From Leptolyngbyaceae cyanobacterium (lineage in GTDB: Bacteria > Cyanobacteriota > Cyanobacteriia > Phormidesmidales > Phormidesmidaceae), in the NCBI GenBank assembly GCA_050331235.1, contig JBHJHA010000036.1, forward strand, positions 49,621-113,620: 64,000 nucleotides of DNA, given 5' to 3'. The notes under the pieces were generated by a model. That model was not told where the DNA came from. It did no database searches and saw nothing but the letters and a program-made list of their open reading frames with translations. Each line of letters opens with the position of its first letter. Within the stretch, counting starts at the first letter, position 1. The position numbers were made by a program, and so were the translations under genes. This document shows positions 1 to 64,000 of this stretch, piece by piece.

Positions 1-1
1 T

Positions 2-103
2 GGACTAGTGGGTGGTCTTTTGTTGGTGATTTATGCGGGTGCAGGCGCAGCCAGTGTTGATCGCAGTCAAAGCCGGTCAGAGCACTATCCAGAAGTCAGT
101 TAG
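2..103 (+). CDS. 3' end of a DoxX-family membrane protein (partial, runs off the window)
   Basis: Manual translation from base 2 gives GLVGGLLLVIYAGAGAASVDRSQSRSEHYPEVS*, resembling the DoxX C-terminal GGLL..xGAG..S.D motif; a terminator hairpin follows. Confidence 0.55.
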   Translation, partial: GLVGGLLLVIYAGAGAASVDRSQSRSEHYPEVS

Positions 104-140
104 TGGATGGCAATCGCGGAATTTTGCATACTTAACCGCC

Positions 141-172
141 AAATCCTACTTGTTGTTTCAGGTAGGATTTTT
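141..172 (+). terminator. Intrinsic terminator-like hairpin
   Basis: AAATCCTACTTG-TTGTTT-CAGGTAGGATTT followed by a T-rich tract, just after the stop at 103. Confidence 0.6.
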
Positions 173-447
173 AATTTAAGGGCAACCACAGAAGATTCAG
201 TCTGAGATTCCATGGGTGATGTATTGATAACCTGGCAGCGAGACCATCACTTTTGGAAAACTTAGTAAGAGTAGTCGCACAATGCGTGGTGAATCCCGCA
301 TCCGTGGTCTACTAGCTACAAGCTTCGCCTATGAATAATTTGGCTGCGCGACACCTATCCTTCTCATGTCCTGGGTCAGGTTTTGCCCCGGCGAAATGTT
401 GAGCCAAATCTTGCTTCCAAAACCGAATTTTCGGAAACTGACACCCC

Positions 448-1923
448 ATGGCTGACTCTAAACTCAAAAACTACATCAACGGTGAATGGTGCGTCTCAAG
501 CGCAAGCGATCGCTTGCCAGTGCACAATCCCGCGACCGCAGAGATCTTAGCGGAGGTGCCACTTTCTCCCGCGGCAGAGGTGGATGCGGCAACTGCTGCT
601 GCTGTTGAGGCCTTTGCTGAATGGCGGCGGATGCCAGCGGTGGAGCGAGTGCAGTATCTGTTTAGACTCAAAGCCAGCTTAGAGCGTTACGCCGATGAGC
701 TGGCTGAGTTAGTCACGTTAGAGTGTGGCAAAACTCTGAAAGAGTCTCGCGGTGAACTGCAGCGAGCCATTGAGAATGTTGAGGTTGCCTGCGGAATTCC
801 CACGGCTATGCAGGGCGCTTTTTCTGAGGATATTGCCCGGGGCATTGACGAGTTTATGGTGCGTCAGCCTTTGGGAGTGGCGGCGGCGATCGCCCCGTTT
901 AACTTTCCCGCCATGATTCCGTTTTGGTTCATGCCTTATGCCCTTGCCTGCGGCAATACCTATCTGGTGAAGCCCTCCGAAAAGGTGCCCCTGACTCTGC
1001 AAAAAGTGTTTGAACTGATTGACCAGGTTGGGTTTCCCGCTGGGGTGGTTAACTTGGTGAATGGGGCAAAGGAAACCGTCGACGCAATTCTCCAGCATCC
1101 TGATATCCGGGCCATTAGCTTTGTGGGTTCATCGCCGGTGGCTCGATATATCTATGCTCAGGCTGCAGCTCAGGGCAAGCGGGTGCAGTGTCAAGGCGGG
1201 GCCAAAAATCCGGTTGTCGTCTTGCCCGATGCTGATGTAGCCATGACGACTCGCATTGTAGCGGATAGCGCGTTTGGCTGTGCTGGCCAGCGATGTCTGG
1301 CTGCCTCTTTGGCGGTGACTGTGGGAGACGCTAAAGCTGAGTTTACCGACGCGATCGCGGCTGCCGCTGCTAGTCGGGTGATCGGCAACGGATTAGATCC
1401 CGATGTGCAAATGGGGCCGGTGATCACTGCTCACAGCCGCGATCGCATTGCCTCCCTAATTCAAGCAGGGGTTGATGAAGGTGCTGAAGTGCTGGTTGAC
1501 GGTCGTAGACCTGGCATTGCTGGCCTCGAACGGGGCAACTTCATCAAACCGAGTGTGCTGCAAGCGGTGTCACCTGCCAGCAAGATTGCTCAAACCGAGA
1601 TTTTTGGCCCCGTTTTAGGCTTGTTGCACGTGGCCACCATTGATGAGGCGATCGCCCTTGTCAACCGGAGCTCCTGGGGTAATATGGCTTGTCTCTTTAC
1701 CAGTAGCGGGGCCGCGGCGCGTAAGTTTCGCTACGAAGCTGAAGCCGGCAATATTGGCATCAATATCGGGGTGGCGGCACCGATGGCGTTTTTCCCTTTC
1801 AGTGGCTGGAAAGAAAGCTTTTTTGGCGACTTGCACGGTCAAAGTCACCATGCGGTGGAATTCTTCACCCAAACAAAAGTCGTGATTGAACGCTGGCCTA
1901 AAGAATGGAGCCGACAGTTCTAA
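448..1923 (+). CDS. mmsA: CoA-acylating methylmalonate-semialdehyde dehydrogenase
   Basis: Aldehyde dehydrogenase motifs [27 protein letters not shown] and EIFGPV, plus the MMSDH-type [13 protein letters not shown]. Confidence 0.9.
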
Positions 1924-1967
1924 CCTGTGACTGCTGCTGCGGCCGCTGAGTCCAGGGATGTCTAAGG

Positions 1968-2522
1968 CTAGCTGAGGTTAAACTTTTCTCGGTAGAACGG
2001 GACGTTTTTTAGCTGTTCCCGATTTTGTTGAATAAATTGTGCTTCCTCACTTAAAAACTGTCGAGTCTGAGACAAGATGTGTTGCGAACGGAGACTGCCC
2101 ATGGGATATATCCGCACAAATCTCGGCTGAACCCGATGGAAAATCGAATGATAAGTCAACGGCGGCTCTCGAAACTGATAAGCGAAAGCGGCTTGTTGAT
2201 TAATCGCGGCGGGTAGCGCCCGTGTACTTTGAATTTCAAATCGTAACGGAACTGCAGGCCCCAAGCGCTTGATCGGTTGGCAGAGCGGGCTGAATGTTGA
2301 TGGAGCCTCAATGGTCAGGTGTCTGAGTGTGCCAACCATCCGTTCGTCATACACAACCCAGCCTTGCTGCGCGTATTGCCGTGGAGGGCTCACGTGTAAG
2401 TCTGAATCAGGCCAAGATAACGCCCCTTTAAATGTCGGCACCACGAATTGGAATTCATTGAGATCGGCGATCGCAATTTCGGTAGGGCTGACTTGGGACT
2501 GTAGACGGCGACCAAAAAACAT
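1968..2522 (-). CDS. Hypothetical protein
   Basis: 184-aa ORF filling the gap between mmsA and the Rieske gene; no motif recognised. Confidence 0.55.
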   Translation of the reverse strand: MFFGRRLQSQVSPTEIAIADLNEFQFVVPTFKGALSWPDSDLHVSPPRQYAQQGWVVYDERMVGTLRHLTIEAPSTFSPLCQPIKRLGPAVPLRFEIQSTRALPAAINQQAAFAYQFREPPLTYHSIFHRVQPRFVRIYPMGSLRSQHILSQTRQFLSEEAQFIQQNREQLKNVPFYREKFNLS

Positions 2523-2789
2523 GACTACGACGACAAGGAACTCTCATCCAAACCAGTGTAGGATCGTCATCAATGACGCCCTCATATCTCACATTAATGG
2601 TCATTTGCTGGTTCGAGCGGATCAGTACTCTGGATGATTTCAAGGGCTCTTGCGATGGATTCCTGGCTCATAACAGGCAGCCGGCCCTACCGTTGCGTAG
2701 TAAAGCCGGCTGTTGGTAGCATTATTGGTTGTCGGGTGAATCACGCGGTGATGTCGGCAGCAATAGCGACATCGGCTACAGTTATTGAC

Positions 2790-3248
2790 TTACACCTTCA
2801 ACAGTACTTGGTCGCCTTCAATTTTGGCCTCATAGGTTTCAAGCGGATCGGTTGCGGGACCGGACGCAACTGAGCCATCTGGGTTGAAGCTGGAGCCGTG
2901 GCAGGGACAGGTAAATGCGCTTGCTTCCCAGTCGACACTGCAGCCCTGATGCGTGCATAAAGAATTGACAGCAATCAAAGCATCGGCGTTGTTGGGGTCG
3001 CGGGTGACAACAAATTGGGTTCCACGAAAGTCTTTATCAGAGAGGGTCCCCGACGCATCGAGTTCGGATACCGAGCCGATAGCGACAAAGCCATCTTCGC
3101 GGGGGGCCGAATCTGCGGCGGCGGTATCATCGGTAGCTTCAGTATCGCTGGTTGAGGTCGGGTCTGACTGACAGGCGGCGATCGCGACCGGCAAAGAAGT
3201 TGCCAGCACCCCCACGCCCATCCAGTTGACAAAGTCACGTCGATTCAT
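2790..3248 (-). CDS. Rieske [2Fe-2S] protein, Tat-exported lipoprotein (PetC-like paralogue)
   Basis: MNRRDF twin-arginine motif, lipobox-like IAAC, and Rieske boxes CTHQGC and CPCHGS. Confidence 0.9.
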
Positions 3249-3281
3249 TGTTCCGTTTTCCTCGCAAAATATTGATGATCA

Positions 3282-4976
3282 TTACAAAGTATCGGCCGAT
3301 GTCAATATTTGGGCGCGTTTCCAACCGCCCCAGCGGCGGAGGGCAGTGACACCGACCAATAGCAAGTCGGCACTGACGACCCCGGCAATTAACAGCTCCG
3401 AGCCGCCGGTGCCAAAGCCGTAACTATGTAGACCTGTGCCCAGTACAAAGTTGACGCCATACCAAGCCATCAGCACAGCATTGAATGACACAATGCTAGC
3501 GACATGGATGCCGAAGTCACCGATCCAGCCGACTAAACGCCCATGCAGAGGGGCAAGGTAGCAAAGCAAGGCTATGAGCGCCCAGGTTTCCTTTGGATCC
3601 CAACCCCAAAAGCGACCCCAAGAAAAATGAGCCCAAATCCCCCCGAGGATAATGCCAGCGGTGAGTAATAGCACCCCGACTTGCAAAACGCGGTAGTTGA
3701 GCTGGGATAGAACTTTGAGGCGCTGGCTAGCCTGGGGGGTAAACAGATAATTGAATAAAGCTACATGGCCGACTCCCAGTGCCAAAGCGAAACTCGCATA
3801 GCTGAGGGTGATGGTGGGAACGTGGATGCTGAGCCAAAAGTTATCTCGCAGTACAGGCACTAAGGGCGCAATGCTCGGATCGAGTACGGCGGGCAAACTG
3901 TCAGCTAACACCAAACAAACCACGGAGAGGGGGGCGGCGGCCAATAGGTAAAACCGCTTGCGAGAAAAGACCTCCAGCAACAGGGCGATCGCCGTAATAC
4001 CAAAACCACACCACACCACTGATTCGTACATGTTGGTGACCGGTGGGCGATCGGCAATCTGCATCCGCAGGAAAAAGCCGTAGCTTTGGACTGCAATCCC
4101 CGCTGTAAATAATCCAATGGCTGACCAGTAAATGGGCCAGCGCTGCATCCACTGACTGGTCAACAGCACCACAAAGGCGATCGCATAGAGCTGCCAAGCT
4201 TTAGCAAACGGATGGAAATGGTTGAAATGGACTTCGCGCGCCATGATGCCATCAGTGGGATAAACTCCAGGACTAAGCTGCTGAAGTCCTGACTTAAGAT
4301 CGGTGGTAAAGGCGCTAATCATGGGCACATGGGTCAAACCGCCTTGCAACAGTGCCTGCTGCATCGTGGTAAAGGTGGCGAGGAGAGGCGCCACCGACTC
4401 GGGACTGTAGAGCTGGGTAGCTCCCTCCAAGCCGACCCACTTACCTTTGCGATCACTGGGGTGGGGCACAATTGGTAAGCCACGATCGCTGACTGACTGA
4501 TACAGCAGATTGAGCCGGTCTTCAACAGTCAAAGCTTCTCGTTCATTGCGACTGAGATCGAGCTCATTCAGTTCCTTTTGATGGGCGCTGCTGACAATGG
4601 TCCCGAGTTCTCGATTTGCCATCAATTCCTGAAAGCTGAAATGTTTACGCTCGAGGGACAGTCCAGCCACCTCCTTTAAGGGCCGATAGTTTACCAGCAC
4701 AAAAGGTTCCTCATTCCAGTTGCGAGTGTTGAACCACATCGCGAGATAAGTGCTGAGCGCTCTTTCGCGGGTGCCATCGGTGTGTTTATAAGTGGTTGAA
4801 CCGTTGATTTTGGCGACGGTTTCCTGGGCCACCGTATCCAAGGGCTTCTTCCGTCCGTCTAGCTGCACTGCGAGCGATCGCAGCGACGCTAATCCATCCG
4901 GTTGCCACTGACTGACGGGCAACACCAGTAGCAAGCAACCAAGAATTAAACCGATGAAAAACGTAATCAGTTTCAT
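3282..4976 (-). CDS. ccsA: Cytochrome c biogenesis protein CcsA (System II haem lyase), long form with an N-terminal extracytoplasmic domain
   Basis: WWD domain WAHFSWGRFWGWDPKETWALI, plus PVTNMYES, WLSIHV and GLHSY; ATG at 4976 chosen as the likely start. Confidence 0.9.
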   Translation of the reverse strand: MKLITFFIGLILGCLLLVLPVSQWQPDGLASLRSLAVQLDGRKKPLDTVAQETVAKINGSTTYKHTDGTRERALSTYLAMWFNTRNWNEEPFVLVNYRPLKEVAGLSLERKHFSFQELMANRELGTIVSSAHQKELNELDLSRNEREALTVEDRLNLLYQSVSDRGLPIVPHPSDRKGKWVGLEGATQLYSPESVAPLLATFTTMQQALLQGGLTHVPMISAFTTDLKSGLQQLSPGVYPTDGIMAREVHFNHFHPFAKAWQLYAIAFVVLLTSQWMQRWPIYWSAIGLFTAGIAVQSYGFFLRMQIADRPPVTNMYESVVWCGFGITAIALLLEVFSRKRFYLLAAAPLSVVCLVLADSLPAVLDPSIAPLVPVLRDNFWLSIHVPTITLSYASFALALGVGHVALFNYLFTPQASQRLKVLSQLNYRVLQVGVLLLTAGIILGGIWAHFSWGRFWGWDPKETWALIALLCYLAPLHGRLVGWIGDFGIHVASIVSFNAVLMAWYGVNFVLGTGLHSYGFGTGGSELLIAGVVSADLLLVGVTALRRWGGWKRAQILTSADTL

Positions 4977-5066
4977 AGGGCCAGCGATATTCAACAAAGA
5001 TCAGGGCTATAAATTTGCGTGGGCGATCGCCCGGTGAACGGTTGTGGTGACAGTGCGATGCATTCG

Positions 5067-6878
5067 TTACTTGCCAAACACCGCTAAAATTGGAATTGTT
5101 CCGCCAGTTTCCTCGGGCACCTCTTCCGCGACCGATGGGGCCTCGTCGGGGGAGGGCGATCGCCACCATTGGCGCCACCGCTTGAGCAAACTAGGTCCGT
5201 AAAACATGGTGGCGATACCCAGGACGACCAGCAACGAGCCGGTCCAAGTCAGGGCCGTGACCCACCAAGGTTCGCGCTTGAGCTGCAGAGTTGACTGCTG
5301 CAGGTCCCCCGGATTCCAAGACGCTTGGGCGAGCTTCCAACCCCGAAACCAAGTGGGGTGATTCATCCATACTGAGCGCTGTACTGCCGTATCCGTTTGC
5401 GGGTCAAACAGGGTCAAATCACTGGTCCACATGGCGACCGACTCGCTACCCTCGTTGCGCTCCACGATGAAATCGTTTAGCTTGACGTAAAACGGTAGCT
5501 CGAGCAGCTTGGGGCTAAACGCGGCAAAATATTGCCCAGCACTGGTTTCGAGGACTTTTGGTTCTCCCCAGGGGAGCCAAAAGTCCTCGCCCTCGGCGGT
5601 CGCTATGTGCAGCGCCGGAGTCCCTTCATTCGGGCGGGCATTGGCTGCAACCGGCATCACCGGTACAATCTGTCGCTGCACCTGTGCGTGGTCAAGTTGT
5701 TCGACCAGCGTAATTTGAAAATCGGCCCAGCCCGGAATGACGGCTTCCCCGGGCTGGAATTTGCCCGTGCTGAAACCCTGGGCAGACGCGGCGGCGAAAT
5801 ACAGGTCCTGCCCAGGCGTTGTCACGATGCGAAAATAATCCGTAGGAGTCGCTACCGGCGGCTTATAGGCGATCGCTATCTCAATCCCGTCGTCCGAGCG
5901 TACCGGAGGCAGCCCTGGGTTGCCAAAGACAAACCATCGTTCCTGTTGACTTTCCTGGGAGACTAACAACTGCACCGCTGGATTGCGAAACTGCTCGGAG
6001 GCTGATGTGGGCTGCCCATCACCATTCAGGCGAAAATCGGGCCAGACAGCGGTGACTTCGACGTTGGTCCCCTCCTCCAACGTGAGGGACTGTCCCTGGA
6101 TTTGAGCGATATCAAAGTGGCGATCGCGCTGCTTAGCCGCAACGATGGCTATCTCGCCGAGGGGATGCTCAACCTCGGCGGGTGGACTCAACCACCGCTG
6201 CTGCTCAGCAGCATCGCCGACGGACACAATTTCAAAATGGGCAGGACCGATGTCTAACTGGCTATATCCTGCGGGAGCGACGGCTAGCCAGCGGTCCAAC
6301 GTTTGACCCATGCGATCGCTGTGCAGCTGAATCTTGACGGCTGGATTAGGAACCGTGCCCGTATTGTCAAACGCGACGGTCTTGATGGCGTTGTCGCTAT
6401 AGCCCAGCAGCGAGAGCCCCGCAAATTGCTGAGGATATACTGACCCATCAGAACGCACAAAAATATCACTTTGCTGGCGGGTGCGATCGGGTGCAACGAC
6501 TTCCAGCAGGTCACCCTGAATGCGAATTTGGGACCCTGGACCAGCATCCGTGCGTACGAGCAGCATCCCTTCCGTACTGAGATGAATTACAGCGGCTGAG
6601 CCAGCGATGATGATGACTAGGCCCCAGTGGGTTAAGGCAAAGCCCACCTTGCGGGGACCTTTCCAAGGCCAGCGGTTCAGGGTCGAGAGACCCAAATTAA
6701 CTGCTAACAAAAACATCAGAGCGCCAAACCAAGCGCTCTTATAAATCTCTCGTTGAACGGTGAGTGGACCCACATTTGATTCATAAAAAGTAGCACCAAT
6801 CAAGATGACAGAAATCACTGTCAAGAGTGGTACTGCTAATCGAATAGAGCCTAAATATTGGATGAGTCGAGACTTCAT
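5067..6878 (-). CDS. Cytochrome c biogenesis protein of the ResB/CcsB family
   Basis: N-terminal TM helices with LGSIRLAV..L, IY.S.WF and THWG (conserved His), a large soluble domain, MNHP and a C-terminal TM; directly upstream of ccsA. Confidence 0.85.
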   Translation of the reverse strand: MKSRLIQYLGSIRLAVPLLTVISVILIGATFYESNVGPLTVQREIYKSAWFGALMFLLAVNLGLSTLNRWPWKGPRKVGFALTHWGLVIIIAGSAAVIHLSTEGMLLVRTDAGPGSQIRIQGDLLEVVAPDRTRQQSDIFVRSDGSVYPQQFAGLSLLGYSDNAIKTVAFDNTGTVPNPAVKIQLHSDRMGQTLDRWLAVAPAGYSQLDIGPAHFEIVSVGDAAEQQRWLSPPAEVEHPLGEIAIVAAKQRDRHFDIAQIQGQSLTLEEGTNVEVTAVWPDFRLNGDGQPTSASEQFRNPAVQLLVSQESQQERWFVFGNPGLPPVRSDDGIEIAIAYKPPVATPTDYFRIVTTPGQDLYFAAASAQGFSTGKFQPGEAVIPGWADFQITLVEQLDHAQVQRQIVPVMPVAANARPNEGTPALHIATAEGEDFWLPWGEPKVLETSAGQYFAAFSPKLLELPFYVKLNDFIVERNEGSESVAMWTSDLTLFDPQTDTAVQRSVWMNHPTWFRGWKLAQASWNPGDLQQSTLQLKREPWWVTALTWTGSLLVVLGIATMFYGPSLLKRWRQWWRSPSPDEAPSVAEEVPEETGGTIPILAVFGK

Positions 6879-6936
6879 ATTTAGAAGAGATACCGCAGAA
6901 ACTCGTATTCCAAATCATTCATTCGCTTTCCAATAG

Positions 6937-6960
6937 TTTTTGTAAAAAGCATCACAAAAA
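6937..6960 (-). promoter_or_regulatory. NtcA/CRP-family box upstream of the resB-ccsA-Rieske arm
   Basis: Minus strand TTTTTGTGATGCTTTTTACAAAAA = GTG-N8-TAC within TGT-N10-ACA; a weak -10 (AATGAT, 6919-6914) lies 22 nt downstream. Confidence 0.55.
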
Positions 6961-7132
6961 TAAATTAATTGGTGCGGAAAGCGATCGTGACCCATGCGAA
7001 AACCGCATCGATCATCCTAAAAATATATCTAAGACGCCTTTAAAATTCCTCCTTCAGAAGGATTTTTGAGTCGTCTTTAGAGATCGAAAGCTAACTCGAT
7101 AACCGGATATGTACTGAATAAACGTATCAAAA

Positions 7133-7147
7133 ATGCATTTATTGCAT
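7133..7147. promoter_or_regulatory. LysR-type inverted repeat (TGCA-N5-TGCA, NtcB-like)
   Basis: ATGCA-TTTAT-TGCAT palindrome with a T-N11-A core, centred about 52 bp upstream of the plus-strand NtcA-like box. Confidence 0.4.
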
Positions 7148-7184
7148 CGAATCAATGCGTTAAGCGTATGGTTTTTATGGGAAT

Positions 7185-7227
7185 TGTGCTTGGTTTTACA
7201 AAACAAGAAATATACCTTCTCTATTGT
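7185..7227 (+). promoter_or_regulatory. Class II NtcA-type promoter for the globin/multihaem operon
   Basis: TGTG-CTTGGTTT-TACA (GTG-N8-TAC, 7186-7199), exactly 22 nt, then TATTGT (TAN3T, 7222-7227). Confidence 0.65.
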
Positions 7228-7508
7228 CAAGTCCATGGTTCTGTTTTTGGTTTGCGAAAGAAAATCACGCTTTCGCTCTGAATATTTGAAGTCAGAGTCC
7301 GCGTCTGGCTTTCGAAATTTAGACGGTTTTGCAGTTGAATTTTTTGTTGATTGAGTATTGCCGTTCAGAGATTGCTTCAGGGTTGATTGGTTTTTCGGCT
7401 TCTGGCGCTGGAATTTGATTGTTCTGTTGGGTGCGATTTTTGGCGGTCTAGCTACTCAATGACTGTGTTTTTCTTTGGGATATAGAGTTTCTTGGGAGAC
7501 AGGGATTA

Positions 7509-8530
7509 ATGGTTTCAAGTACGAATGACGCGTCTGAGGAGAAAGGATTACAGGTTAGCTATTGGAGCGTAGCTTTGAGAAGGTGACTCCCCGAGCCGAT
7601 GATTTTGTAGCGAGCTTTTACAGCAATCTATTCGCTGATTATCCAGACGCGAAGCCGCTGTTTGCCCACACCAATATGGCTAAGCAGCAGAAAATGCTGC
7701 TGGAATCTCTTGTCTTTGTTGTCGAGAATTTGCGCCAGCCCGAGGCTTTGTCGGGGGCTCTTCAGGGCCTCGGTGCCCGGCATATGAAATATGGGGCGCT
7801 GCCTGAGCATTATCCGTTGGTGGGCAACTCGCTGCTCAAAACGTTTAGCCAGTACTTGGGAAATGATTGGACTCCAGAAACTCAGCAGGCTTGGGCTGAG
7901 GCTTATGGAGCGATTACGATGCTCATGTTGGAGGGGGCCGATTACGCCCCAGAGCAAGTCCAGTTGGAGCCGCCGGCTGAGGTGGATGAAGCCACAGGAC
8001 TCAAGATTCAGCTGCTGGAAGAGAGCTTTGGTAAGGTGGCTCCCCAGGCTGATGCGTTTGTCGGCAGTTTTTACGACAACTTATTCACGGACTACCCAGC
8101 CGCTAAGCCTTTATTTACCCATACCAATATGGGCAAGCAGAAAAAGATGCTGCTGGAGTCTTTGGTGTTTGTTATCGAAAACCTGCGCCAGCCCGGGAAA
8201 CTGACCGAGGCTTTGAAGGGGCTCGGCACTCGCCATGTGCAGTACGGCGCTTTGCCCGATCACTATCCGCTGGTGGGCAACTCGTTGCTCAAGACCTTTG
8301 AGCAGTACCTCGGTAGTGACTGGACTGATGAAGTGAAGCAGGCCTGGGTGGATGCCTATGGTCTTATCACAACGGTCATGTTGGAAGGCGCTGATTATGA
8401 TCGAGCCTCTGTCCAGCTACCCTCTACAGCTACGCTCGAAGCGCCAGAAAGCAACATCAATATGGGGGCAGCAGCCGGTATTGCTGGCGGCGGCCTGATT
8501 GCCTTGATTGCGCTGATCTTGCTGGTCTAA
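7509..8530 (+). CDS. Tandem two-domain globin (M-family, flavohaemoglobin-like globin domains) with a C-terminal membrane anchor; apparent 1-nt frameshift near 7556
   Basis: Two highly similar globin repeats (FY..LF.DYP.AKPLF, Q at E7, LG.RH..YG..P.HYP.VG, W..AY) and a hydrophobic tail. The ATG at 7509 reads MVSS...KGLQV but is out of frame with the main ORF (7562-8530). Confidence 0.85.
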
Positions 8531-8557
8531 GTCGAGGATGCACACGGAGCAAGATTG

Positions 8558-9202
8558 ATGGCTTTGAGAAGCCGAATACTGAGGGGGCGATCGCTCCTGA
8601 CTCTGAGAACGGCAATCGTCCTCGTTTGCATTATCCTGGTGGGCTGGTTTGGTGCGGCGTTTGCCCTGGACAACAAGCAGGCGTTCTTGCCAGGGGAGAC
8701 CTCAGTCGGTCACTACCTGTTTGAAACGTCCTGCAGTTCTTGTCACGAAGGGTTTAAGCCCGTGAGTAACGACACCTGCATGCGCTGTCATGAGGCGGAG
8801 ATGGCTGAGGATAAGCACGGTGCGGCTAAGTTCCGGGATCCTCGGTGGGCGGGGGAGCTGCAAAAGATTGAAGCGCTGACTTGCACCACTTGCCATAACG
8901 AGCATGTCCACATGTTTGGACGGGGGGTCCATTTGCAGCCCGATCTATGTATGAACTGCCACCAAGGCATCATTGAGGGCGATCTCAAGAGTCATGACGG
9001 CTTTGCCGCCGATGGGTGTTGGACGGCGGGCTGCCACAACTACCACGATCACCGCTCAATTTCGACTGGGTTTTTGATTGAAAATGTTGACCAACCGCCC
9101 ATGCTGCCGGTGCAGCTGTTACCTGATCGAATCGTTTTAACCCAGGTGTATAGGGCACCGAGTCCTGATCTAAGTGACGCCTTTTTGCAAGGGGGGGCAT
9201 GA
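8558..9202 (+). CDS. Membrane-anchored multihaem cytochrome c (4 CXXCH plus 1 CX4CH)
   Basis: CSSCH, CMRCH, CTTCH, CMNCH and CWTAGCH motifs; N-terminal hydrophobic segment. Confidence 0.9.
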   Translation: MALRSRILRGRSLLTLRTAIVLVCIILVGWFGAAFALDNKQAFLPGETSVGHYLFETSCSSCHEGFKPVSNDTCMRCHEAEMAEDKHGAAKFRDPRWAGELQKIEALTCTTCHNEHVHMFGRGVHLQPDLCMNCHQGIIEGDLKSHDGFAADGCWTAGCHNYHDHRSISTGFLIENVDQPPMLPVQLLPDRIVLTQVYRAPSPDLSDAFLQGGA

Positions 9203-10011
9203 TGTTGCAGCGACTCTGGGGTCGAGCGATCGCCCTGATGGTATTGCCGCTATTGCTATTGGGCAATGGGGGCCTGCCAGCCCAGGCTAACCCTGTTGAT
9301 CGCGCTCAAGTTGAGACCGTTACTCAGCTTTGGCAAACCAGTGCCCATGCCCTGAATGAAATTAACTGCTCCAGTTGTCATGAATCATCCGCGACTCAGG
9401 AATTTGTGGCCCGCCCGGGCGTCGAAAGTTGTCAATCCTGTCATCAGCAAGACGTCGATACCTTCTTACTCGGTAAGCACGGCATTCGGCTGCTGGAGGG
9501 TGATACGCCCCTCACGCCCGCGATGGCTCGTCTGCCGATGCAGCCCGACGTGATGAACCAGCCCATGACCTGCAATAGCTGTCACGACGTTCACTCGGTC
9601 AATACCATGCAGGCGGCGGTCGATTCTTGCTTGGGGTGCCACAGCGACTCGCACTCGTTGAACTACGGTGATTCCCGCCATGCGGACCTGTTTGCCGCTG
9701 ATCGCGACTTGCCGCGCCCCTCGGCGACCTCGGTGAGCTGTGCTACCTGCCACCTGCCGCGTCATCAGACTGGGACGGGCGATAGCGCAGTTACGCTGAT
9801 CAATCACAACAATACCTACACGCTGCTCCCCCGCGATCGCATGGTCAAGGACGTGTGCATGAATTGCCACGGTATGGAGTACAGCTACAACAGCATTTTT
9901 GACGATGACCTCGTGGAGGCAAATTTTAACGCCCCACCGACCCTTGCCCTAAAAACTTTTGACCTTGTCCGGGCGTTTGAAGAGCGTCGCACTGATCAGG
10001 GTGAGAGTTAG
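9199..10011 (+). CDS. Exported hexahaem cytochrome c
   Basis: Signal peptide ending AQA; CSSCH, CQSCH, CNSCH, CLGCH, CATCH and CMNCH; ATGA overlap with the upstream gene. Confidence 0.9.
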   Translation: MMLQRLWGRAIALMVLPLLLLGNGGLPAQANPVDRAQVETVTQLWQTSAHALNEINCSSCHESSATQEFVARPGVESCQSCHQQDVDTFLLGKHGIRLLEGDTPLTPAMARLPMQPDVMNQPMTCNSCHDVHSVNTMQAAVDSCLGCHSDSHSLNYGDSRHADLFAADRDLPRPSATSVSCATCHLPRHQTGTGDSAVTLINHNNTYTLLPRDRMVKDVCMNCHGMEYSYNSIFDDDLVEANFNAPPTLALKTFDLVRAFEERRTDQGES

Positions 10012-10135
10012 GGCGATCGTCAAATTCAACGTTCGCATCGACGAACAATTGCGCACATCGCGATCGCATCACCTTCGCACAATTTCACGTTTCACGTTTG
10101 GCAGTTTCTGATTCTAAACAGAGGAGAAAAAGGAT

Positions 10136-10789
10136 ATGACACTTGTAGGAAGATGTATGAATACCCTGCGAACTCGCACGGTCGCTTTCATCGCGATCAT
10201 CATGGCGGTTGCCGTTACTGCGATCTCTTGTAGCAGCAGCGGCACAACTGCAACCGCCGCCCCCGGCATCTCGCCCGAGTTGGTGGCTGATTACATTCAC
10301 ACGGTTATGGAGGCTGACCGCACTGCCTATACCAAGCACGTGGTCAACCGCGCCACCATGCTAGAAGGCAAAGAAAAGGCCGACGGCGTAGTTCCGGTTG
10401 AAGCAACTGAGGCTTGGCAGCAAGGTGAGGGCATTCCCCTGCCCGCCCAAATGTTCCGTCTGGGCTCTGAGATTGCCAACGAAAAAGGTTATTTCACTTA
10501 CAACCTCATCTCACCTTGGTATATCAATGACAGCCACGCCCCTAAAGGCGAGTTTGAGGAAACCGCGGTCGAAACCATGATCGAAACTGGTGAACCCGTC
10601 AAAGACTATCAAGAAATTGGCGGGCAGCAGTACTTCTCGGCGATGTACCCCGACAAGGCGGTGGCTGAGGCTTGTGTATCTTGCCACAACACCCATCCCA
10701 TTCACCTGGAGCGCTATCCCGATAAGCAGTTCGAGATGGACGAGGTGATGGGCGGCATCGTCATCAACATTCCCCTAGAGGGAGCCTAA
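10136..10789 (+). CDS. DUF3365/Tll0287-like monohaem c lipoprotein
   Basis: Lipobox-like TAISC; ADRTAYT..VVNR, PLPAQMFR, YNLISPW.IN and a single CVSCH followed by MGGIVI.IP. Confidence 0.8.
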   Translation: MTLVGRCMNTLRTRTVAFIAIIMAVAVTAISCSSSGTTATAAPGISPELVADYIHTVMEADRTAYTKHVVNRATMLEGKEKADGVVPVEATEAWQQGEGIPLPAQMFRLGSEIANEKGYFTYNLISPWYINDSHAPKGEFEETAVETMIETGEPVKDYQEIGGQQYFSAMYPDKAVAEACVSCHNTHPIHLERYPDKQFEMDEVMGGIVINIPLEGA

Positions 10790-11027
10790 CGCTAGTTCCA
10801 GACGACTAGCACTTCACATCTCCTAGTGAAACCACCGGAGAGGTTAATGGCCCGCGCCGTTGGCCTCTCCGGGGCCACGATACCTACATTGAGCCTCCGC
10901 ACTAGGTTTCTTTCGTCTGTTGGCAACGGTGACAGCGCCGTGATGGAGGCACCTGGAGTCGCTTAATGTGCCTTCAGGTGCTCCCTTAAACATATTTTTA
11001 TTAGGACACTTACAGCCGGTTTGAGCC

Positions 11028-11756
11028 ATGAGTAGATCGCCTCGACCTCAGCATGTAGATCCCCCGTCTAATCAGCACTCCATCGAGTCACATGAGCCGC
11101 GGGTGGCCGATGCGGTGGCGGCGATCGCCCCCCAAAGGCAAAGGGCCTTTAAGCCGCGGGGTATCAAACCCAGCTTTAAGGTCCTGATCGGCCTGACATT
11201 GCTGACAGCGCTGCTGCTGACCCCATTTGTCGTGAGTGATCTATATCTCGATGCGCTTAGGGCGCGATCGTTTGATTTGCATCAGTTTATCCGGGGGGAA
11301 CTGTACAAGCAGTCGACCGGCTACGGAGCTTTGGTCTTGGTGTTAGTTGAGATGCTACTGACGGTGCGCAAGCGCGGTGGTGGCTGGCTGGCTCGGATCA
11401 AACTGCCAGGCTCAATGTTGATATGGCGGAGTACCCACATTTTTCTGGGCGTAGGGTTGCTGGGATTAGTGCTGGTGCATACTTTGGGCGCTAACGGCCT
11501 GAACTTTAACGCCATCTTTCTCTGGGTATTTTTTGCGACGACTTTGACGGCGTTGGTCGGCGTGGTCGCTGAAACTGGCATTTTGGAATCCACCCAGAGC
11601 TACTTTGGCAAACTGCCGGGGTCAAACGTGGCTTTAACGAAAGGGCCACTCATTCGCGGGTTGAGAGCCATTTGGCTGACTAGCCATATCTTTTTTGTGG
11701 CTGTCTTTGGTGTGATGCTGATTTTTCACATTGCGCTGGCTTACTACTATCAGTGA
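11028..11756 (+). CDS. Integral membrane protein, predicted di-haem b (ferric-reductase-like TM domain)
   Basis: About 5 hydrophobic helices; two helices each carry His pairs 14 residues apart (HIFLGVGLLGLVLVH and HIFFVAVFGVMLIFH). Confidence 0.7.
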   Translation: MSRSPRPQHVDPPSNQHSIESHEPRVADAVAAIAPQRQRAFKPRGIKPSFKVLIGLTLLTALLLTPFVVSDLYLDALRARSFDLHQFIRGELYKQSTGYGALVLVLVEMLLTVRKRGGGWLARIKLPGSMLIWRSTHIFLGVGLLGLVLVHTLGANGLNFNAIFLWVFFATTLTALVGVVAETGILESTQSYFGKLPGSNVALTKGPLIRGLRAIWLTSHIFFVAVFGVMLIFHIALAYYYQ

Positions 11757-11844
11757 AGACGCTGACTTATTTAGCACGCTGGTTGGGTAAACGGGTGGAG
11801 TCTTGGGTGTCGCATTTTGTGTTGGTGTATTACGGATAGAGGCT

Positions 11845-12375
11845 ATGACGGATCAAATTCGTTTGTTGGAAACCAGTTTTGCCCAGGTCCGACCTAAGGC
11901 GATGGCCTTCTCAGATTGTTTTCACCGCCATTTATTTCAAAACCATCCAGACATCGAGCCCATGTTCAGCGACGTGAGCCTCGAATTGCAAGAAAAAAAG
12001 CTGATCGCTTCCCTTGCGCTCATTGTTGAAAATTTGCATAACCCGGCGGCTTTAGCCCATGCACTTCAAGCCTTGGGGGCCTATCACGTGACCAAGGGAA
12101 CCCTGGCAGAGCATTACCCCTATGTGGGGCAGGCCCTGATGCAGGCCTTTGCCGAATTTTTGGGGGATGAATGGACGCCTGCTGTCGCTGAGGCGTGGCA
12201 GGCGGCCTATCGCACGATTTGCGATTTGATGCTGGAGGGGGCGGAGCATCCCCAAGCGTATCTAGAGGGTGAGCTGACCTTTTATGAATGGCTAGATCTA
12301 TATGGCGAGTCTAGTCCGACGTTACACAAGCTTGTGGAGTCGACCACCCACTTTAAATATGGCGCTAAAGGGTAG
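11845..12375 (+). CDS. Single-domain globin with a C-terminal extension
   Basis: LLETSF...LF..HP....MF, Q at E7, LGAYH, EHYP.VG and W..AY; ATG at 11845. Confidence 0.85.
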   Translation: MTDQIRLLETSFAQVRPKAMAFSDCFHRHLFQNHPDIEPMFSDVSLELQEKKLIASLALIVENLHNPAALAHALQALGAYHVTKGTLAEHYPYVGQALMQAFAEFLGDEWTPAVAEAWQAAYRTICDLMLEGAEHPQAYLEGELTFYEWLDLYGESSPTLHKLVESTTHFKYGAKG

Positions 12376-12407
12376 CGGCGTTGATGCAGACCTTTTGACC
12401 AAGCGAT

Positions 12408-12908
12408 TTGATATTGATGGAGTCGGTAGTGATGACGGTGAATCGAGGTTCTGACAACCCAGCGATGAATCGGGGCAGCCGGTGGGCGATCGTGATAATT
12501 GCCACCTTTGCGATCGCCGCATTTTGGCTAACTCGTCCGGTAGCGGATGCCCATTTTTCTCCGGTATCTGGCCTAATGTCGTTGAAAGCCAGTGCTCAAC
12601 AGGCGATGCCCTATCAGGTCGCAATGCACAATGGCAAGCCGACGCTGATTGAGTTTTACGCTGACTGGTGTACCACCTGCCAGGGGATGGCCCCTACCTT
12701 GGCGTCTATCCACGAGCAATTGGGAGGGTCTGTCAACTGGGTAATGCTGGATATTGATGATCCCCAGTGGCGCGACCAGATACAGCAGTTTCACGTTACC
12801 GGTGTGCCCCATCTGGTTCTGCAAACGGGGCAGGGGGCGATCGCTGACAGTTTTGTGGGTAAGGTACCCGGGCCCATTCTCTTACGGAGTATTGAGCAAA
12901 TGTTCTAG
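12408..12908 (+). CDS. Membrane-anchored thioredoxin-like protein (TxlA/HCF164/ResA-like)
   Basis: N-terminal TM segment, EFYADWCTTC and GVPH; the true start may be slightly downstream. Confidence 0.85.
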   Translation: MILMESVVMTVNRGSDNPAMNRGSRWAIVIIATFAIAAFWLTRPVADAHFSPVSGLMSLKASAQQAMPYQVAMHNGKPTLIEFYADWCTTCQGMAPTLASIHEQLGGSVNWVMLDIDDPQWRDQIQQFHVTGVPHLVLQTGQGAIADSFVGKVPGPILLRSIEQMF

Positions 12909-12967
12909 GCCTTCTCAAGTTCTACTGCTGTAGTGGAGAAGCGCACGGTTAACTCAGAGGTGAAATC

Positions 12968-13180
12968 ATGTCAAAGCCATCCGCCTGTTTCTCGTCCCCG
13001 GCATGTGAATGGGTCAATTCGCAGACCCAGCGCGGGGTGAGTGATTACGTGTCAGGGTTGCATCGCCATATGGTCCAGACATCGGTAACTGCACAGGTGC
13101 GCAGCAATCTGCAGCTGGCGAGCCTAGAGACTCAGTATTCTCGCTATCTCTCAACGGCGTCTTTGACCCGAAAGGTGTGA
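12968..13180 (+). CDS. Small hypothetical protein
   Basis: 70-aa ORF with GAGGTG upstream of the ATG; its stop overlaps the next ORF. Confidence 0.35.
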   Translation: MSKPSACFSSPACEWVNSQTQRGVSDYVSGLHRHMVQTSVTAQVRSNLQLASLETQYSRYLSTASLTRKV

Positions 13181-13404
13181 CCCAAATGGCAATTTTAAAT
13201 CGGTTGCTGCTTTTACTGAAGTTTTTGGAAACCCTGGTTGAGTTCGGCGATTTTTTAACCACTCCGGTGGGAATTGCTGGAATCTTCTGCCTGATCAGCT
13301 ATCCGGCGTTTACGTTAATGGGGTGCGACCCCACGGCGGCCGCCATTTTGGCGAGTACGGCAGCACTCACTGTACACTGCACCGTAAATCATCCAAGCGA
13401 TTAG
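13177..13404 (+). CDS. Small hypothetical membrane protein
   Basis: 75-aa hydrophobic ORF ending 10 nt before the ChaN gene. Confidence 0.4.
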   Translation: MTQMAILNRLLLLLKFLETLVEFGDFLTTPVGIAGIFCLISYPAFTLMGCDPTAAAILASTAALTVHCTVNHPSD

Positions 13405-13414
13405 GGACTGCTCA

Positions 13415-14296
13415 ATGTCAATCCGATTTCAACTTTGGGGTTGGGGCTGGGCCCTCGCGGGCACGTTGCTAATCACCGCACCCGCCTGTTCTGGCGATGA
13501 GGCGATCGCCCCGCAGTCAACGCCGATGGTCCTCTCTAGTACTGAGGATGACGCCTTTCAAGCCTTACAGTCAGCCGATGTAGTTTACTTAGGAGAACGG
13601 CACGATAGCCCCCTTGACCACGCAGCTCAACTAGAGATCATTAAGGCCCTTTATGCCGCCGATCCAGAGATTGCGATCGCCCTAGAGATGTTTCAGCGGC
13701 CCTTTCAACCGGTGATTGATCGGTATCTAGCGGGAGATATTTCCGAGGCAGCCCTAGTCAAGCAGACTGAATACCAAGAACGTTGGGGCTTTCCCTGGGA
13801 GTTTTACGCGCCGGTCGTGCGGTTTGCCCAGGCCCAAGACCTGCCTGTGCTCGCACTGAATGCCCCCGCGGAAATCACCCGACAAATTGCCCGCGAAGGG
13901 CTTACTAGCTTATCCGGCAATGACTTTCGCTATATTCCACCGGTTGAGGCGATCGACACCACTAACCCAGACTACCGCGACTTTGTCACCGCTGCGTTTG
14001 GTGCTCACGGGGCCCACGGAGATTTTAATTTCGACAACTTTTTTGCGGCGCAGGTGACCTGGGACGAAACGATGGCCATGACCATTGCTGAGTTTAAGGC
14101 CGATAATCCCGATACTCAGGTCGTCGTATTGGCGGGTAATGGACACGTGATCTACGGCTGGGGCATTCCTGACCGGGTACAGCGCCGACTGGGCGAGGAG
14201 CTGATACAGCAAATTGTGGTGCTGAATCCGAGTCCTGAGGTGGAGCAGGCAAAGGGGGCGATCGCCGATCTCTTTTGGTACAGCGAAGGGCCATAG
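13415..14296 (+). CDS. ChaN-family (Tiki/ChaN, haem/iron-related) lipoprotein
   Basis: Lipobox APAC; VVYLGERHD, ALEMFQRPFQ, WDETMA and AGNGHV.YG.GIP motifs. Confidence 0.85.
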   Translation: MSIRFQLWGWGWALAGTLLITAPACSGDEAIAPQSTPMVLSSTEDDAFQALQSADVVYLGERHDSPLDHAAQLEIIKALYAADPEIAIALEMFQRPFQPVIDRYLAGDISEAALVKQTEYQERWGFPWEFYAPVVRFAQAQDLPVLALNAPAEITRQIAREGLTSLSGNDFRYIPPVEAIDTTNPDYRDFVTAAFGAHGAHGDFNFDNFFAAQVTWDETMAMTIAEFKADNPDTQVVVLAGNGHVIYGWGIPDRVQRRLGEELIQQIVVLNPSPEVEQAKGAIADLFWYSEGP

Positions 14297-14330
14297 GCTT
14301 CGCAACGCCCAGATTGACAACCTGGTGTTG

Positions 14331-15254
14331 CTAGGCCAAATTCAGCGCCCCTTGGCGGCGTAACGCCTGCTTTTGTTCGGGTGATAATCCAGAGGCACCA
14401 GTGAACAATGCTCCCCGCACCTTGGCCTGAGCAAACTGTGTGCCGTCGAGTTGGGCGTTTTCTAAATTGGCCTCCCGGAGATCAGCACCCCTTAGGTTGG
14501 CCCGACTTAAGTTGGCTGATGCGAAATAAGCGCCATAGAGCGATGCTCCTCGCAGATCTGCCTCCATTAATATTGCATTCCAAAGATTGCTACAGTCGAG
14601 CTGGGTCATTTGCAGAATCGCTCCGGTGAGATCGCTTTCCGACAGATCGCAGTTCAGCATGTCGGCTTCGGATAAGTTGGCCCCCATGAGCAGGGCACTG
14701 GAAAGCCGCGATTGAGTCAAGGTGGCGCCCGCTAAAGAGACGCCCACCAGCGTAGCTTGATGCCACGACGATTGGGAGAGGTTGGCGGTGGCAAAGCTCG
14801 ATTGACTAAAATTGGCTGCATCGCTTTGGGCCCCCACGAGGCTAGCCTGGTCAAACCGCGATCGAGGAGCCTCAATAGCGCGCAGATCAGCCTGATCAAA
14901 GCAGGACTGGCGCGCATTGACTTGTTCCATTTGACTGCCGTACATCATGACACCGGCAGCGATCGCCTGTTGCAAGTTGGCCCGGTGCAACTGAGCCTGA
15001 GTTAAGTTGGCTTGCCGTAAGCAAGCGGCTTCTAACCGACACTCAGACAAATCAGCGAGGATCAGCGTCGCCTGAGAAAAGTCAGCAGCCCAACAGGAAG
15101 CACGATGTAGCTTAGCTCGGCGCAAGTAAGCCCCTGAAAAGTTGCCCTCATTCAAACAATTTTGACTGAGATCCAAATTGCTTAATTCAGCCCTCGCAAG
15201 GGATTGCCCTGCCTGTAGTTTGGCGAGCACCTGTGAGATGGCTAACTGTGCCAT
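14331..15254 (-). CDS. Pentapeptide repeat protein
   Basis: Continuous A(D/N)LXX repeats; likely start MAQL at 15254 after GGAGG. Confidence 0.9.
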   Translation of the reverse strand: MAQLAISQVLAKLQAGQSLARAELSNLDLSQNCLNEGNFSGAYLRRAKLHRASCWAADFSQATLILADLSECRLEAACLRQANLTQAQLHRANLQQAIAAGVMMYGSQMEQVNARQSCFDQADLRAIEAPRSRFDQASLVGAQSDAANFSQSSFATANLSQSSWHQATLVGVSLAGATLTQSRLSSALLMGANLSEADMLNCDLSESDLTGAILQMTQLDCSNLWNAILMEADLRGASLYGAYFASANLSRANLRGADLREANLENAQLDGTQFAQAKVRGALFTGASGLSPEQKQALRRQGALNLA

Positions 15255-15534
15255 GGCAACCTCCTCTAAACACTTCAATATCATAAAAGGTTCCCGTATC
15301 AGGGGCTACAAAATAAATGCTGGTTTTATGGAGTAGCGATTTCAGTAATTTTGCTGGCAGCTTGGCAGCCTCAAAACTTTGTGATTGCGCTGTCAAACGC
15401 TTTGACTGCAAGCGGTTGAGCGCTTGGGGGGCAGTATTTCTGGCCGCTACAGTGTTCCGTGACGCAGCTAGAGCGTATGTGATTCCTACAGAAGAAGACT
15501 GAACCGATATGCCGCAGATTGACCGCCTAAGTGG

Positions 15535-16578
15535 CTATGAGTGCCGATGACACCATGCCAAGATGCGATTCCAGGCCCACCAGCAGTCCGGATCGCCGGC
15601 CTCAGCCTGTCCTGCGGCGCTGCTGACATAGCCGACATGCCCACCCGATGAGGTCAGATACAAGTCAATGTGCGGGTTATAGGCACAGGCCGTTTTGAGA
15701 TCAGAGACCAAGGTGGGGGCAAATAGCGGATCATCTGCTGCATACAGGATTAAAGTTGGCTTATGGAGCCGGGGCAAGAGTGGCAGCGGGCTGCTGGCAG
15801 CGTAGTAGTCAGCGACCGTATCAAACCCTAATCGGCTAATCACAAGCTCTTCGTCAAACTGCCAAATACTGTTGGCGCGTTCGATCGCTGCAGGCTCAAA
15901 CTTGCCTGGGTGCTGTTGGTGCAACTGCCAAGCAAGTTGCTGTAGCTTTTGCGCGATTCCCTGCTCAATGAAACGACCCACCGGATGTGCGGTCAAATAG
16001 CGCAGTGATCGCTCAGAGTCGAGGCTAGGGCAAATGACAGCTCCCCCTCCAATCTCATCGCTGGATAAATTGGCTATGTCGAGGGACTGAGCCGCTTTGA
16101 TGCCCCAAAGCGCGAGTTGTCCTCCCAAAGAGTAGCCAGTGAACCAAAACGGTGGAGGGCAGCCGAGGGCCTTGGCTTGGGCGGCAATATACACAAAATC
16201 GTCGCCCTCGTAGAGGCCGTCGGATGTGAGGGTTGGTGACAGCTCTGCGGTTTTGCCATGGGCCCGCCAGTCGACCAGCACAACTGCATACTGGGCCGCG
16301 ATCGCTTTACGGCCTAGCAGCTTGAGATACCACTGGTTGTCTAAGCTGCCAGTAATGCCATAGGTACCAATGAGGGTGCCTCGAGGCTGTGAGGGAACCG
16401 CCCACTCTCCATAAATCGGAACATGTTGCGCGCCCGAAAAGACATGTCCCTGGTAAATCGGCTCGGTCAGTTGCGTTGTGGACTCCCACGTTTGGCTAGC
16501 AACCTGAGCAATGTAGGCTGTCATGGCTAGTCCAGAGGTGAGATACCAGGGCGGCGTAAATGTCGGAATGGATGCCAA
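15535..16578 (-). CDS. YheT-family alpha/beta hydrolase
   Basis: GYSLGG nucleophile elbow, DWRAHG, DDP and GGHVGY. Confidence 0.85.
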   Translation of the reverse strand: MASIPTFTPPWYLTSGLAMTAYIAQVASQTWESTTQLTEPIYQGHVFSGAQHVPIYGEWAVPSQPRGTLIGTYGITGSLDNQWYLKLLGRKAIAAQYAVVLVDWRAHGKTAELSPTLTSDGLYEGDDFVYIAAQAKALGCPPPFWFTGYSLGGQLALWGIKAAQSLDIANLSSDEIGGGAVICPSLDSERSLRYLTAHPVGRFIEQGIAQKLQQLAWQLHQQHPGKFEPAAIERANSIWQFDEELVISRLGFDTVADYYAASSPLPLLPRLHKPTLILYAADDPLFAPTLVSDLKTACAYNPHIDLYLTSSGGHVGYVSSAAGQAEAGDPDCWWAWNRILAWCHRHS

Positions 16579-16668
16579 AGGTCTGCGAGTAAAAGTTGTG
16601 GAGGAGCTAACTTCTTCAGATTAGGACAAATAGCTCTAAATCACAGCCAGCAACCATAGCATCGAGGT

Positions 16669-16923
16669 TTAGTCCCTCTCGCCACCCCGGCGGGGGTTGA
16701 GAGCATCGTAGCTGAGAGTTAGCTGGTACCAAAGTTTGCCGATCTCGTTGTAAGCTGCCTCCGGGGCAATCTTGCCACCAGTCTCCAAGCCGCAAATCGT
16801 ATTCACCCTTGATGCAAACTCTTGCAAGTTAGCGTTAAACGCCAAATTCTGCGGCGAGAACTGTCCGTAATAGCGGCTGCGAGGCGATAAAAATTCGTTA
16901 TTGTGGGGATCGTGAGCCGTCAT
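16669..16923 (-). CDS. Conserved small cyanobacterial hypothetical protein
   Basis: FL.PRSRYYGQF.PQNL.FNANLQEFA.RV..IC.LETGGKI motif typical of a cyanobacterial family. Confidence 0.8.
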   Translation of the reverse strand: MTAHDPHNNEFLSPRSRYYGQFSPQNLAFNANLQEFASRVNTICGLETGGKIAPEAAYNEIGKLWYQLTLSYDALNPRRGGERD

Positions 16924-17069
16924 AGCGTTTTAGGTGGATGCAGTTGTCAATCAAGTGATCAAGCATGCGAGATGTCTATACATCTATTATTTTACGTTAA
17001 CTATCTCTTAATCGCTAATTTGCTGACAGTGATTCTCATCACTCTTCATGTTTACAGGAAATTAAGGTC

Positions 17070-17492
17070 ATGTCGCGATCGCTCAGTATCGTTCTGCTAA
17101 CTATTGTTCAGGCTGCGATGGGTTTGTTGTCTCTGACTTCCGGTATATTTTTGCTGCTGCTAGTCACCGGCACCGTGGAAGTGTTCAACCAAGACTTGCA
17201 AGGACTGTCTCTATCGCTCAAAGTCCTGATTGCGTTGGGGGTGGCTATCAGCCTATTTGGTCTAGTGGTAACCTACGGCTTTTGGCGACTACAGTCTTGG
17301 GGATGGACGGGCTCCATCCTGTTTCAAGTGCTGTGCATTGCCAACAACGGTTTGGCCAGTTTAGTCGGCCAGGAAATTTCCAGAAGTGCCCTATTTTCGG
17401 TCGCATTTAGTGCCACGCTGATTGCCGCCTTTTACTTGCCCAGTGTGCGTGATGTGTTTGAGCCATTGACTCGCTCAGCTTCTGACGGCTGA
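17070..17492 (+). CDS. Hypothetical 4-TM membrane protein
   Basis: Four hydrophobic helices, with G.W....WGW and P.VR..F motifs. Confidence 0.7.
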   Translation: MSRSLSIVLLTIVQAAMGLLSLTSGIFLLLLVTGTVEVFNQDLQGLSLSLKVLIALGVAISLFGLVVTYGFWRLQSWGWTGSILFQVLCIANNGLASLVGQEISRSALFSVAFSATLIAAFYLPSVRDVFEPLTRSASDG

Positions 17493-17687
17493 GAACTGGG
17501 GTTCCGCAGGGAGCCGCACGCTGTAGAGCAGCGCGTCGGCTGAGTTTCAACTGGCCAGCTGCTCTTGTTTTCTCTAGGCCCTGGCTTCCTGAAGTTTCTG
17601 GATTCGCCCCAGTGCTATGAGCGGCGACTGTGGTGGCAAGGAGGCGATCAAGCCTAAAAGCAGTCAGGCCAATTCAGTGAACCCACC

Positions 17688-18410
17688 TCATTCAGTTGAG
17701 GCGGCTGGGGTGCTGGCAGCGCTGCGACGTTTGGATTTCTGAGCCGGATCCATCCAAGCTTCTAACCAGGCAAAGGCTTGGGCAGAGACCGTGTTGAGCA
17801 CCAGATACACCAGCGCGACGGTGATGTAAATTTCAAAAGCGCGATAGTTCTGGGCCACGATTAGCTGCCCGCGACGAAAGAGTTCCTCGTAGCCAATCAC
17901 GGCGACAAGGCTGGTGTCTTTGAGCAAGGTGATAAATTCATTACCCAACGGCGGAATCATGCGTCGAAACGCCTGGGGAAATACTACGTAGCGCATCGTT
18001 TGGACGGGACTCAGCCCCAGAGAAGCCGACGCTTCGCGCTGTCCCAACTCAATAGACTGAATCCCCCCCCGGACAATTTCAGCCAGGTAGGCGGCTGAGT
18101 TGAGGCTTAATGCCAACACGGCTGCTACAAAGCGATTGAAGGTGAATGTAGTGCCCAGACTGTTGGCAAAAGCGGGAATGCCAAAGTAGATCATGAAAAT
18201 TTGCACCAGCAGGGGCGTGCCCCGAAAAAAATCGATGTAAATTCGACTGGCCAACTGGATGGGCTTGAAAGTTGACAACCGAGCGATGCCTAGCAGCGTG
18301 CCGCCGACCAACCCAAAAATGACAGACATTGCAGTTAGCTGCAATGTGGTGACAGCCCCGACCAGCAAGGTCGGCAAGGCACTCAAAGCATACTCTAGAG
18401 ACTCCAGCAC
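17688..18410 (-). CDS. Polar amino-acid ABC transporter permease
   Basis: FFRGTPLLVQ, SAAYLAEIVRGGIQSI..GQ.EA (EAA loop) and LLKDTSL. The GTG at 18410 follows GAGGAG; the longer ORF-track start overlaps ggt. Confidence 0.9.
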   Translation of the reverse strand: MLESLEYALSALPTLLVGAVTTLQLTAMSVIFGLVGGTLLGIARLSTFKPIQLASRIYIDFFRGTPLLVQIFMIYFGIPAFANSLGTTFTFNRFVAAVLALSLNSAAYLAEIVRGGIQSIELGQREASASLGLSPVQTMRYVVFPQAFRRMIPPLGNEFITLLKDTSLVAVIGYEELFRRGQLIVAQNYRAFEIYITVALVYLVLNTVSAQAFAWLEAWMDPAQKSKRRSAASTPAASTE

Positions 18411-18543
18411 TGCGATCGCGCTCCTCAAACAACTCAGCACATAATCTCGCCATGGTATCAGCGCCGTGACCGACGCGGCGTTCTGTCTGGACTTCTCACA
18501 AAAAGAGTTCCGGGTGCTGCGAACCGACCTAGCCTGTCTAGGG

Positions 18544-20145
18544 CTACAGTGCCACAGCTGCTCCATCGCTGCGGGGGTCGCAGCCGCCTTCGTAACGGGA
18601 GCCATCGCCGCTACAGCGAATGACATGGGCATGGCCCATTTTTTCAGTCCAGTCAGGTTCAACTTTGAGGCTGTGCCCAAGGGTTTGGAGCTGCTGTCGA
18701 ACAGGCTGAGGAATTCGCCTCTCGAGTGCTAATTTGGTCTCTCGCTCTCCCCAGGTGCGGCCCCACCGCCAGCGTGGCGCGTCAACCGCCGCCTGGGGCA
18801 TGAACCCAAAATCAAGTAGCCGGGTCAGAAGTGCAAGCTGGGTTTGCGGCTGACCTTCGCCGCCCATGGTGCCAAGCACGAGATGAGGAGAACCATCAGC
18901 CGACAGCACCATCCCTGGCATCAAAGTATGAAAGGTGCGTTTGTGGGGCGTTAGCACATTGCTGTGAGCTGCCTCCAACGAAAAAAAGCAGCCGCGATTT
19001 TGCAAAACAAAGCCAGTACCAGGCACAATGACCGCTGAGCCATAGTCAAAATAGACGCTCTGGATGACGGAGACGGCATTTCCCGCAGGATCGGTGACAG
19101 CAGTGTAAACGGTATCGCCGCCAATCGTGGGGGGGTGACTAACGCCGGCTGCCTCCCGCGATAAGTGTTGCCGTTGCTGATCGCTGTAACGTTTGTCAAT
19201 CAGTTCAGCTAGGGGAATATCGACAAAGTTGGGGTCGGTGAGCCAGCGATCGCGGTCTTTAAACGCTAGCTTGGTTGCTTCGACCATCAGATGATAGTAG
19301 TCGGCTGTCCCTTCTCCCCAAGTCGTCAGGTCGAACGCTTCGATCAGATTGAGCATTTGCAGCAGCACAAATCCTTGGGAATTGGGCGGCATTTGGGCGA
19401 TGCGGTACCCGCGATACCGAGTCTCTATAGGCGTGCACCAGTTAGATTGATGCTGGGCTAAATCTGCCGTCGTCAACAGGCCGCCAATACCGGCTAGGTG
19501 TTGGGCAATCTGATCGGCGATCGCCCCTTGGTAAAAACTCGCCGGTCCCGCTTCGGCCAGGCATTGTAAGGTGTTGCCCAAATCAGGGTTCGTCACCACA
19601 GCTCTTGCTTTGGGCAGTCGGCCGCTGGGCAAAAATGGGCAGGACTGGGGGGAATAGCGCTGAAAAATCGGGCGATCGCGGCGTGTCCAGTAGGCCTGGG
19701 AACTGCTCATGGGATACCCCCGCCGTGCCAAGCTAATGGCCGGCTGCAGGAGTGCGGCCCAATCAAGCTTCCCGAACCGCTGATGGGCTTTGCCCCAGGA
19801 GTCAACGGCCCCCGGCACCGTCTGCACCCCCAGAGGCCCCCGCTCCGGAATTGCGCTCAACCCCTGGCGCTGGTAGAACTCAGGCTGAGCCGCCGCGGCT
19901 GCGCGGCCTGACCCATTCAGCCCCCGTAGGGAATGAGTCGGCTGGTCATAAATGAGCCAAAAAGCATCGCCCCCCACCCCAGTCATGTGGGGATAGACGA
20001 CCCCTAAGGCTGCCTGGGTGGCGATCGCTGCGTCAACAGCATTGCCGCCTGCCCGCAAAATATCGGCACCTACCTGGGAGGCCAAATAGTGGGGGGAAAC
20101 CACAATGCCCTGGTCAGAGACCACTGGTGGGGAACTGCCGCTCAC
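18544..20145 (-). CDS. ggt: Gamma-glutamyltransferase family protein
   Basis: GGNAVDAAIA, PPNSQG, GDTVY (catalytic Thr), LQNRG, GTMGGEGQPQ and DPRSDG. Confidence 0.9.
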   Translation of the reverse strand: MSGSSPPVVSDQGIVVSPHYLASQVGADILRAGGNAVDAAIATQAALGVVYPHMTGVGGDAFWLIYDQPTHSLRGLNGSGRAAAAAQPEFYQRQGLSAIPERGPLGVQTVPGAVDSWGKAHQRFGKLDWAALLQPAISLARRGYPMSSSQAYWTRRDRPIFQRYSPQSCPFLPSGRLPKARAVVTNPDLGNTLQCLAEAGPASFYQGAIADQIAQHLAGIGGLLTTADLAQHQSNWCTPIETRYRGYRIAQMPPNSQGFVLLQMLNLIEAFDLTTWGEGTADYYHLMVEATKLAFKDRDRWLTDPNFVDIPLAELIDKRYSDQQRQHLSREAAGVSHPPTIGGDTVYTAVTDPAGNAVSVIQSVYFDYGSAVIVPGTGFVLQNRGCFFSLEAAHSNVLTPHKRTFHTLMPGMVLSADGSPHLVLGTMGGEGQPQTQLALLTRLLDFGFMPQAAVDAPRWRWGRTWGERETKLALERRIPQPVRQQLQTLGHSLKVEPDWTEKMGHAHVIRCSGDGSRYEGGCDPRSDGAAVAL

Positions 20146-20222
20146 GACTGCATGGGTGAACGCCTCAACAGGATGGAAAAACCAACGGTTGGCAAGTCAA
20201 CAGCTTTCCGTTCAGCCAGCGA

Positions 20223-20984
20223 TCAGCCTAACCGATAGCCAAATCCTCGCACTGTTTTAAGGTATTGGGGTTTGCTGGGGTCTTCTTCCAACTTTTCGCG
20301 AATCCAACGAATGTGGACATCCACCGTTTTGTTGTCGCCCATGAAGTCATGTCCCCAAACCTTATCGATAATCTGATCGCGGGACCAAACCCGCTTGGGC
20401 TGGCTCATAAACAGCTCTAAAATGCGAAACTCTTTGGGCGATAGGCTAACTTCCTCACCCTTGAGGAAGACGCGGCACTCTTTGGGATTCAAGGCCACTT
20501 CTTCGAAGCGCAAAACGGGGTCAGGATCGGGCTCTGCGGCCCCACGCTGGCGACGGAGTAGGGCTCGACATCGAGCAATTAGTTCGCGCATCCCAAAGGG
20601 TTTGATGAGATAGTCATCGGCGCCGACTTCTAGGCCAACTACGCGATCGGTTTCAGTGCTCTTAGCGCTCAATATCAGTAAGGGAACGTCAATGCCTTGA
20701 TGTCTCAGCAGTCGGCATAGGTCCAAACCATTCATGCCAGGGAGCATCAAATCTAAGATTACTAAGCTGATATCCGCCGGGGCTTGTCGGGTGCCGGTGC
20801 GCTTGCCCCCCAGGATCTCAAGCGCTGTCAGGCCGTCACCGGCGACCATGACCTCGAAACCGACTTCTGCTAAGGCCAGTCCAATGGTTTCACGAATCAG
20901 CTCTTCATCCTCGACGATGAGAACTTTTCCCAATCCAATCCGAACATTCTGTTCGTAAGCAGAAGCCAGCGTTAAAGATGACAT
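20223..20984 (-). CDS. sphR: OmpR/PhoB-family response regulator (SphR-like)
   Basis: Receiver domain (EDE, LDLMLP, KPF) plus winged helix (KTVDVHIRWIREKLE, TVRGFGY); the specific orthology is my recognition only. Confidence 0.65.
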   Translation of the reverse strand: MSSLTLASAYEQNVRIGLGKVLIVEDEELIRETIGLALAEVGFEVMVAGDGLTALEILGGKRTGTRQAPADISLVILDLMLPGMNGLDLCRLLRHQGIDVPLLILSAKSTETDRVVGLEVGADDYLIKPFGMRELIARCRALLRRQRGAAEPDPDPVLRFEEVALNPKECRVFLKGEEVSLSPKEFRILELFMSQPKRVWSRDQIIDKVWGHDFMGDNKTVDVHIRWIREKLEEDPSKPQYLKTVRGFGYRLG

Positions 20985-21141
20985 AGGAATATTGAGTCAC
21001 TTACACAGATAAATTTAGCAACCTATCGGTCTCTTTTAAACCGATCATAATCTCTTCACCATTCAACCATTAGATAGCGCTACGCTGCCTCTTTTTTGAC
21101 AGAGATTTGAGGGTGAGTCCTTGACTACGCAGTTGACCCGA

Positions 21142-22338
21142 CTAGGAGGATGGAGATAACAACAGCAGTTGTCGCTTTTGCAGCGATCGCACTCCGGCCA
21201 AATCAAGATTTGTGTCTGCTAGACAGTCAGCGACAGTTGCGGTTGTCACGGCCTGATCGCACGCTTGCAAAAAGGCGTACTCCGTCTCGGATAGGTCTAC
21301 GATTTGATAGTCATAATCAAACACAGAGCGGCTGGGCCATCCCTGCATACAGGGGTGACGTTCAGGATGGGCGGCTAGCAGTTGCTGGTCGTCTGACCAA
21401 TCAATTGGGGCAATGGGTGGCTGCGCAAGGAAGAATTCAAAATGCGTGACTTCTGGATCGAGCATTTCGATTAACCGATAGCGATCGCGCCGAGATAGCG
21501 GTCGGGCACGGTCCATAAGTTCAGGATTGCTGCCGATTAAGCGCGCTAAGTCCCAATAGCGAGGGTTTGAGAAGCCCAGGAAGGTGAGCCCAGAGGCCTC
21601 GATCAGCTCAAACAGCGTATCGACTCGATAATCGACCTCTTGGGGATGGACGTACATATCGGCAAAGTTGGCGTCGCGCTGATTTTCCATCGACCAGCGC
21701 TCTTGCTCCCGGCGACGTAGGCGATTATGCTCTGGCAGGGTTTGAAAGAGCTGCCGCCCTACCGACACCCCATCCGCATAGTCACCCCGTTGTTCTCCCT
21801 GCAATAGAGCGATCGCTTGCTGGGTCAGGGTGATTTCCCAACGCCCCAATGCCGCATATACAAAGACATGCATGATGCCGCCCGGGACCAGCACGGAGGC
21901 CAAGGACTGAATGCCCCGCACCGGGTCAGGCAAATGGTGCAAAACCCCCACGCAGTTGATCCAGTCAAACTGTTGCTTCAAGTCACTAACGTTGTAAAGA
22001 CTGAGGGTTTGGAAGGTGACGTTGTTTGCCCCGGAGCGCTGACAACGCTCTGCAGCGGTAGCGCGGGCGCGATCGCTAAGGTCGATGCCGGTGATGGTCG
22101 CTGCTGGATTGAGGTGAGCAATGTACTCGGTGCCAACCCCCGTACCGCAGCCTGCATCCAACACCTGAACGGCTTGGTTTTCAGGTTTGCGCCCAGTGCA
22201 AAAGGCATACGCTGCCGACCAATGCCAGCGCCAGTTATAGCCCGGTGGGGGTTCGTCCAGTAAGGGCTCCGGTGGAAACGGATAGGTATTGTATAAACCG
22301 GCAACGGCTTGACTAATGAACTCGGCAGAAGGACTCAT
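21142..22338 (-). CDS. cpcM: Phycobiliprotein beta-subunit asparagine methyltransferase
   Basis: LYNTYPFPPEPLLDEPPPGYNWRW, LDAGCGTG SAM motif and DMYVHPQE; about 400 aa and divergent from apcE. Confidence 0.8.
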   Translation of the reverse strand: MSPSAEFISQAVAGLYNTYPFPPEPLLDEPPPGYNWRWHWSAAYAFCTGRKPENQAVQVLDAGCGTGVGTEYIAHLNPAATITGIDLSDRARATAAERCQRSGANNVTFQTLSLYNVSDLKQQFDWINCVGVLHHLPDPVRGIQSLASVLVPGGIMHVFVYAALGRWEITLTQQAIALLQGEQRGDYADGVSVGRQLFQTLPEHNRLRRREQERWSMENQRDANFADMYVHPQEVDYRVDTLFELIEASGLTFLGFSNPRYWDLARLIGSNPELMDRARPLSRRDRYRLIEMLDPEVTHFEFFLAQPPIAPIDWSDDQQLLAAHPERHPCMQGWPSRSVFDYDYQIVDLSETEYAFLQACDQAVTTATVADCLADTNLDLAGVRSLQKRQLLLLSPSS

Positions 22339-22573
22339 GACAGCTCGACCAAAAAGGGAATGGTGGGTGCCGTAGCCAGGCGCTCTCCCACGGGGGCAAC
22401 GGCTCAATCACCATACCGTGCTCGCCAGTGATTATTCATCCTTAACTGTGGCTATAGGGGGTAAAGGCCAGTACAAGGTTGCATCTTTGCCCACCCTAAA
22501 ACCGTTTAGCCCGCTTCAGTGCCTGCCCGGAGTCGCCAATTACTCTCTCAGCAGTCATAAAAAACAGCGGAAT

Positions 22574-22591
22574 GTTACATGAGTTTACACT
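22574..22591 (+). promoter_or_regulatory. HLR1 (RpaB-binding) direct repeat upstream of apcE
   Basis: GTTACATG-AG-TTTACACT resembles (G/T)TTACA(T/A)(T/A)-N2 repeats. Confidence 0.6.
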
Positions 22592-22867
22592 TTTCTAAGC
22601 TTTTGCTGTCGCCTTGTAGGATGGCAAATGGGAAGGAATCGGTCGGTGTTACACAGTTTTTAACATTGACTCGTTTCTATCCCAAATCGTTTTAATCTGA
22701 AGTCTGGATTAATCGTTGTTTGTTTGTGAGCAGCTCGACTAACGAATTGGATGTTTAGAAGGCTGTTTACGGCTAAACTCTTTGGCTTTGACAAAATGAA
22801 GTTCGTTTTGTAATGGCTAGAAGCTTGGCAAAAACTTTTTTGAAGATTTTGAGTAGGGAGCCGTTGA

Positions 22868-25615
<2,748 letters not shown>

Positions 25616-25707
25616 CGGCTCGCTGTTTGGCCAAGTGTCGTTTTGACCGATTGAGGGTGGTGGCTTACCGCCGCTGTCGGTGTTGCCTGAGTCATTGATG
25701 GGCATGA

Positions 25708-25740
25708 TGCTCGCTCTCTAAGTTGCTGTGAGAGCGAGCA
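25708..25740 (+). terminator. Stem-loop downstream of apcE
   Basis: TGCTCGCTCTC-N11-GAGAGCGAGCA. Confidence 0.55.
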
Positions 25741-25796
25741 TTAACTTGTATCTTGAAGACCTGATTTGCCTGGGCTTTGACAAGATGAGGGTGAGT

Positions 25797-25814
25797 GTTA
25801 CAAAATGTTTCGCT
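25797..25814 (+). promoter_or_regulatory. HLR1-like element upstream of apcA
   Basis: GTTACAAA-AT-GTTTCGCT; first half matches, second half is degenerate. Confidence 0.4.
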
Positions 25815-26081
25815 CTTCTTAAGAAGGCAAGTCTGATACCGGACAATGATTCCGGTAGGGGCCTATGTTTCAAGGTCTCTGGAGGAATGCATTGAGGATT
25901 GTCTACTGCTGATTAGCAGGTTGAGCGGTCGTCAGCTCCCTAGAGAGCTCCATAGGCCCAAATTTAAGCCAGCATTTGTGAGTGATTCACGGCCCTTTGG
26001 GCGATCGCTGGTGTTATTAGATTCAGTGAATACCAGTTCTAAATTCAGTATCTGGTTCCATTTTTCGGAGGAATCCATCCA

Positions 26082-26567
26082 ATGAGCATTGTCACGAAAT
26101 CTATCGTGAACGCTGATGCTGAGGCCCGCTACCTCAGCCCTGGCGAATTAGATCGCATTAAAACCTTTGTGACTTCTGGTGAGCGTCGTTTGCGGATTGC
26201 TCAGGTTTTGACTGAGTCTCGTGAGCGTATCGTTAAGCAAGCTGGCGACCAGCTTTTCCAGAAACGCCCTGACGTTGTTTCCCCCGGTGGAAATGCTTAC
26301 GGCGAAGAGATGACTGCAACCTGTCTGCGCGACATGGATTACTACCTGCGTTTGATCACCTACGGTGTCGTTGCGGGTGACGTAACTCCCATTGAAGAGA
26401 TTGGGTTGGTTGGTGTACGGGAAATGTACAACTCCCTGGGCACCCCCATCCCCGCAGTTGCAGAGTCCGTTCGCTGCATGAAGTCGGTTGCTTCCGGGTT
26501 GCTGTCTAGCGAAGATGCGGCTGAAGCATCTGCTTACTTTGACTATGTTGTTGGTGCAATGCAGTAA
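26082..26567 (+). CDS. apcA: Allophycocyanin alpha subunit
   Basis: [27 protein letters not shown] and TATCLRD. Confidence 0.99.
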
Positions 26568-26624
26568 GCCCTGCAAAGCTCAACCTACGTTTAACGCAAG
26601 TAAGGACATTTAAGGAAACAAATC

Positions 26625-27110
26625 ATGCAAGACGCAATTACTGCAGTCATTAATGCCTCTGACGTACAAGGTAAGTACCTCGATGGTGGTTCCTTGGACA
26701 AGCTGAAGGCTTACTTCCAAACTGGTGAACTCCGCGTTCGTGCGGCTACCGCGATCAGCGCTAACGCTGCTGAAATCGTGAAGGAAGCAGTCGCTAAGTC
26801 TCTGCTTTACTCCGATATCACCCGTCCTGGCGGCAACATGTATACCACTCGTCGCTATGCTGCTTGCATCCGCGACTTGGACTACTACCTCCGTTACTCC
26901 ACCTACGCGATGTTGGCTGGCGACCCTTCCATCTTGGATGAGCGCGTGTTGAATGGCCTCAAAGAGACCTACAACTCCTTGGGTGTGCCCATCGGTGCAA
27001 CCGTGAACGCGATTCAAGCAATGAAAGAAGTCACCGCGAGCTTGGTCGGTGCTGATGCCGGTAAGGAAATGGGCGTTTATTTTGACTACATCTGCTCTGG
27101 CATTAGCTAG
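26625..27110 (+). CDS. apcB: Allophycocyanin beta subunit
   Basis: [20 protein letters not shown] and [16 protein letters not shown]. Confidence 0.99.
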
Positions 27111-27357
27111 GCACGGTCTCAATAAGTTCGTTCATCATCGTTAAGATGCGCTCCCGCAGAGTCTCTGTCTGGGGCGAGTGTTGAAGCTCGGGCTTCCCGG
27201 CTTAGCATTGGCTTGAGACAACAGTTTCTGCGGGAGATGTTTTAGATAACTTTTTGGTCTTCATGAGTGATGGTGCTTTTCTGCGGAAAAGGCGATCGCA
27301 ACAAGACTGTTTGACTAACTGCTGTTGATTGATTTAGGTCAGGAGAACTAACAAATC

Positions 27358-27561
27358 ATGCGAATGTTTAAGATTACGGCCTGTGTTCCGAGTCAAACTC
27401 GCATTCGCACCCAGCGGGAGTTGCAAAATACCTTTTTCACCAATCTGGTTCCCTACGACAACTGGTTTCGTGAGCAGCAGCGCATCCAAAAAATGGGTGG
27501 CAAAATCGTTAAGGTGGAAATGGCAACTGGTAAACCTGGTACGAATACTGGGCTTTTGTAG
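27358..27561 (+). CDS. apcC: Phycobilisome core small linker
   Basis: MRMFKITACVPSQTRIRTQRELQNT. Confidence 0.98.
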   Translation: MRMFKITACVPSQTRIRTQRELQNTFFTNLVPYDNWFREQQRIQKMGGKIVKVEMATGKPGTNTGLL

Positions 27562-27960
27562 CAGACTGCTTTGGGTAATGTGAGTGATTAAGGTAGGCGT
27601 GGGAGACCAACGCCTATTTTTTTTGAGGTTGTCAATAATTGACCGCCAAGAGCATTCGTATGACCAGCGTTGCGCTCTCCCGATGGGGCTGCATCGTGCC
27701 AAGACAGAGGTAGAGAAGTGGCATCGATACTGAGGCCGCCTGTTTGGCGAGACGAGACGTCGCAAGTTTGAATCCACCTGCTATACTTGCCGGATATTTT
27801 GGTGGTTGGCTCTTACCTAGATCCCAGAAAGGCATAAGCTTGCGAGACTTTTTGACTAGACCCTGAAAAGTGCCTGACCTGGTGATCAATTTTATTGGGC
27901 TGTGGTCGGTGTCAGTTTGATGCCGGTGGACTGCTTTGCGAGTACAGGAATACTCATCTC

Positions 27961-29160
27961 ATGATCTTCAATGCGATCGCACCCTATTCACGGCACCTTT
28001 TCCCAGTCATTGATCCTGCGACACAACAGTGGTCTAGAGAGGCCCGGCTGACGCGTTGGCTGACATTAGTCTGGTTATCCGTCGGGCTAATCACGCTGTT
28101 TTCCGCTTCGTATCCAGCCTCACTAGCGGAAACGGGAGTCGGCTGGCGGTTTTTGGCGATTCAGTTGATGTGGGTGTTTTTAGGGCTGACGCTATTTAAT
28201 TGGATCGTGCGGCAGCCGTTGACTCGACTGGTCCGCTTGTCGGGGCTCGCATTCTTTGTGCTGATCGGTCTGTTGCTGTTGACGCTAATGCCCAACTTTG
28301 GCATCACCATCAATGGTGCTACCCGTTGGTTGGCTGTGGGGCCCTTTTTAGTGCAACCCTCAGAGCTGCTGAAGCCACTCCTGATTTTGCAGGCGGCTCG
28401 TTTGTTTGGCCGCTGGTCTAGCTTGTCATGGTCGACTCGGGGCCTGTGGACGGGGTTGTTTGCCATCGCGATCGCCATGATTTTGCTACAGCCCAACTTG
28501 AGCACAGCCGCTATCTGTGGGCTATCGCTGTGGTTTGTGGCTCTGGCGGCAGGGCTGCCCTATCGCCTGTTAGCAAGTACGGCGGTGACTGGGTTAGGAG
28601 CTGCGATCATTAGTCTGAGTGCTAATGCCTATCAGCGGGAGCGGATTACCGCCTTTCTGAATCCCTGGGCCGACCCCACGGGCAATGGATATCAATTGAT
28701 CCAAAGTTTGCTGGCGGTGGGCTCCGGTGGCTGGCTAGGCAGTGGATTAGGGTTCTCGGAGCAAAAGCTCGACTTTTTGCCCATTCAATACACTGATTTC
28801 ATTTTCTCGGTTTACGCTGAGGAATTTGGCTTTATCGGCAGCCTCTTTTTATTTGCGTTGCTGTTGTCCTATGCCTCGCTGGGAACGTTGGTTGCCATGC
28901 GTACCCAGCATCCCCTGCAGCGGCTCATTGCGGTGGGTGCCCTCGTTGTGCTGGTGGGGCAATCGTTTTTGAATATTGGCGTCGCGATTGGGGCGCTGCC
29001 AACGACAGGTTTACCATTGCCGCTGTTTAGCTATGGGGGCAGTTCGATGATTTCCAGCTTGGCGATCGCGGCCCTGCTCACGCGAGTGGCTCGGGAAATG
29101 AAAGCGGATAATGTGGTCAGTTTGCCCCTTGCGGGGACAGCGTTGCGGCGATCACAATAG
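27961..29160 (+). CDS. ftsW: FtsW/RodA/SpoVE-family cell division protein
   Basis: NGATRW, QPSELLK, GYQLIQS, TDFIF and PTTGLPLPLFSYGGSS; ATG at 27961. Confidence 0.9.
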   Translation: MIFNAIAPYSRHLFPVIDPATQQWSREARLTRWLTLVWLSVGLITLFSASYPASLAETGVGWRFLAIQLMWVFLGLTLFNWIVRQPLTRLVRLSGLAFFVLIGLLLLTLMPNFGITINGATRWLAVGPFLVQPSELLKPLLILQAARLFGRWSSLSWSTRGLWTGLFAIAIAMILLQPNLSTAAICGLSLWFVALAAGLPYRLLASTAVTGLGAAIISLSANAYQRERITAFLNPWADPTGNGYQLIQSLLAVGSGGWLGSGLGFSEQKLDFLPIQYTDFIFSVYAEEFGFIGSLFLFALLLSYASLGTLVAMRTQHPLQRLIAVGALVVLVGQSFLNIGVAIGALPTTGLPLPLFSYGGSSMISSLAIAALLTRVAREMKADNVVSLPLAGTALRRSQ

Positions 29161-29327
29161 CCTGCCCATCGACAAAGCAAGTTTTCTAACATTGTCCTCA
29201 GTGAGATGAGATGAAGGAATGGGCGATTGCAACGATGTGGTGCTGATGCCGGCTGCTCTCCCAACGGTCACGCGTTTAAGATGGTGATTAAGGAAAGTTA
29301 GTACACGTTAAGGCAGCAAGCGCTCGT

Positions 29328-30071
29328 ATGCTAGATACGCTCCAGACCACACTCTACGAGATCAGTCAGTACGCCGATACGCTCGTTTCCCAGCAGCTGA
29401 CGAGTTTGTCGCCAGTGAGCGTGGGCGTTGTTTGGTTGGCCGGGTTACTGACGAGTCTGACGCCCTGCACATTGTCTATGCTGCCGATCATGGTGGGCTA
29501 CATGGGCGGCTACGAAGCCAAAGACAAAATTCAATCCTTGGCCCAAGCGGTTTGGTTTGCCCTGGGCTTAGCGACGACACTGGCAGCTCTGGGGTTAGTG
29601 GCGGGAGCTATTGGTCGCGTGTACGGACAAATCGGCGTGGGACTGCCCATCATTGTCAGTGTGTTAGCCATTCTCATGGGGCTCAATTTACTAGAGGCTT
29701 TGCCTTTGCCGCTGCCGAGTTTTGGCAACATCGATGTGATGGATCAGGGCTTTCCCCTAGCGATTAAAAGCTATCTATTAGGCTTGACCTTTGGGCTGGT
29801 GGCTTCGCCCTGCAGTACGCCTGTGTTGGCAACTCTCCTGGCGTGGATCTCAACTACGGGAGATCCCGTCTTGGGGGCGGGGCTGCTGTTGGCCTATACC
29901 GTGGGCTATGTGACTCCCCTCGTCATTGCCGGTAGCTTTACGGCAACCATCAGGCGATTTTTAGAAATTCGCCGTTGGTCAGCATGGATTACCCCGGCAA
30001 GCGGGATTTTACTGGTCGGTTTTGGCGTCTTTTCTTTATTGATTCGCTTTGCCCCAAGTCAACTGGTATAG
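29328..30071 (+). CDS. ccdA: Cytochrome c biogenesis protein CcdA
   Basis: TSLTPC..SMLP and ASPCSTPVL Cys motifs; six TM helices. Confidence 0.93.
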
Positions 30072-30135
30072 CCGTGAGCGGCGGTTTGGCAAGGCTCTAA
30101 TCCGTTCATTTCGCCTTTATGTATCAAACGAATCT

Positions 30136-31530
30136 ATGACTTCCCCTGCGCATATTATGACCACGGTGAATCGCTGGATACAGCGGTATGTAAAGCGAGA
30201 GCTCTTGCCCCTACTAGCAGATCTGAGGCTGGCGATCGCCCTGCTGTTGGTAATTGCTGTGACCAGCATTTTGGGCACTGTCATTGAGCAAGGAGAATCC
30301 CTGGCTTTTTATCAGGCCAACTATCCATCGGACCCGGCATTATTTGGGTTTCTCGACTGGCGGTTTATCCTGATATCCGGGTTAGATCACGTTTATCGCA
30401 CCTGGTGGTACCTGGCGATTTTGATTCTCTTTGGGGCGAGCTTGACTGCCTGCACCTTTACCCGCCAAATTACGGCGTTGCGTTGGTTTTCCCGCACGTG
30501 GAATTTTTATACCAAGCCGCGTCAGTTCAACAAGCTCGCGCTGAGTGCGGAGCTCAACCAAGGAAACTTAGACACTTTGTCGCCGCTGCTAGCAGAGCGG
30601 GGCTATCGAGTTTTTACGCGCGATCGCGCTCTATATGCGCAAAAAGGCGTCGCTGGACGAATTGGTCCAATCGTTGTTCATGCCAGTATGCTCATCATTC
30701 TCGCCGGGGCTATTTACGGAGCCATGACGGGCTTCTTTGCCCAAGAGCTGGTGCCTAGCGGCCAGGTATTTCAAATTCGGAATATTTTTGATGCAGGTCC
30801 GTGGGCAGCGGCCCAAGTACCTAAAGACTGGGCGGTGCGAGTGAACGATTTCTGGATTGATTACACACCAGAAGGCGTCATTGACCAGTTTTACTCCGAC
30901 CTGTCTGTCATTGACGAAGCGGGCCAGGAACTTAAGCACAAAACCATCCATGTGAATGAACCGCTACGCTATCGGGGCGTCACGCTGTATCAAGCCGACT
31001 GGGGGATTGCCGGGGTTAAGGTCAAGTTCAACAACAGTCCTGTACTAGATGTGCCCATGGGGCAACTGGAAACTAGGGGTAAAGCGCGTTTGTGGGGCAC
31101 TTGGTTACCCACAAACCCTGATATGAGTGAGGGGGTTTCGCTCATTGCCAGTGACCTGCAAGGTACCCTGCTGGTCTACAACAACGACGGTGAGCTCGTG
31201 TCTACCGTGCGCAAAGGGATGTCAACCTTTGTCAACGGCATCGATTTGGCGATCGTAGACCTAGTCGGTAGCACTGGTTTACAAATTAAAGCTGACCCGG
31301 GTATTCCAGTTGTTTATCTAGGGTTTGGTTTGCTCATGGTAGGAGTCCTGATGAGCTACATTTCCCATTCCCAAGTTTGGGCGCTGGAGTCAGGCGATCG
31401 CTTTTGGATCGGAGGACGTACTAACCGAGCACAAGTTGCCTTTGAGCGCGAGCTAGTACAGGTCATCCAAACCCTAGACCCGATGGATACAACCATGGCT
31501 GATCCAGAGCCAGAAACAGCGGCAGTCTAG
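30136..31530 (+). CDS. ccsB: Housekeeping cytochrome c biogenesis protein Ccs1/CcsB
   Basis: [29 protein letters not shown] and QIKADPG; directly follows ccdA. Confidence 0.92.
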
Positions 31531-31569
31531 TTGGACCCTGAGCAGCAGGTCTGGAGCAAGACAGATCAG

Positions 31570-32226
31570 CTAGGTAGCAGAAGTATCGCCCCAAATCTGC
31601 TCAAGGCGCTGGTCACGTCCGCAGGCAAACCGATAGATTTTGTACCGAGTGGAGTGGGTCTTGTAATAGTTTTGGTGATAATCTTCCGCAGGATAAAAAT
31701 CCGAAGCTGGCAAAATCTCCGTTGCAATATCCTGATCGAACTTTTCTGCTGCTAACGCTTCCTTAGAATTGCGGGCCGCTGCCGCCTGCTGTGAGTCTTG
31801 ATAAAAGATAGCCGAACGGTACTGGCTCCCCTTGTCGCAAAATTGCCCCCGATCATCAACGGGATCGACATTGCGCCAAAACACCTCTAGCAGCTTTTCA
31901 TAGCTGACTTGTGACGGGTTATAAGTGACTTTGACGGCTTCAAAGTGGCCAGTTCCACCATTGGAAACCTGCTCATAAGTAGGATTTTCGACTGTCCCTC
32001 CGATATAGCCAGAGGTCGTATCGGTGACACCGGATAACTCATCAAAGGGCTTTTCCATACACCAGAAACAGCCGCCCGCAAAAATGGCTGAGGTGGTTTC
32101 TGCTATTGTCGTGGCTACTGGCAAAGCGCCATCTGAGCTGCTGTGATTGGCTGCACAGGCGGGAGCTGTGAAACTCATCGCAAAGCTAAAAATGCAGAGC
32201 AGCAGACTGATCCAACGATGTTTCAT
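31570..32226 (-). CDS. msrA: Peptide-methionine (S)-S-oxide reductase with an N-terminal signal peptide
   Basis: FAGGCFWC, GHFEAV, QYRSAIF and AEDYHQ.Y; hydrophobic N-terminus. Confidence 0.93.
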   Translation of the reverse strand: MKHRWISLLLCIFSFAMSFTAPACAANHSSSDGALPVATTIAETTSAIFAGGCFWCMEKPFDELSGVTDTTSGYIGGTVENPTYEQVSNGGTGHFEAVKVTYNPSQVSYEKLLEVFWRNVDPVDDRGQFCDKGSQYRSAIFYQDSQQAAAARNSKEALAAEKFDQDIATEILPASDFYPAEDYHQNYYKTHSTRYKIYRFACGRDQRLEQIWGDTSAT

Positions 32227-32545
32227 GACCTACAAGCAAAACTCATCTGAATAAACCATGACATATTTCTCCAGGGCTGGAGCGGGTCTGAAGTAAGAAA
32301 ACAGTGAGAACAGGCTGAGGAAGTGACTAGTCGGCTTCGGTCTCGGAGAGCCAGTTCTGGGTGACATGACAGAACCAAGCAAGGTGCGCTCTCAAAAGCT
32401 GCCGATCTCTACATTGAGGCTGAAGATCTTAGAACTGTTCTTAGCCGTCTTGATCAATCGTGAACCCCGTCATCACGCAATCCGAGCGGTAGCAAGTGCT
32501 CAAAAGTCTCAGCCTAAAGGGGGCGTATCAAGCTGATTGGGCCAA

Positions 32546-33712
32546 TCAATTAGACTTGAGGGCGGCCTGCACTGCCTGACGCTGGTTGCGGCGCGTAATC
32601 CACCGATGATAAGTCCGATTATGAATGGCAACGGAGTGTCCCATCATACGAGCGGCGACGGTATCGGGTAAACCCAGCAGAATCGTTCGCACGGCCCAGG
32701 CATGGCGCAGATCGTAGGGGGCAAAGGGAATTCTATAGCGATGAAATTGGAGCGTCACTTGCTGGCCGATGCGTTGCAGGGTGGTTTGGGTCAAGTTGGT
32801 TTCGAGGTTGGGCAAAGACAGATCTCGCAGACCAAACTCCTCAACCCACTGAGGAGGAAACGGCCAGACATCGTGGGCTCCAGTTTTGGTGGTCTCTAGG
32901 ACTTCGATCGCCGACTCTGGGTCGCCGTTCGTCAGGGTGCTGTAGTCGCAAAAGAATACTTCGTGATTCCGTAGTCCGTAGGTTGCCATCAGACCGTAAA
33001 CGAATTGCCAAGCGGGATTCGGAATGCGATGAAACCATTCCACGATGAGGTCATCGGTGGGTAACTGGCGGGCCTGGGTGTGGCCGCTGCCGTACTTACC
33101 CCATAGGGTTTTGAGGTCGGTGGGCAGCTCCAGAGAGAGAAATTTGGCAAAGGCCTCCATCGCGGTGCAGCAAACTTGGCGGCTGCGGGAGTGGGCCTGG
33201 GTTGCCTTGACGGTCGCCACGATCGCCTCTGGCAAACTCAGATTAGGTCGGCGATCGCTCAAGACCCTCAACTTCCGGAGGTAGGGAGCATAGGCTTTAT
33301 CCCAGGTGGATTGGACGGAGGCGGGATGTTTGTCAGGGTCGGCCTGCCCTGTGGCCAGGTAGTGAGCCTCAAAGGCAGCCACTTGGTCTCCTAATTCAGC
33401 CGAACTAAGTCGGGGGCCAGAGTCGCTCAGATACCGACGCCAGTCGAACGTCTTTTCGATCAGTTTGGCGGCGATGACCTTGGCTTCCTGCTCGGCCTGC
33501 TTAAGTCCGCTCTTTGTTGCTGGCAGCTTGAGGGGAATACGCTGCTGATAGGAGTGGGTGCGATCGCTCCCAGGTCGGGGGGGTAAGGTTCCGCGAAGGG
33601 CCAATGTATCACCGCGACGTTCAATTTTGAGACCTAAGCGGGCGGCTTTAAGGCGAGCATTGACTGTTTTTAAAGGAGCATCGAGGGAATGAGTCATAAG
33701 AACGTCAAACAA
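32546..33712 (-). CDS. Tyrosine recombinase/site-specific integrase (conserved cyanobacterial type)
   Basis: TYGLRNHE, TKTG, YDLRHAWA, MGHS..IH..TY; N-terminal LALRGTLPP arm-type domain. Confidence 0.88.
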   Translation of the reverse strand: MFDVLMTHSLDAPLKTVNARLKAARLGLKIERRGDTLALRGTLPPRPGSDRTHSYQQRIPLKLPATKSGLKQAEQEAKVIAAKLIEKTFDWRRYLSDSGPRLSSAELGDQVAAFEAHYLATGQADPDKHPASVQSTWDKAYAPYLRKLRVLSDRRPNLSLPEAIVATVKATQAHSRSRQVCCTAMEAFAKFLSLELPTDLKTLWGKYGSGHTQARQLPTDDLIVEWFHRIPNPAWQFVYGLMATYGLRNHEVFFCDYSTLTNGDPESAIEVLETTKTGAHDVWPFPPQWVEEFGLRDLSLPNLETNLTQTTLQRIGQQVTLQFHRYRIPFAPYDLRHAWAVRTILLGLPDTVAARMMGHSVAIHNRTYHRWITRRNQRQAVQAALKSN

Positions 33713-33817
33713 GGGCGGGCTGAAGCCGCTTAGAGATCCCGCAAAACTGTAGAATAAATCTTGCGAATATTACTCTTTTAGCAATCAGCGCACTTAAGCA
33801 TAGGAGATGCAGTCAAT

Positions 33818-33922
33818 ATGGGCGGCGAGATTTTTAGTACAGCCATTCTAATCTTTGTGCTCACCTTGGTGGGCCTGGGAGTCGGATTTCTCATGCTGCG
33901 TTTGCAGGGCGGCGAAGAGTAA
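33818..33922 (+). CDS. petM: Cytochrome b6f subunit VII (absent from the ORF track)
   Basis: Manual translation MGGEIFSTAILIFVLTLVGLGVGFLMLRLQGGEE*, with AGGAG upstream and ycf39 downstream. Confidence 0.92.
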   Translation: MGGEIFSTAILIFVLTLVGLGVGFLMLRLQGGEE

Positions 33923-34011
33923 ACTCTCGAAAACCCCAGGTCGGACAGATGAGACACCTGGGGTTGATCTGGTATGGTTGAAAGAACGTAAATTTTTGTT
34001 TCTAATTTTTC

Positions 34012-34968
34012 ATGAAACTTTTGGTCATCGGTGCCACCGGCACGCTGGGCAGGCAAATCGTTCGGCGAGCGCTGGACGAAGGGCATGAGGTGCAGTGCTT
34101 CGTCCGTAGTTTTCAGCGGGGTGCCTTTCTGCGCGAGTGGGGAGCCCAACTGTTGCGGGGTAACCTGTGTGCCGCGGCGACTCTACCTCCAGCTCTGGAG
34201 GGGGTAGATGCAGTGATCGATGCGGCGACGGCGCGACCGGCAGATGCGATCGACCAAGTGGATTGGGATGGCAAGGTTAGTCTAATCAAAGCGGCCAAAG
34301 CAGCGGGTATTAGCCGCTTTATCTTTTTCTCAATCTTGAATGCAGAAAACTATCCCGATGTGCCGCTGATGACAATTAAGGCTTGTACGGAGAAGTTTCT
34401 GCAAGAATCGGAATTAGATTACACCATTTTGCGGCCCTGTGGCTTTTTGCAAGGGCTGATCGGCCAGTATGCAATTCCGATCTTAGAAAAGCAGGGCATT
34501 TGGGTGATGAATGGCGCAGCGCCGATCGCGTACATGAATACCCAGGATATTGCTCGTTTTGCAGTTGCCTCGCTGGATAACCCAGATACCATTCAAAAAA
34601 CCTTTCCGTTGGCGGGGAGCCGTCCTTGGGAAGCCAATGAGATTATTCGTTTGTGTGAGCGGTTGACAGGGCAAGATGCCAGGGTTTCTCGTATGCCGTT
34701 AGGTCTTTTGCGCACGGTTAAAAAAGGTCTATCCTATTTTGAATGGGGCTGGAACATTGCTGACCGGCTAGCTTTTACGGAGGTGGTTGCTGGTTCTGAG
34801 CCGTTGTCGGCACCAATGGATGAGGTGTATGGGACCTTTCACATCAATCCTGAGGAGATGACGACTGTTGAGGAGTATCTCGGCGAATACTTTGGCCGCA
34901 TTATGAAAAAACTCAAGGAACTCGACTACGATCGCGAGAAAGCCAGCAAAAAGAAGCTGCCCTTTTAG
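34012..34968 (+). CDS. ycf39: Ycf39-like atypical SDR / NAD(P)-binding protein
   Basis: GATGTLGRQ, FLREWGA, QGLIGQYAIPILE and YMNTQD. Confidence 0.88.
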   Translation: MKLLVIGATGTLGRQIVRRALDEGHEVQCFVRSFQRGAFLREWGAQLLRGNLCAAATLPPALEGVDAVIDAATARPADAIDQVDWDGKVSLIKAAKAAGISRFIFFSILNAENYPDVPLMTIKACTEKFLQESELDYTILRPCGFLQGLIGQYAIPILEKQGIWVMNGAAPIAYMNTQDIARFAVASLDNPDTIQKTFPLAGSRPWEANEIIRLCERLTGQDARVSRMPLGLLRTVKKGLSYFEWGWNIADRLAFTEVVAGSEPLSAPMDEVYGTFHINPEEMTTVEEYLGEYFGRIMKKLKELDYDREKASKKKLPF

Positions 34969-34984
34969 GCCGGTGGCAAGCTGA

Positions 34985-35584
34985 ATGTCACAGAACCCTG
35001 ACCGTTCTCCTGACGATGTTATTACCCAAGCGTTACAGGGTTTCACCCAAACCGGGGCTCAGCGACCGGATGGCAAAGTCCTCACTGCAGCGCTGCTGGA
35101 GTTAGAACGGAGCGCGAAGCAGGCGCGACAAATGGTGACAGCAGATGAACTGTTAGGCCGATGGCGGCTTTGTTTTACTGCATCTAAAAAGGCTAAGTTC
35201 AAGGCAGGACAGCCTATCGGTAGCGGATTTTATATTCCTAAGTTGGCGATCGCTCAGCTCGCCTTTGCCCCCTATCCCGAACGCGAAGGGCTGTTCCAGA
35301 TTACCAATCAGCTCCATGTTGGGCCGCTCAAGCTGCAATTTACCGGCCCGGCCCGCCGTTGTGATGGCAAAAATCTATTGGCCTTTGACTTCACCCGCTT
35401 ACTGGTTACCGGATTTGGTTTACCGATTTATCGAGGCGCTGTCGGCCAGCGGCGATCTGGGAATCAAGACTTTCAAGACATGGCGATCGCCAAACTGCCC
35501 TTTTTTGCCTTTTTTGCCGCTACCGAGCAGTACATTGCTGCTCGCGGTCGAGGCGGCGGCCTTGCCCTTTGGCAGCGGGTGTAA
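34985..35584 (+). CDS. Hypothetical protein (PAP/fibrillin-like)
   Basis: LLGRWRLCF, LAFDF and AARGRGGGLALW. Confidence 0.7.
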   Translation: MSQNPDRSPDDVITQALQGFTQTGAQRPDGKVLTAALLELERSAKQARQMVTADELLGRWRLCFTASKKAKFKAGQPIGSGFYIPKLAIAQLAFAPYPEREGLFQITNQLHVGPLKLQFTGPARRCDGKNLLAFDFTRLLVTGFGLPIYRGAVGQRRSGNQDFQDMAIAKLPFFAFFAATEQYIAARGRGGGLALWQRV

Positions 35585-35602
35585 GGAGCCGCGAGCGGCG
35601 AA

Positions 35603-36466
35603 TTAGAGCAGGTTGAGCAGGCTCTCTACAGCTGGTGATGGATTGGCCCACACCAGCTCGTAGTTGAGCTCGAAACATGGTGATTGCTCCAGCACTGTTA
35701 CTCCTGGATAGGTTAATCCTGGTACCACGGGGGCATTTCCTACCCCCACCCCTGCTGCCACCATCGCCAACGTATCCGACAGCGTCGAAACATCGATCGC
35801 AATGCGCGGCTCGAAGCCGACCTCGGCGGCATAGCGTCGATAGGCATCGTAAATAATCGGCTGGCGATCGCGGGCTGGCAAAATCAGCGGATAGTGCGCT
35901 AGATCAGCTAGGCTCACTGAGGGTTTGGCTTCCAGAGGGTGTCCCCAGGGCACCAGTACTGACATGGGAACGGTGCCCAAATAGTGCCGTTCGAGTCCCT
36001 CAGGAATCGAAATCTTCCACGCGATCGCCACATCGATGTCGTTGTTGGTAAGGGCCGATCCTAGCGATCGTTCATCAATTTGGCACAGGACGACGCGAGT
36101 CTCGGGGTGAGCCTGCTTAAATTTGGCGATAAGTTGGCCAAACAGGGGTTGGGCTGTACAGATATTGAGTCCTATCGTGAGGGCATCGATGCCATTAATG
36201 ACGCCCGTTTGTGCAGCCCGCACAGCCATGTCGGCATAGGCAACAGCTTTTCGCGCCGAATTGAGAAAGCCCCGACCCGCATTGGTCAGAGACACGTCGC
36301 GGGAAGTCCGGTTAAGCAGTTTGACCCCTAAGTCAGCTTCTAGGTCGCTGAGTAGTCGACTCATCGCTGGCTGTGATATGCCGCATTGATGGGCGGCTCG
36401 CCCAAAGTGCAATTCCTCTGCGAGAACGATGAAAGCGCTCAGGGTTTTGAGATTCATTAATGACAA
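35603..36466 (-). CDS. LysR-family transcriptional regulator
   Basis: LAEELHFGRAA...SQPAMSR...LE..LGV.L..RT HTH; divergent from the RND operon. Confidence 0.93.
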   Translation of the reverse strand: MSLMNLKTLSAFIVLAEELHFGRAAHQCGISQPAMSRLLSDLEADLGVKLLNRTSRDVSLTNAGRGFLNSARKAVAYADMAVRAAQTGVINGIDALTIGLNICTAQPLFGQLIAKFKQAHPETRVVLCQIDERSLGSALTNNDIDVAIAWKISIPEGLERHYLGTVPMSVLVPWGHPLEAKPSVSLADLAHYPLILPARDRQPIIYDAYRRYAAEVGFEPRIAIDVSTLSDTLAMVAAGVGVGNAPVVPGLTYPGVTVLEQSPCFELNYELVWANPSPAVESLLNLL

Positions 36467-36746
36467 TTTGGTTATGGTTGAATGAGTATTTCATATTGGT
36501 TTTATTATTAATATCATGTTACTTATGGATAAGTCAGGTTTCGATGTGGTGCAGGCTTAGCTCTGGGCCGGCTACTTGAGGGCGAGTTTCATGCTGCTAA
36601 GGTTGTGGACCTGTCATTCCCACGGGATAACACCGCCCGTAAACGGTGTCTGTGGCTGTTCGCCAGGGATGATGAGGCCGTTGCTTGGGTGGCTTAGCCG
36701 ATCCGGTGGGCTAGCTAGTGTTGATTTTCATGGTTGGAAAAGTGCT

Positions 36747-38096
36747 ATGGCTATCCTCTCCCAGTCAGAAGACTCCCCCAAAGCTGCCACAGTTGTTCAG
36801 TCAACCAGACACCGGAAGTCGATGAGTTCGCGGTGGCTGCTCAGCGTGGGCGTTCTTGGGGGGCTGCTGCTTGTAGGCGTGCCGCTGCTCTATGGCCGTT
36901 TGACCGCGACCAATGCCGCCGCTGAACCGACTGATCTGGCCCCGGCTTTGACAGTAGACACTTTAACCGTAGCGACCGTGGACAATTACGAAGTGGCGCG
37001 AGCCTACACCGGCGAGATTGCGGCGTTGCGCAGCAGTGAGCTGGGCTTTAGTCGCGGTGGGGAGCTAGTGCAGATTATGGTCGAAGAGGGCGATCGCGTA
37101 ACCGCGGGACAGGCCCTCGCCCGATTGGACACCCAGAACTTGATGGCCCAGCGGCAGCAACTCGAAGCCCAAAAGCTCGAAGCTGAAGCCCGACTGCTAG
37201 AGCTACAGCGCGGGGCCCGACAGGAAGATATTGCCGCAGCACGGGCTGCCGTGCAGGATGTGGAAAATCAACTTCGACTCCAGGAGCGACAGCGATCGCG
37301 CCGCGAATATCTTTACGAGGAAGGGGCCATTTCTCGGGAGCAGCTAGACGAATTTGCCTTCGGTGCGGCAACCCTAGAAGCTCGATTAGACCAAGCCCAA
37401 AGCAACCTTGACGAGCTGCTCAATGGCACTCGACCAGAGCAGGTGACCGCGCAGCAAGCTGTGGTGCAACAGCTCGCTGCCAGCATTGCAGACCTGGATG
37501 TCAGTTTGGACAAAAGTACGCTCAAAGCTCCATTTGGCGGCGTGGTGGCGGCCCAAGTACTGGATGAAGGGGCTGTGGTCGGGGCGGGGCAAACGGTGGT
37601 TCGCCTGATTGAAAATGGGGCCCCCGAAGCTCGTATCGGTTTGCCAGAGGCAGCCGCCAGTCGATTACCCGTGGGCACGCCCGTCACGGTGACGCTGAGC
37701 CGCGATCGCTACGACGCTACGGTGAAATCGGTTCTACCAGAGATTGATCCCAACACCCGTACGCAGATGATTGTCTTTCAGCTAGAGCCAGCGGCTCTAG
37801 CTACGGTCAATCCAGGGCAGACAGTGCGGGTAGAGCTGACGGAAACCATTGACCAGCCAGGAATTTGGTTGCCCATAGCGGCCATGACCCAAGATCTGCG
37901 AGGCCTCTGGAGTGTGTACACCTTGCTCCCGGCGGAGGCGTCTGACGGGTATGAAGTCCAGCCCCAAGCGGTGGAGATTTTGCATCAGGAAAGTGATCGC
38001 GCCTTGGTCCGCGGTACCCTCCAAACGGGCGATCGGATTGTGGTAAACGGCGTGCACCGCCTCGTCCCCGGTCAGCAGGTGCAACCGTTCAACTGA
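36747..38096 (+). CDS. RND efflux periplasmic adaptor (MFP) subunit
   Basis: N-terminal TM, V.EGDRV..GQ.LA.LD, coiled coil and LKAPFGGVV; likely ATG at 36747. Confidence 0.9.
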   Translation: MAILSQSEDSPKAATVVQSTRHRKSMSSRWLLSVGVLGGLLLVGVPLLYGRLTATNAAAEPTDLAPALTVDTLTVATVDNYEVARAYTGEIAALRSSELGFSRGGELVQIMVEEGDRVTAGQALARLDTQNLMAQRQQLEAQKLEAEARLLELQRGARQEDIAAARAAVQDVENQLRLQERQRSRREYLYEEGAISREQLDEFAFGAATLEARLDQAQSNLDELLNGTRPEQVTAQQAVVQQLAASIADLDVSLDKSTLKAPFGGVVAAQVLDEGAVVGAGQTVVRLIENGAPEARIGLPEAAASRLPVGTPVTVTLSRDRYDATVKSVLPEIDPNTRTQMIVFQLEPAALATVNPGQTVRVELTETIDQPGIWLPIAAMTQDLRGLWSVYTLLPAEASDGYEVQPQAVEILHQESDRALVRGTLQTGDRIVVNGVHRLVPGQQVQPFN

Positions 38097-38143
38097 TGTG
38101 CTGTTTGTTCGGATTTTTCTGAGTTTTTTACTTCCTTCTCACC

Positions 38144-41100
38144 ATGGTTCGCCCCTTTTTTACGAATCTCCGTCTGCTGGTCTTGACCATCATTTTGATT
38201 TTGGGGTGGGGCCTCTCCTCCTATCAGTCACTGCCGCGCCAGGAAGATCCCCAACTGGTTTCCCGAGTGGCTGTGATTACCACTGCATTTCCGGGAGCCA
38301 ATGCTGAACGGGTAGAGGCACTCGTAACCACTGTTTTGGAAGAGGAGCTAGCGGAGATTGAGGAAATACACGTCATTGCGTCTGATTCCCGAGTGGGGTT
38401 CTCCTCCGTCACCGTAGAGCTGGATGAATCGATTGATCAGGTGCAGCCGGTTTGGTCCAAGGTGCGGGATGAAATGGACGATGCGGCCCGATTGTTTCCC
38501 GCTGGCGCGGCCGAATCCGAGATTTCTGAAGTATTGGTGAAAGCCTATACCTATGTGGCGTCGGTGACATGGCGTTTACCCGGTGAGCCTAACTATGCCA
38601 TCCTGCGCCGTTATGCAGACGAGCTCGGCGTTGTGCTGCGCGGCGTTGAGGGCACTGAGGAGGTCGACTTTTTCGGTAACCCCGATGAAGAAATCTTGGT
38701 GGAAATCAGCGCCCCTGACCTGGTAGGAGTGGGACTCTCGCCCCAAGGACTTGCCGACCAGGTGCAACTCAGCGATGTCAAGGACAGTGCCGGTCAGGTG
38801 CGGACCCCTGATGAGACGTTCGCGATTGAGGTAGACAGCGAGCTAGCCGCCTTGGAACAGATTCGTCAGCTTCCCGTACAGACAGACAACGGCCAGTTTA
38901 CCCGACTGGGGGATATCGCTCAGGTCACCCGCGGGGTGAGGGAACCGCTGAGTAGTGTAGCGATGATCGATGGCCAACCGGCGGTGGTGGTGGGGGTGAT
39001 GATGCAGTCGGGTTTGCGCATTGACCAGTGGGCGGCCACTGCTCGCGCGGCGGTGGCAGATTTTCGCGAAGGTTTACCAGCTGGGGTCACCCTGGACATT
39101 ATTTTTGACCAGAGTCGTTACGTTGAAAATCGCATCAGTTCACTGATGGTGAATTTGGTACTGAGCGCGTTACTTGTCTTTAGCGTGACCCTCGTCGCGA
39201 TGGGCTGGCGGGCAGCCTTGGTGGTGGGGACGGCGTTACCCTTTACCATTTTTGCGGTCTTTGGCTGGATGACGGTTTTTGGCATTCCGATTCATCAGAT
39301 GTCGGTCACAGGACTGATCATTGCCTTGGGATTGCTGATTGACAATGCGATCGTGGTGGTCGATGAAATTCGCGCTGAACTCGACCACGGTATTGAACCG
39401 CTACGGGCCGCAACTAAGGCGGTGCGCTATCTGCGAGTACCACTCCTAGCCTCTACTGCAACAACGGTGCTCACTTTTTTGCCGATTTACTTGCTGCCGG
39501 GGTCGGCGGGGGAGTTTGTGGGCTCGATCGCGCTGGGCGTAATTTTGGCACTGCTCTCTTCCCTGGCGATTTCCTTAACGATGATTGCTGCCTTGGCCGC
39601 GCGGGCCTTGTCGCCGTCTGCAACCGATCCCCAGAGTAGAACAGGTCTGTGGGGACGACTGGCTCGATTTTTGCATCGGCCAGGTACTTGGTGGAGCGAA
39701 GGCCTATCGCTGCCGCGATTGACCCGCCTATATCAGTGGTCACTGCGGCGAGCCACAACTCGTCCTCTACTGGCGATCGCCTTCACACTAGCCATTTCCC
39801 TCGTGGGGTTCATCTCTGCTAGCACCTTGGAAAATCAGTTTTTTCCCCTGCTTAATCGTGACCAGTTTCACATTGAAATGGAGTTTGCTGCCCAAACTTC
39901 CATTGAGGAAACCCGGCAGCAAGTATTGAGAGCCCGGGAGGTGATTTTGCAGCATGAGAACGTCGAAGCGGTGTATTGGTTTGTGGGGGAAAGCGCCCCC
40001 CGGTTTTATTACAACCTCCAGGGCGATCGCCGCAATCAGCCTTACTACGCCCAGGCGATGGTGCAGCTCAAATCTGAGACTGGCCTGGAACCGTTAGTCC
40101 GTACCGTGCAGCAAGAGCTGGCGCAGCAGTTTCCAGCGGCTCGCGTCATGGCCCAAAAGTTTCAGCAGGGGCCACCTTTTGATGCGCCGGTAGAGATGCG
40201 CATTTATGGCCCTAACCTGGATGAACTGCGTCGCCTGGGCATAGAGGTGCGTGCCATCATGGCCGAAGTTCCCGATGTCATCGGTGTCCGGGATGACTTG
40301 ACCGAAGGGCAGCCCCAGCTCGCCTTGACCCTAGACGAAGAACAAGTCCGACAAGCCGGACTGACGAACACCGATGTGGCTCAGCAACTCCAGGCTTATT
40401 CCGAAGGGGTGACCGGCGGGGCCATTTTAGAGTCTACAGAAAATTTACCGGTCCGAATCCGGCTGTCCAAGGCTGATCGCGCTAGTTTACAAGCGCTGAT
40501 GTCCCTCGATTTGCGCCCTGAGCAAGCTCAAGATCGCGACTTTCGACCGGTCTCTGCACTGGGTGAGTTTGCCCTCCAGCCTCAGCTTGCAGGCATTGCT
40601 CGGCGCCATGAACAGCGGGTTAACACAGTTCAGGCTTTTATTACGGCAGGGGTGTTGCCTAATACGGTGCTGACAGCTTTACGAGAACGGTTGGCCGCCG
40701 AAAATTTTGAACTCCCGCCGGGATATCGCTATGAGTTTGGCGGTGAATACGAGGACCAAAATACGGCAGTGGGTAACCTGCTGCTGTTTGTCCCCCTCTT
40801 GGTATTGGGGATGGTGACGGCATTGGTGCTATCGCTGGGGTCGTTTCGGCAGGCGGGTATTATTGCGGTGGTGGCCACCGGGTCTATTGGCATGGCGATG
40901 TTGTCGCTGAAGATCTTTGACTCACTCCTGGGCTTTACGGCCATTATTGGCTCGATGGGGTTAGTCGGGGTCGCCATCAATGACTCCATCGTAGTGTTGA
41001 CGGCTTTAAATGATGATCCGGAGGCTAGCCAAGGCATGGCCAAAGGGGTACAGCGGGTAACGCTGCAGGCAACTCGTCACGTATTGACCACTACGGTGAC

Positions 41101-41317
41101 AACGATGGTGGGGTTTGCGCCGCTGCTACTCGATGGTGATCCGTTTTGGCGGCCGTTGGCACTGTCCATTTCTGGAGGCATCGCCGGCGCGACCCTGTTG
41201 GCACTATATTTCGTGCCTGCCGCCTATATGCTGGTGAAGCGAGGCCCCTCTCAGCCGCAATCGCACCCTCCCGCTAAGACCGTTGACCAACGAGTCCCAG
41301 ACCCCGTCCATCACTAA
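38144..41317 (+). CDS. RND efflux permease (AcrB family)
   Basis: 1057 aa; LPRQEDP, FPGA.AE.VE, GLLIDNAIV and R..LTT.TT. Confidence 0.93.
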   Translation: MVRPFFTNLRLLVLTIILILGWGLSSYQSLPRQEDPQLVSRVAVITTAFPGANAERVEALVTTVLEEELAEIEEIHVIASDSRVGFSSVTVELDESIDQVQPVWSKVRDEMDDAARLFPAGAAESEISEVLVKAYTYVASVTWRLPGEPNYAILRRYADELGVVLRGVEGTEEVDFFGNPDEEILVEISAPDLVGVGLSPQGLADQVQLSDVKDSAGQVRTPDETFAIEVDSELAALEQIRQLPVQTDNGQFTRLGDIAQVTRGVREPLSSVAMIDGQPAVVVGVMMQSGLRIDQWAATARAAVADFREGLPAGVTLDIIFDQSRYVENRISSLMVNLVLSALLVFSVTLVAMGWRAALVVGTALPFTIFAVFGWMTVFGIPIHQMSVTGLIIALGLLIDNAIVVVDEIRAELDHGIEPLRAATKAVRYLRVPLLASTATTVLTFLPIYLLPGSAGEFVGSIALGVILALLSSLAISLTMIAALAARALSPSATDPQSRTGLWGRLARFLHRPGTWWSEGLSLPRLTRLYQWSLRRATTRPLLAIAFTLAISLVGFISASTLENQFFPLLNRDQFHIEMEFAAQTSIEETRQQVLRAREVILQHENVEAVYWFVGESAPRFYYNLQGDRRNQPYYAQAMVQLKSETGLEPLVRTVQQELAQQFPAARVMAQKFQQGPPFDAPVEMRIYGPNLDELRRLGIEVRAIMAEVPDVIGVRDDLTEGQPQLALTLDEEQVRQAGLTNTDVAQQLQAYSEGVTGGAILESTENLPVRIRLSKADRASLQALMSLDLRPEQAQDRDFRPVSALGEFALQPQLAGIARRHEQRVNTVQAFITAGVLPNTVLTALRERLAAENFELPPGYRYEFGGEYEDQNTAVGNLLLFVPLLVLGMVTALVLSLGSFRQAGIIAVVATGSIGMAMLSLKIFDSLLGFTAIIGSMGLVGVAINDSIVVLTALNDDPEASQGMAKGVQRVTLQATRHVLTTTVTTMVGFAPLLLDGDPFWRPLALSISGGIAGATLLALYFVPAAYMLVKRGPSQPQSHPPAKTVDQRVPDPVHH

Positions 41318-41430
41318 TGTGCGATCGCGTTAGTAACTGTGAATATTTCCCAGTCCAAGCTAGAGAATCAATTTCAGCTAGTTGTCGCTCGTGGCCCGCG
41401 ACTCTATTTACGCTGTAAAGCATTGGCAAC

Positions 41431-41889
41431 ATGATCATTCGCACAGCTCAGCCGGTGGATATTGAAACGCTGTTCGACATTCGGACAAGCGTGCGCGAAA
41501 ATTACCAATCTCGTGAGGAGATTGCCGCGTTGGGCATTACGCAGCAGTCGATTGCCGACATGCTGGCGATTGACTGCTGTGCTTGGATTGCTGATATCAA
41601 CAATTGTTCAGTAGGGTTTGCCATCGCTAATAGGAGTGATGCCGCAGTTTTTGGCCTCTTTGTACGACCCGAATATGAGGGGAGAGGCATCGGACGGGTA
41701 CTGCTACACATAGCTGAGGACTGGTTATTTGCCCGGGGACACACAGAAATTTGGCTCGTGACGGGCAATGAACCTATGCTGCGAGCATATGGCTTTTATC
41801 TTCATATGGGTTGGCAACCCGCCGGAGTCGTTGCTGCGGGCGACTATGCGGGCGAAATGAAGTTCATCAAGCAGCGACCCCAGACCTGA
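41431..41889 (+). CDS. GNAT-family N-acetyltransferase
   Basis: LFVRPEYEGRGIGR and A.GFY...GW. Confidence 0.9.
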   Translation: MIIRTAQPVDIETLFDIRTSVRENYQSREEIAALGITQQSIADMLAIDCCAWIADINNCSVGFAIANRSDAAVFGLFVRPEYEGRGIGRVLLHIAEDWLFARGHTEIWLVTGNEPMLRAYGFYLHMGWQPAGVVAAGDYAGEMKFIKQRPQT

Positions 41890-42086
41890 TCAACGGTTGG
41901 CGCCAGGGCAGTCATAAACACCGGAACCGTCGGTAAAATGGGATGCAAGGAAATTCGCAGTACCGCCAACTCGGACATTGCGATGTCCGGAGATCATCGC
42001 GAGATCCAAAATTGTAACCGGTAGAAGCAACTGAGCTTTTTCCACTACGATGCCTCTGGAATTCACCCTTTTTTGAGTGCTAAATC

Positions 42087-42788
42087 ATGATGCGAAAAAA
42101 TCAATTGCAAAGTTTGCGTCTGCTGGCTGTGGGAGTCGTGATCGCGCTGCTTGCTGGGGTCTCCCTACTGGGCCATCGTCTGCCCGCCCAAGCGGCTAGC
42201 CCAGCGCCTCCCACCGGCAATGAAGTCTGTGCGATCGTCCTGACCATGCCCGATGCCAGCAACACCGATGAGCTTCTGGCTTCTCTCGACACTAGCCGTT
42301 CACAGGTGACGAGCGATCTCATCGCGATGAAGCGCAATATGGAGCAGTATGATGCGGAAGGAGTAGGTTGGCAAAATGCGATCGATGGCTCCAGTGCCCT
42401 GGAACCGCGACCAGGCGCTTGGTTGATCGGCGCATTGCGGATGGCCTGTGAAGCTCCAACCGCTGCCACGGTGACCGGTACCGTGACCTATAACCAGCGT
42501 ATCGCGCTGCCCCCTAATGCGACCTTGGTTGTCACCTTAGAGGATGTCAGCCGAGCCGACGCGCCCTCTCAAGTAATTGCGGGGAAAACCATCCAAACGG
42601 CGGGTCAGCAAGTGCCTATTCCCTTTTCCCTCACCTATGACCCTGCTGAGATCGTTGCCCGAAATCGCTATGTGGTGAGGGCTCAGGTCTTTTACGATGG
42701 GGGGCTCCAGTGGACTAGCACAACGGCTTATCCTGTAATTACCCAGGGCAACGTCACTGAAGTGGAAATCCAAATCGAGCCAATCTAA
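42087..42788 (+). CDS. Exported protein with a C-terminal YbaY/YscW domain
   Basis: VTGTVTY.QRIALPP.A...V.LEDVSRADAP and QVPIPF.L.YDP. Confidence 0.85.
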   Translation: MMRKNQLQSLRLLAVGVVIALLAGVSLLGHRLPAQAASPAPPTGNEVCAIVLTMPDASNTDELLASLDTSRSQVTSDLIAMKRNMEQYDAEGVGWQNAIDGSSALEPRPGAWLIGALRMACEAPTAATVTGTVTYNQRIALPPNATLVVTLEDVSRADAPSQVIAGKTIQTAGQQVPIPFSLTYDPAEIVARNRYVVRAQVFYDGGLQWTSTTAYPVITQGNVTEVEIQIEPI

Positions 42789-42794
42789 CGGCAA

Positions 42795-42829
42795 AAGCCC
42801 CCTGCTTCATCACTTGAAGCAGGGGGCTT
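42795..42829. terminator. Strong hairpin (terminator)
   Basis: AAGCCCCCTGCTTCA-TCACT-TGAAGCAGGGGGCTT, a perfect 15-bp stem just after the YbaY stop. Confidence 0.75.
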
Positions 42830-43029
42830 CGTTCATGACATCTCTGACTGGTCATGCTCAAGCGATCGCGGGCTTACTGATGTTGATTTGACAGCACAAT
42901 CCCCGGTTGACTCACGTGTACAGAGCGAACAAGCACGAGCCACACTTGGCAATGGTCTGCTAAAAGCGCATGGGTCCAAAGCCTCTGCTACTGAGGAGTC
43001 TATAATCGTCAATGGTCTTGAACAAGGCC

Positions 43030-43283
43030 CCATTTTTATCACGGTTTTGGTCTTTTCACCAAGCACCCAGTGGCCCTCACATCCATGCCTGCTGGGTGCT
43101 TGGCCCGCTGGCGTAGCTGCCCACTGCGCTAGAGCTACGCCAGCGGGCCATCCGGGGGGCGGCGTGCTCGTTGCAGCGTTGGCCACACGACTGGCCTCGA
43201 TATCGCTGGATAGAAGCGCCCTCTTTCAGCGTGTCAAAGCCTTGCTTGACGACTTGCTCACTCTGGCAACTAGGGCATTGTAT
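43030..43283 (-). pseudogene. Degenerate IS1-family (InsA-like zinc ribbon/HTH) transposase remnant
   Basis: Minus strand reads (I)QCPSCQSEQVVKQGFDTLKEGASIQRYRGQSCGQR, then frameshifted MARWRSS and GMDVRATG segments; start decayed to ATA and one Cys lost. Confidence 0.6.
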
Positions 43284-43347
43284 GGAGCTGAGCAGGAGGC
43301 CGCTCCTCTACTGTAGCTAGATCCTGATGACGCACCAGTGCCAGGCG

Positions 43348-44643
43348 CTAGCTAAACTTGCTATTTGGCAATGGCTCTAGGTCAAACAAGGTATGGAGGG
43401 CAGTCATGGCCTGCTGGCGCGCTTCAATATCGCGCTGGGCTCGGAGCTGCACCATGGGATCGTGCAATATTTTGTTCACAATGCCCCGTGTCAGCGCCTC
43501 GATCACTTCTCGCTGCTTTTTGTTGCCAAACTCTTCACCCAGGCGCGAGAGGGCTTTTTCGAGCTCCTGCTCACGAATGGACTCGACCTTGCTCCGCAGG
43601 CTGCTGATGGTGAACACAGTGTCGAGCGATCGCCACCAGTCCATAAAAGCGTCCAGTTCTTCTTCTAATAGTCGCTCTGCCTCCATCGCCATTTGGCGGC
43701 GGCTCTCCTGGTTTTGTGCCACCACCGCTTTGAGGTCATCCACATTAAACGCATGCACGTTAGGCAAATCGTTCACGTCAGTATGTACGTTGCGCGGCAC
43801 AGAAATATCGAACAGCATCAGCGTACGTGTCGGCAACAGTACATCCGTCAACCCAGCCTTGTCCAAAATGGGCTCGGTTGATGATGTGCAGGTAAAGACC
43901 ACATCAGAGTTGCAGACGGTCTCCATCATCAGGTCGAGGGTCCCCGTTTGGATACCAGCACCGTTGAACTGGGCTGCCAGCTGATCTGCCCGCTCAATCG
44001 TGCGATTCAAGATGGTGATCTGGCAGGAATCCTTAGACAGCAAATGCTGTACCAGCAGCCGGGCCATTTTGCCCGCACCCAAAATGCTGATACGGCAGGT
44101 TTCGAGGTCCGGCTTTTTCAATTTTGCTAGTTCGGCGGCGGCGGAACTAATCGAAACGGCCCCGGTGCCAATGCTGGTTTCGGTACGGACGCGCTTGCCC
44201 ACCGTAATCGCCTGCTTGAGCAAGCGGTTAAGAATGCGACTAACGCCTTGGTGCTGCTGACCGAGTTTATGGGCGTGCTTGACCTGGGCCAAGATTTGAC
44301 CTTCACCCAGTACCAGGCTGTCGAGCCCAGCCGCCACCCGAAACAGATGCATCACCGCGTCTTGGTGCAGCAGAATGAACAGATGCTGTCGTAGCTCTGG
44401 CAGCGCTACCTTGCTGTAATCGGCCAAAAACTGGATGACCTCTAGCACCCCTTGGTCAGCTTGGTCGCTGGCAATGTGGATCTCCAGGCGGTTGCACGTG
44501 CTGAGAATCGAGACCTCTTCGATGTGAGGATAGCTGAGGAGTTGAGCGATCGCCTCGCCAGTTTGAGGGGTCGGGATGCTGAGCTTTTCCCGAACGTCAA
44601 CAGGGGCGGTTTTATGACTCAAGCCCACAACAGCAATATTCAT
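43348..44643 (-). CDS. hemA: Glutamyl-tRNA reductase
   Basis: [33 protein letters not shown] and DISVPRN; ATG at 44643. Confidence 0.97.
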
Positions 44644-44976
44644 GCGTCCTCCCAAACGAAATAGTTTTATTATCTGCGGATTTTTAAAGCGTCGCCTTAT
44701 CACCAAAATCAAGGCGTATAGCAGGCCGCTTGTTTATAAGCTTTTCTGAAAGTAAAGAAAAAAGGGGATCACCCTCAAGGAATCTCAATAAAAATCTAAC
44801 AAAATCAAGCTTCCGATAATGAACGATGCGCTGCCTGCTAGCCAAAACAAAGCGAGTCAGAGAAGTCCATAGACCTCTCTGACTCCAGCACAAAAATGGC
44901 TGCTTTTGAGCTGTTAAAGATTGAGTAAGACCCGTCAGGTCCCATTACAGCGTCGACGAAATCACACCCGTTGACC

Positions 44977-46017
44977 CTACCTGAGTTGGATAGTAGTGGG
45001 CTTTGGAGGCATGTGGATCGTATCGACAAACCGTGCTGTTTGAGACTGGCTAGAAATCACTAGGCTCTGGGTCCGAGCGCCCCCGTGAAAGAAACGAACG
45101 CCTTCCATGAGGGTGCCGGAGGTGATGCCGCAAGCTGCGAATAAAACGGTTTCGCCAGAGGCCAATTCGTGAGCATCATAGACTTTGTCGGGGTCTTCGA
45201 TGCCCATTTCCTTGAGGCGTGCCACGTTAGACTCTTTACTTTCGCCGATAAGGCCAGTCTTCACCACCGCCGGATCGTAGATTAGCTGACCCTGGAAGTG
45301 ACCGCCCAAGCAGCGCATGGCCGCGGCCGAAATGACTCCCTCAGGGGCTGCACCGATGCCCATCAGCGCATGGGTATTGGTGCCAGCAAAACCACAGGAA
45401 ATGGCGGCCGAGACATCACCGTCGCTAATCAAGCGAACCCGAGCGCCAGCCTCACGAATCTCTTTGATCAAGTCGTTGTGGCGATCGCGCTTCATGACGA
45501 CGACGACGAGCTCATCGATGGCGCGATCTAAGCACTCAGACAAGATTTTAAGGTTCTCTGTGGGAGACTTTGTGATATCAACTTTCCCCTTAGCCGCCGC
45601 CGGTGCTGCTAACTTGTTCATGTAAAAATCAGGAGCATGGAACAGACCCCCCTTTTCTGAGATCGCTAGCACGGCCATCGAGCCTGGCTGCCCGTAGGCA
45701 CAGAGGTTGGTCCCTTCACACGGATCGACAGCAATGTCAATTTCGATCAGCTCGTCGGGGTTGCAATACTTGGCCGCATCTTCCTGCGTACAGATTCCCA
45801 CTTCCTCGCCGATGTAAAGCATGGGCGCATCGTCACGCTCACCTTCACCAATGACAATGCGACCACGCATGTGAATCTCGTTCATGCGCTCCCGCATTGC
45901 TTCCACCGCTACCTGGTCAGCAGTATCTTTCTCGCCTTTGCCCATCCAGCGAGCAGATGCAATGGCTGCTTTTTCGACAACTTCAATAATCTCTAAACCT
46001 AGTGTTGTTTCTAACAC
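44977..46017 (-). CDS. glpX: Class II fructose-1,6-/sedoheptulose-1,7-bisphosphatase
   Basis: [27 protein letters not shown] and GIGAAPEG. Confidence 0.97.
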
Positions 46018-46236
46018 GGTTTGTAACCTCCAAAACTGCTGATATTACGTGGGTCTGACCAGATCGATCTCAGTTCCTCAGTAGTCTATCAGAGGAGGGG
46101 ATCTGGGGATAGTAGGCGACTCCGCGACGTCAAACAGTGCGCGTAGAACAATTCACTAAGGTTACGAAGAACAAGCAAACCACATTCATTAGAAGCGTTG
46201 TCGAAGTAACGGGAACGGGCAGCGCGATCGCCTCTG

Positions 46237-48300
46237 CTACCAGCCCCAAGGATTTTCGGGCGGATCCTGAAACGTCAAGGGGCAGGGACCCTGTGCCTCG
46301 GCTTCAGCGAGTAGGGCGACCATGTGGGGCACGGGGCGTGGTGTATAGTCCACCAGCGACTCACCGTCGTAGGCCAATGACGTGCTCGCCCCAGAATCGA
46401 CCATAATGGCATCGCGGAATCCTACTTGGTGCAGCAGTTCCCCTAAACCGACCGAGTCAATCCGGCCTTTGGTGACACCAATGACTGGCTGACCGGCATT
46501 GTTGATGCCCCAAAAGGCCCGGTGACGGTTTGCTTCAAAGTCAAACAGCGTCCCAAAAGAAGCCGGCGACTGCGCCTCCCCATCGCGGACGAGCCAGGCG
46601 GCCCCTACAAAAGCATCGGTAACGTCGGACATCTCCGCTTGGATACCCTGCAGCGTATTGTGCTTAGCGTGATCAAACGGCACAAACTTCACCTCGTCAG
46701 GGCTGATCAGGGCCAGCGGCCGGGTGTCTAGTAGCGGATTTTCGCTCGGGTTGCCCGGCACAAAGGTCTGGGTGGCCTGACTCAGCACCGGGCCGATCAT
46801 GACATTGGAGTCGAGATATCTAAGATTAAAAAAGGCTCCGTCTACGGCTGCCTCGGCGTTGGTGCGCGCGAGGATATCGACTAGCTGATAGCGACTATCG
46901 GCATGGACCGTGGCCGGTCGCCCTCCGGTAATCAACGCTAGCGGCACCGCCTCAGTTTCTAGCCGTTCAATCACCCGTACAGGGGAGTAAAAGTCAAACG
47001 TATTGCGGCTCACAATGGGAATCGCTAAACCTTCCCAAGCATCGGGAATCACCGCCTCTAGCTGCGATTGGCCAAAGCGGCCAATACTCAGTAGGTCGTC
47101 GGACTCGCCGGCAAACCACTCCTCATAATTGCTCATGGTCAGCGCTGCATCGAAACCAGCGGCGGCGACCACATCGGCAACCCGTTCGTCATAGTTGCCT
47201 TCAGGGTAGGTAAAGTAGCGAATCGGAATGCCGAGTTGCTCCTCCAATCTGGCCTTGGACTCAAATACCTCGCGCTGCAGTTCGGCGTCGTCAAGCTCCG
47301 TGAGATCGCGGGGATGCATAACACTGTGGGCGGCGATCGTAATTAGTGGATCAGCGGCCATTTCTTGGGCCTGCTCCCAAGTCACCGTTGAGCGACCGGC
47401 AATCTCCCCGTCTAGTTTGCCTGTGAACAGAGAGAAAACAGCGGGATACTGATACTCCTTGAGCAACGGATACACATGGGTGTAGTGTCCCTCGTAGCCA
47501 TCGTCAAAGGTCAGCAGCACGGGCTTTGGGGGTAGCGGTGAGCCAGTGCGGAGATGGTCATAGAGCTGGTCGAAGGAAATTGGTGTCAGCCCTTCTTCTT
47601 TGATGCGACTGAGATGCTCGGCGAATTCCTCAACGGTGACATCAAAAAAAACTTCCTTTTCCGCCAGGATGTCGTGGTACATCAGCACCGGCACCCGAGC
47701 CAGACGCGCCGATTCATGAATATTGGGCCAGGGTTCAGCTTGAAACTGACTAGTGAATTTCGGGTTGACTCCGCTTCTGAGCCCCGCTAGGGCAGGACTT
47801 GTTAATCCCGGCTCCACGCTTGAGGCACTCGATACTGAGTCGGCCTGGGGGGCTGCGGGAGCCATACATAGATAACTAGCCGATATTTCTCCCGGGAAGG
47901 CTCCTAACCCTCGAGTGCTCATGGCCTGAGCAGTGGGGCCGAGACCGCTGGTTTGGGCGATCGCCAAAGCGGTTTGCTCCCCTGGCAAAAACCCTTGGAG
48001 GTCAAAATTCAAGCTTTCAAAATTTAGGCTCTCAACGCCATTTTCTAACGTTAAGCGCGGGCTCAAGGTAAAGGCCGCCGAAGCTGCCGCGCCAAAAATA
48101 AAGCAGCAAGCGCCAATTTTGGCTAGTAGAGCGGTCTTTGAGCGAGGCGCTTGGTCAGAGGTTACAGCCGCCAATGCTGAGTCCGTTTTGACGATCGCTG
48201 TGGGCGTCGGAATACCTGGGGATTGAGCTTCAGAAACTGGCTCGGCCCCAGTTTGCTGCTCTGACTGATCTAATGGTTTATCCATAGATGTGGCGCTCAC
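46237..48300 (-). CDS. Polysaccharide deacetylase (NodB) domain protein with a C-terminal phosphodiester-glycosidase-like domain
   Basis: VPVLMYH, LTFDDGY, HS..H and YP.G; C-terminal RHRAFWG and DSGAST. Confidence 0.85.
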   Translation of the reverse strand: MSATSMDKPLDQSEQQTGAEPVSEAQSPGIPTPTAIVKTDSALAAVTSDQAPRSKTALLAKIGACCFIFGAAASAAFTLSPRLTLENGVESLNFESLNFDLQGFLPGEQTALAIAQTSGLGPTAQAMSTRGLGAFPGEISASYLCMAPAAPQADSVSSASSVEPGLTSPALAGLRSGVNPKFTSQFQAEPWPNIHESARLARVPVLMYHDILAEKEVFFDVTVEEFAEHLSRIKEEGLTPISFDQLYDHLRTGSPLPPKPVLLTFDDGYEGHYTHVYPLLKEYQYPAVFSLFTGKLDGEIAGRSTVTWEQAQEMAADPLITIAAHSVMHPRDLTELDDAELQREVFESKARLEEQLGIPIRYFTYPEGNYDERVADVVAAAGFDAALTMSNYEEWFAGESDDLLSIGRFGQSQLEAVIPDAWEGLAIPIVSRNTFDFYSPVRVIERLETEAVPLALITGGRPATVHADSRYQLVDILARTNAEAAVDGAFFNLRYLDSNVMIGPVLSQATQTFVPGNPSENPLLDTRPLALISPDEVKFVPFDHAKHNTLQGIQAEMSDVTDAFVGAAWLVRDGEAQSPASFGTLFDFEANRHRAFWGINNAGQPVIGVTKGRIDSVGLGELLHQVGFRDAIMVDSGASTSLAYDGESLVDYTPRPVPHMVALLAEAEAQGPCPLTFQDPPENPWGW

Positions 48301-48375
48301 TCACCCAACTAAATCTTTGCTGTGCTTATTTAAGCAAACATTATGCAGAAGGCTCCGGCTTTTTTCGCTAAAAAG

Positions 48376-48406
48376 TAGCCACTTTTTAGTTAAGGAAAAG
48401 TGGCTA
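48376..48406 (-). terminator. Intrinsic terminator after the DUF1997 gene
   Basis: TAGCCACTTTT-N9-AAAAGTGGCTA with a T-run following on the minus strand. Confidence 0.55.
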
Positions 48407-48455
48407 AAAACTTAACCTGGTTTCAATATTCAAGGGGGCTTTGCCAGTCAAAGAA

Positions 48456-49046
48456 TTAGCTATCGGCGAGGGACGCTGACGATGGAGCAGCCGTCATCAC
48501 CGGCGATCGCCTTTCAGCCGCTTGTTGCCGACTCCAGCGCTCATAGTCGGTGGCCAGCTGTCGCAGCAGCCGCTGTTTAATAGTGTTGAGCACCCCGCGC
48601 AAAATTTGGTTGCCCGTAGTCTCTAAGAGGGGGTGTGGAGTCATCGCCAGCACTGGCGGCAGGCCGACCTCGATTTTTAAGTCCACGTAGCCGTCGAGAT
48701 CAGTCGTTTGCGCTTGTTCATCGAGTCGCAGCTGCCCCGACAAGTCGAGGGCAAACTGACGATCAACAAACTCATTGCCCTTAATCTCGCACCCCACTGA
48801 CTGTACAGTCACTAGGCCGTCCTGGCGGACATCAATTTGCAAGTCAACCACGGGGAGAATATTCAGCATCAAAAACTGAAATCCTCGTAGGTGAAACCGA
48901 AACGTGTCATGACTAAGCTCATCCACTTGCTCCGGGTTCATGAGCGCATGAACCAACCGTCGAGGTTGCTTGAGATAGTGACGTAAAGGCACAGAACGTC
49001 GAGCGATCTGCATCTTTGCAGTCTGATGAGAGGAGAGACGGAGCAT
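48456..49046 (-). CDS. DUF1997-family protein
   Basis: HYL.QP.RLV.AL, P.VDL, L..TGN..L..VL..IKQRL..QL..DY..W. Confidence 0.8.
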   Translation of the reverse strand: MLRLSSHQTAKMQIARRSVPLRHYLKQPRRLVHALMNPEQVDELSHDTFRFHLRGFQFLMLNILPVVDLQIDVRQDGLVTVQSVGCEIKGNEFVDRQFALDLSGQLRLDEQAQTTDLDGYVDLKIEVGLPPVLAMTPHPLLETTGNQILRGVLNTIKQRLLRQLATDYERWSRQQAAERRSPVMTAAPSSASLADS

Positions 49047-49411
49047 GGAGAGGAACTACGGGAGAAAACGCTAAGAGAGGCGCCATTTGCCAGGCAAAAG
49101 TATGCCTATTATGCCGTGCAAATACGGACCTATTAGTCTTCACGTTAACACCTATTAACATTTATGTTGGCAACTATTCAGGACAGCCACTGTGTTTTTA
49201 CGGTGCGGGGTAGAGTCTTGCTCAGCTAGGCTCTGTCACGAGGGAGTAATAGGACTCTAATGAGGGAGCGATCGCACCGACACTTCCCAGCCTTTAAAGC
49301 TGGCTTGGTGATGCGAGGTGACCGTCGCTCACAGGACAGAAAATGTTGAGCGGACCTCAAGGCTTTCGCTTACTGTTGAGGATGAAATCGCCGGCTTAAA
49401 ACCTACGCACT

Positions 49412-50272
49412 ATGGCTGTCACGATCGCCCATCTCGGACCGAAGGGGACCTTTTCTGAACAAGCTGCTCTGCGTTATGAAAATTGGCTGCAGCAGCATCA
49501 CCAAGAAACTACGACGCGGGTCGCTTACCCCAGTATTTTGCAAGCAATTCAAGCGGTGGATGATGATGCCGTAACCATCGCCATCGTTCCTGTGGAAAAC
49601 TCTATTGAGGGAAGTGTCGCTGTTACCTTAGACACCCTCTGGCAGCGGTCAGCCCTGCAGATTCAGCAGGCATTGGTATTGCCCATTCGGCATACCTTAA
49701 TTACCTATGCCCCAACGGTGGACCAAATACAGACAGTCTATTCGCATCCCCAAGCCCTGGGCCAATGCCAGCAGTGGTTGGCCCGCCATTGTTCTCAGGC
49801 GACACTCGTGCCCAGCCGCTCAACTACCGAATCCTTAGAGCATCTGAAAGATGCCCCGGCGATCGCGACCATTGCTTCTGAATGGGCGGCTGATTTATAT
49901 GATTTACCCGTTTTAGCTCGCAGCATCAACGATCAGCCGGACAACTGCACTAAATTCTGGGTTTTGGGCAAAGCGCCGACCTCCCGCGGACAACATACGT
50001 CCCTGGCCCTGAGTCTGCCGGTCAATGCGCCTGGAGCCTTGTTGCGACCTTTGGAAATATTTGCCCAAGCCAAAATCAACCTCAGTCGCATTGAGTCTCG
50101 ACCAACGAAGCGATCGCTCGGCGAATATCTCTTCTTTTTAGATTTGGAAGCCAGTCTTGAGTCACCTCATACCCAAGAGACGCTGCAATCTCTGACGAGC
50201 TGTACCGAAACGATTAAACTCTTTGGCTGCTACAACACCATCTTGGATCCGGCAATGGCTACGATGGCTTAA
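49412..50272 (+). CDS. pheA: Prephenate dehydratase
   Basis: LGPKGTFSE, PVENSIEGSV, SHPQALGQC and ACT domain NLSRIESRP. Confidence 0.96.
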   Translation: MAVTIAHLGPKGTFSEQAALRYENWLQQHHQETTTRVAYPSILQAIQAVDDDAVTIAIVPVENSIEGSVAVTLDTLWQRSALQIQQALVLPIRHTLITYAPTVDQIQTVYSHPQALGQCQQWLARHCSQATLVPSRSTTESLEHLKDAPAIATIASEWAADLYDLPVLARSINDQPDNCTKFWVLGKAPTSRGQHTSLALSLPVNAPGALLRPLEIFAQAKINLSRIESRPTKRSLGEYLFFLDLEASLESPHTQETLQSLTSCTETIKLFGCYNTILDPAMATMA

Positions 50273-50451
50273 TTTCCAAGAAGATGTCCCCCGGGGCAAA
50301 GCCTTCTCCAAAAACTGGCAGTCGATTTTCGCAAAAACATCCGGAGCAGCCACCCCAGTGAATGTAAAGCGCCTATGAAGAGACCCGGACCTTTATGAAG
50401 GACCTTCGTTGATCTAGTCAAAGATCCAATCAAATCAGGAGGTTTCTGACC

Positions 50452-51129
50452 GTGAACAACTTCAGGACTGTTCCTATGTCAGCTACCAAAGTGTCACATT
50501 TACCGAGCACAGCCTACGCAATTTCCGAGGTTGCGACTGTAGACTCCCTTGACTCGCAGGGATGTCTACCTCATCAAGTTTTTATGCAAAGCCAAGTCAT
50601 TGACACTCAAGCTGCCGCTACCTTGCGGGCTGCCAGCGGTTCACCGGCTAGTTTCCCCGCCCCCGCTGCGGCGCTAGCCTCTACGTGGTCTTGCCTACCG
50701 ATTCAAACCCTGAGTAATTTTGAGCCCGTTGATCGCCAGTTTGCGCCGCAGCAGGTGTGCTTTGAATCAACGATCGCCCTACGCCCTTCCAACCCCCATT
50801 TTCAAGCGGAGGCCACTGCCCTGACCCTGATGGCCCATGCCCCTCGCTCGGGGCTAAAAATCACCCTGGGCCAAGCGATTATCGAAATTGACTTTGGCTA
50901 CATCAGTACGGCACCGCTCACCATCTCGTGCCTAGATGCCGATGGCCACTGTGTCGCGATCGCCCAAGGGCCCAGTGCCCCCTCGATCAACATTGCCAAC
51001 GACACAGCCGCTGGTGTCTACGATGTTCAAGGGCTGATGCTCAACACCTTAGCCGTTCGAACTCTGCGCATCGATTCGGCTGCTCCATTTGTCTTGACTC
51101 GCTTTTGGGTCAAACCGGCGACCGGTTGA
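50452..51129 (+). CDS. Hypothetical protein
   Basis: 225-aa ORF with GGAGG upstream of the GTG; no motif recognised. Confidence 0.6.
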   Translation: MNNFRTVPMSATKVSHLPSTAYAISEVATVDSLDSQGCLPHQVFMQSQVIDTQAAATLRAASGSPASFPAPAAALASTWSCLPIQTLSNFEPVDRQFAPQQVCFESTIALRPSNPHFQAEATALTLMAHAPRSGLKITLGQAIIEIDFGYISTAPLTISCLDADGHCVAIAQGPSAPSINIANDTAAGVYDVQGLMLNTLAVRTLRIDSAAPFVLTRFWVKPATG

Positions 51130-51553
51130 TCGCAATCGCTATAGCCTCCATAACCCTGCTGACCTACCGCAGTCTCGCTGCACTCGGAATTTAGGTCGGC
51201 TGGGTGTACTCGTTGTGTTGTTGGTCGCTGGCGCTTGGTGGAGCCTCAACCGTCTTGAAATATCTCTGATCCTCCGGTCAAGCCTGCCCAGGGCACTCGG
51301 CGCTCGACATCACGATGGCGTTGAGCAAAATCCGCTTCCTGAGGAATAGACCGGCGATCGCCGGCACCAAAAAAAAGTCTTGTAAATAACCATTCTCAGC
51401 GGTGACTTTTACTGGGGATCCAGTGCTAAGATAACTCTATTCACCTAAAACCCGACCGGGTTACCGGACAATCTGCTTGATTGGCCAAATTAGTTGTGGT
51501 AGCACGGTCATTTTGGTCGCATAAATCCAGCGAAATCTTACTTTCTCCCTCCT

Positions 51554-53506
51554 ATGGTTCAGACTCCGATTAGATCTCAATCCTCGTCTCAGTCAGGTTC
51601 AGAGCGTAAAGTCTCCAAGCTGGAAGGCATTAAAGAAAACAGCAACTTTTTACGGGAGCCGCTAGCGACAGAGTTGCATCAGCCAACAACTCATTTTACT
51701 GATGCCGCTGTTCAAATCTTGAAATTTCACGGTTCTTATCAGCAAGATAACCGCGATAATCGAGCCAAGGGGCAGGAAAAGGACTACCGGATGATGCTGC
51801 GGACACGCAATCCGGGTGGCTTCATTCCCCCAGAGCTGTATCTGGCGCTAGATGACCTGAGCGATCGCTACGGCTACGGCCACCTGCGGGCCACGACCCG
51901 CCAGGGCATTCAGCTCCACGGCATTTTGAAGGAAAACCTCCAGGCCACGATCACTGAAATTATCAAAAATATGGGTTCCACCCTAGGGGCCTGTGGCGAT
52001 CTCAACCGCAATGTCATGGCCCCGCCAGCTCCCTTTAAGGATAAGCCGGAATATGTGATTGCGCGTGAATATGCCGACAAGATTGCGGATCTCCTCCGCC
52101 CCCAAACTGAAGCCTATTACGAGATCTGGCTAGATGGCGAAAAGGCTGTCACCGTCGAAGAAGATCCGACGGTGGTGGCAGCGCGACAGCGTAATGGGAA
52201 CGGCACCATCTTTCACGACAGCCGGGAGCCGATTTATGGCACCCACTATATGCCGCGCAAGTTCAAAATGGCGGTGACGGTGCCCGGCGACAACTCCATT
52301 GATGCCTACACCCACGATGTCACCCTAGTGGTGATGACGAATAAAAATGGCGAACTGCAAGGCTTCAATATTCTGGCTGGTGGCGGCATGGGCCGGACCC
52401 ATAATAAGGAGGAAACTTTTGCTCGCATCGCTGATGAGATTGGCTACGTTGACCAAGCAGATGTCTTTGACGTGGTTAAGGCGATCGTGGCGACCCAACG
52501 GGACTACGGCGATCGCTTTAATCGTCGTCACGCTCGTATGAAATATTTGCTGCAAGACTGGGGCGTCGACAAGTTTCGAGCCCAGGTCGAGAGCTATCTG
52601 GGTAAGCCCTTGGAGCCCTACAAAAAGCTGCCTGCTTGGAAGTTTGAAGACTATCTGGGTTGGTACGAACAGGGGGATGGCAAGTGGTTTGTTGGCGTCA
52701 ATATTAATAACGGCCGCATCTACGATGATGGCACCTTTAAGCTCCGCAGTGCCCTGCGGACTATTGTTGAGCGGTTTCATGTGCCGATGCGCCTCACCGC
52801 TAATCACAACGTTGTCCTTTATGAGATCAAGCCGGACGATAAAGCGGCCATCCAGGCCATTTTGGACGAGCACGGCATTGACCGGCCGGATGACGTTGAC
52901 CTCATGGTGCGCCATGCTATGGCTTGCCCAGCTTTGCCCATGTGTGGTTTGGCTGTAACCGAGTCAGAGCGAATCATTCCCGAGGTATTGAACCGAGTGC
53001 GGGCGCTAATTAATCGAGTAGGCTTGCAGGATGAACATTTTGTGGTGCGAATGACGGGCTGCCCCAATGGCTGTGCACGTCCTTACATGGCTGAGTTGGG
53101 GTTTGTCGGCAGCGCTCCTGATAGCTATCAGGTCTGGCTCGGCGGCTCACCCAACCAAACTCGTTTGGCCCAGACCTACACCGAGCGAATGCACATCAAC
53201 GACTTGGAAACTTTCCTGGAACCGCTATTTGTTTTCTTTCGCGATCACCGTCGCGTGGGTGAAAGCTTTGGCGATTTTTGCGATCGCGTCACCTTTGATG
53301 CCCTGCGCAAGTTTTCGGCGGGCTATGACTCAGCGACCTACAAGCCGCGGAAAAAAGATCAACGCCACCGCATCGGTGTATATAGCGACACCTATGAGTT
53401 GCTAAAGGTCGCGACTGAGAAAGAAGGTCGGCCGATGTCGCAGATTACTGCAGACGCAATTCAGGCGTATGTGGCTCAATATCTCAACGAGACTGACAAC
53501 GACTAA
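51554..53506 (+). CDS. sir: Ferredoxin-dependent sulfite reductase
   Basis: [35 protein letters not shown] and [10 protein letters not shown] (sirohaem/4Fe-4S ligands). Confidence 0.96.
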
Positions 53507-53653
53507 CGACCCCGATCACCAAGGATGAAATCGGTCCCAGCCTCCTCCACGTCAGTGATTTAACACTTTGCGTGGGGGATTTTAGTCTGTGCGGTATCTC
53601 TACATAGCGCTTGAGCTCCCTTTGGTGGCGAGCAAAAACGTTAAGGCTCCTAC

Positions 53654-53691
53654 TAGCCATGTTCCCTGGCGATCGCCAGGGAACATGGCTA
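53654..53691. repeat. Perfect 38-bp palindrome centred on HIP1
   Basis: TAGCCATGTTCCCTGGCGA|TCGCCAGGGAACATGGCTA with no spacer. Confidence 0.95.
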
Positions 53692-53749
53692 AATTTTTGT
53701 AATCACGAGAAAATTAAAACAATGACGCTCTACTAAATTCCCCGATTCC

Positions 53750-54427
53750 ATGAAAGCTTTGCTCCAATCCCACCAGCGCACCAAGCTCGACCCCACTAGC
53801 GACACGCTGTTTTACGATACCCCCCGGTTCGTTACCCATGTTGACGAAGGATTTATTCAGCAGTTAACGGCGCTCTATCGGGAACGATTGCAGCCTGAGA
53901 TGCGTGTATTTGACATGATGAGCAGTTGGGTGTCCCACCTCCCAGAAGACATCTCTTTCGAGTGGGTCGAAGGACATGGTCTGAATGCCGAAGAACTGGC
54001 TAAAAATCCCCGTTTCGATCACCACTTTGTGCAAAATCTGAACGAAAATGATTGCTTACCCCTTGCGGATCAGTCCTTTGATGCGGTGCTCAACACAGTC
54101 TCTGTACAGTATTTGCAATATCCCGAGGCGGTTTTTGCGGAAATTTATCGCATCCTCAAGCCCGGCGGCATAGCCGTTATCAGCTTTTCAAATCGGATGT
54201 TTTATCAAAAAGCGATCGCGGCCTGGCGTGATGCCTCTGAGATGCAGCGGGTCGAACTGGTCAAACGGTATTTTCAATCGGTTCCTGGTTTTGGGACGCC
54301 AGAGGTCGTCGCCAAACCGGCATCTGTACCGATGATGATGCAAATGCTGGGTCTAGGCGGGGGGGATCCGTTTTACGCTGTCATCGCCGAACGGATGGAA
54401 TTCCTCGTGGAAGATGTGCAAGAGTAA
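53750..54427 (+). CDS. Class I SAM-dependent methyltransferase (type 11-like)
   Basis: FY..PRFVTHVD, DMMSSWVSHLP, SVQYL and FSNRMF..KA. Confidence 0.88.
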   Translation: MKALLQSHQRTKLDPTSDTLFYDTPRFVTHVDEGFIQQLTALYRERLQPEMRVFDMMSSWVSHLPEDISFEWVEGHGLNAEELAKNPRFDHHFVQNLNENDCLPLADQSFDAVLNTVSVQYLQYPEAVFAEIYRILKPGGIAVISFSNRMFYQKAIAAWRDASEMQRVELVKRYFQSVPGFGTPEVVAKPASVPMMMQMLGLGGGDPFYAVIAERMEFLVEDVQE

Positions 54428-54649
54428 CAGCTTCATCTAAAGCGATCCCTGGCTGGCCTTCCTGTTGTTGGGCCTTATTAGTGCCTAAATGCCCAACAAC
54501 AGGGCTTGTATGCGCTGGCCTCTTACCCGAAAAATTTTGCTTTTTGGCATCAGAAACTACGAGCAAGGGAACTCAACAGGATAGAATAAATTGCTGTTGT
54601 CTGGCGTTGTCCGGCACGCTTAGGCTGTTGTTTTGGAAGCAAACTCTCC

Positions 54650-55957
54650 ATGATTCGTGAAGTTTTCATGCCCGCCCTCAGTTCAACCATGACGGAAGGC
54701 AAAATTGTCTCTTGGGTCAAAGCACCAGGAGACAAAGTGGAAAAGGGCGAAACAGTCGTCATTGTCGAGTCAGACAAGGCTGATATGGATGTGGAGTCCT
54801 TTTATGAAGGATATTTGGCTGCCATTGTCGTAGAGGCCGGGGAGGAAGCGCCCGTCGGAAATGCGATCGCCCTATTAGCAGAGACAGAAGCCGAAATCGC
54901 CGAAGCGCAAGCGCAAGCAGCCAGCGCCAATGGGATAGTCTCAGAGGCCGCTAAACCGCCGGCCCCAGCTCCCAGCAACCCCGCGCCCGCGCCGGCCAGT
55001 ACGACTGATATGTCCAGTCAAAACGGTAGCAATGGTCGCAGTGGTCGTACCATCGTTTCCCCCCGTGCCCGCAAGCTAGCCAAAGAGCTCAAAGTCGATT
55101 TGTCCGGTGTACAAGGCAGTGGCCCCCACGGACGAATTGTGGCCCAAGACATCCAACTCGCAGCCGGTCAAACGCCACTGCCAAAAGCAACCACAGCCGC
55201 TACACCGACCGCGCCCACACCCGCCGTGGCACCGACACCGATTGCGCCGCCGCCAACGGTGGCCGCGCCTGCCACAGCCGCGCCTGGGCAGTTAGTTCCG
55301 TTCAACACGCTCCAACAGGCTGTGGTGCGCAATATGATGGCGAGTCTAGCGGTACCGACCTTCCGAGTCGGATATACCATTGCCACCGATGCGCTAGATC
55401 AGCTTTACAAGCAAATTAAATCTAAGGGTGTGACGATGACGGGGTTACTCGCTAAAGCTGTCGCAGTCACTCTCCAAAAGCATCCTTTGCTCAATGCCAG
55501 CTTCAACGAACAAGGCATTCAGTACAGCAGCGGTATCAACATTGCTGTTGCTGTGGCAATGGAAGGGGGCGGCTTGATCACGCCAGTTATTCAGGGTGCT
55601 GATCAGATGGATATTTATTCTCTCTCGCGAGCCTGGAAAGACCTGGTAGCGCGCTCCCGCTCTAAGCAGCTACAGCCAGACGAATATTCCACCGGCACTT
55701 TCACACTGTCTAATCTGGGGATGTTTGGCGTCGATAAGTTCGATGCGATCTTGCCCCCAGGCCAAGGCTCAATTCTTGCAATTGGGGGAGCCAAACCGGC
55801 CGTTGTCGCAACGCCTGATGGCATGATGGGCATCAAACGCCAAATGCAAGTTAATATCACCTGTGATCACCGCATCATTTATGGAGCTGATGCGGCTGCC
55901 TTCTTGAAGGATCTGGCTGCCTTGATTGAAAACGAACCACAGTCTCTAACGCTTTAG
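54650..55957 (+). CDS. pdhC: Pyruvate dehydrogenase E2, dihydrolipoamide acetyltransferase
   Basis: Lipoyl domain ESDKADM, E3-binding GSGPHGRI and catalytic DHR.IYGA. Confidence 0.96.
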   Translation: MIREVFMPALSSTMTEGKIVSWVKAPGDKVEKGETVVIVESDKADMDVESFYEGYLAAIVVEAGEEAPVGNAIALLAETEAEIAEAQAQAASANGIVSEAAKPPAPAPSNPAPAPASTTDMSSQNGSNGRSGRTIVSPRARKLAKELKVDLSGVQGSGPHGRIVAQDIQLAAGQTPLPKATTAATPTAPTPAVAPTPIAPPPTVAAPATAAPGQLVPFNTLQQAVVRNMMASLAVPTFRVGYTIATDALDQLYKQIKSKGVTMTGLLAKAVAVTLQKHPLLNASFNEQGIQYSSGINIAVAVAMEGGGLITPVIQGADQMDIYSLSRAWKDLVARSRSKQLQPDEYSTGTFTLSNLGMFGVDKFDAILPPGQGSILAIGGAKPAVVATPDGMMGIKRQMQVNITCDHRIIYGADAAAFLKDLAALIENEPQSLTL

Positions 55958-56040
55958 GCAAGAAGGTTCTCCGTCAATATAATTCAAACTCACTCGGCTC
56001 AATTGGGCTGGTGAGTGTTGATGGCTAGTTTTTTTGACCA

Positions 56041-56361
56041 TTAAAGGGGGGTGTCTGCGATCGCCTGGTTGACCGCTTCAAAAATGCGATAGCAGTGATT
56101 GTCTTTTTTGAGCGGCAGTTCCTCATTTTGCACAATCACATCGACCCGAGTTGAGGGTTCCGACACAGTGGGCGGATTGATCAACACTTCCACAGTAGCC
56201 AATAAACCCGGTTTGACCATGCCTGGCTTTTCCTTGGCAACGAGATATTCTTCATTCTCATAAATCAGATTCAGGTCGCAAGAGGTCAACGTATCGGCGA
56301 CTTTCTGACGAATGTGAGTCAGAGAGCTCATCCCTCGAAATAATGTGGTGTACCGTGCCAT
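56041..56361 (-). CDS. Conserved cyanobacterial hypothetical protein
   Basis: MARYT...L.SC....IY....YL.A.E.PG.V....L.TVEVLI...NEELPL..DNHC pattern; ATG at 56361. Confidence 0.75.
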   Translation of the reverse strand: MARYTTLFRGMSSLTHIRQKVADTLTSCDLNLIYENEEYLVAKEKPGMVKPGLLATVEVLINPPTVSEPSTRVDVIVQNEELPLKKDNHCYRIFEAVNQAIADTPL

Positions 56362-57239
56362 ATGCCTTAATGGGAACTGTAACAAAACCAATGGTTGGAT
56401 TACGTACTCAAGCCTCGCTATAAGTGCCATCATAAACGCCAGAGATTGTTATCAGCTAATGACACCTTGATATCAGGAGCATATCAACAACACTATAGAC
56501 TGCTTAGACTCTGCCAATCTGCAGTACTGAATACGGTATGGTTGTGGCCTTGATTTACCCAAGTGCAGCTTCATCGCGGCTTCTCTCAGAGACAAACAAG
56601 ACTTGCGCCCGGGAACAGCTATCATCTCCTCTACAGCAAAGATGTGACCGCTACTCAGCAGCCAGAGCACTGGCCGTAGCAGAGACAAACCGGCAAAATT
56701 ATGGACGTGCTAGAGCTTAACTATCAGCATATCGGCTCGACACTATTGCCCAGTCGAGTTTTCTCACCCATCAAGCTAGATGAGTTCTTGACCTGAGATA
56801 GGACATCTTAACCGCGCAGTTCTTGAGGAATCGTCGATACCTGTTTATGTCCTCTGTGCCTTTCTCTATCGCCAATTACGCCGAAGGCATGGGAAGATTC
56901 CAGTCTTTTCCCATCGCCTTGCGTCACTTGATCGCAGAGATTCAAGACGCCATATGTCTAATGGGGCAGCCGTCACCAGCCAGATGACTCAACTCTCTAT
57001 TGGCCGAGTCTGGGATGGCCGGTTAAAACTGGCTGATAAACGCAGCTTTTTATCGCAATTTGGGAATATTAAGACCAATACTCAAATGCTCAATAGAGAC
57101 TCTACTCAAGATTTGAGGCGATACGAGGGAGCGGTATGAAGATGAAGGGGAGCACTGATCTAGCCCAAATATCGATCTACCCGTCGCTAAGAAGTGGCTT
57201 AACGGCTGTAGTAAACTCGCCCCTGGGTTAGTTGATGCC

Positions 57240-60200
57240 ATGTTGAACAATCGCTCACAAATGGGAAATGGCGCTTTATCTTCTGGTCAAATACGGTCTG
57301 ATTTGATGTATCAGGCTTTGGAGCAAGCACCTGTAGCTGTCTATGTCAAAGATGCTGAACAGCGCATACTTTGGGCTAACCAGACCTGCTGGCAGTTGCT
57401 AGGCCAGTCTCCTGACGAGCATCATCCGCATACAGAAGCTGAACTCTTTTCAGCAGCGATCGCACAGCATTTAACCCAGCTGGATGTGGACGCATGGGAT
57501 GGCTCTAAGCAGCTTATAACGCCAACGGTTCTTGGGGTCCAGCAGTCTACGTGCGCATCCCGTAAGGTGATTCGTCGAGTTCAATTAACTACTGATGGAC
57601 AAGCCTTGATCTGCTATCTCGAGCCTCTTACTCCCTCAAGGGCATCCCACGCATCTGAGGCAGACTCTGCCAACCCCTGGCAAACACCGGAGCTTGAGAC
57701 TTTACTATCCAATGTGCCGGCTGTCATTTTTCAACTGAGTCGTCCAGTTACTGGCAATCTACAATTTCTCTTTGTCAGCACCGGAGCCCATGAAATCTTT
57801 GGCATCTCCTCAAGTGCCATTTTGGCGAATGCCCAACAAATTTTGCAGCTGATTCATCCCCTTGATCGACCTCAATTTGATGACTCGCTGATGGCGTCGG
57901 CGACGGCCCAAACGGCTTGGCGCTGGGAAGGACGATATTACCGGCCAGATGGAAAAGTTGGCTGGATTCAAACGGTGGCACGACCGCAAATTTTGCTCGA
58001 TGGCCAAGTCGTCTGGGATGGCTTGATGATGGATATCACCAGTCGCAAGCACGCAGAGGCGGCAACTCTGGAACAAGCCGTCATGGAGCAGGCCCTTGCC
58101 GACAATGAGTCTCGTTTTCGGATGGTTACCGAGACGATTCCAGGGGCGTTGATGCAACTGCGGGTATTGCCCCAAGGCTACGCAATTGACTTTGTCAGTG
58201 ATCACATCAAAGCTCTGACTGGTTTAGTGCCGATCGCTTTGACGACAGATGCCCAAACCTTTACTGATCGCATCCATCCCCTCGATTGCCAGCGTTTTCA
58301 GGACACGCTGACTGACGCTGGTCAAACGCATACTCCATGGAGCTTTGAAGGTCGTCTCATTTCGCTAAACGGGGAGATTCGCTGGTGCCGATTAGAGGCC
58401 AAACCGATCGCTGACACCGGAGACGAGCCCCGGTTTTGTGGGGTGTTGCTCGACATCAGCGATCGCAAGCAGGTCGAAGAGGCTTATCGTGAGCAAGACA
58501 GTCATCTCAGAATGGCACTGAAGGTATCCAGCATGGGCGTCTGGACCTGGGATATGGCTACCGATCAAATGGCCTGGACCACTGAGCCAGGCACCCTGTT
58601 TGAGGCTTCGGCAGTCAGCTTTTGTGACACCTTCGATACATATTTACAAAACGTTTATGCCGAAGATCGCCATCGTCTGCAGGGCGCCGTCAGTCAGGCG
58701 ATCGCCACTGGCCAAGAATACCAAATTCAATATCGGCTTCAGTTAGGAGATAGCACTATCCGCTGGGTCGAAGAACGGGGGGGAGTATGGCGTGATCCCG
58801 ACGGTATTGTACTCGGATTGATGGGGACCGTAGTCGATATTACTGATCGCATCACCATTGACGAGGCCCTCAGGGAAAGCGAAGAGCGCAACCGCACTTT
58901 GATTAACAATATTCCCGGGGCAGTTTATCGCTGTAAAGCCGATCAGCAGTGGACGCTACTCTTTCAGAGTGAAGCGATTGCAGACATTACGGGGTACCCA
59001 GTAGACCATCCCATTCATTTAGAGGATTGGCGCCTTATTCACCCTGATGATCGACAGCGGGTCGACCATGAGATTGCGGCGGCGATCTCCCGCCGTCGTC
59101 ACTTTGAGGTGGAATACCGTCTGTTGCATGCTGAAGGGGGCATCCGTTGGGTCCTTGAAACTGGGCAACCAATTGCCGATGCAACAGGGACCGTACAGCT
59201 CATTGATGGTGTATTGACCGACATTACTCGCCGTAAGCAATCTGAAACCCGACTACGGGATCTGGCTCGCCGCCAAGGATTAATCAATCGGATATCAACT
59301 CAAATCCGGGATTCATTAGAGATCGGTCCTCTGCTGGAGACGACCGTACAAGCAGTGCGCAGCCAACTCAATACCGACCGAGTTATGGTCTATCGGTTTT
59401 ACAATGAAACTGCTGGGCGAATCATAGTTGAAGACGTGGAGCCAACTTGGCAATCCAGCTTAGACAATCCTGAAATTGATGCTGGCGCTCTTGTTTTTCC
59501 AGATCAGCGCCGTGTTTGTGGCGTTCATGACGTTTATCAAGCGGATCTAGACCCATGCCTTTTGGCAAGTTTGGAGCAACTCCAAGTCAGAGCGTATCTA
59601 GTTGTCCCAATTTGGCTACAGAGAGATTTATGGGGGCTGCTGATTGCCCACGAATGCCGCGGTCCGCGCCATTGGACAACCGGTGAAGAGGAACTACTCG
59701 TGGCACTGTCTGATCAAGTTGGTATAGCGATTGGTCAGGCTGAACTCTATCAGCAAGCCACTGACAACGCCGCCCACGCCCGGCAGCAGGCAGCGGATTT
59801 GAAGGCAACCTTGTTAGAACTTCAGCGAACTCAGTCACAGCTTGTGCAAAACGAAAAGATGTCGAGCTTGGGGCAGCTGGTCGCAGGGGTAGCCCACGAA
59901 ATCAACAATCCCGTCAGCTTTATTGACGGCAATGTCCTTCACGCTTCGGAATATGCCCAGGATTTACTATCCCTGGTGGAGCAGTACCAGAAAATATATC
60001 CCGATCCGCCTGCTGCTCTCGTTGACCTCATAGATCGAATTGACTTGGGATTTTTAATGGAGGATTTTCCCAAGCTATTAGACTCCATGAGAATCGGAGC
60101 AGAACGCATCAAAGACATTGTGGCTTCCCTGCGGACCTTTTCTCGCACTGACGAAGCAGAAATCAAAGCCGTTGACATCCATGCCGGACTTAATAGCACG

Positions 60201-60662
60201 CTGATGATTTTGCAGCATCGCCTGAAAGCCCATGGTGATCGCCCCCAGATTCTGCTCCAGAAGAAATACAGCGACCTGCCTCTAGTGGAATGCTATGCCG
60301 GTAAACTCAATCAGGTCTTTATGAATCTCTTGAGTAATGCGATCGATGCGATCGAAGAACAACTTATCGACGGGAAACAAACTCATCCCCCAGTGATTGA
60401 AATCTTGACCGAGACGCTATCTGCGGATACGGTACAAATCACCATCAGCGATAACGGTTCCGGAATTCCCGAAGCTGCGCGCCAGCAAATTTTTGAACCG
60501 TTCTACACCACTAAGCCGATTGGCAAAGGTACTGGCATCGGCCTCTCAATTAGCTATCAAATCATTGGTGAATTACATCACGGCAACTTGATTTGTGACT
60601 CAGAACATAGCCAAGGTACAGCTTTTCGTATTCAAATTCCCGTTCGACAAGGCACTACATAA
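57240..60662 (+). CDS. Multi-PAS/GAF sensor histidine kinase
   Basis: About five PAS/PAC repeats (IHP.D, DITxRK), a GAF domain, H-box AGVAHEINNP, N-box QVFMNLLSNA and G-boxes DNG.G and GTGIGL. Confidence 0.93.
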   Translation: MLNNRSQMGNGALSSGQIRSDLMYQALEQAPVAVYVKDAEQRILWANQTCWQLLGQSPDEHHPHTEAELFSAAIAQHLTQLDVDAWDGSKQLITPTVLGVQQSTCASRKVIRRVQLTTDGQALICYLEPLTPSRASHASEADSANPWQTPELETLLSNVPAVIFQLSRPVTGNLQFLFVSTGAHEIFGISSSAILANAQQILQLIHPLDRPQFDDSLMASATAQTAWRWEGRYYRPDGKVGWIQTVARPQILLDGQVVWDGLMMDITSRKHAEAATLEQAVMEQALADNESRFRMVTETIPGALMQLRVLPQGYAIDFVSDHIKALTGLVPIALTTDAQTFTDRIHPLDCQRFQDTLTDAGQTHTPWSFEGRLISLNGEIRWCRLEAKPIADTGDEPRFCGVLLDISDRKQVEEAYREQDSHLRMALKVSSMGVWTWDMATDQMAWTTEPGTLFEASAVSFCDTFDTYLQNVYAEDRHRLQGAVSQAIATGQEYQIQYRLQLGDSTIRWVEERGGVWRDPDGIVLGLMGTVVDITDRITIDEALRESEERNRTLINNIPGAVYRCKADQQWTLLFQSEAIADITGYPVDHPIHLEDWRLIHPDDRQRVDHEIAAAISRRRHFEVEYRLLHAEGGIRWVLETGQPIADATGTVQLIDGVLTDITRRKQSETRLRDLARRQGLINRISTQIRDSLEIGPLLETTVQAVRSQLNTDRVMVYRFYNETAGRIIVEDVEPTWQSSLDNPEIDAGALVFPDQRRVCGVHDVYQADLDPCLLASLEQLQVRAYLVVPIWLQRDLWGLLIAHECRGPRHWTTGEEELLVALSDQVGIAIGQAELYQQATDNAAHARQQAADLKATLLELQRTQSQLVQNEKMSSLGQLVAGVAHEINNPVSFIDGNVLHASEYAQDLLSLVEQYQKIYPDPPAALVDLIDRIDLGFLMEDFPKLLDSMRIGAERIKDIVASLRTFSRTDEAEIKAVDIHAGLNSTLMILQHRLKAHGDRPQILLQKKYSDLPLVECYAGKLNQVFMNLLSNAIDAIEEQLIDGKQTHPPVIEILTETLSADTVQITISDNGSGIPEAARQQIFEPFYTTKPIGKGTGIGLSISYQIIGELHHGNLICDSEHSQGTAFRIQIPVRQGTT

Positions 60663-60731
60663 GCAATCGCTAACGGGAATCAATTGAGACGTTTTGCAGA
60701 GCCGCATTCTGAGCTATGTCGCTTCTGCCGG

Positions 60732-60977
60732 TTAATACGTTGGCGTTAGCGTTTTGATAAGCGACTCATGCTTATCAAAACGCTCTTTCTCAATATCTTC
60801 TTCCAGAATGGCGACTTTTCGCTGTGAAACTTGGAGGTTTCGAGGCGTATCCGAGTAACCAGTGCTGATATGGCGGCGTTGCCCTTGATAAGTAAAGGCC
60901 AGTTGCAAACACTGATTAGAAGGCTTGAGTTGAACGCTTCCATTAACAGCTTTACTCTTAGAGATTTTGACAGACAT
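60732..60977 (-). pseudogene. Truncated integrase: Arm DNA-binding (DUF3596-like) N-terminal fragment
   Basis: GSVQLK.SN..LQLAFTYQGQRRHISTG..DTP.N...ILE.DI..ERFD, then an early stop; no catalytic domain; lies just downstream of the tRNA 3' end. Confidence 0.7.
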
Positions 60978-61202
60978 CCTGGCATACCGACTCTGTCGGC
61001 ATCCATGCTAGTGAGTCTGTTCTATTCCTTTTTCCAGAAATTTATCCCAATAACCGCCTTGATCTGGCCTTAATGTTTCCATTTAGGGTCGTCTTTTGAG
61101 TCACTAAAGTCAGCCAAAAATGGCTTTGGATTCTCTTTGCTATTGAAGCCATATACCCTTAATATCAAGACTTTCACAGTACTCAGAGAAGTTAACATCG
61201 AA

Positions 61203-61276
61203 CGGGACTGGCGCGATTCGAACGCGCGACCTACCGCTTAGGAGGCGGTTGCTCTATCCAGCTGAGCTACAGCCCC
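61203..61276 (-). tRNA. tRNA-Arg (anticodon CCT)
   Basis: GGGGCTGTAGCTCAGCTGGATAGAGCAACCGCCTCCTAAGCGGTAGGTCGCGCGTTCGAATCGCGCCAGTCCCG folds as a cloverleaf; anticodon loop CTCCTAA; no encoded CCA. Confidence 0.97.
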
Positions 61277-61330
61277 AGTATGTCTAATATATCCTGCTCT
61301 CACTAAGGGCTCAACAAGTAAGTCAGAGAG

Positions 61331-62059
61331 CTAAGCCTGCACAGACCCTCGATAAATTCTTTCTGACTGGGCAGTACTGAGACGCGAGGCTCCTGGCAAA
61401 TGTTTTAACGTTGCAGGCATGGGATGTTCAGCTAAAAGCTTGCTATGGGGCGGCAGAAAAGCATGTGACTCAGCATCGTAAGATAAGACCTCGCCTGTCT
61501 CAATCTGATAAATCCAGCCGTGAATGGCAAGCTGACCACTGTAAAGCTTTGCACGAATAACAGGGTAAGTTTTTAGGTTGTCAATCTGACTCAGAACATT
61601 TTCAGCCACCAATGCATCAATCATTTCCTTTTTCTCCAAATGATTGTAATTGTTCAGCACAAGCTTACGAGTGGCTTCTGCATGGTGAAGCCATTCGTAT
61701 ACCAGAGGCATTTTTTCCTCCAGTTCACCTAGCTGTAGCAATCCTTTCATCGCTCCGCACTGACTGTGACCACAGACAATCACTTGCTTGATGTCTAAGG
61801 CATCGATCGCATATTCCATGGTTGCCCCTTCTCCCCCGTTGGTTGCACCAAAGGGGGGAATTAGATTGCCAGCATTGCGAATCACAAACAAATCACCAAT
61901 GTCAGACTGCGTAATGATTGATGGGTCAACTCGAGAGTCAGAACAACCGATGAACAGAACTCGTGGACGTTGTCCTTTGCTGAGTTCTGACATGAGCGCC
62001 TTATGCGAGGGAACATAATTGCTCTGAAATTGTCGAATACCTTCAATCAGCTTTTGCAT
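61331..62059 (-). CDS. ccaA: Beta-carbonic anhydrase, carboxysomal CcaA-type
   Basis: CSDSRV, RNAGN and CGHSQCGAM zinc ligands; C-terminal RLS..Q.ERIYRGS tail typical of CcaA. Confidence 0.88.
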   Translation of the reverse strand: MQKLIEGIRQFQSNYVPSHKALMSELSKGQRPRVLFIGCSDSRVDPSIITQSDIGDLFVIRNAGNLIPPFGATNGGEGATMEYAIDALDIKQVIVCGHSQCGAMKGLLQLGELEEKMPLVYEWLHHAEATRKLVLNNYNHLEKKEMIDALVAENVLSQIDNLKTYPVIRAKLYSGQLAIHGWIYQIETGEVLSYDAESHAFLPPHSKLLAEHPMPATLKHLPGASRLSTAQSERIYRGSVQA

Positions 62060-62494
62060 AACAGCCTTTCCAATCGATGCTGCATTTAACCTTATCTATT
62101 ATCCTCCCATATTTGATATGTGATGGGAGCAAACCTTTGCTTATCGCTTTAATCGCGCTGGCTTCTTGATAGGCATTGTAGCTACTCACATGGTCAAAGC
62201 TTTCCAGAGCACCGCCGCTGACCACCGTATATAAAAAAGGACTGCTGTCAATTATTCGATGACTACACCCACACCCATAGCTACCAGCCAAGGCATGCTA
62301 CAAGCATTAGCCGCGCGAGCTTCAAAATCAGAAATCATGTTTTTTGGGTATTGATTCATGATGCTGTCATCATTGAAGCGGTGGGTAGTTTAGCCTTATA
62401 AGACACCGGTCAAATCGGGCTCTGTCGAGAGTCAGCTCAATACTCGCTGACTTCGGCTTATTCTCTTTCCTACTGTCCCAAATTATCAGGTGAT

Positions 62495-63562
62495 ATGTCA
62501 GAAAATCGTCATCCAGAACTTGAGGGACATGAGTCTCAAGCACTTTACACATTTGAGCTGACTAATCAAGGAAAATCGCTACGAAAGAAACTACTATGGC
62601 TGCTCATTGGTCTGAGCATTGGTGTTGGCACTGCGCCCCTTCTAGCCAACGAGTTTTATGACCGGCGTGCCCAAGAACGCCGTAGCCAACCTCTGGCTGA
62701 CGATCGATTTCATCAAGGATCGCGGCAGGCAATGACTGCTGCAGAACTAACTCAAACCGCTGAATTTCGAGAGGATTGGAGCCGAGTAGCTGTACTTTGG
62801 CAGCGGGCGCTGAGCCATATGGAAGCTGTGCCCGTGTCACACCCTAGTTATGAAACGGCACAAGTTAAGGTCGAAGAATACGCTCGTAATCTTCGCTACG
62901 CCCAGAGCAACGTGGATACACGAGCCCCAAGTGATACTGCTCAGCAAACTTATTGGACACTTGGCTCTAATCGTGAACTCGTTCTCAGCATTGAAGGGAT
63001 GCCGTCACGCATCAGCAATTACAGCAGCTCGTGTAAAACAGTTATGCACTATGGTAATAGCTTTGTTGAGCTCAAAAACGGCTATGTCGTTGATTTTAGT
63101 GACCAAGATAATAATTTAACGGTGTTGGGCGATCGTCGCGCCGCCTTGTCGATGCAGCCCTCCAATAATACCTGGACTCTAGGCTCCTCCCAAGAGGAGA
63201 TTTTTCAAGTGCAGGGGACACCGACCCGCACTAGTACGGTCCATGACACTATCACTTTGCACTATGGCGACAGTATCGTACAGCTTGACCGCAATCAGGT
63301 AGTTGGATACGTCAATGCCACGGGTAACTTGCGGGTTTCTGTGTTCCCAATGCCAGGGATTGCTCCTACGGCTCCGCCAACCTGGACAGTGGGGGCGACT
63401 CGAATGGCTGTGTTACAAGCGGAGCAAAAAACTCCCACGGCAGTTAGCCGCCTAGATCAAAATTGTGAAGAGATTTTCAATTTTGAGGGTAGTACCGTTA
63501 CCTTTCGGCAAGGGCTTGTTTCGGAATACACCAACATTAGCAATAACTTGCAGCTCAAGTAA
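62495..63562 (+). CDS. Hypothetical membrane-anchored protein with three internal repeats
   Basis: N-terminal TM and helical domain, then three W-T-(L/V)-G-(S/A)...V/I...G/K-(T/M)-P repeats. Confidence 0.75.
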   Translation: MSENRHPELEGHESQALYTFELTNQGKSLRKKLLWLLIGLSIGVGTAPLLANEFYDRRAQERRSQPLADDRFHQGSRQAMTAAELTQTAEFREDWSRVAVLWQRALSHMEAVPVSHPSYETAQVKVEEYARNLRYAQSNVDTRAPSDTAQQTYWTLGSNRELVLSIEGMPSRISNYSSSCKTVMHYGNSFVELKNGYVVDFSDQDNNLTVLGDRRAALSMQPSNNTWTLGSSQEEIFQVQGTPTRTSTVHDTITLHYGDSIVQLDRNQVVGYVNATGNLRVSVFPMPGIAPTAPPTWTVGATRMAVLQAEQKTPTAVSRLDQNCEEIFNFEGSTVTFRQGLVSEYTNISNNLQLK

Positions 63563-63859
63563 GTGGCCTGAAGCGTTAAAGGTGAAGATAGAGACTGCTA
63601 CAGATAGCAAGGGAACGACTTGTTTTCACATCAATTCGGAATAAAAACTACGGGCAGCCAAACGTGGAGCAACTGCAGGGCAATCCGCGGAAACCAACGA
63701 ACTTTAATCTGCAGGCTCAAAGAGGGCTCCGATCTTTTCCGAATCGGCTATCTTCGCGATTTAAATTTCAGCCCAGCTCCCGATGTCGAAATCTGGTTCC
63801 TCTAATGAGTCTTTACTGGAGAAAATATTTAGATACATGCATTCAAGCTAAGCTGGCAG

Positions 63860-64000
63860 CTCAGTACAGGGACAAAAGTTTTAGAGCCTGGTTGAATTCA
63901 GAGCGGCGCAGGGAGAAATCGGAGAACGTGCGCCGCCAAAAGTCACAGCCATAGCGAAACAAACTTTTTGCCTTACGCCCGTGGGCTTTCAGCGGAATGG
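63860..64000 (-). mobile_element. 3' end of an IS4-family transposase and element end (partial)
   Basis: Minus strand reads IPLKAHGRKAKSLFRYGCDFWRR...KLLSLY*, matching the HGRxAKSxFRYG tail of cyanobacterial IS4-type transposases; ends TTTTGTCCCTGTACTGAG (probable terminal IR). Confidence 0.7.

Follow-up and report, generated by a model that had tools for sequence, protein, structure and literature searches.

A cyanobacterial globin and multihaem cytochrome cluster with twin nirA-type promoters, likely switched on together with nitrate use and probably for NO removal

Gene content of the cluster

The window analysed here is a 64,000-nt stretch of a contig from a Leptolyngbyaceae cyanobacterium. 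Two gene arms diverge within it from an AT-rich intergenic region (6879-7508), one encoding haem-attachment proteins and a Rieske protein, the other globins, multihaem cytochromes and further membrane-anchored proteins (Table 1). For this cluster the closest named relatives are Halomicronema/Leptolyngbya-type records, and a search for a plasmid homolog found none. The cluster is followed by a ChaN-like haem-binding gene (13415-14296), a synteny that is kept in close relatives.

Table 1. Genes and predicted promoter elements of the cluster (positions within the window)
Feature	Position	Strand	Remark
Rieske [2Fe-2S] protein	2790..3248	-	N-terminal twin-arginine motif
Accessory CcsA/ResC-like haem-attachment protein	3282..4997	-	second family member on another contig
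ResB-like cytochrome c maturation protein	5067..6878	-	Pfam PF05140
resB-arm weak -10, AATGAT	6914..6919	-	22 nt past NtcA box; predicted start ~6907
resB-arm NtcA box, GTG-N8-TAC	6942..6955	-	16 bp after own NtcB box
resB-arm double NtcB box	6972..7008	-	distal palindrome 7008-6994 perfect, proximal 6986-6972 degenerate
globin-arm double NtcB box	7133..7169	+	palindromes 7133-7147 and 7155-7169, 7 bp apart
globin-arm NtcA box, GTG-N8-TAC	7186..7199	+	16 bp after NtcB box
globin-arm -10, TATTGT	7222..7227	+	22 bp past NtcA box; predicted start ~7234
Predicted 5' leader, 275 nt	7234..7508	+	from predicted start to ATG 7509
Tandem Hmp-like globin, C-terminal membrane tail	7509..8530	+	likely start ATG 7509
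Membrane-anchored five-haem cytochrome c	8555..9202	+	one CX4CH motif
Six-haem cytochrome c	9199..10011	+	fused to five-haem protein as 11-haem protein in other bacteria
Tll0287-like single-haem protein	10136..10789	+	PF11845
Four-helix membrane protein, predicted di-haem cytochrome b	11028..11756	+	invariant His 137/151, 220/234
Second, single Hmp-like globin	11803..12375	+	
Membrane-anchored thioredoxin-like protein	12408..12908	+	

The best PDB matches of the globin are Hmp-like globins, and its residues Y20, F34, Q42, H74 and Y84 are invariant (26/26); we take the conserved residues to represent the B10 Tyr, the distal E7 Gln and the proximal F8 His. Neither a reductase domain nor a flavoprotein is encoded in the cyanobacterial cluster. 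The tandem globin gene has one base fewer at 7556/7557 than six of six orthologs, and the frame from ATG 7509 stops after 25 codons while a long frame opens at TTG 7562, the break being either an assembly error or a real frameshift. Another Hmp-like globin, with a fused C-terminal domain carrying a CxxC motif (326-aa frame), is found on a different contig (C34, ~39073-39387). The Tll0287-like protein gave no informative PDB match.

Both arms carry a nirA-type promoter layout

The strongest inverted repeat of the intergenic region consists of two 20-nt sites (6938-6957 and 7184-7203) that are 80% complementary. These are the two similar, opposed sites from which the sequence-only reading started, and we recovered them at the positions it had given, together with the 22-nt spacing to the hexamers AATGAT and TATTGT and with ATGCA-N5-TGCAT on the plus strand (7133-7147). 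That reading had seen a single NtcB-like motif; the motif is present, but the description was incomplete, as three of four NtcB palindromes had been overlooked (7155-7169 on plus, 7008-6994 and 6986-6972 on minus). Once these are included, each arm displays a complete nirA-type layout, namely a double NtcB box, 16 bp, an NtcA box, 22 bp and a -10 element. The double boxes match ATGC-N7-GCAT-N7-ATGC-N7-GCAT at 15 of 16 bases on the globin arm and at 12 of 16 on the resB arm. The resB-arm hexamer retains the -11 A and -7 T and lacks the -12 T of TAN3T. A 21-bp inverted repeat (76%) also lies between the two NtcB boxes, at 7031-7077, and is absent from the aligned orthologs.

TGCA-N5-TGCA is the NtcB motif of the Synechococcus PCC 7942 nirA promoter. 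A close known counterpart of the layout is the nirA promoter of Anabaena sp. PCC 7120 (PDB 8h3v). According to the preprint on its NtcA-NtcB complex, the NtcB box ATGC-N7-GCAT-N7-ATGC-N7-GCAT lies at -100 to -64 and is followed after 15 bp by the NtcA box at -48 to -35, and co-activation is lost when the spacer is altered by 5 bp (bioRxiv 10.1101/2022.10.10.511513). The window arms share with it the double box, the NtcA box, a spacer of about 15 bp and a -10 after 22 bp. Unlike the promoter described there, they form two back-to-back copies, identified from sequence, with 16-bp spacers, GTG for GTA and one weak -10, and their targets are globins, cytochromes and haem-attachment genes instead of nitrate transport and reduction. 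GTG-N8-TAC is itself the top NtcA ChIP site reported in Anabaena (PMC3898017), and the class II promoters that depend on NtcA only in that report (glnA, ntcB, urtA) share the NtcA box 22 bp before TAN3T but have no NtcB box. The predicted starts (7234 and 6907), as given by the sequence-only reading, follow from this published promoter geometry. A generic sigma-70 scan returned no promoter, as expected for activator-dependent promoters.

The composite signature stands out in the genome

Single elements by themselves prove little: the genome holds 2036 matches to GTR-N8-TAC and 244 to TGCA-N5-TGCA on both strands, and 21 of 2000 shuffled versions of the intergenic sequence produced an NtcA-like score equal to that of these sites. 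The composite behaves differently, as no shuffle out of 2000 reached 21.6 bits (maximum 20.9), the observed scores being 43.4 and 21.6. The matrix behind these scores was trained on nirA promoters with the genome under study excluded; 43 nirA hits were available in cluster-bearing genomes, 30 promoters were fetched and 26 of them used, the other four being left out for their poor fit to the consensus. When both strands of the 4.8-Mb genome were scanned, the top three hits were nirA (49.6 bits), the globin promoter (43.4) and the resB promoter (21.6). At the nirA promoter of the genome itself the layout of the window arms recurs with a spacer of 15 bp, and 16-bp spacers occur in 6 of the 26 training promoters.

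The fourth hit (20.6 bits) has no matching NtcA box. It is a perfect double NtcB box at ~30002-30038 of contig C31, upstream of a nirB-like HEAT-repeat gene; homologs of this gene flank nirA in 14 of 31 loci, and it is followed by a phosphoketolase-like ORF. Among the 33 class II NtcA-like sites of the genome, glnA included, the NtcB score is positive only at nirA and at the globin promoter and falls below zero at the other 31; the resB site is outside this list because of its -10. Control regions for the matrix scan (0/55 and 4/53) were mostly coding DNA and hence make a weak control, for which the shuffles and the class II list are better substitutes.

Regulators and conservation in relatives

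Both putative regulators are encoded in the genome (NtcA, E 6e-123; NtcB, E 5e-120, against PDB chains). Among 44 cluster-bearing genomes, ntcB was found in 41 and nirA in 43, and the three without an ntcB match are draft assemblies. In two cases the distance from ntcB to the cluster is no more than about 10 kb, namely in a Prochloron record (18689-20738 of L049, with a cnaT-like gene) and in Acaryochloris marina (4417952-4418878).

Of 150 genomes from the order, 68 were found to have the cluster, as were 2 of 300 in a sample of the phylum. Among 55 orthologous loci, 40 offered 500 nt or more upstream of the globin gene and 31 did so upstream of resB; scores of at least 20 bits were reached by 31 of the 40 globin arms and 12 of the 31 resB arms, in genomes that are all related and hence do not form independent samples. 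A held-out set of 20 further regions, from which one duplicate was removed, gave the same threshold in 15 of 19 globin arms and 3 of 17 resB arms, with 7 of the 17 reaching at least 11 bits with a positive NtcA score. When sites were anchored on the NtcA box only, the best NtcB match fell at a spacer of 15-17 bp in 35 of 41 globin and 20 of 32 resB regions, the window included. Most of the orthologous globin sites read GTA-N8-TAC or differ from it by a single base (third base A in 30 of 41 aligned sites), and at the 22-bp register the T, A and T of TAN3T are found in 34, 32 and 26 of the 41. Across 32 resB regions the -12 T is rare (5/32), the -11 A occurs in 25/32 and the -7 T in 18/32, anchors having been partly picked on these bases.

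An unguided alignment of 11 intergenic regions gave invariant columns that fall on the boxes of both arms. In these regions the two distal palindromes stand apart by anything from about 20 to several hundred bases, which means that each arm owns a separate NtcB box. Conservation upstream of orthologous clusters, which the sequence-only reading had named as a check, thus holds for the globin arm; for the resB arm it holds among the 11 related regions and a minority of orthologs, and it is not universal. As judged from these comparisons, the resB-arm promoter is a real but lineage-restricted feature. Four loci of one lineage (L006, L007, L008 and L010) also have a third NtcA and NtcB composite inside the operon, about 310-340 nt upstream of the membrane-protein gene.

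Transcript data from Acaryochloris marina and the 5' leader

A. marina MBIC11017, a strain that is in culture and sequenced, carries the globin-arm promoter before its orthologous operon (AM1_4406), with a motif-predicted start at 4432788. Published RNA-seq data list a plus-strand transcript at 4432802-4432996, over AM1_4405, among the top 50 by abundance (RPKM 10120; PMC5295598). Its boundary lies 14 nt downstream of our prediction and is a Rockhopper boundary as opposed to a mapped start site; this suggests that the orthologous promoter is active near the predicted site. The proposal of class II NtcA plus NtcB control as at nirA is supported by sequence, conservation, genome-wide ranking and the transcript start of an ortholog.

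The same dataset, obtained at an unchanged nitrogen source, gives RPKM values in control, microoxic and hyperoxic cultures of 109/42/215 for the globin AM1_4406 and 416/70/1567 for AM1_4409 (PMC5295598), which by position is the Tll0287-like gene. The operon as a whole goes down 2.6- to 5.9-fold in microoxia and up in hyperoxia, whereas neither of two genes with the GO term nitrate assimilation changes with oxygen in these data. Regulation like a nitrate/nitrite assimilation operon, as the sequence-only reading put it, thus keeps its nirA-type signature, but "exactly like nirA" is too simple, as the operon tracks oxygen and the nitrate-assimilation genes do not.

Most of the A. marina RNA stops about 200 nt past the start, at a strong 20-bp hairpin (RPKM 10120 versus 109 for the globin). 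AM1_4405, annotated as a hypothetical protein of 38 aa, sits inside the 5' leader of the globin operon; it is possibly a leader RNA or an attenuation device, and its sequence is not conserved. No conserved leader sequence, small ORF or structure was found among 35 leaders compared, leader BLAST matches occur almost exclusively between close kin, the z-score of the window leader is -1.9, and Rfam gave no match near threshold for the leader.

Multihaem proteins and fused homologs in other bacteria

All 120 longer homologs among the matches listed are fusions of the five- and six-haem cytochromes, and the named carriers among these matches belong to Gammaproteobacteria, Burkholderiales, Planctomycetes and Verrucomicrobia/Kiritimatiellota. 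The 33 fusions that we aligned have 11 haem motifs, 11 invariant His outside these motifs and no CXXCK, which suggests that all 11 c-haems may be bis-His ligated and form a wire. In the membrane protein four His are invariant, forming two pairs with a spacing of 14 residues, and it is predicted to bind two b haems; the cyanobacterial form has no flavoprotein domain. An HAO-like enzyme was at first suspected and is not supported: similarity of the six-haem protein to HAO/NrfA-like enzymes (6h5l, 6m0p, 4qo5) is weak in both sequence and fold (E 1.4e-4; Z 3.8 on a model of pLDDT 58), and Foldseek with this model returned no match at E <= 0.001. In contrast to these enzymes, the window proteins show a single conserved distal His for each haem, lack CXXCK and are much shorter, and by this comparison they look more like a wire than a catalyst.

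The surroundings of the fused form were surveyed in the best 80 of 431 metagenome loci, presumably non-cyanobacterial, to which all counts in this paragraph refer. A NirB-like flavoprotein is encoded in 76 of the 80, and in 38 loci its membrane domain is detectably similar to the membrane protein of the window; a Tll0287-like gene accompanies the fused form in 75 of the 80, and in 59 there is a globin. Nitrate-assimilation genes (ANTAR/nasT, nasS/nrtA, nrtBCD, narK and reductases, where nasT and nasS are labels given to the ANTAR and NMT1_2 families) adjoin the fused form in 34 loci, and an ANTAR gene lies directly upstream of the module in 14. Among loci of at least 12 kb the proportion is 24 of 41, or 21 of 30 clusters when grouped at 70% identity, and 46 of the 80 have no nitrate gene within the locus DNA examined. 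Those regulated gene lists of a Methylomonas DH-1 NtrC study that we searched showed no trace of the module.

A characterised system of similar content is narK-bjgb-flp-nasC of Bradyrhizobium japonicum, in which a NasT-controlled globin and a flavoprotein detoxify NO arising from nitrate assimilation (PMC4724949). As described in that work, it likewise ties a single-domain Hmp-like globin to nitrate assimilation, through co-expression under a regulator that responds to nitrate/nitrite, with NO protection demonstrated in Bradyrhizobium, and the regulators differ: NasS-NasT there, NtcA/NtcB as predicted for the window. B. japonicum has a soluble flavoprotein and the window cluster none, whereas the window adds a double globin with a tail anchor, a membrane protein predicted to be di-haem, 11 c-haems and maturation genes of its own. 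Bjgb is reported to matter mainly under O2 limitation (PMC4724949), while the A. marina operon falls in microoxia.

Alternative explanations

Every single element of the promoters is common, and their joint occurrence in AT-rich intergenic DNA could in principle be a chance resemblance. The shuffles, the genome-wide rank and the fixed spacing in orthologs make this extremely improbable, and for the globin arm conservation refutes it. The boxes might also be read by other factors: the NtcA-like site by CRP or an NO sensor of the HcpR/DNR type, or the palindromes by a different LysR protein. At least six CRP-family and at least eight LysR-family matches are present in the genome, the A. marina operon responds to oxygen, and the minus-strand site of the window contains a TGTGA half, which had led the sequence-only reading to note a likeness to a CRP box. 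That likeness did not survive comparison, and TGTGA-N6-TCACA was rejected, as across the 11 aligned resB sites the TCACA half is found in none and the full TGTGA half in the window alone. Nor does either window site fit the cyanobacterial HcpR consensus reported in the literature (TTGAC-N4-GTCAA; PMC1274295), so an HcpR/DNR site was rejected too. As the orthologous globin sites keep close to GTA-N8-TAC and the palindromes agree in both sequence and spacing with the nirA box of this genome, we regard readers other than NtcA and NtcB as improbable. It seems rather unlikely, yet less so than these, that only the globin arm works as an NtcA/NtcB promoter, the resB elements being a weak or decaying copy and resB-ccsA-Rieske using another promoter. 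The poor resB -10, the modest counts among orthologs (12/31) and held-out genomes (3/17), and the missing promoter where resB is rearranged, e.g., in Acaryochloris, speak for this; against it, the resB composite ranks third in the whole genome, its arm has its own perfect and correctly spaced palindrome, the columns are invariant in 11 related genomes, and the -11 A and -7 T are frequent, with the reserve on anchoring given above.

On the side of function, regulation could be as we propose while the module serves chiefly to export or dissipate electrons, or to reduce nitrite or NO in the periplasm at the Tll0287-like haem. The fused homologs join a cytoplasmic NAD(P)H flavoprotein to a membrane domain beside an exported 11-haem protein, the investment is large if it merely re-reduces a cytoplasmic globin, and a globin accompanies the fused form in 59 of the best 80 of 431 loci, not in every one. 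Set against this are the single conserved distal His per haem, which leaves no obvious open site in the multihaem proteins, the faint HAO/NrfA similarity, and the rise of A. marina expression with oxygen in the published data, which suits an O2-using globin. We consider such an electron-export role on the unlikely side.

Proposed regulation and function

We therefore favour, at a probability of about 0.7, a reading in which divergent promoters of nirA architecture are co-activated by NtcA and NtcB and their products form a wire that serves NO removal by the globin. Taken by itself, NtcA/NtcB regulation is very probable for the globin arm and somewhat favoured for the resB arm, as far as the promoter sequences tell, and for NO removal as the function of the cluster the odds seem about even. 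Without ammonium, NtcA carrying 2-oxoglutarate would occupy its box, which is centred at -41.5, and bend the DNA, such that NtcB, sitting as a tetramer on the double palindrome (about -101 to -65), could reach RNA polymerase, as in the solved structure of the Anabaena nirA complex. Induction of the globin-cytochrome operon, and of the haem-attachment genes belonging to it, would then go along with nitrate assimilation. As NtcA and NtcB would co-activate both arms, the haem proteins and a dedicated maturation system would be made together. The products may form a membrane-spanning haem wire, consisting of the di-haem b protein, five plus six c-haems and the Tll0287-like haem, that would keep the tethered Hmp-type globins reduced, and these may convert NO, a by-product of nitrate or nitrite reduction, to nitrate. 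Here we infer NtcA and NtcB binding, the nitrogen response and the electron donor, and are less sure that the wire re-reduces the globins.

As a type, such promoters are already known. In the literature that we searched, which left aside the 2011 survey of the NtcB regulon (Lopatovskaya et al.), the original NtcB papers and RegPrecise, we found no earlier description of NtcA/NtcB promoters on both arms of this cluster. In the sources consulted there NtcB is an activator specific to the nitrate-assimilation pathway. For Synechococcus 7002, a co-expression study names a further 16 predicted NtcB targets (PMC5062996).

Taken together, an uncharacterised haemoglobin and multihaem cytochrome cluster is likely switched on together with nitrate use, as its promoters suggest, and this probably serves NO removal. 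More tentatively, several phyla of nitrate assimilators may share an undescribed module of haem wire and globin, wired independently to NtcA and NtcB in cyanobacteria and to NasS-NasT elsewhere; in these cyanobacteria it might be the main NtcB target beyond the nitrate-assimilation genes and might capture NO, self-made or from the environment, as nitrate for growth. The structural signature of NtcB on both arms of a haem-protein cluster offers a testable physiological condition and widens the predicted NtcB regulon, and the association of the module with clusters of the NasT type in other bacteria points to an overlooked and general component of nitrate assimilation.
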